Shown: positions 1 through 64,000 of the stretch, piece by piece | How positions within the stretch are numbered: position 1 is the stretch's first letter | Layout of the letters: each line of letters begins with the position of its first letter | Source of the DNA: Eledone cirrhosa | Taxonomy: Eukaryota | DNA: 64,000 nt | Reading direction: 5' to 3' | Assembly (NCBI GenBank): GCA_964016885.1 | Contig: CAXHJY010000271.1 | Coordinates: 1-64,000 of the forward strand | The notes under the pieces: model-generated | Database searches by the model: none | Told to the model about the DNA's origin: nothing | Seen by the model: only the letters and a program-made list of their open reading frames with translations | Translations under genes and position numbers: made by a program

Positions 1-12329: not shown

Positions 12330-12875
12330 AGACAAATCCACCTCATGGACGAGAATGCAAGGGCTCCTCCTCTTTGTTTCGGCCGCGGATGGCTAACCCT
12401 AACCCCATCCCCGCTCCCCACTGCTCCCAACCTCCAAACGCAATCCAAAACTTCAGAGTTGGTACCATTAATGTAGGCACCTTATAGGGTGGCTCTAACG
12501 AGGTTGTAGAAATGCTTGAACGTAAGGAGGTCGATGTTTGTTGTATTCAAGAGACCAGGTGGAGGGGTGGGTCTGCTAGATTCATCGTGGGTAAAGAACG
12601 ATGCTATACGCTTTTCTGTGTGGCAAATGACAATGGGCTGGGTATACACATACCACCCCACCTCCCCACCGCAAAGTGGTCGTGGAGGCGCCGCGGCCAA
12701 AAAGCACCCAGCCCACACTGTAAAGCTGACGTGGAGGTGCCACGGAAAAAAAAAAGCACCCAGCACTCACTGCAAACGGGGTTGGCGTCAGGAAGGGCAC
12801 CCAGCTGTAGAAACCAATCCAGAATCAGCTCCCACCCCACCCTTGCAAGCATGGAAAAGCGGACGTATGATGAAG
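12330..12875 (+). mobile_element. internally deleted RTE derivative (endonuclease N-terminus fused to 3' UTR); repeated in other units
   Basis: [42 protein letters not shown]...NGLG is joined at about 12645 directly to the RTE 3' UTR ending GCAAGCATGGAAAAGCGGACGTATGATGA. Confidence 0.8.
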
Positions 12876-12876
12876 T

Positions 12877-12927
<51 letters not shown>

Positions 12928-13445
12928 TATATATATACACATATATATATACACACATATATATCAGTGTACATATATATATACATATATATATATATAT
13001 AAATGAATATTTATTCAATTTAAAGCGCCAATTATCTATATATAACAAGATATGAATTTTTCTAGGGATGGGGAAATTTTCAGTTTGTTTTTATATTTTC
13101 ACTTCATTTTTTACTTTCTATTTAATACAGTCTTTGATCCAATATAATCCTGACAGTATTTGAACCAGTTTACCTCATATATATGTATGCACACACAACA
13201 CTCAAGTTTCGCCATCTACTGCTATTTCATTCATATTTATTGTTTAATTAACTCTGGTCTAATTCATCAACTATTGTTAATTATATTATTACGTAGATTT
13301 CTTATAAAATCTAGTGCATATATACGTGTATATATACAGGGAGACACTGTAATAGATGTAAAGAGAGTGGGAGATAGAGTTATAGAAGTAAAGAGAGGGG
13401 GAGAACTAAGCGGTAGATAGAGTCATAGATGTAAAGAGAGGGTTA

Positions 13446-13622
13446 GAACGTTCAACTTGACAGTCAGTACAATGTTCAGCATGGTAGCCAGTACATATGC
13501 CAACTACCCAACCGGCCAGCCAGCCGCATATGCGGTTGACTGGCCAGTTGGGCGGTTGGTATCTGGAACGTTCAACTACGCAGTCAGTACCAAAGTTCAA
13601 CATTGTAGCCAGTGCATATGCC
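13446..13622. repeat. 64-nt inverted repeat (13498-13561) flanked by ~56-bp direct repeats; other hairpins start at 23254, 31539, 39831, 45770, 51593, 59859
   Basis: Arms TGCCAACTACCCAACCGGCCAGCCAGCCGCA / TGCGGTTGACTGGCCAGTTGGGCGGTTGGTA (25/31 complementary); direct repeats GAACGTTCAACT...CAGTCAGTAC...GTAGCCAGTRCATATGCC at 13446-13501 and 13566-13622. Confidence 0.92.
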
Positions 13623-13668
13623 GATCGCCGCGCCCTCTTTGCTCTATTTTAATGACCTGGAACTAAGT

Positions 13669-13781
13669 AAAAAGAGTAGGAGATAACTCGACAAGAGCGG
13701 AGAGGGTGAGATTCGAACCATGTAAAGTCGTTGGCTCCTGAACTTCGTAAGCGGGGCTGCTACTGACTGAGCAGCGCCGGC
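13669..13781 (-). ncRNA. candidate Pol III small RNA gene, copy 1 (unidentified, tRNA-type promoter)
   Basis: GCCGGCG, A-box-like CTGCTCAGTCAG at +8, B box GGTTCGAATC at +63, TTTTT at +109, TATAA at about -34; no acceptor or anticodon stem. Confidence 0.55.
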
Positions 13782-14772
13782 AGCAAGGCAAATCGCGCAT
13801 AAAATAACGCTTATATCGACAAAAAAAAAAAAAAAATTTCAATGTTGCACTCTTGTTTGTTCTTTTATTTTACGTAAACATTTCGCTGCTCTAGCCTCTT
13901 ATTTCCTATAGATTACACTTAATTCCATTAAACATTCATTCTTAGTCTCGTGGTAAACTATTTCATCTATATTTATATCGCTGTTACAGCCTTTTATTTC
14001 TACATCTATCACCTATAGCCACTGTTACGCCGGTAGTATAAGTAGCTTTATAACAAGAAACGATGATATAACTCCACAAAATGTCTTCTTCAGCAAGACA
14101 CTTCACTTCATATTGCTCCAGTACACCGAGTTACACATAGACAGATACATACATACATACACAGATAGAAATGAGAGGTAGATAGAGTAAAAGATTTAAA
14201 GAGAGTGTGAGAAGTACGAGTTAGATAGTGTAAAAGATTTAAAGAGAGGGTGAGAGTGTGACACACATTTATCTGTCTATCTCTCTCTATTTTAACACCG
14301 GTCGTTATAATTAGTTTTATAACACCGCTATATTACCGACATGAAAGAGGTAAATAATTATTTCTTAAATGTTTAGAACATGTTTCTCTTGTCTTCTTAA
14401 ATGTATAGAACATGTTTCTTATTTATATTCTTAACATAGCTAGGACCTTATCTCATTTACTGGTCTCTACTTTTAGGGCTTTGCTGGTCCCATGTGCCCT
14501 CCATGAAGACACACTCGCCCCTTCTCTCTCAGTCTCCGTACTAATTACTACACATACGTATATATATTTATTTTAAGAAACCTTAATGACAAATAATATA
14601 AAGTGTTTGTAAAGTGGGGAAGAGTAGTTTTACGGTGGGGTTGTTATATAGATATCGTTTTTGCAGTGGGGTCGTGACTGGCGTATAATAATGAGTCACT
14701 GTTGATGTATATACAAATCATGTTTTGGATATAAGTGAAGTTATTTAAGAGATTTAGTTGTTTTGTATACAT

Positions 14773-16747
14773 TCATAACGGTACGCGATGGGACCCACCC
14801 ACAGCCCCGGCGGACAGAATGGAGAAGGCGTTTCCCCGGAGCACGGCAAGGGAGACGCGCTGGAAAAGCCACTCCAACTCGCGGGGCTCACACCTGCAGC
14901 TGGCCAGCTCAGCGCCTATGGTGGTGAGTAAGGAGGTAGCCCTGGGGCCGAGGACACCAGAAGTCTCCACTTCCAGGGGTACGACCGCAAACCTGTCGGA
15001 GAGTGAACGATATGTGAGGAGTTTGGCCCCCTCAGCCTGACGTGCAGCAGAACCTGGGCCAGTCGCAGACTGCACCAGGTTGCGGCTGCAGAAAGTGTCG
15101 GTGCAAGTGGCATCCCAGACGAGGGGTTTGCCACCGCGGAACGGGAAGATGGTCATGCCATCTAGCCTTTTGCCGTCCCCTCGAGCTGGGAAGGGAAGCC
15201 TGCAGCGTCCAAGCCATGCTTAATGACTTCGTTGAGGGCAGCATGGCATGGATTGCGGGTGGAGGCCGAAAGAGTCCATGGTGGAACGGCAGCGACATTG
15301 GTGTGAGGCCGAGCCTCAGGGAAACGCCGATGCGCAAGCTATTGTTGTCTAGCTGCGTGCGAGTGGAGAAGGAGGGCAGGGCATGGAGCCAGGCCCCACT
15401 GTGGGGTTTGGAGGCTGCACGAAAACAAACAAGGCGGTGCTGGTCGAGCTGGCACGTGAGCCTGTCTGAGGCCAGGCTGCACTGGATGGCATCCCAAGTG
15501 TGTTGGGGGGGACTTGACGTCAACAGGGGGAGAAGGAGGAGGAACGTCTACTGGGCTAAGTCCCAGCCGGTCCCACGTCTCACAGGCGGCCACGCGTTCT
15601 CTGAACACAGAGGGTTTTGTTGTGTTTTGAAGAACCCTGCTGAAGAGGACGTGGTACGAGGTTTCCGACGAAAGATATGCCGGCAAAGCTAGTGAGATCG
15701 GGGACTGGAGGCGAAGCCCGCCATACCTGACAGGTAAAGTTGCATATCTCATCGGCTGCTGCTCGGATACAAGTTTAGGTGTAGCACAGAGTGTATAGAG
15801 GAGCTTCGGCATGGCGTAGCAGTTCCTCAGCAGAAAGAGAACTGGGTGGCCATCAATCAAGCCCAGTCGGCTCGTGAGAGTCTGGACTTGATGGAGGAGC
15901 GGATGGCCGGCGGGTGGATCGGTGAGGGCATCCTCTTTGGGGGGTCACCTGAACCTGGCGGAGAATGGACCGCACGTCCAAGACGGAGACTGCAAAGCTT
16001 GCAGCATCGAGGCTGACATTCACCACCTCCGACTTGGCTGAGTTGACCTGGAGGTCGATTCCCGCCAGGGCAGGAACCACCGATTGAAGGTCATGGCAGA
16101 ACGCCTGTACGGGCCCACCCAAAGTAGCATCATCCAGATACCAAACGTTGAGAGGGGCCGTTATACTCCAGGCGATGTGGTCAATACCAAGGGTGAACAG
16201 GAGGGGTCCCAAAGGGTTGCCCTGTTGGATCCCAGTAGCCAAGGGTATGACCGTATCAGCAGCATGGCGCATGCTTGGGGCTCCATATGACAGGTAGGCA
16301 GAGGGGGCTCGGCTGAGGCAGGCCTCGAGCAGATGATCCCAGCGTAAAGAGTTGAAGGCATTCCTCATGTCAAACTTGACAATGAGGTGGCTGGAGGCCC
16401 TGGATGCCGGTTCCGAGTGTTACGGACTTGCAGATTACCTTGGCAGCCAGCCTCCGGAAGACATTGCCCACAGCAATGGGGCGTATGCCATCCTCTTTCT
16501 TCCTGAGAGCGGTGAGGCTGGCCGAAAAAAAGAGGCCTCGAGCATAAGAGTCCAGGGCGCCATGGATGAGCCTATTGGTGAGCGCCACAATTGCACTCAG
16601 AAGGCGGCGCCCGGCCTCAGCGGAGAGGGGAGATATCAACTCCTTGAGGAGGCCTGGTCAGAGACCATCAACATCTCCGCAGCTGCTAGCTGGGAAGGAC
16701 CTGATGGCGGACATGATGTCTGCATCAGAAGCCACAAGGAGCAAGTG
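14773..16747 (-). mobile_element. CRE-like element copy (unit 2, type B)
   Basis: Same motifs; 26-bp deletion in the knuckle, RPDG changed to RLDG, extra frameshifts. Confidence 0.88.
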
Positions 16748-17679
16748 TGGATTACAATACAAAACCTCTGAGAATGATTTCTAAGATATTTCACCATAAT
16801 TAATTTTCATCAATATATATTAATATTATTATTGTTTATTAGGTCAGGTGGATTGGCCAGAACAATTCTACTCTTCTTTTTTAGATGTCACGATTTTTCA
16901 TGGCATTCCTGAGATCATTAATCTCCAGCTGGAGATCCAGAGACATCTGATGTATGTAGGTGAACCTCAGTCATCCCACTTGGGTCTTACTATGTTTAGG
17001 TATCCACCACAGGAGCCAGCTCATCAGGTCATCCTACCCTCAGCAGCAATGTCCAGCATCTATTGATTTCCGCTCCCTAGTTATTGTGGTAATCTTCGAT
17101 ATCTGGGAATATATTTCTTCTGCTTAAGGGAGTAATAAATATATAGTTTTAAAAAAAACATATATATACACACACATATATATATGTTGTCATTTATAAG
17201 AGTTCTCTATCAAAAGCCTTCTCTATGTCCAAAGCTAAGTATAGTGGCTTATTTTTCTCTAAGAACCTCTTTTGTAGTTGTCTCACTAAGAAGAGGGCAT
17301 CTGTTGCACTTTTCAGCGGCTTAATTAATTATTGAGGTTTAATTAATGAGGAATTTTGAGGTATTTATAACAATTATTAATTATTTCATTACTGAGATAT
17401 CATTTGAAGGACTTACTAATGTTTTTATTTATTAATTATTTTATTAGTAACTTAACATGTGGTTCTTGTATAAAATTATGTTGGAAGATTTTAGGAAGAT
17501 GCTATGTAGCCGGTCGCGGTAAAATAGACGCCCAGGCTATGTAGCCAGTAAGAGTGTCAGACTCCATGTGTTGCGGCCCTTTATGGTCTGAGTTAAGACA
17601 ATTTAAAATCTTTTCCACCATCAATTGTTAAAAAACAAGTTAAAATCATTTTGTCGTCCATTTGTAACGTACGTTACAC

Positions 17680-18400
17680 TTTAGTTACATACACATATAC
17701 TATGTTACATACACACATCTACTGTGTTACATACACACACATCAACTGGGTTATATACACACACATCTACTGCGTTACATACACATCTACTGTGTTACAC
17801 ACACATCTACTGTGTTACATACACACACATCTACTGAGTTACATACACACACATCTACTGTGTTACATACACACACATCTTCTGTGTTACATACACACAT
17901 CTACTATGTTACATACACACATCTACTGTGTTACATACACACACCTGTGTTACATACACACACATCTACTGAGTTACATACACACAGATCTACTGTGTTA
18001 CATACACACACATCTACTGTGTTACACACATCTTCTATGTTACATACACACAATCTACTGTGTTACATACACACATCTACTGAGTTACATACACACACAT
18101 CTACTGAGTTACATACACACACATGTACTGTGTTACATACACACATCTACTGTGTTACATACATACACATCTACTGTGTTACATACATACACATCTACTG
18201 TTACATACACACATCTACCGTGCTACACACACACATCTACCGTGTTACACACACACATCTACCGTGTTACACACACACATCTACTGAGTTACATACACAT
18301 ATACTGAGTTACATGCAAACACACATCTACTCTGTTACATATACACATCTACTGTGTTACATACACATCTACTGTGATACACACACACACATCTACTCAT
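17680..18400. repeat. 20-24-bp minisatellite, consensus GTTACATACACA(CA)CATCTACTGT
   Basis: About 30 tandem copies visible; the 218-aa and 207-aa ORFs are translations of it. Confidence 0.93.
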
Positions 18401-19226
18401 ACATATTCATAAATAGACACACATTATACAAATAATTATTACATACACACACATCTCTGTAATAATTCAGGAAGGAAGGGGCTGGTGAAACGCTATAGCA
18501 ATGTGTGTGTGTTGTGTACCTTTCAGGTTTACCGGTTTCGTAGCCTATTTGAAGATTTTATTATAATTATGAACCTTATAATTCAATTAATTATGAATAA
18601 TTTTGAGCTATTTATCACAATTGTTAGTTAATTACTAACATAGTAACTTACCATATGGTTGTTATATAGAATTTTGTTGGAAGACTTTAATTTAGATAGG
18701 AACCATTTCCATAGTACGAGAACTAATTTTGGCTGGGTTTCTACCAAAAGGGTTAATGAAGAATTTTGAACAATTTACTAAAATTATTAATTATTTCTTT
18801 ACTAAGATAATGTGTGAATACACAATTATATGTGTGTATATATATATAAACAGTATATATATATATAGTATATATATATATAAACAGTATATATATATAT
18901 ATAGTATATATATATATAAACAGTATATATATAGTATACAAAAGATGTAGTGGGATAGTGTGTAGTCTTAAGACAAGTCTGTCCAGATAGCTGCGCTGTA
19001 ACTTACACTTATTGGGACTGTGTGTTGGCAAGCAGGCCTGTATTTTGGGATCTAGCTGGTCCATTATGAGGGAGGTCTGGTTAGTTGGCAGCACCATGCC
19101 TTACTTGTGGTATATGTATGTATAGAAATAAGTTATTGTATATGCATAACTGTCCATCTATATGTATACATGTATGTTTACTTATATCTTTGCATACATA
19201 TATACATTTTCAGATGTATACACGTA

Positions 19227-21153
19227 ATGGTCACCCGGATAGTAAACCAAGTCATACAGAATGGGGTTGTTCTGAAGGACTGGCGTAGCAGCATCATCAT
19301 TAACTGTTACAAGGGTAAAGGAGATGCCCTAGATAGGAGTAACTATAGAGGCATTAAATTAATCGACCAGGTCATGAAGGTCACGGAAAAAGTAATAGCG
19401 CAACTAATCAGAGAGAGAATTGATCTAGATGAAATGCAGTTCGGGTTTGTGTCAGGTAAAAGTACCACAGACGCTCTTTTCATTGTACGACAACTACAGG
19501 AGAAGTACCTAGTTAAAAGTAAACCCCTATACTTAGCTTTTGTTGACTTGGAGAAAGCCTTCGACAGAGTCCCCCGTTCCATTATCTGGTGGGCTCTTAG
19601 AAAACTAGGTGTTGAGGAATGGCTTGTGAGAGCTATACGAGCCATGTATAAAGAAACAGTCAGCAAGGTTAGAATTAACAACGAATATAGTGAAGAGTTT
19701 AGCGTAAAAGTTGGTGTTCATCAGGGCTCCGTCCTTAGCCCCCTACTATTTATTATTGCCCTTCAGGCTATAACAGTGGAGTTCAAGACCGGCTGCCCAT
19801 GGGAACTCCTATACGCAGATGATCTAACGCTCATAGCTGAATCAATGGCCGAGCTAGAGAAGAAATTCCAAACATGGAAGCAAGGCCTAGAATCAGAAGG
19901 CCTTAAAATTAACCTGGCTAAGACTAAAGTTCTAGTTTGTAGGAAAGAAAATAAGGCGCCGGTCCCTTCCGGGAAATGGCCATGCTCAGTGTGTAGGAAA
20001 GGCGTAGGTAGAAACTCCATTTTATGTCCCAAATGCAAAGTATGGGTTCATAAAAGATGTAGTGGGATCACAGGTAAGCTAACTAAGAACATAGATTTTA
20101 CATGTGGCCGGTGCTCTGGTGCAATAAGTAGCAGCAAGTGCCCACAAAATACTAGCTCTTTCAATTGCGCAGAGGGTTCTATAGAAATAGTGGACAGCTT
20201 CCGTTACCTGGGTGACAAAATCAGCAGTGGGGGAGGGTGCTCTGAAAGTACAGTAGCTAGAGTCAGAACTGGATGGAAAAAGTTCAGAGAGCTTATACCA
20301 CTATTAGCCGCTAAAGGGTTCTCCCTAAAAATGAAAGGCAGGTTGTATGATGCCTGCATATGAACAGCAATGTTGCATGGCAGTGAGACCTGGGCATTGT
20401 GTGCAGAGGATATACGCAGACTAGAGAGGAACGAAGCTTGCATGCTTCGCTGGATGTGTAATAGTAATATATGTGAACGGCAAAGCATAAACGAACTAAG
20501 GGAAAAATTAGAAATAAGAGGGATCAGATGTTGTGTACTCGAGAGAAGACTACGTTGGTATGGTCCACGTGATGCGGATGAAAGACGACAGCTGTATAAA
20601 AAAAATGCAGGGCAATAAAGATAGACGGTAGCCACGGAGTAGGCAGACCCAGAAAAACCTGGGACGACTTGATAAATTCCGACCTCACACACTTACACCT
20701 CTCCAAGACAATGTCACTGGACCGAGATCTTTGGCGGTACTCAGTAATAGAGAAGACCCGCCTTACCTAGATACAAAGTAAAACCTACTACAGTCAGTAG
20801 GCACCTCTAACAAAATACACCCCCACCCCATCCACACCGCCCCTTTCAATGTAAAGTTATGTTGGTGCCACAACATCCAGGCCGAAACAAATGAGGTCGT
20901 GTAGGTGTCACGACAAAAAAAAAAAACACAGTCCACGCAGTAATGTGGCCGTGTAGGTAACACGGTAAAAACCTCTCAGTCCCACACTGTAAATGCGGTT
21001 GGTGTTAGGAAGGGCATCCAGCTGTAGAAAACCCGCCAGACAGTCCTATGCGAGCAAGACAACCACTCTTGCCTCAAGTGGGAAAATTCCCGTCCAAACC
21101 CATGCAAGCGTGGAATATGGACGTTAAACGATGATGATGATGATGATGATGAT
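19227..21153 (+). mobile_element. 5'-truncated RTE-clade LINE with premature stop (20361) and a later frameshift
   Basis: NYRGIKL, FVDLEKAFDRVPR, GVHQGSVLSPLLF, LLYADD, Cys/His finger, MLHGSETW; 3' UTR and (GAT)n tail at about 21130-21153. Confidence 0.93.
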
Positions 21154-21175
21154 ATATATATATATATATATATAT

Positions 21176-22303
21176 ATATTCCTTTGACATTTCTTAGAAA
21201 AAAAATGAAAAAGTTTTGTGAGAACCCCAATGTTTATTTATTTTATTTTATTTTTAAATAAAATTAATAACATTAATTTTATTTTGAAATTAGGTTTATA
21301 AATATTAATTATCAGCAGACCTTTGTAGCAGTCTTGGCGGCTTAGTGGGAAGTACCAGAGATGGTGAGGTCCTTGTCTGTAGGTTCAATCCTGGTCTGGG
21401 AGTTCAATCATTGCTGTAATGTGTCCTGTTAATCTTTTTTTAAATTTTCCTCAGAAAAAACTGAAAATCTTTGGTGAGAACCCCAATGTCTATTTATCTA
21501 ATATAATTTAATTTATTTTATTTTATTTTACTTTAGTTAAATTGTCAAAACCACTGGTGATCTAAAGTTAGAGGAGACAGATAAAATTGACATATTGTCT
21601 CCTCAACCTTTAGATCTTCAGTGTTTTCGACAATTTAACTAAAATAAAAAATTAAATTCAATATAATTAAATAAATAGGGGTTCTCTTTTTCAAAGAGAT
21701 ATAGAAAGAAAATTATAAAAGATTAACATGACACCTTACATGTATCTCATGGACCAGGATTGAACCTGAGTCCCCAATTCAACCCTCAGACCAGGATTGA
21801 ACACCCAGAACAGGATCTCACCATCTCTGGTACTTCCCACTAAGCTACCGAGACTGATACAAAGATGTACTGAAATTTAATATTTATAAACCTACTTTCA
21901 AAATAAAATTAAAAATAAAATATATATATATATATATTCCTTTGACATTTCTTAGAAAAAAGAACTGAAAAAGTTTTGTGAGAACGCCAATGTCTATTTA
22001 TTTTATTTTATTTTTAATTAAATTAGTTATATTTTGAAAGTAGGTTTATAAATATTAATTTTCAATAGACCTTTGTAGCAGTCTTGGTGGCTTAGTGGGA
22101 AGTACCAGAGATGGTGAGATCCTTGTCTGTAAGTTCAATTCTTGCTTGGAGACATGTCTAATGTGTCCTATTAATCTTTTTTTAATTTTCCTTTTACATC
22201 TCTTAGAAATAACTGAAAATCTTTGGTGAGAACCCCAATGTCTATTTATCTAATATAATTAATTTAATTTAATTTAATTTAATTTTTATTTTAGTGAAAC
22301 CAC
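21176..22303. repeat. fold-back structure: ~370-bp arm forward, inverted, then forward again
   Basis: Arm 1 (~21176-21590), its degenerate reverse complement (~21595-21920) and a third forward copy (~21935-22303); the central hairpin pairs TTAGTTAAATTGTCAAAACCACTG..GAGGAGACA with TGTCTCCTC..CAGTGTTTTCGACAATTTAACTAA. Confidence 0.85.
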
Positions 22304-22744
22304 TGTTGTATTCAAGAGACCAGGTGGAGGGGTGGGTCTGCTAGATTCATCGTGGGTAAAGAACGGTGCTATGAACTTTTCTGGGTGGGAAATGACAATG
22401 GGCTGGGTATACACATACCACCCCACCACCCCACCGTAAAGTGGTCGTGGAGGCGCCACGGCAAAAAAGCACCCAGCCCGCTCTGTAAAGCTGACGTGGA
22501 GGTGCCACGTAAAAAAGAAAAGCACCCAGCACTCACTGCAAACTGGGTTGGCGTCAGGAAGGGCACCCAGCTGTAGAAACCAATCCAGAATCAGCTCCCA
22601 CCCCACCCTTGCAAGCATGGAAAAGCGGACGTATGATGAAGTTGATATATATATATATATATTAGTATATATATACACATACATATGTACACATATACAC
22701 ATACATATATATATATATATACACACACATATATATCAGTGTAC

Positions 22745-22779
<35 letters not shown>

Positions 22780-23424
22780 AATGAATATTTATTCAATTTA
22801 AAGCGCCAATTATCTATATATAACAAGATATGAATTTTTCTAGGGATGGGGAAATTTTCAGTTTGTTTTTATATTTTCACTTCATTTTTTACTTTCTATT
22901 TAATACAGTCTTTGATCCAATATAATCCTGACAGTATTTGAACCAGTTTACCTCATATATATGTATGCACACACAACACTCAAGTTTCGCCATCTACTGC
23001 TATTTCATTCATATTTATTGTTTAATTAACTCTGGTCTAATTCATCAACTATTGTTAATTATATTATTACGTAGATTTCTTATAAAATCTAGTGCATATA
23101 TACGTGTATATATACAGGGAGACACTGTGTAATAGATGTAAAGAGAGTGGGAGATAGAGTTATAGAAGTAAAGAGAGGGAGAGAAATAAGCGGTAGATAG
23201 AGCAATAGATGTAAAGAGAGGGTTAGAACGTTCAACTTGACAGTCAGTACATATGCCAACTACCCAACCGGCCAGCCAGCCGTATTTGCGGTTGACTGGC
23301 CAGTTGGGCGGTTGGTATGTGGAACGTTCAACTATGCAGTCAGTACCAAAGTTCAACATTGTAGCCAGTGCATATGCCGATCGCCGCGACCTCTTTGCTC
23401 TATTTAAATGACCTGGAACTAAGT

Positions 23425-23537
23425 AAAAAGAGTAGGAGATAACTCGACAAGAGCGGAGAGGGTGAGATTCGAACCATGTAAAGTCGTTGGCTCCTGAACT
23501 TCGTAAGCGGGGCTGCTACTGACTGAGCAACGCCGGC
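23425..23537 (-). ncRNA. candidate Pol III small RNA gene, copy 2
   Basis: As copy 1, with T at +8 (TTGCTCAGTCAG). Confidence 0.55.
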
Positions 23538-24524
23538 AGCAAGGCAAATCGCGCATAAAATAACGCTTATATCGAGAAAATAAAACAAAAATTTCAATGT
23601 TGCACTTTTGTTTGTTGTTCTTTTATTTTACGTAAACATTTCGCTGCTCTAGCCTCTTATTTCCTATTAGATTACACTTAATTCCATTAAACATTCATTC
23701 TTAGTCTCGTGGTAAACTATTTCATCTATATTTATATCGCTGTTACAGCCTTTTATTTCTACATCTATCACCTATAGCCACTGTTACGCCGGTAGTATAA
23801 GTAGCTTTATAACAAGAAACGATGATATAACTCCACAAAATGTCTTCTTGAGCAAGACACTTCACCTCATATTGCTCCAGTACACCGAGTTACACATAGA
23901 CAGATACATACATACACATATATATGTACACAGATAGAAATAAGAGGGAGATAGTGTAAAAGATTTAAAGAGAGTGTGACACACATTTATCTGTCTATCT
24001 CTCTCTATTTTAACACCGGTCGTTATAATTAGTTTTATAACACCGCTATATTACCGACATGAAAGAGGTAAATAATTATTTCTTAAATGTTTAGAACATG
24101 TTTCTCTTGTCTTCTTAAATGTATAGAACATGTTTCTTATTTATATTCTTAACATAGCTAGGACCTTATCTCATTTACTGGTCTCTACTTTTAGGGCTTT
24201 GCTGGTCCCATGTGCCCTCCATGAAGACACACTCGCCCCTTCTCTCTCAGTCTCCGTACTAATTACTACACATACGTATATATATTTATTTTAAGAAACC
24301 TTAATGACAAATAATATAAAGTGTTTGTAAAGTGGGGAAGAGTAGTTTTACGGTGGGGTTGTTATATAGATATCGTTTTTGCAGTGGGGTCGTGACTGGC
24401 GTATAATAATGAGTCACTGTTGATGTATATACAAATCATATTTCGGATATAAGTGAAGTTATTTAAGAGATTTAGTTGTTTTGTATACATTCCAGTTGTT
24501 GTCTCCCTGTTTCTTCTTCAACAA

Positions 24525-26525
24525 CTATAACGGTACGCGATGGGGCCCACCCACAGCCCCGGCGGACAGAATGGAGAAGGCGTTTCCCCGGAGCACGGCA
24601 AGGGAGACGCGCTGGAAAAGCCACTCCAACTCGCGGGGCTCACACCTGCGACTGGCCAGCTCAGCGCCTATGGTGGTGAGTAAGGAGGTAGCCCTGGGGT
24701 CGAGGACACCAGAAGTCTCCACTTCCAGGGGTACGACCGCAAACCTGTCGGAGAGTGAACGATATGTGAGGAGTTTGGCCCTCTCAGCCTGACGTGCAGC
24801 AGAACCTGGGCCAGTCGCAGACTGCACCAGGTTGCGGCTGCAGAAAGTGTCGGTGCAAGTGGCATCCCAGACGAGGGGTTTGCCACCGCGGAACGGGAAG
24901 ATGGTCATGCCATCTGGCCTTTTGCCGTCCCCTGGAGCTGGGAAGGGAAGCCTGCAGCGTCCAAGCCATGCTTAATGATTTCGTTGAGGGCAGCATGGCG
25001 TGGATTGCGGCTGGCACTGTGGCGACAGGAAAGCGGGTGGAGGCCGAAAGAGTCCATGGTGGAACGGCAGCGACATTGGTGTGAGGCCGAGCCTCAGGGA
25101 AACGCCGATGCGCAAGCTATTGTTGTCTAGCTGCGTGCGAGTGGAGAAGGAGGGCAGGGCATGGAGCCAGGCCCCACTGTGGGGTTTGGAGGCCGCACGA
25201 AAACAAACAAGGCGGTGCTGGTCGAGCTGGCACGTGAGCCTGTCTGAGGCCAGGCTGCACTGGATGGCATCCCAAGTGTGTTGGGGGGGACTTGACGTCA
25301 ACAGGGGGAGAAGGAGGAGGAACGTCTACTGGGCTAAGTCCCAGCCGGTCCCACGTCTCACAGGCGGCCACGCGTTCTCTGAACACAGAGGGTTCTGTTG
25401 TGTTTTGAAGAACCCTGCTGAAGAGGACGTGGTACGAGGTTTCCGACGAAAGATATGCCGGCAAAGCTAGTGAGATCGGGGACTGGAGGCGAAGCCCGCC
25501 ATACCTGACAGGTAAAGTTGCATATCTCATCGGCTGCTGCTCGGATACAAGTTTAGGTGTAGCACAGAGTGTATAGAGGAGCTTCGGCATGGCGTAGCAG
25601 TTCCTCAGCAGAAAGAGAACTGGGTGGCCATCAATCAAGCCCAGTCGGCTCGTGAGAGTCTGGACTTGATGGAGGAGCGGATGGCCGGCGGGTGGATCGG
25701 TGAGGGCATCCTCTTTGGGGGGTCACCTGAACCTGGCGGAGAATGGACCGCACGTCCAAGACGGAGACTGCAAAGCTTGCAGCATCGAGGCTGACATTCA
25801 CCACCTCCGACTTGGCTGAGTTGACCTGGAGGTCGATTCCCGCCAGGGCAGGAACCACCGATTGAAGGTCATGGCAGAACGCCTGTACGGGCCCACCCAA
25901 AGTAGCATCATCCAGATACCAAACGTTGAGAGGGGCCGTTATACTCCAGGCGATGTGGTCAATACCAAGGGTGAACAGGAGGGGTCCCAAAGGGTTGCCC
26001 TGTTGGATCCCAGTAGCCAAGGGTATGACCGTATCAGCAGCATGGCGCATGCTTGGGGCTCCATATGACAGGTAGGCAGAGGGGGCTCGGCTGAGGCAGG
26101 CCTCGAGCAGATGATCCCAGCGTAAAGAGTTGAAGGCATTCCTCATGTCAAACTTGACAATGAGGTGGCTGGAGGCCCTGGATGCCGGTTCCGAGTGTTA
26201 CGGACTTGCAGATTACCTTGGCAGCCAGCCTCCGGAAGACATTGCCCACAGCAATGGGGCGTATGCCATCCTCTTTCTTCCTGAGAGCGGTGAGGCTGGC
26301 CGAAAAAAAGAGGCCTCGAGCATAAGAGTCCAGGGCGCCATGGATGAGCCTATTGGTGAGCGCCACAATTGCACTCAGAAGGCGGCGCCCGGCCTCAGCG
26401 GAGAGGGGAGATATCAACTCCTTGAGGAGGCCTGGTCAGAGACCATCAACATCTCCGCAGCTGCTAGCTGGGAAGGACCTGATGGCGGACATGATGTCTG
26501 CATCAGAAGCCACAAGGAGCAAGTG
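24525..26525 (-). mobile_element. CRE-like element copy (unit 3, A/B mosaic)
   Basis: Type A markers on the left (intact knuckle, RPDG) and type B markers from about 25.1-25.3 kb rightward. Confidence 0.88.
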
Positions 26526-28556
26526 TGGATTACAATACAAAACCTCTGAGAATGATTTCTAAGATATTTCACCATAATTAATTTTCATCAATATATATTA
26601 ATATTATTATTGTTTATTAGGTCAGGTGGATTGGCCAGAACAATTCTACTCTTCTTTTTTAGATGTCACGATTTTTCATGGCATTCCTGAGATCATTAAT
26701 CTCCAGCTGGAGATCCAGAGACATCTGATGTATGTAGGTGAACCTCAGTCATCCCACTTGGGTCTTACTATGTTTAGGTATCCACCACAGGAGCCAGCTC
26801 ATCAGGTCATCCTACCCTCAGCAGCAATGTCCAGCATCTATTGATTTCCGCTCCCTAGTTATTGTGGTAATCTTCGATATCTGGGAATATATTTCTTCTG
26901 CTTAAGGGAGTAATAAATATATAGTTTTAAAAAAAACATATATATACACACACATATATATATGTTGTCATTTATAAGAGTTCTCTATCAAAAGCCTTCT
27001 CTATGTCCAAAGCTAAGTATAGTGGCTTATTTTTCTCTAAGAACCTCTTTTGTAGTTGTCTCACTAAGAAGAGGGCATCTGTTGCACTTTTCAGCGGCAC
27101 AAAACCAAACTGCATCTCATACACATACATACATATACATACATACATACATACATATACACATACATACATACATCATCATCATCATCATCATCATCAT
27201 TTCGTTTTAAGTCCGCTTTTTCCCTGCTTGTAAGGGTGGGACGGGAACTGATTCTGGCTTGATTTCTACAGCTGGATGCCCTTCCTAACACCAACCTCAT
27301 TTACAGTGAGTGCTGAGTGCTTTTTTGCCGTGGCACCTCCACGACCACTTTGCAGTGGAATGATATGGACCCCAGTCCCTATCATCTCATTTCTACAGCT
27401 GAGTAAACTGGAGCAATGTGAAATAAAGTGTCTTGCTCAAGGAAACAACAGATCACCCGGTCTGAGAATTGAACTCACAACCTTTCGATTGCCAGGCCAA
27501 TGCTCGAACCACTAAGCCATGTGCCTCCATATACATATACATATACATATACATACACATACATATATATATACATACATACATATATACACATACATAC
27601 ATACACATACATACACATATACATACATATACATACATAGATATATATATATACATAATATAAATATACATACATACACATACATAAGCATATACACATA
27701 AGTATATATACATATACACACGTATATATACATATACATACATACATATATACACATACATACATATATACATACATACACACATATATACATATACACA
27801 TACATACATATACATACATATACACATACATACATATATATATATATACATACACACACATATATACATACACACACATATATACAAACACATACATATA
27901 CACATATATACACATACATACACATACATATACACATATACACTCATATATACATATACATACATACACACACATACATACATATATACATATACATACA
28001 TAAAGACAAATCCACCTCATGGACGAGAATGCAAGGGCTCCTCCTCTTTGTTTCGGCCGCGGATGGCTAACCCTAACCCCTTCCCCGCTCCCCACCGCTC
28101 CCAACCTCCAAACGCAATCCAAAACTTCAGAGTTGGTACCATTAATGTAGGCACCTTATAGGGTGGCTCTAACGAGGTTGTAGAAATGCTTGAACGTAAG
28201 GAGGTCGATGTTTGTTGTATTCAAGAGACCAGGTGGAGGGGTGGGTCTGCTAGATTCATCGTGGGTAAAGAACGATGCTATAAGCTTTTCTGTGTGGCAA
28301 ATGACAATGGGCTGGGTATACACATACCACCCCACCACCCCACCGCAAAGTGGTCGTGGAGGCGCCGCGGCAAAAAAGCACCCAGCCCACACTGTAAAGC
28401 TGACGTGGAGGTGCCACGGAAAAAAAAAAGCACCCAGCACTCACTGCAAACGGGGTTGGCGTCAGGAAGGGCACCCAGCTGTAGAAACCAATCCAGAATC
28501 AGCTCCCACCCCACCCTTGCAAGCATGGAAAAGCGGACGTATTATGAAGTTGATAT

Positions 28557-28613
<57 letters not shown>

Positions 28614-28656
28614 TATATATATACACATATATATATATACACACATATATATCAGT

Positions 28657-30582
28657 CATCATCATCACCGTTTTACGTCCGTTCTTCCACGCTAGCATGG
28701 GTTAGACGGGTTGTCCTGTTGTGGGCAGTGTCTGGTCGGCTGACCATGCCTTGCTCATACAGGAACTGATCTGGCTTGATTTCTACAGCTGGATGCCCTT
28801 CCTAACACCAACCTCATTTACAGTGAGTGCTGGGTGCTTTTTCGTGGCGCCTACACGTCCACTTTACAGTGTGGGCTGGGTGCTTTTTTGCCGTGGCACC
28901 TCCACGACCACCTTGCGGTGGGGGGGGGGGGCATATTGTTTATATGCTTCAGCATGTACCCATGGGAGGTCGGGTACCCTGTATTACTGCGTGACGCCAG
29001 AAGTCACGGTCGTGTGTCATTGACTTTGAGAGGTGTAGTTGGGTAAGGTCGGCTTTTATCACCTCATCCCAAGTCATCTTGGGTCTCCCCACTCCGCGGT
29101 TTCCATCAACTTCTAGTGCTCTGCACCTTTTTATGCAGCTGTCATCCTTCATACGCATCACATGTCCATACCAGCGTAACCGCCTCTCCTGCACGCAGCA
29201 TTTGATTCCTCTTATGCTCAGTCTCTCTCTCAATTCATTTATGCTTTGTCGTTCACGTATATTACTGTTACACATCCATCGGAGCATGCAGGCTTCGTTT
29301 CTCTCTAATCTACGTAGGTCTTCCACCTTCAGCGCCCAGGTCTCACTACCATGCAACATCGCTGTTCGGATACACGCATCATACAGTCTGCCTTTCATTC
29401 TGAGGGAGAAGCCTTTTGCAGCTAGCAGTGGTAGTAGTTCCCTAAACTTCTTCCATCCCGTTCTTACCCTAGTTATTGTACTTTCTGAGCACCCACCTCC
29501 GTTGCTAATTCGGTCACCTAGGTAGCAGAAGCTGTCTACTGTTTCTACAGGGCCCTCCCAGAGATTGGTGGTACTTGTTTCCTGTGGCTGTTTGCTTGCT
29601 GTTTCAGCACAGCTGCTGCATGTGAATCCTACATTCTTAATTAAGCTTCCTGAGATCCCGCTACATCTCTTGTGTACCCATTGTTTGCATTTGGGGCAAA
29701 GAATGGAGTTCCTACCTACACCTTTCCTACATACTGAGCAAGGCCATTTCCCTGAGGGGATCTGGGTTCTGTTTTCTCGTCTACTTATAAGGACCTTAGT
29801 CTTTGTCATGTTGACTTTGAGGCCCTTTCTCTCTAGTCCCTGCTTCCAGGTTTGGAATTTATTCTCTAGTTCTACCATAGATTCAGCTATGAGTGCGAGG
29901 TCATCAGCATACAGGAGTTCCCATGGGCATCCGGTCTTAAACTCCTCCGTTATTGCCTGCAGGACTATGATGAACAGGAGAGGGCTAAGAACAGAGCCCT
30001 GGTGGACCCCAACCTGTACGCTAAATTCCTCGCTATACTCATTGCCAATCCTAACTTTGCTGACTGCTCCCCTATACATGGCTTGTACCGCTTTCACAAG
30101 CCATTCATCTACTCCTAGTTTTCTAAGAGCCCACCAGATTACTGCACGTGGAACTCTGTCAAAGGCTTTCTCAAGGTCGACAAATGCCAAGTAGAGTGGC
30201 TTACTTTTAGCTAGGTACTTTTCCTGTAATTGCCTCACAAGGAAGAGCGCATCAGTGGTGCCTTTCCCTGGTACAAACCCAAATTGCATCTCGTCTATAT
30301 TCACCCGGTCCCTAATCAGCTGTGCTATAACTCTTTCTGTTACTTTCATGACCTGGTCCATCAACTTTATACCTCTATAGTTTCCTCTATCTAGTGCATC
30401 GCCTTTACCTTTGTAGCAGTTGACAATGATGCTACTGCACCAATCTTTTGGTATGGCCCCCTCTAGTATTACCTGGTTAACGATACGTGTGGTTATAGTG
30501 TGACCTACAGACCCAGATGCCTTCAGCATCTCGGCAGCTATACCCGATGGACCGGTTGCCTTCCCTATCTTCATATCTCTGA
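28657..30582 (-). mobile_element. 5'-truncated RTE-clade LINE with uninterrupted 541-codon ORF remnant (28949-30574), unit 3
   Basis: GKATGPSGI, NYRGIKL, DLEKAFD, GVHQGSVLSP, YADD, C4HC3 finger, RRLRWYGHVMR, GRPKMTW; 3' UTR with (GAT)n tail; no endonuclease domain. Confidence 0.94.
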
Positions 30583-31709
30583 TTAATTTTCCTTTTACAT
30601 CTCTTAGAAATAACTGAAAATCTTTGGTGAGAACCCCAATGTCTATTTATCTAATATAATTAATTTAATTTAATTTAATTTAATTTTTATTTTAGTGAAA
30701 CCACTGTTGTATTCAAGAGACCAGGTGGAGGGGTGGGTCTGCTAGATTCATCGTGGGTAAAGAACGGTGCTATGAACTTTTCTGGGTGGGAAATGACAAT
30801 GGGCTGGGTATACACATACCACCCCACCACCCCACCGTAAAGTGGTCGTGGAGGCGCCACGGCAAAAAAGCACCCAGCCCGCTCTGTAAAGCTGACGTGG
30901 AGGTGCCACGTAAAAAAGAAAAGCACCCAGCACTCACTGCAAACTGGGTTGGCGTCAGGAAGGGCACCCAGCTGTAGAAACCAATCCAGAATCAGCTCCC
31001 ACCCCACCCTTGCAAGCATGGAAAAGCGGACGTATGATGAAGTTGATATATATATATATATATAAATGAATATTTATTCAATTTAAAGCGCCAATTATCT
31101 ATATATAACAAGATATGAATTTTTCTAGGGATGGGGAAATTTTCAGTTTGTTTTTATATTTTCACTTCATTTTTTACTTTCTATTTAATACAGTCTTTGA
31201 TCCAATATAATCCTGACAGTATTTGAACCAGTTTACCTCATATATATGTATGCACACACAACACTCAAGTTTCGCCATCTACTGCTATTTCATTCATATT
31301 TATTGTTTAATTAACTCTGGTCTAATTCATCAACTATTGTTAATTATATTATTACGTAGATTTCTTATAAAATCTAGTGCATATATACGTGTATATATAC
31401 AGGGAGACACTGTGTAATAGATGTAAAGAGAGTGGGAGATAGAGTTATAGAAGTAAAGAGAGGGAGAGAAATAAGCGGTAGATAGAGCAATAGATGTAAA
31501 GAGAGGGTTAGAACGTTCAACTTGACAGTCAGTACATATGCCAACTACCCAACCGGCCAGCCAGCCGTATTTGCGGTTGACTGGCCAGTTGGGCGGTTGG
31601 TATGTGGAACGTTCAACTACGCAGTCAGTACCGAAGTTCAACATTGTAGCCAGTGCATATGCCGATCGCCGCGACCTCTTTGCTCTATTTAAATGACCTG
31701 GAACTAAGT

Positions 31710-31822
31710 AAAAAGAGTAGGAGATAACTCGACAAGAGCGGAGAGGGTGAGATTCGAACCATGTAAAGTCGTTGGCTCCTGAACTTCGTAAGCGGGGCTG
31801 CTACTGACTGAGCAACGCCGGC
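31710..31822 (-). ncRNA. candidate Pol III small RNA gene, copy 3
   Basis: Matches copy 2. Confidence 0.55.
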
Positions 31823-32817
31823 AGCAAGGCAAATCGCGCATAAAATAACGCTTATATCGAGAAAATAAAACAAAAATTTCAATGTTGCACTTTTGTTTGT
31901 TGTTCTTTTATTTTACGTAAACATTTCGCTGCTCTAGCCTCTTATTTCCTATTAGATTACACTTAATTCCATTAAACATTCATTCTTAGTCTCGTGGTAA
32001 ACTATTTCATCTATATTTATATCGCTGTTACAGCCTTTTATTTCTACATCTATCACCTATAGCCACTGTTACGCCGGTAGTATAAGTAGCTTTATAACAA
32101 GAAACGATGATATAACTCCACAAAATGTCTTCTTGAGCAAGACACTTCACTTCATATTGCTCCAGTACACCGAGTTACACATAGACAGATACATACATAC
32201 ACATATATATGTACACAGATAGAAATAAGAGGGAGATAGAGTAAAAGATTTAAAGAGAGGGTGAGAGTGTGACACACATTTATCTGTCTATCTCTCTCTA
32301 TTTTAACACCGGTCGTTATAATTAGTTTTATAACACCGCTATATTACCGACATGAAAGAGGTAAATAATTATTTCTTAAATGTTTAGAACATGTTTCTCT
32401 TGTCTTCTTAAATGTATAGAACATGTTTCTTATTTATATTCTTAACATAGCTAGGACCTTATCTCATTTACTGGTCTCTACTTTTAGGGCTTTGCTGGTC
32501 CCATGTGCCCTCCATGAAGACACACTCGCCCCTTCTCTCTCAGTCTCCGTACTAATTACTACACATACGTATATATATTTATTTTAAGAAACCTTAATGA
32601 CAAATAATATAAAGTGTTTGTAAAGTGGGGAAGAGTAGTTTTACGGTGGGGTTGTTATATAGATATCGTTTTTGCAGTGGGGTCGTGACTGGCGTATAAT
32701 AATGAGTCACTGTTGATGTATATACAAATCATATTTTGGATATAAGTGAAGTTATTTAAGAGATTTAGTTGTTTTGTATACATTCCAGTTGTTGTCTCCC
32801 TGTTTCTTCTTCAACAA

Positions 32818-34817
32818 CTATAACGGTACGCGATGGGGCCCACCCACAGCCCCGGCGGACAGAATGGAGAAGGCGTTTCCCCGGAGCACGGCAAGGGAGA
32901 CGCGCTGGAAAAGCCACTCCAACTCGCGGGGCTCACACCTGCGACTGGCCAGCTCAGCGCCTATGGTGGTGAGTAAGGAGGTAGCCCTGGGGTCGAGGAC
33001 ACCAGAAGTCTCCACTTCCAGGGGTACGACCGCAAACCTGTCGGAGAGTGAACGATATGTGAGGAGTTTGGCCCTCTCAGCCTGACGTGCAGCAGAACCT
33101 GGGCCAGTCGCAGACTGCACCAGGTTGCGGCTGCAGAAAGTGTCGGTGCAAGTGGCATCCCAGACGAGGGGTTTGCCACCGCGGAACGGGAAGATGGTCA
33201 TGCCATCTGGCCTTTTGCCGTCCCCTGGAGCTGGGAAGGGAAGCCTGCAGCGTCCAAGCCATGCTTAATGATTTCGTTGAGGGCAGCATGGCGTGGATTG
33301 CGGCTGGCACTGTGGCGACAGGAAAGCGGGTGGAGGCCGAAAGAGTCCATGGTGGAACGGCAGCGACATTGGTGTGAGGCCGAGCCTCAGGGAAACGCCG
33401 ATGCGCAAGCTATGGTTGTCTAGCTGCGTGCGAGTGGAGAAGGAGGGCAGGGCATGGAGCCAGGCCCCACTGTGGGGTTTGGAGGCCGCACGAAAACAAA
33501 CAAGGCGGTGCTGGTCGAGCTGGCACGTGAGCCTGTCTGAGGCCAGGCTGCACTGGATGGCATCCCAAGTGTGTTGGGGGGACTTGACGTCAACAGGGGG
33601 AGAAGGAGGAGGAACGTCTACTGGGCTAAGTCCCAGCCGGTGCCACGTCTCACAGGCGGCCACGCGTTCTCTGAACACAGAGGGTTCTGTTGTGTTTTGA
33701 AGAACCCTGCTGAGGTGGACGTGGTACGAGGTTACCGACGAAAGATACGCCGGCAAAGCTAGTGAGATCGGGGACTGGAGGCGAAGGTCGCCATACCTGA
33801 TAGGTAAAGTTGCATATCTCATCGGCTGCTGCTCGGATACAAGTCTGGGTGTAGCACAGAGTGTATAGAGGAGCTTCGGCATGGCGTAGCAGTTCCTCAG
33901 CAGAAAGAGAACTGGGTGGCCATCAATCAAGCCCAGTCGGCTCGTGAGAGTCTGGACTTGATGGAGGAGCGGATGGCCGGCGGGTGGATCGGTGAGGGCA
34001 TCCTCTTTGGGGGGTCACCTGAACCTGGCGGAGAATGGACCGCACGTCCAAGACGGAGACTGCAAAGCTTGCAGCATCGAGGCTGACATTCACCACCTCC
34101 GACTTGGCTGAGTTGACCTGGAGGTCGATTCCCGCCAGGGCAGGAACCACCGATTGAAGGTCATGGCAGAACGCCTGTACGGGCCCACCCAAAGTAGCAT
34201 CATCCAGATACCAAACGTTGAGAGGGGCCGTTATACTCCAGGCGATGTGGTCAATACCAAGGGTGAACAGGAGGGGTCCCAAAGGGTTGCCCTGTTGGAT
34301 CCCAGTAGCCAAGGGTATGACCGTATCAGCAGCATGGCGCATGCTTGGGGCTCCATATGACAGGTAGGCAGAGGGGGCTCGGCTGAGGCAGGCCTCGAGC
34401 AGATGATCCCAGCGTAAAGAGTTGAAGGCATTCCTCATGTCAAACTTGACAATGAGGTGGCTGGAGGCCCTGGATGCCGGTTCCGAGTGTTACGGACTTG
34501 CAGATTACCTTGGCAGCCAGCCTCCGGAAGACATTGCCCACAGCAATGGGGCGTATGCCATCCTCTTTCTTCCTGAGAGCGGTGAGGCTGGCCGAAAAAA
34601 AGAGGCCTCGAGCATAAGAGTCCAGGGCGCCATGGATGAGCCTATTGGTGAGCGCCACAATTGCACTCAGAAGGCGGCGCCCGGCCTCAGCGGAGAGGGG
34701 AGATATCAACTCCTTGAGGAGGCCTGGTCAGAGACCATCAACATCTCCGCAGCTGCTAGCTGGGAAGGACCTGATGGCGGACATGATGTCTGCATCAGAA
34801 GCCACAAGGAGCAAGTG
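32818..34817 (-). mobile_element. CRE-like element copy (unit 4, A/B mosaic)
   Basis: Type A to about 33.85 kb and type B from about 33.95 kb. Confidence 0.88.
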
Positions 34818-36848
34818 TGGATTACAATACAAAACCTCTGAGAATGATTTCTAAGATATTTCACCATAATTAATTTTCATCAATATATATTAATATTATT
34901 ATTGTTTATTAGGTCAGGTGGATTGGCCAGAACAATTCTACTCTTCTTTTTTAGATGTCACGATTTTTCATGGCATTCCTGAGATCATTAATCTCCAGCT
35001 GGAGATCCAGAGACATCTGATGTATGTAGGTGAACCTCAGTCATCCCACTTGGGTCTTACTATGTTTAGGTATCCACCACAGGAGCCAGCTCATCAGGTC
35101 ATCCTACCCTCAGCAGCAATGTCCAGCATCTATTGATTTCCGCTCCCTAGTTATTGTGGTAATCTTCGATATCTGGGAATATATTTCTTCTGCTTAAGGG
35201 AGTAATAAATATATAGTTTTAAAAAAAACATATATATACACACACATATATATATGTTGTCATTTATAAGAGTTCTCTATCAAAAGCCTTCTCTATGTCC
35301 AAAGCTAAGTATAGTGGCTTATTTTTCTCTAAGAACCTCTTTTGTAGTTGTCTCACTAAGAAGAGGGCATCTGTTGCACTTTTCAGCGGCACAAAACCAA
35401 ACTGCATCTCATACACATACATACATATACATACATACATACATACATATACACATACATACATACATCATCATCATCATCATCATCATCATTTCGTTTT
35501 AAGTCCGCTTTTTCCCTGCTTGTAAGGGTGGGACGGGAACTGATTCTGGCTTGATTTCTACAGCTGGATGCCCTTCCTAACACCAACCTCATTTACAGTG
35601 AGTGCTGAGTGCTTTTTTGCCGTGGCACCTCCACGACCACTTTGCAGTGGAATGATATGGACCCCAGTCCCTATCATCTCATTTCTACAGCTGAGTAAAC
35701 TGGAGCAATGTGAAATAAAGTGTCTTGCTCAAGGAAACAACAGATCACCCGGTCTGAGAATTGAACTCACAACCTTTCGATTGCCAGGCCAATGCTCGAA
35801 CCACTAAGCCATGTGCCTCCATATACATATACATATACATATACATACACATACATATATATATACATACATACATATATACACATACATACATACACAT
35901 ACATACACATATACATACATATACATACATAGATATATATATATACATAATATAAATATACATACATACACATACATAAGCATATACACATAAGTATATA
36001 TACATATACACACGTATATATACATATACATACATACATATATACACATACATACATATATACATACATACACACATATATACATATACACATACATACA
36101 TATACATACATATACACATACATACATATATATATATATACATACACACACATATATACATACACACACATATATACAAACACATACATATACACATATA
36201 TACACATACATACACATACATATACACATATACACTCATATATACATATACATACATACACACACATACATACATATATACATATACATACATAAAGACA
36301 AATCCACCTCATGGACGAGAATGCAAGGGCTCCTCCTCTTTGTTTCGGCCGCGGATGGCTAACCCTAACCCCTTCCCCGCTCCCCACCGCTCCCAACCTC
36401 CAAACGCAATCCAAAACTTCAGAGTTGGTACCATTAATGTAGGCACCTTATAGGGTGGCTCTAACGAGGTTGTAGAAATGCTTGAACGTAAGGAGGTCGA
36501 TGTTTGTTGTATTCAAGAGACCAGGTGGAGGGGTGGGTCTGCTAGATTCATCGTGGGTAAAGAACGATGCTATAAGCTTTTCTGTGTGGCAAATGACAAT
36601 GGGCTGGGTATACACATACCACCCCACCACCCCACCGCAAAGTGGTCGTGGAGGCGCCGCGGCAAAAAAGCACCCAGCCCACACTGTAAAGCTGACGTGG
36701 AGGTGCCACGGAAAAAAAAAAGCACCCAGCACTCACTGCAAACGGGGTTGGCGTCAGGAAGGGCACCCAGCTGTAGAAACCAATCCAGAATCAGCTCCCA
36801 CCCCACCCTTGCAAGCATGGAAAAGCGGACGTATTATGAAGTTGATAT

Positions 36849-36905
<57 letters not shown>

Positions 36906-36948
36906 TATATATATACACATATATATATATACACACATATATATCAGT

Positions 36949-38874
36949 CATCATCATCACCGTTTTACGTCCGTTCTTCCACGCTAGCATGGGTTAGACG
37001 GGTTGTCCTGTTGTGGGCAGTGTCTGGTCGGCTGACCATGCCTTGCTCATACAGGAACTGATCTGGCTTGATTTCTACAGCTGGATGCCCTTCCTAACAC
37101 CAACCTCATTTACAGTGAGTGCTGGGTGCTTTTTCGTGGCGCCTACACGTCCACTTTACAGTGTGGGCTGGGTGCTTTTTTGCCGTGGCACCTCCACGAC
37201 CACCTTGCGGTGGGGGGGGGGGGCATATTGTTTATATGCTTCAGCATGTACCCATGGGAGGTCGGGTACCCTGTATTACTGCGTGACGCCAGAAGTCACG
37301 GTCGTGTGTCATTGACTTTGAGAGGTGTAGTTGGGTAAGGTCGGCTTTTATCACCTCATCCCAAGTCATCTTGGGTCTCCCCACTCCGCGGTTTCCATCA
37401 ACTTCTAGTGCTCTGCACCTTTTTATGCAGCTGTCATCCTTCATACGCATCACATGTCCATACCAGCGTAACCGCCTCTCCTGCACGCAGCATTTGATTC
37501 CTCTTATGCTCAGTCTCTCTCTCAATTCATTTATGCTTTGTCGTTCACGTATATTACTGTTACACATCCATCGGAGCATGCAGGCTTCGTTTCTCTCTAA
37601 TCTACGTAGGTCTTCCACCTTCAGCGCCCAGGTCTCACTACCATGCAACATCGCTGTTCGGATACACGCATCATACAGTCTGCCTTTCATTCTGAGGGAG
37701 AAGCCTTTTGCAGCTAGCAGTGGTAGTAGTTCCCTAAACTTCTTCCATCCCGTTCTTACCCTAGTTATTGTACTTTCTGAGCACCCACCTCCGTTGCTAA
37801 TTCGGTCACCTAGGTAGCAGAAGCTGTCTACTGTTTCTACAGGGCCCTCCCAGAGATTGGTGGTACTTGTTTCCTGTGGCTGTTTGCTTGCTGTTTCAGC
37901 ACAGCTGCTGCATGTGAATCCTACATTCTTAATTAAGCTTCCTGAGATCCCGCTACATCTCTTGTGTACCCATTGTTTGCATTTGGGGCAAAGAATGGAG
38001 TTCCTACCTACACCTTTCCTACATACTGAGCAAGGCCATTTCCCTGAGGGGATCTGGGTTCTGTTTTCTCGTCTACTTATAAGGACCTTAGTCTTTGTCA
38101 TGTTGACTTTGAGGCCCTTTCTCTCTAGTCCCTGCTTCCAGGTTTGGAATTTATTCTCTAGTTCTACCATAGATTCAGCTATGAGTGCGAGGTCATCAGC
38201 ATACAGGAGTTCCCATGGGCATCCGGTCTTAAACTCCTCCGTTATTGCCTGCAGGACTATGATGAACAGGAGAGGGCTAAGAACAGAGCCCTGGTGGACC
38301 CCAACCTGTACGCTAAATTCCTCGCTATACTCATTGCCAATCCTAACTTTGCTGACTGCTCCCCTATACATGGCTTGTACCGCTTTCACAAGCCATTCAT
38401 CTACTCCTAGTTTTCTAAGAGCCCACCAGATTACTGCACGTGGAACTCTGTCAAAGGCTTTCTCAAGGTCGACAAATGCCAAGTAGAGTGGCTTACTTTT
38501 AGCTAGGTACTTTTCCTGTAATTGCCTCACAAGGAAGAGCGCATCAGTGGTGCCTTTCCCTGGTACAAACCCAAATTGCATCTCGTCTATATTCACCCGG
38601 TCCCTAATCAGCTGTGCTATAACTCTTTCTGTTACTTTCATGACCTGGTCCATCAACTTTATACCTCTATAGTTTCCTCTATCTAGTGCATCGCCTTTAC
38701 CTTTGTAGCAGTTGACAATGATGCTACTGCACCAATCTTTTGGTATGGCCCCCTCTAGTATTACCTGGTTAACGATACGTGTGGTTATAGTGTGACCTAC
38801 AGACCCAGATGCCTTCAGCATCTCGGCAGCTATACCCGATGGACCGGTTGCCTTCCCTATCTTCATATCTCTGA
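36949..38874 (-). mobile_element. same RTE LINE copy, unit 4 (ORF 37241-38866)
   Basis: Identical protein and junctions to the unit 3 copy. Confidence 0.94.
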
Positions 38875-40001
38875 TTAATTTTCCTTTTACATCTCTTAGA
38901 AATAACTGAAAATCTTTGGTGAGAACCCCAATGTCTATTTATCTAATATAATTAATTTAATTTAATTTAATTTAATTTTTATTTTAGTGAAACCACTGTT
39001 GTATTCAAGAGACCAGGTGGAGGGGTGGGTCTGCTAGATTCATCGTGGGTAAAGAACGGTGCTATGAACTTTTCTGGGTGGGAAATGACAATGGGCTGGG
39101 TATACACATACCACCCCACCACCCCACCGTAAAGTGGTCGTGGAGGCGCCACGGCAAAAAAGCACCCAGCCCGCTCTGTAAAGCTGACGTGGAGGTGCCA
39201 CGTAAAAAAGAAAAGCACCCAGCACTCACTGCAAACTGGGTTGGCGTCAGGAAGGGCACCCAGCTGTAGAAACCAATCCAGAATCAGCTCCCACCCCACC
39301 CTTGCAAGCATGGAAAAGCGGACGTATGATGAAGTTGATATATATATATATATATAAATGAATATTTATTCAATTTAAAGCGCCAATTATCTATATATAA
39401 CAAGATATGAATTTTTCTAGGGATGGGGAAATTTTCAGTTTGTTTTTATATTTTCACTTCATTTTTTACTTTCTATTTAATACAGTCTTTGATCCAATAT
39501 AATCCTGACAGTATTTGAACCAGTTTACCTCATATATATGTATGCACACACAACACTCAAGTTTCGCCATCTACTGCTATTTCATTCATATTTATTGTTT
39601 AATTAACTCTGGTCTAATTCATCAACTATTGTTAATTATATTATTACGTAGATTTCTTATAAAATCTAGTGCATATATACGTGTATATATACAGGGAGAC
39701 ACTGTGTAATAGATGTAAAGAGAGTGGGAGATAGAGTTATAGAAGTAAAGAGAGGGAGAGAAATAAGCGGTAGATAGAGCAATAGATGTAAAGAGAGGGT
39801 TAGAACGTTCAACTTGACAGTCAGTACATATGCCAACTACCCAACCGGCCAGCCAGCCGTATTTGCGGTTGACTGGCCAGTTGGGCGGTTGGTATGTGGA
39901 ACGTTCAACTACGCAGTCAGTACCGAAGTTCAACATTGTAGCCAGTGCATATGCCGATCGCCGCGACCTCTTTGCTCTATTTAAATGACCTGGAACTAAG
40001 T

Positions 40002-40114
40002 AAAAAGAGTAGGAGATAACTCGACAAGAGCGGAGAGGGTGAGATTCGAACCATGTAAAGTCGTTGGCTCCTGAACTTCGTAAGCGGGGCTGCTACTGAC
40101 TGAGCAACGCCGGC
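40002..40114 (-). ncRNA. candidate Pol III small RNA gene, copy 4
   Basis: Matches copy 2. Confidence 0.55.
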
Positions 40115-41109
40115 AGCAAGGCAAATCGCGCATAAAATAACGCTTATATCGAGAAAATAAAACAAAAATTTCAATGTTGCACTTTTGTTTGTTGTTCTTT
40201 TATTTTACGTAAACATTTCGCTGCTCTAGCCTCTTATTTCCTATTAGATTACACTTAATTCCATTAAACATTCATTCTTAGTCTCGTGGTAAACTATTTC
40301 ATCTATATTTATATCGCTGTTACAGCCTTTTATTTCTACATCTATCACCTATAGCCACTGTTACGCCGGTAGTATAAGTAGCTTTATAACAAGAAACGAT
40401 GATATAACTCCACAAAATGTCTTCTTGAGCAAGACACTTCACTTCATATTGCTCCAGTACACCGAGTTACACATAGACAGATACATACATACACATATAT
40501 ATGTACACAGATAGAAATAAGAGGGAGATAGAGTAAAAGATTTAAAGAGAGGGTGAGAGTGTGACACACATTTATCTGTCTATCTCTCTCTATTTTAACA
40601 CCGGTCGTTATAATTAGTTTTATAACACCGCTATATTACCGACATGAAAGAGGTAAATAATTATTTCTTAAATGTTTAGAACATGTTTCTCTTGTCTTCT
40701 TAAATGTATAGAACATGTTTCTTATTTATATTCTTAACATAGCTAGGACCTTATCTCATTTACTGGTCTCTACTTTTAGGGCTTTGCTGGTCCCATGTGC
40801 CCTCCATGAAGACACACTCGCCCCTTCTCTCTCAGTCTCCGTACTAATTACTACACATACGTATATATATTTATTTTAAGAAACCTTAATGACAAATAAT
40901 ATAAAGTGTTTGTAAAGTGGGGAAGAGTAGTTTTACGGTGGGGTTGTTATATAGATATCGTTTTTGCAGTGGGGTCGTGACTGGCGTATAATAATGAGTC
41001 ACTGTTGATGTATATACAAATCATATTTTGGATATAAGTGAAGTTATTTAAGAGATTTAGTTGTTTTGTATACATTCCAGTTGTTGTCTCCCTGTTTCTT
41101 CTTCAACAA

Positions 41110-43108
41110 CTATAACGGTACGCGATGGGGCCCACCCACAGCCCCGGCGGACAGAATGGAGAAGGCGTTTCCCCGGAGCACGGCAAGGGAGACGCGCTGG
41201 AAAAGCCACTCCAACTCGCGGGGCTCACACCTGCGACTGGCCAGCTCAGCGCCTATGGTGGTGAGTAAGGAGGTAGCCCTGGGGTCGAGGACACCAGAAG
41301 TCTCCACTTCCAGGGGTACGACCGCAAACCTGTCGGAGAGTGAACGATATGTGAGGAGTTTGGCCCTCTCAGCCTGACGTGCAGCAGAACCTGGGCCAGT
41401 CGCAGACTGCACCAGGTTGCGGCTGCAGAAAGTGTCGGTGCAAGTGGCATCCCAGACGAGGGGTTTGCCACCGCGGAACGGGAAGATGGTCATGCCATCT
41501 GGCCTTTTGCCGTCCCCTGGAGCTGGGAAGGGAAGCCTGCAGCGTCCAAGCCATGCTTAATGATTTCGTTGAGGGCAGCATGGCGTGGATTGCGGCTGGC
41601 ACTGTGGCGACAGGAAAGCGGGTGGAGGCCGAAAGAGTCCATGGTGGAACGGCAGCGACATTGGTGTGAGGCCGAGCCTCAGGGAAACGCCGATGCGCAA
41701 GCTATGGTTGTCTAGCTGCGTGCGAGTGGAGAAGGAGGGCAGGGCATGGAGCCAGGCCCCACTGTGGGGTTTGGAGGCCGCACGAAAACAAACAAGGCGG
41801 TGCTGGTCGAGCTGGCACGTGAGCCTGTCTGAGGCCAGGCTGCACTGGATGGCATCCCAAGTGTGTTGGGGGGACTTGACGTCAACAGGGGGAGAAGGAG
41901 GAGGAACGTCTACTGGGCTAAGTCCCAGCCGGTGCCACGTCTCACAGGCGGCCACGCGTTCTCTGAACACAGAGGGTTCTGTTGTGTTTTGAAGAACCCT
42001 GCTGAGGTGGACGTGGTACGAGGTTACCGACGAAAGATACGCCGGCAAAGCTAGTGAGATCGGGGACTGGAGGCGAAGGTCGCCATACCTGATAGGTAAA
42101 GTTGCATATCTCATCGGCTGCTGCTCGGATACAAGTCTGGGTGTAGCACAGAGTGTATAGAGGAGCTTCGGCATGGCGTAGCAGTTCCTCAGCAGAAAGA
42201 GAACTGGGTGGCCATCAATCAAGCCCAGTCGGCTCGTGAGAGTCTGAACTTGATGGTGGAGCGGATGGCCGGCGGGTGGATCGGTGAGGGCATCCTCTTT
42301 GGGGGTCACCTGAACCTGGCGGAGAATGGACCGCACGTCCAAGACGGAGATTGCAAAGCTTGCAGCATCGAGGCTGACATTCACCACCTCCGACTTGGCT
42401 GAGTTGACCTGGAGGTCGATTCCCGCCAGGGCAGGAACCACCGATTGAAGGTCATGGCAGACCGCCTGTACGGGCCCACCCAAAGTAGCATCATCCAGAT
42501 ACCAAACGTTGAGAGGGGCCGTTATACTCCGGGCGATGTGGTCAATACCAAGGGTGAACAGGAGGGGTCCCAAAGGGTTGCCCTGTTGGATCCCAGTAGC
42601 CAAGGGTATGACCGTATCAGCAGCATGTCGCATGCTCGGGGCTCCATATGACAGCTAGGCAGAGGGGGCTCGGCTGAGGCAGGCCTCGAGCAGATGATCC
42701 CAGCGTAAAGAGTTGAAGGCATTCCTCATGTCAAACTTGACAATGAGGTGGCTGGAGTCCCTGGATGCCGGTTCCGAGTGTTACGGACTTGCAGGTTACC
42801 TTGGCAGCCAGCCTCCGGAAGACATTGCCCACAGCAATGGGGCGTATGCCACCCTCTTTCTTCCTGAGAGCGGTGAAGCTGGCTGAAAAAAAGAGGCCTC
42901 GAGCATAAGAGTCCAGGGCGCCATGGATGAGCCTATTGGTGAGCGCCACAATTGCACTCAGAAGGCGGCGCCCGGCCTCAGCGGAGAGGGGAGATGTCAA
43001 CTCCTTGAGGAGGCCTGGTCAGAGACCATCAACATCACCGCAGCTGCTAGCTGGGAAGGACCTGATGGCGGACATGATGTCTGCATCAGAAGCCACAAGG
43101 AGCAAGTG
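41110..43108 (-). mobile_element. CRE-like element copy (unit 5, type A)
   Basis: The 358-aa ORF is identical to that of unit 1. Confidence 0.88.
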
Positions 43109-45152
43109 TGGATTACAATACAAAACCTCTGAGAATGATTTCTAAGATATTTCACCATAATTAATTTTCATCAATATATATTAATATTATTATTGTTTAT
43201 TAGGTCAGGTGGATTGGCCAGAACAATTCTACTCTTCTTTTTTAGATGTCACGATTTTTCATGGCATTCCTGAGATCATTAATCTCCAGCTGGAGATCCA
43301 GAGACATCTGATGTATGTAGGTGAACCTCAGTCATCCCACTTGGGTCTTACTATGTTTAGGTATCCACCACAGGAGCCAGCTCATCAGGTCATCCTACCC
43401 TCAGCAGCAATGTCCAGCATCTATTGATTTCCGCTCCCTAGTTATTGTGGTAATCTTCGATATCTGGGAATATATTTCTTCTGCTTAAGGGAGTAATAAA
43501 TATATAGTTTTAAAAAAAACATATATATACACACACATATATATATGTTGTCATTTATAAGAGTTCTCTATCAAAAGCCTTCTCTATGTCCAAAGCTAAG
43601 TATAGTGGCTTATTTTTCTCTAAGAACCTCTTTTGTAGTTGTCTCACTAAGAAGAGGGCATCTGTTGCACTTTTCAGCGGCACAAAACCAAACTGCATCT
43701 CATACATATACATACATACATACATATACACATACATACATACATCATCATCATCATCATCATCATTTCGTTTTAAGTCCGCTTTTTCCCTGCTTGCAAG
43801 GGTGGGACGGGAACTGATTCTGGCTTGATTTCTACAGCTGGATGCCCTTCCTAACACCAACCTCATTTACAGTGAGTGCTGAGTGCTTTTTTGCCGTGGC
43901 ACCTCCACGACCACTTTGCAGTGGAATGATATGGACCCCAGTCCCTATCATCTCATTTCTACAGCTGAGTAAACTGGAGCAATGTGAAATAAAGTGTCTT
44001 GCTCAAGGAAACAACACATCACCCGGTCTGAGAATTGAACTCACAACCTTTCGATTGCCAGGCCAATGCTCGAACCACTAAGCCATGTGCCTCCATATAC
44101 ATATACATATACATACACATACATATACATACATATATATATACATACATACATATATACACATACATACATACACATACATACACATATACATACATAT
44201 ATATACATACATACACATACATAGATATATATATATACATAATATAAATATACACACATACACATACATAAGCATATACACATAAGTATATTTACATATA
44301 CACACGTATATATACATATACATACATACATATATACACATACATACATATATACATACATACACACATATACATACATATATACATATACACATACATA
44401 CATATACATACATATACACATACATACATATATATATATACATACACACACATATATACATACACACACATATATACAAACACATACATATACACATATA
44501 TACACATACATACACATACATATACATACATATACACATATACACTCATATATACATATACATACATACACACACATACATACATATATACATATACATA
44601 CATAAAGACAAATCCACCTCATGGACGAGAATGCAAGGGCTCCTCCTCTTTGTTTCGGCCGCGGATGGCTAACCCTAACCCCATCCCCGCTCCCCACTGC
44701 TCCCAACCTCCAAACGCAATCCAAAACTTCAGAGTTGGTACCATTAATGTAGGCACCTTATAGGGTGGCTCTAACGAGGTTGTAGAAATGCTTGAACGTA
44801 AGGAGGTCGATGTTTGTTGTATTCAAGAGACCAGGTGGAGGGGTGGGTCTGCTAGATTCATCGTGGGTAAAGAACGATGCTATACGCTTTTCTGTGTGGC
44901 AAATGACAATGGGCTGGGTATACACATACCACCCCACCTCCCCACCGCAAAGTGGTCGTGGAGGCGCGGCGGCCAAAAAGCACCCAGCCCACACTGTAAA
45001 GCTGACGTGGAGGTGCCACGGAAAAAAAAAAGCACCCAGCACTCACTGCAAACGGGGTTGGCGTCAGGAAGGGCACCCAGCTGTAGAAACCAATCCAGAA
45101 TCAGCTCCCACCCCACCCTTGCAAGCATGGAAAAGCGGACGTATGATGAAGT

Positions 45153-45199
<47 letters not shown>

Positions 45200-45940
45200 T
45201 ATATATATACACATATATATATACACACATATATATCAGTGTACATATATATATACATATATATATATATATAAATGAATATTTATTCAATTTAAAGCGC
45301 CAATTATCTATATATAACAAGATATGAATTTTTCTAGGGATGGGGAAATTTTCAGTTTGTTTTTATATTTTCACTTCATTTTTTACTTTCTATTTAATAC
45401 AGTCTTTGATCCAATATAATCCTGACAGTATTTGAACCAGTTTACCTCATATATATGTATGCACACACAACACTCAAGTTTCGCCATCTACTGCTATTTC
45501 ATTCATATTTATTGTTTAATTAACTCTGGTCTAATTCATCAACTATTGTTAATTATATTATTACGTAGATTTCTTATAAAATCTAGTGCATATATACGTG
45601 TATATATACAGGGAGACACTGTAATAGATGTAAAGAGAGTGGGAGATAGAGTTATAGAAGTAAAGAGAGGGGGAGAACTAAGCGGTAGATAGAGTAATAG
45701 ATGTAAAGAGAGGGTTAGAACGTTCAACTTGACAGTCAGTACAATGTTCAGCATGGTAGCCAGTACATATGCCAACTACCCAACCGGCCAGCCAGCCGCA
45801 TATGCGGTTGACTGGCCAGTTGGGCGGTTGGTATGTGGAACGTTCAACTACGCAGTCAGTACCAAAGTTCAACATTGTAGCCAGTGCATATGCCGATCGC
45901 CGCGACCTCTTTGCTCTATTTAAATGACCTGGAACTAAGT

Positions 45941-46053
45941 AAAAAGAGTAGGAGATAACTCGACAAGAGCGGAGAGGGTGAGATTCGAACCATGTAAAGT
46001 CGTTGGCTCCTGAACTTCGTAAGCGGGGCTGCTACTGACTGAGCAACGCCGGC
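45941..46053 (-). ncRNA. candidate Pol III small RNA gene, copy 5
   Basis: Matches copy 2. Confidence 0.55.
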
Positions 46054-47014
46054 AGCAAGGCAAATCGCGCATAAAATAACGCTTATATCGAGAAAATAAA
46101 ACAAAAATTTCAATGTTGCACTTTTGTTTGTTGTTCTTTTATTTTACGTAAACATTTCGCTGCTCTAGCCTCTTATTTCCTATTAGATTACACTTAATTC
46201 CATTAAACATTCATTCTTAGTCTCGTGGTAAACTATTTCATCTATATTTATATCGCTGTTACAGCCTTTTATTTCTACATCTATCACCTATAGCCACTGT
46301 TACGCCGGTAGTATAAGTAGCTTTATAACAAGAAACGATGATATAACTCCACAAAATGTCTTCTTGAGCAAGACACTTCACCTCATATTGCTCCAGTACA
46401 CCGAGTTACACATAGACAGATACATACATACACATATATATGTACACAGATAGAAATAAGAGGGAGATAGAGTAAAAGATTTAAAGAGAGGGTGAGAGTG
46501 TGACACACATTTATCTGTCTATCTCTCTCTATTTTAACACCGGTCGTTATAATTAGTTTTATAACACCGCTATATTACCGACATGAAAGAGGTAAATAAT
46601 TATTTCTTAAATGTTTAGAACATGTTTCTCTTGTCTTCTTAAATGTATAGAACATGTTTCTTATTTATATTCTTAACATAGCTAGGACCTTATCTCATTT
46701 ACTGGTCTCTACTTTTAGGGCTTTGCTGGTCCCATGTGCCCTCCATGAAGACACACTCGCCCCTTCTCTCTCAGTCTCCGTACTAATTACTACACATACG
46801 TATATATATTTATTTTAAGAAACCTTAATGACAAATAATATAAAGTGTTTGTAAAGTGGGGAAGAGTAGTTTTACGGTGGGGTTGTTATATAGATATCGT
46901 TTTTGCAGTGGGGTCGTGACTGGCGTATAATAATGAGTCACTGTTGATGTATATACAAATCATGTTTTGGATATAAGTGAAGTTATTTAAGAGATTTAGT
47001 TGTTTTGTATACAT

Positions 47015-48958
47015 TCATAACGGTACGCGATGGGACCCATCCACAGCCCCGGCGGACAGAATTGAGAAGGCGTTTCCCCGGAGCACGGCAAGGGAGACGC
47101 GCTGGAAAAGCCACTCCAACTCGCGGGGCTCACACCTGCGGCTGGCCAGCTCAGCGCCTATGGTGGTGAGTAAGGAGGTAGCCCTGGGGCCGAGGACACC
47201 AGAAGTCTCCACTTCCAGGGGTACGACCGCAAACCTGTCGGAGAGTGAACGATATGTGAGGAGTTTGGCCCCCTCAGCCTGACGTGCAGCAGAACCTGGG
47301 CCAGTCGCAGACTGCACCAGGTTGCGGCTGCAGAAAGTGTCGGTGCAAGTGGCATCCCAGACGAGGGGTTTGCCACCACGGAACGGGAAGATGGTCATGC
47401 CATCTAGCCTTTTGCCGTCCCCTCGAGCTGGGAAGGGAAGCCTGCAGCGTCCAAGCCATGCTTAATGACTTCGTTGAGGGCAGCATGGCGTGGATTGCAG
47501 GTGGAGTCCGAAAGAGTCCATGGTGGAACGGCAGCGACATTGGTGTGAGGCCGAGCCTCAGGGAAACGCCGATGCGCAAGATATTGTTGTCTAGCTGCGT
47601 GCGAGTGGAGAAGGAGGGCAGGGCATGGAGCCAGGCCCCACTGTGGGGTTTGGAGGCTGCACGAAAACAAACAAGGCGGTGCTGGTCGAGCTGGCACGTG
47701 AGCCTGTCTGAGGCCAGGCTGCACTGGATGGCATCCCAAGTGTGTTGGGGGGGACTTGACGTCAACAGGGGGAGAAGGAGGAGGAACGTCTACTGGGCTA
47801 AGTCCCAGCCGGTCCCACGTCTCACAGGCGGCCACGCGTTCTCTGAACACAGAGGGTTCTGCTGAAGAGGACGTGGTACGAGGTTACCGACGAAAGATAT
47901 GCCGGCAAAGCTAGTGAGATCGGGGACTGGAGGCGAAGGCCGCCATACCTGACAGGTAAAGTTGCATATCTCATCGGCTGCTGCTCGGATACAAGTTTAG
48001 GTGTAGCACAGAGTGTATAGAGGAGCTTCGGCATGGCGTAGCAGTTCCTCAGCAGAAAGAGAACTGGGTGGCCATCAATCAAGCCCAGTCGGCTCGTGAG
48101 AGTCTGGACTTGATGGAGGAGCGGGTGGATCGGTGAGGGCATCCTCTTTGGGGGGTCACCTGAACCTGGCGGAGAATGGACCGCACGTCCAAGACGGAGA
48201 CTGCAAAGCTTGCAGCATCGAGGCTGACATTCACCACCTCCGACTTGGCTGAGTTGACCTGGAGGTCGATTCCCGCCAGGGCAGGAACCACCGATTGAAG
48301 GTCATGGCAGAACGCCTGTACGGGCCCACCCAAAGTAGCATCATCCAGATACCAAACGTTGAGAGGGGCCGTTATACTCCAGGCGATGTGGTCAATACCA
48401 AGGGTGAACAGGAGGGGTCCCAAAGGGTTGCCCTGTTGGATCCCAGTAGCCAAGGGTATGACCGTATCAGCAGCATGGCGCATGCTTGGGGCTCCATATG
48501 ACAGGTAGGCAGAGGGGGCTCGGCTGAGGCAGGCCTCGAGCAGATGATCCCAGCGTAAAGAGTTGAAGGCATTCCTCATGTCAAACTTGACAATGAGGTG
48601 GCTGGAGGCCCTGGATGCCGGTTCCGAGTGTTACGGACTTGCAGATTACCTTGGCAGCCAGCCTCCGGAAGACATTGCCCACAGCAATGGGGCGTATGCC
48701 ATCCTCTTTCTTCCTGAGAGCGGTGAGGCTGGCCGAAAAAAAGAGGCCTCGAGCATAAGAGTCCAGGGCGCCATGGATGAGCCTATTGGTGAGCGCCACA
48801 ATTGCACTCAGAAGGCGGCGCCCGGCCTCAGCGGAGAGGGGAGATATCAACTCCTTGAGGAGGCCTGGTCAGAGACCATCAACATCTCCGCAGCTGCTAG
48901 CTGGGAAGGACCTGATGGCGGACATGATGTCTGCATCAGAAGCCACAAGGAGCAAGTG
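47015..48958 (-). mobile_element. CRE-like element copy (unit 6, type B with extra deletions)
   Basis: Type B plus a 20-bp deletion near 47860 and an 11-bp deletion near 48124. Confidence 0.88.
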
Positions 48959-51763
48959 TGGATTACAATACAAAACCTCTGAGAATGATTTCTAAGATAT
49001 TTCACCATAATTAATTTTCATCAATATATATTAATATTATTATTGTTTATTAGGTCAGGTGGATTGGCCAGAACAATTCTACTCTTCTTTTTTAGATGTC
49101 ACGATTTTTCATGGCATTCCTGAGATCATTAATCTCCAGCTGGAGATCCAGAGACATCTGATGTATGTAGGTGAACCTCAGTCATCCCACTTGGCTCTTA
49201 CTATGTTTAGGTATCCACCACAGGAGCCAGCTCATCAGGTCATCCTACCCTCAGCAGCAATGTCCAGCATCTATTGATTTCCGCTCCCTAGTTATTGTGG
49301 TAATCTTCGATATCTGGGAATATATTTCTTCTGCTTAAGGGAGTAATAAATATATAGTTTTAAAAAAAACATATATATACACACACATATATATATGTTG
49401 TCATTTATAAGAGTTCTCTATCAAAAGCCTTCTCTATGTCCAAAGCTAAGTATAGTGGCTTATTTTTCTCTAAGAACCTCTTTTGTAGTTGTCTCACTAA
49501 GAAGAGGGCATCTGTTGCACTTTTCAGCGGCACAAAACCAAACTGCATCTCATACACATACATACATATACATACATACATACATACATATACACATACA
49601 TACATACATCATCATCATCATCATCATCATCATTTCGTTTTAAGTCCGCTTTTTCCCTGCTTGTAAGGGTGGGACGGGAACTGATTCTGGCTTGATTTCT
49701 ACAGCTGGATGCCCTTCCTAACACCAACCTCATTTACAGTGAGTGCTGAGTGCTTTTTTGCCGTGGCACCTCCACGACCACTTTGCAGTGGAATGATATG
49801 GACCCCAGTCCCTATCATCTCATTTCTACAGCTGAGTAAACTGGAGCAATGTGAAATAAAGTGTCTTGCTCAAGGAAACAACACATCACCCGGTCTGAGA
49901 ATTGAACTCACAACCTTTCGATTGCCAGGCCAATGCTCGAACCACTAAGCCATGTGCCTCCATATACATATACATATACATATACATACACATACATATA
50001 TATATACATACATACATATATACACATACATACATACACATACATACACATATACATACATATACATACATAGATATATATATATACATAATATAAATAT
50101 ACATACATACACATACATAAGCATATACACATAAGTATATATACATATACACACGTATATATACATATACATACATACATATATACACATACATACATAT
50201 ATACATACATACACACATATATACATATACACATACATACATATACATACATATACACATACATACATATATATATACATACACACACATATATACATAC
50301 ACACACATATATACAAACACATACATATACACATATATACACATACATACACATACATATACATACATATACACATATACACTCATATATACATATACAT
50401 ACATACACACACATACATACATATATACATATACATACATAAAGACAAATCCACCTCATGGACGAGAATGCAAGGGCTCCTCCTCTTTGTTTCGGCCGCG
50501 GATGGCTAACCCTAACCCCATCCCCGCTCCCCACCGCTCCCAACCTCCAAACGCAATCCAAAACTTCAGAGTTGGTACCATTAATGTAGGCACCTTATAG
50601 GGTGGCTCTAACGAGGTTGTAGAAATGCTTGAACGTAAGGAGGTCGATGTTTGTTGTATTCAAGAGACCAGGTGGAGGGGTGGGTCTGCTAGATTCATCG
50701 TGGGTAAAGAACGATGCTATAAGCTTTTCTGTGTGGCAAATGACAATGGGCTGGGTATACACATACCACCCCACCACCCCACCGCAAAGTGGTCGTGGAG
50801 GCGCCGCGGCCAAAAAGCACCCAGCCCACACTGTAAAGCTGACGTGGAGGTGCCACGGAAAAAAAAAAGCACCCAGCACTCACTGCAAACGGGGTTGGCG
50901 TCAGGAAGGGCACCCAGCTGTAGAAACCAATCCAGAATCAGCTCCCACCCCACCCTTGCAAGCATGGAAAAGCGGACGTATGATGAAGTTGATATTGATA
51001 TATATATATATATATATATTAGTATATATATACACATATATATATACACACATATATATCAGTGTACATATATATATACATATATATATATATATAAATG
51101 AATATTTATTCAATTTAAAGCGCCAATTATCTATATATAACAAGATATGAATTTTTCTAGGGATGGGGAAATTTTCAGTTTGTTTTTATATTTTCACTTC
51201 ATTTTTTACTTTCTATTTAATACAGTCTTTGATCCAATATAATCCTGACAGTATTTGAACCAGTTTACCTCATATATATGTATGCACACACAACACTCAA
51301 GTTTCGCCATCTACTGCTATTTCATTCATATTTATTGTTTAATTAACTCTGGTCTAATTCATCAACTATTGTTAATTATATTATTACGTAGATTTCTTAT
51401 AAAATCTAGTGCATATATACGTGTATATATACAGGGAGACACTGTAATAGATGTAAAGAGAGTGGGAGATAGAGTTATAGAAGTAAAGAGAGGGGGAGAA
51501 CTAAGCGGTAGATAGAGTAATAGATGTAAAGAGAGGGTTAGAACGTTCAACTTGACAGTCAGTACAATGTTCAGCATGGTAGCCAGTACATATGCCAACT
51601 ACCCAACCGGCCAGCCAGCCGCATATGCGGTTGACTGGCCAGTTGGGCGGTTGGTATCTGGAACGTTCAACTACGCAGTCAGTACCAAAGTTCAACATTG
51701 TAGCCAGTGCATATGCCGATCGCCGCGCCCTCTTTGCTCTATTTTAATGACCTGGAACTAAGT

Positions 51764-51876
51764 AAAAAGAGTAGGAGATAACTCGACAAGAGCGGAGAGG
51801 GTGAGATTCGAACCATGTAAAGTCGTTGGCTCCTGAAGTTCGTAAGCGGAGCTGCTACTGACTGAGCAGCGCCGGC
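51764..51876 (-). ncRNA. candidate Pol III small RNA gene, copy 6 (variant)
   Basis: C at +8, T at +27, C at +39; B box and terminator unchanged. Confidence 0.55.
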
Positions 51877-52871
51877 AGCAAGGCAAATCGCGCATAAAAT
51901 AACGCTTATATCGACAAAAAAAAAAAAAAAATTTCAATGTTGCACTCTTGTTTGTTGTTCTTTTATTTTACGTAAACATTTCGCTGCTCTAGCCTCTTAT
52001 TTCCTATTAGATTACACTTAATTCCATTAAACATTCATTCTTAGTCTCGTGGTAAACTATTTCATCTATATTTATATCGCTGTTACAGCCTTTTATTTCT
52101 ACATCTATCACCTATAGCCACTGTTACGCCGGTAGTATAAGTAGCTTTATAACAAGAAACGATGATATAACTCCACAAAATGTCTTCTTCAGCAAGACAC
52201 TTCACTTCATATTGCTCCAGTACACCGAGTTACACATAGACAGATACATACATACATACACAGATAGAAATGAGAGGTAGATAGAGTAAAAGATTTAAAG
52301 AGAGTGTGAGAAGTACGAGTTAGATAGTGTAAAAGATTTAAAGAGGGGGTGAGAGTGTGACACACATTTATCTGTCTATCTCTCTCTATTTTAACACCGG
52401 TCGTTATAATTAGTTTTATAACACCGCTATATTACCGACATGAAAGAGGTAAATAATTATTTCTTAAATGTTTAGAACATGTTTCTCTTGTCTTCTTAAA
52501 TGTATAGAACATGTTTCTTATTTATATTCTTAACATAGCTAGGACCTTATCTCATTTACTGGTCTCTACTTTTAGGGCTTTGCTGGTCCCATGTGCCCTC
52601 CATGAAGACACACTCGCCCCTTCTCTCTCAGTCTCCGTACTAATTACTACACATACGTATATATATTTATTTTAAGAAACCTTAATGACAAATAATATAA
52701 AGTGTTTGTAAAGTGGGGAAGAGTAGTTTTACGGTGGGGTTGTTATATAGATATCGTTTTTGCAGTGGGGTCGTGACTGGCGTATAATAATGAGTCACTG
52801 TTGATGTATATACAAATCATGTTTTGGATATAAGTGAAGTTATTTAAGAGATTTAGTTGTTTTGTATACAT

Positions 52872-54846
52872 TCATAACGGTACGCGATGGGACCCACCCA
52901 CAGCCCCGGCGGACAGAATAGAGAAGGCGTTTCCCCGGAGCACGGCAAGGGAGACGCGCTGGAAAAGCCACTCCAACTCGCGGGGCTCACACCTGCGGCT
53001 GGCCAGCTCAGCGCCTATGGTGGTGAGTAAGGAGGTAGCCCTGGGGCCGAGGACACCAGAAGTCTCCACTTCCAGGGGTACGACCGCAAACCTGTCGGAG
53101 AGTGAACGATATGTGAGGAGTTTGGCCCCCTCAGCCTGACGTGCAGCAGAACCTGGGCCAGTCGCAGACTGCACCAGGTTGCGGCTGCAGAAAGTGTCGG
53201 TGCAAGTGGCATCCCAGACGAGGGGTTTGCCACCGCGGAACGGGAAGATGGTCATGCCATCTAGCCTTTTGCCGTCCCCTCGAGCTGGGAAGGGAAGCCT
53301 GCAGCGTCCAAGCCATGCTTAATGACTTCGTTGAGGGCAGCATGGCGTGGATTGCAGGTGGAGGCCGAAAGAGTCCATGGTGGAACGGCAGCGACATTGG
53401 TGTGAGGCCGAGCCTCAGGGAAACGCCGATGCGCAAGCTATTGTTGTCTAGCTGCGTGCGAGTGGAGAAGGAGGGCAGGGCATGGAGCCAGGCCCCACTG
53501 TGGGGTTTGGAGGCTGCACGAAAACAAACAAGGCGGTGCTGGTCGAGCTGGCACGTGAGCCTGTCTGAGGCCAGGCTGCACTGGATGGCATCCCAAGTGT
53601 GTTGGGGGGGACTTGACGTCAACAGGGGGAGAAGGAGGAGGAACGTCTACTGGGCTAAGTCCCAGCCGGTCCCACGTCTCACAGGCGGCCACGCGTTCTC
53701 TGAACACAGAGGGTTCTGTTGTGTTTTGAAGAACCCTGCTGAAGAGGACGTGGTACGAGGTTACCGACGAAAGATATGCCGGCAAAGCTAGTGAGATCGG
53801 GGACTGGAGGCGAAGGCCGCCATACCTGACAGGTAAAGTTGCATATCTCATCGGCTGCTGCTCGGATACAAGTTTAGGTGTAGCACAGAGTGTATAGAGG
53901 AGCTTCGGCATGGCGTAGCAGTTCCTCAGCAGAAAGAGAACTGGGTGGCCATCAATCAAGCCCAGTCGGCTCGTGAGAGTCTGGACTTGATGGAGGAGCG
54001 GATGGCCGGCGGGTGGATCGGTGAGGGCATCCTCTTTGGGGGGTCACCTGAACCTGGCGGAGAATGGACCGCACGTCCAAGACGGAGACTGCAAAGCTTG
54101 CAGCATCGAGGCTGACATTCACCACCTCCGACTTGGCTGAGTTGACCTGGAGGTCGATTCCCGCCAGGGCAGGAACCACCGATTGAAGGTCATGGCAGAA
54201 CGCCTGTACGGGCCCACCCAAAGTAGCATCATCCAGATACCAAACGTTGAGAGGGGCCGTTATACTCCAGGCGATGTGGTCAATACCAAGGGTGAACAGG
54301 AGGGGTCCCAAAGGGTTGCCCTGTTGGATCCCAGTAGCCAAGGGTATGACCGTATCAGCAGCATGGCGCATGCTTGGGGCTCCATATGACAGGTAGGCAG
54401 AGGGGGCTCGGCTGAGGCAGGCCTCGAGCAGATGATCCCAGCGTAAAGAGTTGAAGGCATTCCTCATGTCAAACTTGACAATGAGGTGGCTGGAGGCCCT
54501 GGATGCCGGTTCCGAGTGTTACGGACTTGCAGATTACCTTGGCAGCCAGCCTCCGGAAGACATTGCCCACAGCAATGGGGCGCATGCCATCCTCTTTCTT
54601 CCTGAGAGCGGTGAGGCTGGCCGAAAAAAAGAGGCCTCGAGCATAAGAGTCCAGGGCGCCATGGATGAGCCTATTGGTGAGCGCCACAATTGCACTCAGA
54701 AAGCGGCGCCCGGCCTCAGCGGAGAGGGGAGATATCAACTCCTTGAGGAGGCCTGGTCAGAGACCATCAACATCTCCGCAGCTGCTAGCTGGGAAGGACC
54801 TGATGGCGGACATGATGTCTGCATCAGAAGCCACAAGGAGCAAGTG
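52872..54846 (-). mobile_element. CRE-like element copy (unit 7, type B)
   Basis: Type B markers throughout. Confidence 0.88.
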
Positions 54847-56877
54847 TGGATTACAATACAAAACCTCTGAGAATGATTTCTAAGATATTTCACCATAATT
54901 AATTTTCATCAATATATATTAATATTATTATTGTTTATTAGGTCAGGTGGATTGGCCAGAACAATTCTACTCTTCTTTTTTAGATGTCACGATTTTTCAT
55001 GGCATTCCTGAGATCATTAATCTCCAGCTGGAGATCCAGAGACATCTGATGTATGTAGGTGAACCTCAGTCATCCCACTTGGCTCTTACTATGTTTAGGT
55101 ATCCACCACAGGAGCCAGCTCATCAGGTCATCCTACCCTCAGCAGCAATGTCCAGCATCTATTGATTTCCGCTCCCTAGTTATTGTGGTAATCTTCGATA
55201 TCTGGGAATATATTTCTTCTGCTTAAGGGAGTAATAAATATATAGTTTTAAAAAAAACATATATATACACACACATATATATATGTTGTCATTTATAAGA
55301 GTTCTCTATCAAAAGCCTTCTCTATGTCCAAAGCTAAGTATAGTGGCTTATTTTTCTCTAAGAACCTCTTTTGTAGTTGTCTCACTAAGAAGAGGGCATC
55401 TGTTGCACTTTTCAGCAGCACAAAACCAAACTGCATCTCATACACATACATACATATACATACATACATACATACATATACACATACATACATACATCAT
55501 CATCATCATCATCATCATCATTTCGTTTTAAGTCCGCTTTTTCCCTGCTTGCAAGGGTGGGACGGGAACTGATTCTGGCTTGATTTCTACAGCTGGATGC
55601 CCTTCCTAACACCAACCTCATTTACAGTGAGTGCTGAGTGCTTTTTTGCCGTGGCACCTCCACGACCACTTTGCAGTGGAATGATATGGACCCCAGTCCC
55701 TATCATCTCATTTCTACAGCTGAGTAAACTGGAGCAATGTGAAATAAAGTGTCTTGCTCAAGGAAACAACAGATCACCCGGTCTGAGAATTGAACTCACA
55801 ACCTTTCGATTGCCAGGCCAATGCTCGAACCACTAAGCCATGTGCCTCCATATACATATACATATACATATACATACACATACATATATATATACATACA
55901 TACATATATACACATACATACATACACATACATACACATATACATACATATACATACATAGATATATATATATACATAATATAAATATACATACATACAC
56001 ATACATAAGCATATACACATAAGTATATATACATATACACACGTATATATACATATACATACATACATATATACACATACATACATATATACATACATAC
56101 ACACATATATACATATACACATACATACATATACATACATATACACATACATACATATATATATATATACATACACACACATATATACATACACACACAT
56201 ATATACAAACACATACATATACACATATATACACATACATACACATACATATACACATATACACTCATATATACATATACATACATACACACACATACAT
56301 ACATATATACATATACATACATAAAGACAAATCCACCTCATGGACGAGAATGCAAGGGCTCCTCCTCTTTGTTTCGGCCGCGGATGGCTAACCCTAACCC
56401 CTTCCCCGCTCCCCACCGCTCCCAACCTCCAAACGCAATCCAAAACTTCAGAGTTGGTACCATTAATGTAGGCACCTTATAGGGTGGCTCTAACGAGGTT
56501 GTAGAAATGCTTGAACGTAAGGAGGTCGATGTTTGTTGTATTCAAGAGACCAGGTGGAGGGGTGGGTCTGCTAGATTCATCGTGGGTAAAGAACGATGCT
56601 ATAAGCTTTTCTGTGTGGCAAATGACAATGGGCTGGGTATACACATACCACCCCACCACCCCACCGCAAAGTGGTCGTGGAGGCGCCGCGGCAAAAAAGC
56701 ACCCAGCCCACACTGTAAAGCTGACGTGGAGGTGCCACGGAAAAAAAAAAGCACCCAGCACTCACTGCAAACGGGGTTGGCGTCAGGAAGGGCACCCAGC
56801 TGTAGAAACCAATCCAGAATCAGCTCCCACCCCACCCTTGCAAGCATGGAAAAGCGGACGTATTATGAAGTTGATAT

Positions 56878-56934
<57 letters not shown>

Positions 56935-56977
56935 TATATATATACACATATATATATATACACACATATATATCAGT

Positions 56978-58902
56978 CATCATCATCACCGTTTTACGTC
57001 CGTTCTTCCACGCTAGCATGGGTTAGACGGGTTGTCCTGTTGTGGGCAGTGTCTGGTCGGCTGACCATGCCTTGCTCATACAGGAACTGATCTGGCTTGA
57101 TTTCTACAGCTGGATGCCCTTCCTAACACCAACCTCATTTACAGTGAGTGCTGGGTGCTTTTTCGTGGCGCCTACACGTCCACTTTACAGTGTGGGCTGG
57201 GTGCTTTTTTGCCGTGGCACCTCCACGACCACCTTGCGGTGGGGGGGGGGGCATATTGTTTATATGCTTCAGCATGTACCCATGGGAGGTCGGGTACCCT
57301 GTATTACTGCGTGACGCCAGAAGTCACGGTCGTGTGTCATTGACTTTGAGAGGTGTAGTTGGGTAAGGTCGGCTTTTATCACCTCATCCCAAGTCATCTT
57401 GGGTCTCCCCACTCCGCGGTTTCCATCAACTTCTAGTGCTCTGCACCTTTTTATGCAGCTGTCATCCTTCATACGCATCACATGTCCATACCAGCGTAAC
57501 CGCCTCTCCTGCACGCAGCATTTGATTCCTCTTATGCTCAGTCTCTCTCTCAATTCATTTATGCTTTGTCGTTCACGTATATTACTGTTACACATCCATC
57601 GGAGCATGCAGGCTTCGTTTCTCTCTAATCTACGTAGGTCTTCCACCTTCAGCGCCCAGGTCTCACTACCATGCAACATCGCTGTTCGGATACACGCATC
57701 ATACAGTCTGCCTTTCATTCTGAGGGAGAAGCCTTTTGCAGCTAGCAGTGGTAGTAGTTCCCTAAACTTCTTCCATCCCGTTCTTACCCTAGTTATTGTA
57801 CTTTCTGAGCACCCACCTCCGTTGCTAATTCGGTCACCTAGGTAGCAGAAGCTGTCTACTGTTTCTACAGGGCCCTCCCAGAGATTGGTGGTACTTGTTT
57901 CCTGTGGCTGTTTGCTTGCTGTTTCAGCACAGCTGCTGCATGTGAATCCTACATTCTTAATTAAGCTTCCTGAGATCCCGCTACATCTCTTGTGTACCCA
58001 TTGTTTGCATTTGGGGCAAAGAATGGAGTTCCTACCTACACCTTTCCTACATACTGAGCAAGGCCATTTCCCTGAGGGGATCTGGGTTCTGTTTTCTCGT
58101 CTACTTATAAGGACCTTAGTCTTTGTCATGTTGACTTTGAGGCCCTTTCTCTCTAGTCCCTGCTTCCAGGTTTGGAATTTATTCTCTAGTTCTACCATAG
58201 ATTCAGCTATGAGTGCGAGGTCATCAGCATACAGGAGTTCCCATGGGCATCCGGTCTTAAACTCCTCCGTTATTGCCTGCAGGACTATGATGAACAGGAG
58301 AGGGCTAAGAACAGAGCCCTGGTGGACCCCAACCTGTACGCTAAATTCCTCGCTATACTCATTGCCAATCCTAACTTTGCTGACTGCTCCCCTATACATG
58401 GCTTGTACCGCTTTCACAAGCCATTCATCTACTCCTAGTTTTCTAAGAGCCCACCAGATTACTGCACGTGGAACTCTGTCAAAGGCTTTCTCAAGGTCGA
58501 CAAATGCCAAGTAGAGTGGCTTACTTTTAGCTAGGTACTTTTCCTGTAATTGCCTCACAAGGAAGAGCGCATCAGTGGTGCCTTTCCCTGGTACAAACCC
58601 AAATTGCATCTCGTCTATATTCACCCGGTCCCTAATCAGCTGTGCTATAACTCTTTCTGTTACTTTCATGACCTGGTCCATCAACTTTATACCTCTATAG
58701 TTTCCTCTATCTAGTGCATCGCCTTTACCTTTGTAGCAGTTGACAATGATGCTACTGCACCAATCTTTTGGTATGGCCCCCTCTAGTATTACCTGGTTAA
58801 CGATACGTGTGGTTATAGTGTGACCTACAGACCCAGATGCCTTCAGCATCTCGGCAGCTATACCCGATGGACCGGTTGCCTTCCCTATCTTCATATCTCT
58901 GA
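56978..58902 (-). mobile_element. same RTE LINE copy, unit 7 (ORF 57269-58894)
   Basis: Identical protein and junctions to the unit 3 copy. Confidence 0.94.
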
Positions 58903-60029
58903 TTAATTTTCCTTTTACATCTCTTAGAAATAACTGAAAATCTTTGGTGAGAACCCCAATGTCTATTTATCTAATATAATTAATTTAATTTAATTTAATT
59001 TAATTTTTATTTTAGTGAAACCACTGTTGTATTCAAGAGACCAGGTGGAGGGGTGGGTCTGCTAGATTCATCGTGGGTAAAGAACGGTGCTATGAACTTT
59101 TCTGGGTGGGAAATGACAATGGGCTGGGTATACACATACCACCCCACCACCCCACCGTAAAGTGGTCGTGGAGGCGCCACGGCAAAAAAGCACCCAGCCC
59201 GCTCTGTAAAGCTGACGTGGAGGTGCCACGTAAAAAAGAAAAGCACCCAGCACTCACTGCAAACTGGGTTGGCGTCAGGAAGGGCACCCAGCTGTAGAAA
59301 CCAATCCAGAATCAGCTCCCACCCCACCCTTGCAAGCATGGAAAAGCGGACGTATGATGAAGTTGATATATATATATATATATAAATGAATATTTATTCA
59401 ATTTAAAGCGCCAATTATCTATATATAACAAGATATGAATTTTTCTAGGGATGGGGAAATTTTCAGTTTGTTTTTATATTTTCACTTCATTTTTTACTTT
59501 CTATTTAATACAGTCTTTGATCCAATATAATCCTGACAGTATTTGAACCAGTTTACCTCATATATATGTATGCACACACAACACTCAAGTTTCGCCATCT
59601 ACTGCTATTTCATTCATATTTATTGTTTAATTAACTCTGGTCTAATTCATCAACTATTGTTAATTATATTATTACGTAGATTTCTTATAAAATCTAGTGC
59701 ATATATACGTGTATATATACAGGGAGACACTGTGTAATAGATGTAAAGAGAGTGGGAGATAGAGTTATAGAAGTAAAGAGAGGGAGAGAAATAAGCGGTA
59801 GATAGAGCAATAGATGTAAAGAGAGGGTTAGAACGTTCAACTTGACAGTCAGTACATATGCCAACTACCCAACCGGCCAGCCAGCCGTATTTGCGGTTGA
59901 CTGGCCAGTTGGGCGGTTGGTATGTGGAACGTTCAACTACGCAGTCAGTACCGAAGTTCAACATTGTAGCCAGTGCATATGCCGATCGCCGCGACCTCTT
60001 TGCTCTATTTAAATGACCTGGAACTAAGT

Positions 60030-60142
60030 AAAAAGAGTAGGAGATAACTCGACAAGAGCGGAGAGGGTGAGATTCGAACCATGTAAAGTCGTTGGCTCCT
60101 GAACTTCGTAAGCGGGGCTGCTACTGACTGAGCAACGCCGGC
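60030..60142 (-). ncRNA. candidate Pol III small RNA gene, copy 7
   Basis: Matches copy 2. Confidence 0.55.
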
Positions 60143-61103
60143 AGCAAGGCAAATCGCGCATAAAATAACGCTTATATCGAGAAAATAAAACAAAAATTTC
60201 AATGTTGCACTTTTGTTTGTTGTTCTTTTATTTTACGTAAACATTTCGCTGCTCTAGCCTCTTATTTCCTATTAGATTACACTTAATTCCATTAAACATT
60301 CATTCTTAGTCTCGTGGTAAACTATTTCATCTATATTTATATCGCTGTTACAGCCTTTTATTTCTACATCTATCACCTATAGCCACTGTTACGCCGGTAG
60401 TATAAGTAGCTTTATAACAAGAAACGATGATATAACTCCACAAAATGTCTTCTTGAGCAAGACACTTCACTTCATATTGCTCCAGTACACCGAGTTACAC
60501 ATAGACAGATACATACATACACATATATATGTACACAGATAGAAATAAGAGGGAGATAGAGTAAAAGATTTAAAGAGAGGGTGAGAGTGTGACACACATT
60601 TATCTGTCTATCTCTCTCTATTTTAACACCGGTCGTTATAATTAGTTTTATAACACCGCTATATTACCGACATGAAAGAGGTAAATAATTATTTCTTAAA
60701 TGTTTAGAACATGTTTCTCTTGTCTTCTTAAATGTATAGAACATGTTTCTTATTTATATTCTTAACATAGCTAGGACCTTATCTCATTTACTGGTCTCTA
60801 CTTTTAGGGCTTTGCTGGTCCCATGTGCCCTCCATGAAGACACACTCGCCCCTTCTCTCTCAGTCTCCGTACTAATTACTACACATACGTATATATATTT
60901 ATTTTAAGAAACCTTAATGACAAATAATATAAAGTGTTTGTAAAGTGGGGAAGAGTAGTTTTACGGTGGGGTTGTTATATAGATATCGTTTTTGCAGTGG
61001 GGTCGTGACTGGCGTATAATAATGAGTCACTGTTGATGTATATACAAATCATGTTTTGGATATAAGTGAAGTTATTTAAGAGATTTAGTTGTTTTGTATA
61101 CAT

Positions 61104-63047
61104 TCATAACGGTACGCGATGGGACCCATCCACAGCCCCGGCGGACAGAATTGAGAAGGCGTTTCCCCGGAGCACGGCAAGGGAGACGCGCTGGAAAAGC
61201 CACTCCAACTCGCGGGGCTCACACCTGCGGCTGGCCAGCTCAGCGCCTATGGTGGTGAGTAAGGAGGTAGCCCTGGGGCCGAGGACACCAGAAGTCTCCA
61301 CTTCCAGGGGTACGACCGCAAACCTGTCGGAGAGTGAACGATATGTGAGGAGTTTGGCCCCCTCAGCCTGACGTGCAGCAGAACCTGGGCCAGTCGCAGA
61401 CTGCACCAGGTTGCGGCTGCAGAAAGTGTCGGTGCAAGTGGCATCCCAGACGAGGGGTTTGCCACCACGGAACGGGAAGATGGTCATGCCATCTAGCCTT
61501 TTGCCGTCCCCTCGAGCTGGGAAGGGAAGCCTGCAGCGTCCAAGCCATGCTTAATGACTTCGTTGAGGGCAGCATGGCGTGGATTGCAGGTGGAGTCCGA
61601 AAGAGTCCATGGTGGAACGGCAGCGACATTGGTGTGAGGCCGAGCCTCAGGGAAACGCCGATGCGCAAGATATTGTTGTCTAGCTGCGTGCGAGTGGAGA
61701 AGGAGGGCAGGGCATGGAGCCAGGCCCCACTGTGGGGTTTGGAGGCTGCACGAAAACAAACAAGGCGGTGCTGGTCGAGCTGGCACGTGAGCCTGTCTGA
61801 GGCCAGGCTGCACTGGATGGCATCCCAAGTGTGTTGGGGGGGACTTGACGTCAACAGGGGGAGAAGGAGGAGGAACGTCTACTGGGCTAAGTCCCAGCCG
61901 GTCCCACGTCTCACAGGCGGCCACGCGTTCTCTGAACACAGAGGGTTCTGCTGAAGAGGACGTGGTACGAGGTTACCGACGAAAGATATGCCGGCAAAGC
62001 TAGTGAGATCGGGGACTGGAGGCGAAGGCCGCCATACCTGACAGGTAAAGTTGCATATCTCATCGGCTGCTGCTCGGATACAAGTTTAGGTGTAGCACAG
62101 AGTGTATAGAGGAGCTTCGGCATGGCGTAGCAGTTCCTCAGCAGAAAGAGAACTGGGTGGCCATCAATCAAGCCCAGTCGGCTCGTGAGAGTCTGGACTT
62201 GATGGAGGAGCGGGTGGATCGGTGAGGGCATCCTCTTTGGGGGGTCACCTGAACCTGGCGGAGAATGGACCGCACGTCCAAGACGGAGACTGCAAAGCTT
62301 GCAGCATCGAGGCTGACATTCACCACCTCCGACTTGGCTGAGTTGACCTGGAGGTCGATTCCCGCCAGGGCAGGAACCACCGATTGAAGGTCATGGCAGA
62401 ACGCCTGTACGGGCCCACCCAAAGTAGCATCATCCAGATACCAAACGTTGAGAGGGGCCGTTATACTCCAGGCGATGTGGTCAATACCAAGGGTGAACAG
62501 GAGGGGTCCCAAAGGGTTGCCCTGTTGGATCCCAGTAGCCAAGGGTATGACCGTATCAGCAGCATGGCGCATGCTTGGGGCTCCATATGACAGGTAGGCA
62601 GAGGGGGCTCGGCTGAGGCAGGCCTCGAGCAGATGATCCCAGCGTAAAGAGTTGAAGGCATTCCTCATGTCAAACTTGACAATGAGGTGGCTGGAGGCCC
62701 TGGATGCCGGTTCCGAGTGTTACGGACTTGCAGATTACCTTGGCAGCCAGCCTCCGGAAGACATTGCCCACAGCAATGGGGCGTATGCCATCCTCTTTCT
62801 TCCTGAGAGCGGTGAGGCTGGCCGAAAAAAAGAGGCCTCGAGCATAAGAGTCCAGGGCGCCATGGATGAGCCTATTGGTGAGCGCCACAATTGCACTCAG
62901 AAGGCGGCGCCCGGCCTCAGCGGAGAGGGGAGATATCAACTCCTTGAGGAGGCCTGGTCAGAGACCATCAACATCTCCGCAGCTGCTAGCTGGGAAGGAC
63001 CTGATGGCGGACATGATGTCTGCATCAGAAGCCACAAGGAGCAAGTG
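61104..63047 (-). mobile_element. CRE-like element copy (unit 8, same subtype as unit 6)
   Basis: Shares the 20-bp and 11-bp deletions of unit 6. Confidence 0.88.
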
Positions 63048-64000
63048 TGGATTACAATACAAAACCTCTGAGAATGATTTCTAAGATATTTCACCATAAT
63101 TAATTTTCATCAATATATATTAATATTATTATTGTTTATTAGGTCAGGTGGATTGGCCAGAACAATTCTACTCTTCTTTTTTAGATGTCACGATTTTTCA
63201 TGGCATTCCTGAGATCATTAATCTCCAGCTGGAGATCCAGAGACATCTGATGTATGTAGGTGAACCTCAGTCATCCCACTTGGCTCTTACTATGTTTAGG
63301 TATCCACCACAGGAGCCAGCTCATCAGGTCATCCTACCCTCAGCAGCAATGTCCAGCATCTATTGATTTCCGCTCCCTAGTTATTGTGGTAATCTTCGAT
63401 ATCTGGGAATATATTTCTTCTGCTTAAGGGAGTAATAAATATATAGTTTTAAAAAAAACATATATATACACACACATATATATATGTTGTCATTTATAAG
63501 AGTTCTCTATCAAAAGCCTTCTCTATGTCCAAAGCTAAGTATAGTGGCTTATTTTTCTCTAAGAACCTCTTTTGTAGTTGTCTCACTAAGAAGAGGGCAT
63601 CTGTTGCACTTTTCAGCGGCACAAAACCAAACTGCATCTCATACACATACATACATATACATACATACATACATACATATACACATACATACATACATCA
63701 TCATCATCATCATCATCATCATTTCGTTTTAAGTCCGCTTTTTCCCTGCTTGTAAGGGTGGGACGGGAACTGATTCTGGCTTGATTTCTACAGCTGGATG
63801 CCCTTCCTAACACCAACCTCATTTACAGTGAGTGCTGAGTGCTTTTTTGCCGTGGCACCTCCACGACCACTTTGCAGTGGAATGATATGGACCCCAGTCC
63901 CTATCATCTCATTTCTACAGCTGAGTAAACTGGAGCAATGTGAAATAAAGTGTCTTGCTCAAGGAAACAACACATCACCCGGTCTGAGAATTGAACTCAC

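Follow-up and report, generated by a model that had tools for sequence, protein, structure and literature searches.

The window analysed here is the first 64,000 nucleotides of an unplaced 86-kb contig (C298) in the 3.0-Gb genome of Eledone cirrhosa. From position 7896 onward it consists of tandem units of 5.8-9.8 kb. The basic 5.9-kb unit combines a 113-nt tRNA-like element, the subject of this analysis, with a frameshifted non-LTR retroelement relic, LINE fragments, another SINE, microsatellites and a minisatellite. The first unit (7896) ends about 70 nt upstream of the expected element start and so carries no copy. The features, all on the minus strand, are as follows.

7896-64000, minus: tandem array of 5.8-9.8 kb units, running past the window on the 86-kb contig (10 copies in 84 kb)
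8842-10830, minus (start approximate): frameshifted non-LTR retroelement relic, with a reverse transcriptase fragment and a C-terminal restriction-like-endonuclease-type motif
11480-11826, minus (end approximate): different dispersed tRNA-type SINE with A/B-like boxes of its own
13330-13442, minus: 43-bp-type CT-rich minisatellite, common to the old unit
13447-13620, minus: insert with a hairpin, where arrayed copies depart from the old unit (+162)
13620-14293, minus: remnant of an older ~0.83-kb tandem unit (minisatellite, TATG run, reversed SINE fragment, upstream region, element and 50 nt downstream)
13669-13781, minus: tRNA-Lys-like 113-nt element, copy 1 (C8 allele)
13811-13815, minus: TATAA at -34 of copy 1
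13763-13774, minus: degenerate A-box-like motif, with T9 and A18 in all arrayed copies and C8 in 60/83
13709-13719, minus: B box with one mismatch to the consensus, its first 10 nt intact in 82/83 arrayed copies
13669-13673, minus: T5 run, a possible Pol III terminator
23425-23537, minus: element copy 2
31710-31822, minus: element copy 3
40002-40114, minus: element copy 4
45941-46053, minus: element copy 5
51764-51876, minus: element copy 6 (C8, T27, C39)
60030-60142, minus: element copy 7

The minus strand at 13669-13781 reads as the sequence-only reading had written it, and its seven minus-strand copies are real: a 31-nt piece of the element finds seven matches in the window versus none in 100 shuffles. 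The copies start at 13781, 23537, 31822, 40114, 46053, 51876 and 60142, measure 113 nt through the end of T5 in every case and differ only at +8, +27 and +39. Each carries TATAA at -34, an A-like box at +8 to +19, a B box at +63 to +73 (judged against the general B-box consensus) and T5 at +109 to +113. The two boxes lie 55 nt apart, and all the motifs of a type-2 Pol III gene (A box, B box, 30-60 nt spacing and oligo-T) are present; the same layout of A box, B box and T5 arose by chance in 3 of 300 shuffled units. The proposed type-2 Pol III-like anatomy is thus borne out at the motif level, with one element copy per unit. Relative to the genome's tRNA-Lys, however, the A box is degenerate at T8, R9 and G18. 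The common C/T difference at +8 had been read as preserving a base pair, and the pair is indeed kept, but C, the majority allele among arrayed copies (60 of 83), removes the T8 of real tRNA A boxes. Elsewhere in the unit (+568 to +626, approximately 13156-13214 of the window, minus strand), a perfect A-box consensus and a one-mismatch B box form a second pair, 48 nt apart; this pair has no T4 within 200 nt and is probably due to chance.

Several other components of the unit can be recognized. The retroelement relic, which we take to be CRE-like, matches RVT_1 at E=4.7e-5, below the Pfam cut-off; it recurs in every unit and adjoined an old tandem unit on C21 (L075) before amplification. The SINE at 11480-11826 is a 97% match to a dispersed copy (L161). 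A 565-aa open LINE fragment (28949-30646, minus strand; RVT_1 E=3e-32, with a PHD-like finger) belongs to an 8.3-kb variant of the unit, with further copies near 37.2-38.9 kb and 57.3-59.0 kb.

Collinear similarity above chance indicates a tRNA ancestry for the element, its isotype being provisional. Against a panel of the genome's own tRNAs that covered a minority of isotypes, tRNA-Lys(TTT) reached a global score of 52 when spliced and 54 with its intron, versus 45 for the next tRNA and shuffle maxima of 35.5-42, in agreement with the tRNA-derived origin suggested earlier. Lys(TTT) also had the best identity to the element over the 5' 22 nt among the tested tRNAs (mean 16, maximum 19/22), and the B box and 3' acceptor-like segment can be aligned to it as well. 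The spliced form aligns collinearly and the intron-bearing form scores equally well, while insertions of 1, about 11 and 4 nt disrupt the cloverleaf in the element. Under end-gap-free scoring a tRNA-like repeat ranks above Lys(TTT) (z 5.0 versus 3.0), and this result, together with the incomplete panel, makes the Lys isotype likely but not certain. On these alignments, the element is most likely a broken tRNA-Lys(TTT) derivative. A resemblance to tRNA-Sec was set aside since Lys(TTT) explains both ends.

As the sequence-only reading had stated, there is no cloverleaf. ARAGORN found no tRNA genes in the window or in 18 loci with older copies, and Rfam gave no match at the element even at E<=10, RF00005 included, nor any in the older copies; window-wide, the Rfam matches at E<=1 all fell under the gathering score and were mostly miRNA models on microsatellites. 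We therefore reject the element as a tRNA gene, the paired acceptor, anticodon and T stems being absent by both ARAGORN and RF00005. Comparison with the genome's real tRNA-Lys(TTT) genes brings out differences as well as likenesses. The T-run lies about 20 nt past the tRNA-like end in the element, a distance that is 1-13 nt for 33 of the 34 real genes, and the flanks of the real genes are not homologous to those of the element. A TATAW within -45 to -20, represented in the element by TATAA at -34, likewise occurs in 10 of the 34, and the real genes form tandem clusters (approximately 1.3-kb spacing at C2:99.08 Mb), as the element does.

Every intact tRNA-Lys(TTT) gene seen has an intron of 19 nt; such genes are read as 'tRNA-Stop' without intron handling, and they lie in tandem clusters. 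On C2:99.02-99.11 Mb (L111-L117) their spacing is 1.29 kb, and at C1:206.12 Mb (L109, L110, L118) they alternate with intron-bearing tRNA-Ile(TAT). The genome also holds a dispersed element of at least 1.4 kb that begins with a short hairpin and is 94-96% identical across several loci (L099-L107, L167, L170, L173; e.g. C1:3,557,818). It contains an internal near-perfect tRNA cloverleaf with anticodons GGC, AGC, GAC, GGT and GTC, presumably is Helitron/Helentron-like, and its core will be miscalled as tRNA-Ala(GGC). This 'Ala-GGC' element was considered as a relative of the 113-nt element, because it came top in one scoring scheme, and rejected: it ranks lower globally and its flanks show no homology.

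Size and type-2 promoter boxes would also fit a divergent vault RNA gene, as the sequence-only reading had proposed, and the genome has an MVP gene (C24:15.29 Mb). In vault RNAs the 5' and 3' ends pair (PMC7058938, PMC8824774); the element shares their length, internal promoter type and oligo-T but lacks the terminal stem and any match to the RF00006 model. The predicted probability of 5'/3' end pairing is 0.0 in the element versus 0.86 in the genome's vault candidates, and RF00006 does not match at the element at E<=10. When the genome was searched with RF00006, 17 of the 49 scored candidates matched, 14 of them over the cut-off, and all 14 lie in one cluster at C3:221.18-221.25 Mb with no BLAST similarity to the element. 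We therefore drop the vault-like label and regard this identity as extremely improbable; with that cluster and the MVP gene, the vault role is likely filled by other genes.

The C3 cluster (221,183,987-221,251,257; L251-L255, L260-L267) comprises 15 copies that fall into two types, of 87 nt and 93 nt. They have a terminal stem (0.86), in which one of the 16 pairs shows a two-sided change, and a centre that varies, along with a T-run and a TATA-like tract upstream; no canonical B box occurs within 300 nt in the six copies checked. Near-threshold candidates lie at C4:22,848,500 (L269) and C2:223,304,784 (L270). The cluster is a strong candidate for vault RNA genes, the missing canonical B box being its notable part. 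Vault RNAs are already known for a mollusc and an annelid (PMC8824774).

Older copies of the element, 71-91% identical, are scattered in the genome at lower number, and their flanks reveal how the present unit was assembled. Homology between old and arrayed copies continues past T5 for about 50 nt to +162, where arrayed copies turn to the insert; among the old copies themselves it goes on for hundreds of bases beyond +162. Upstream, homology extends for 80-430 nt in 21 of 24 old copies, and the other three begin at +4 to +9. The homology of old and new copies thus exceeds both proposed ends of the element. The sequence that follows the element in old copies is the sequence that precedes it in the array unit (-500 to -280). 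On C21, two old copies lie in tandem 832 bp apart, and this 832-bp unit maps to window positions 13784-14256 (81%), 14177-14293 (90%) and 13620-13773 (88%). From this mapping onto 13620-14293, the element was already part of a ~0.83-kb tandem repeat by the time about 5 kb of other sequence, chiefly relics of transposons along with microsatellites, was added at +162.

Two variants among the older copies stand apart. Four of them (L072, L073, L076, L081) have a CAAGATGGCG motif at about -75, which we take to be YY1-like and which is mutated in the arrayed lineage. A subfamily at C1:0.99 and 1.09 Mb, C17:37.35 Mb and C9:44.09 Mb (L069-L072) has 13 extra bases near the 3' end, completing a 7-bp hairpin before T5 in two copies; since a segment of another dispersed repeat (L060-L066) has the same bases, an insertion may have brought them in.

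In a different origin, the element would be a SINE head derived from tRNA-Lys, whether source gene or old insertion, that was later duplicated with its flanks; several features favour this. tRNA-Lys heads are common in SINEs, and the octopus SINE family 'OK' is tRNA-Lys-headed, though it did not appear in the literature searched. The element shares with tRNA-derived SINEs a tRNA-like head bearing A and B boxes. Its alignment to the spliced tRNA is collinear, even though an intron is present in the Lys(TTT) genes of this genome, and the three copies that begin near +4 to +9 have unrelated DNA upstream. Unlike such SINEs, however, it lacks a target-site duplication longer than 4 nt in nine of nine copies (the longest flanking repeat is 3-4 nt) and any A-rich or LINE-like tail, and it shares upstream DNA in the great majority of old copies. 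It may also have few dispersed copies: an old-type 16-nt pattern has 14 matches genome-wide, at least 11 of them true copies, in a search that omits very common words and scores 40 candidates per DNA query. The equal score of the intron-bearing tRNA also counts against this origin. Target-site duplications, which the sequence-only reading had named as a mark of an ordinary SINE head, were not found in the nine copies examined; an ordinary dispersed SINE is not supported, and descent from a SINE head seems quite unlikely.

Across the genome, two exact patterns of the element find 293 and 269 matches. Among the 100 of the 293 matches that were listed, 90 belong to four arrays, each terminal on its chromosome (C6, C8, C9 or C10); further chromosomes with copies are C11, C13, C15 and C18. 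TTAGGG tracts terminate C5, C6 and C9 about 100 kb from element copies, and no telomere tract is present at the start of C8 or the end of C10. On the telomere side, C6, C8 and C9 share flanks of at least 4.5 kb at 98-99% identity, the element in the terminal arrays is oriented away from the telomere (the same on C5, C6, C8, C9, C10 and C18), and isolated element copies bring several kb of the array unit along. With TTAGGG nearby and flanks common to several chromosomes, these arrays are subtelomeric tandem segmental duplications; C298, the contig of the window, is itself unplaced. Copies of the unit also occur 4-28 Mb inside large chromosomes, at C2:412.36 Mb, C3:361.62 Mb and C7:65.77 Mb (L034, L035, L038), and may mark former chromosome ends.

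The sequence-only reading had called the element the payload of the array. To compare it with its surroundings, 684 kb of four arrays was taken regardless of the element, and the unit was cut into 113-nt tiles, of which 16 of 52 were dropped as under-represented or microsatellite, leaving 36. Across 83 arrayed copies (one 91%-identical old copy being left out), the element has 11 variable sites and ranks 26th of 36 tiles (median 8.5); the 15 retroelement tiles have a median of 11. Its diversity of 0.012 ranks 29th of 36 (median 0.007), and with the old copy included it has 19 variable sites and ranks 43rd of 47 tiles. Trees combining old and new copies agree: parsimony changes per site are 1.23 in the body versus 1.18 in the flank (P=0.62, 71 sequences), and the observed/expected ratio for the body is 1.16 (56 sequences). 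The constant length of the seven copies had been singled out as special and is uninformative, since 24 of the 36 same-size tiles also have no length variant. Nor is the element retained better than the relic: 84 copies, versus 85-87 for the retroelement relic and 60-68 for another segment. No length variant of the unit has lost the part in which the element sits, and that other segment is absent from about a quarter of units. The element therefore shows no excess conservation over its flanks or the dead retroelement, in a comparison among paralogues that has little power for a young RNA, and the payload claim is not supported. Divergence equal to that of the flanking transposon relics, which the sequence-only reading had said would count against an RNA gene, is what the paralogues display. 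Because the element varies as freely as the broken retroelement beside it, it is most likely a carried-along relic.

Not all parts of the element vary equally. The A box is the more variable box, with observed/expected ratios of 1.6-2.5 versus 0.4-0.7 for the B box, although the B-box ratios rest on 1 and 4 changes in a sample partly found through the B-box pattern. In the same partly biased sample the 3' half has 18 changes versus 26 expected. Among the 83 arrayed copies the B box is intact in 82 and T5 in 83, and +87 to +113 is without a variant.

One reading of the better-kept B box is that the DNA itself matters: a TFIIIC-binding B box every 6-10 kb could act as a chromatin barrier or anchor where the chromosome arm borders telomeric heterochromatin, much as tRNA genes and B boxes form barriers in yeasts. 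The position of the arrays about 100 kb inside telomeres, their common orientation on six chromosomes (C5, C6, C8, C9, C10 and C18) and the contrast between the boxes would fit. Against it, the B-box counts are tiny and biased by how copies were found, the unbiased set of 83 arrayed copies has one variable site in the 11 nt of the B box versus 11 in the 113 nt of the element, and the B box is altered in 6 of 24 older copies, as read off the alignment. We consider a barrier function improbable.

Of the two stems drawn by the sequence-only reading, the 5' hairpin holds up in arrayed copies (predicted probability 0.95, versus 0.05 in the old majority sequence), whereas the second has a predicted probability of 0.11. 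The whole fold has z -1.13, and across an alignment of 20 old and new copies the consensus fold reaches -7.6 kcal/mol with a covariation term of -0.14. None of its 19 pairs has a two-sided change in the 20 copies, and 74 of 200 column shuffles do as well (SCI 0.35 versus 0.34), so a conserved two-stem structure is not upheld. The earlier structure itself scores slightly above shuffles (covariation 10/500, paired cells 17/500, pair counts 51/500), an outcome that relatedness alone can produce, and two of its pairs cannot form in 12 and 10 of the 20 copies, respectively. On the branch leading to the array, three of six changes (C4G, G46A and C90G) improve its stems, but the energy gain is ordinary, being equalled by 18% of random sets. 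The consensus fold also offered a 9-bp stem (61-69/91-99) as an alternative, rejected because its probability is 0.0 in single arrayed copies.

These patterns bear on a further possibility, that the element is a young, lineage-specific Pol III RNA gene of the snaR/4.5SH type: a tRNA-derived transcript of about 110 nt with a 5' hairpin and some 290 copies, amplified because dosage mattered and acting as a protein-binding or decoy RNA. Rodent 4.5SH genes are type-2 Pol III units of ~100 nt that have a TATA-like box at about -30 and end in oligo-T. They number in the hundreds, one per multi-kb tandem repeat; 4.5SH is 7SL-derived, transcribed and has an assigned function (PMC10137851). Great-ape snaR is young, ~117 nt (PMC2094060), equipped with A/B boxes, derived through indels from older small-RNA-derived tandem sequence and spread by segmental duplication; it is also Alu-derived, highly structured, expressed and protein-bound (PMC3045588). 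The element resembles 4.5SH in its type-2 layout, one copy per multi-kb repeat and hundreds of copies, and snaR in being young, ~115 nt long, furnished with A/B boxes, derived from an older tandem repeat and spread at the DNA level. It differs from 4.5SH in being tRNA-Lys-like, near telomeres and without detectable constraint, and from snaR in folding no better than shuffles; unlike both, it is known from sequence alone.

The array layout of these RNAs is therefore reproduced, with one small-RNA-derived unit per multi-kb repeat and duplication at the DNA level, but structure or conservation above the flanks was not found in the element, in a comparison of paralogues with low power. In favour of such a gene, the TATA-like box, A box, B box and T5 occur in nearly all copies, a layout rare by chance, the 5' hairpin is predicted strongly in arrayed copies and hardly at all in the old majority sequence, and the 3' half is slightly slow. 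Set against this are the absence of excess conservation (with the same reservation about paralogues and a young gene), the changeable A box with T8 gone from most copies, and the lack of a conserved fold. Almost every copy has kept its B box and T5, which makes a young transcript like snaR or 4.5SH conceivable, and because paralogue tests are weak over so short a time, we give a young functional RNA a minor but appreciable chance.

Our preferred explanation, which we think probable on the sequence evidence, is that the element is a broken tRNA-Lys(TTT) passenger of an array near chromosome ends, and that any transcription would be incidental. A tRNA-Lys gene or its transcript may have given rise to a ~0.85-kb tandem repeat and then decayed, and one unit could have ended up inside a subtelomeric block. 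Unequal exchange, both within single chromosome ends and from one end to another, would then have amplified and homogenised the 5.9-kb unit regardless of its content. Some low-level use of the intact B box and T5 by TFIIIC and Pol III may persist, giving a product without detectable selection. The bolder reading is a newborn tRNA-Lys-derived Pol III RNA gene with about 290 copies in subtelomeric arrays of many chromosomes, abundantly expressed and functional as an invertebrate counterpart of snaR/4.5SH, or else an array of B-box TFIIIC barriers; either of these would be rather unlikely.

The literature searched, outside older cephalopod SINE papers and supplementary repeat libraries (e.g. PMC13282606), contains no description of the element, and the available parts of PMC13282606 and PMC7904556 hold nothing specific on it. 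We class it as a further case of tRNA-derived sequence in tandem duplication. If the element is a relic, it documents well how a tandem repeat of tRNA origin can be taken into a subtelomeric duplication and amplified again; that would not be surprising, but it would help annotation, where its 290 copies might be mistaken for a family of RNA genes. An expressed and functional element would instead mean that new Pol III RNAs arise by the snaR/4.5SH route outside mammals too, with its origin steps preserved, the decayed ancestral 0.83-kb tandem units of such a young gene being still readable within one genome.
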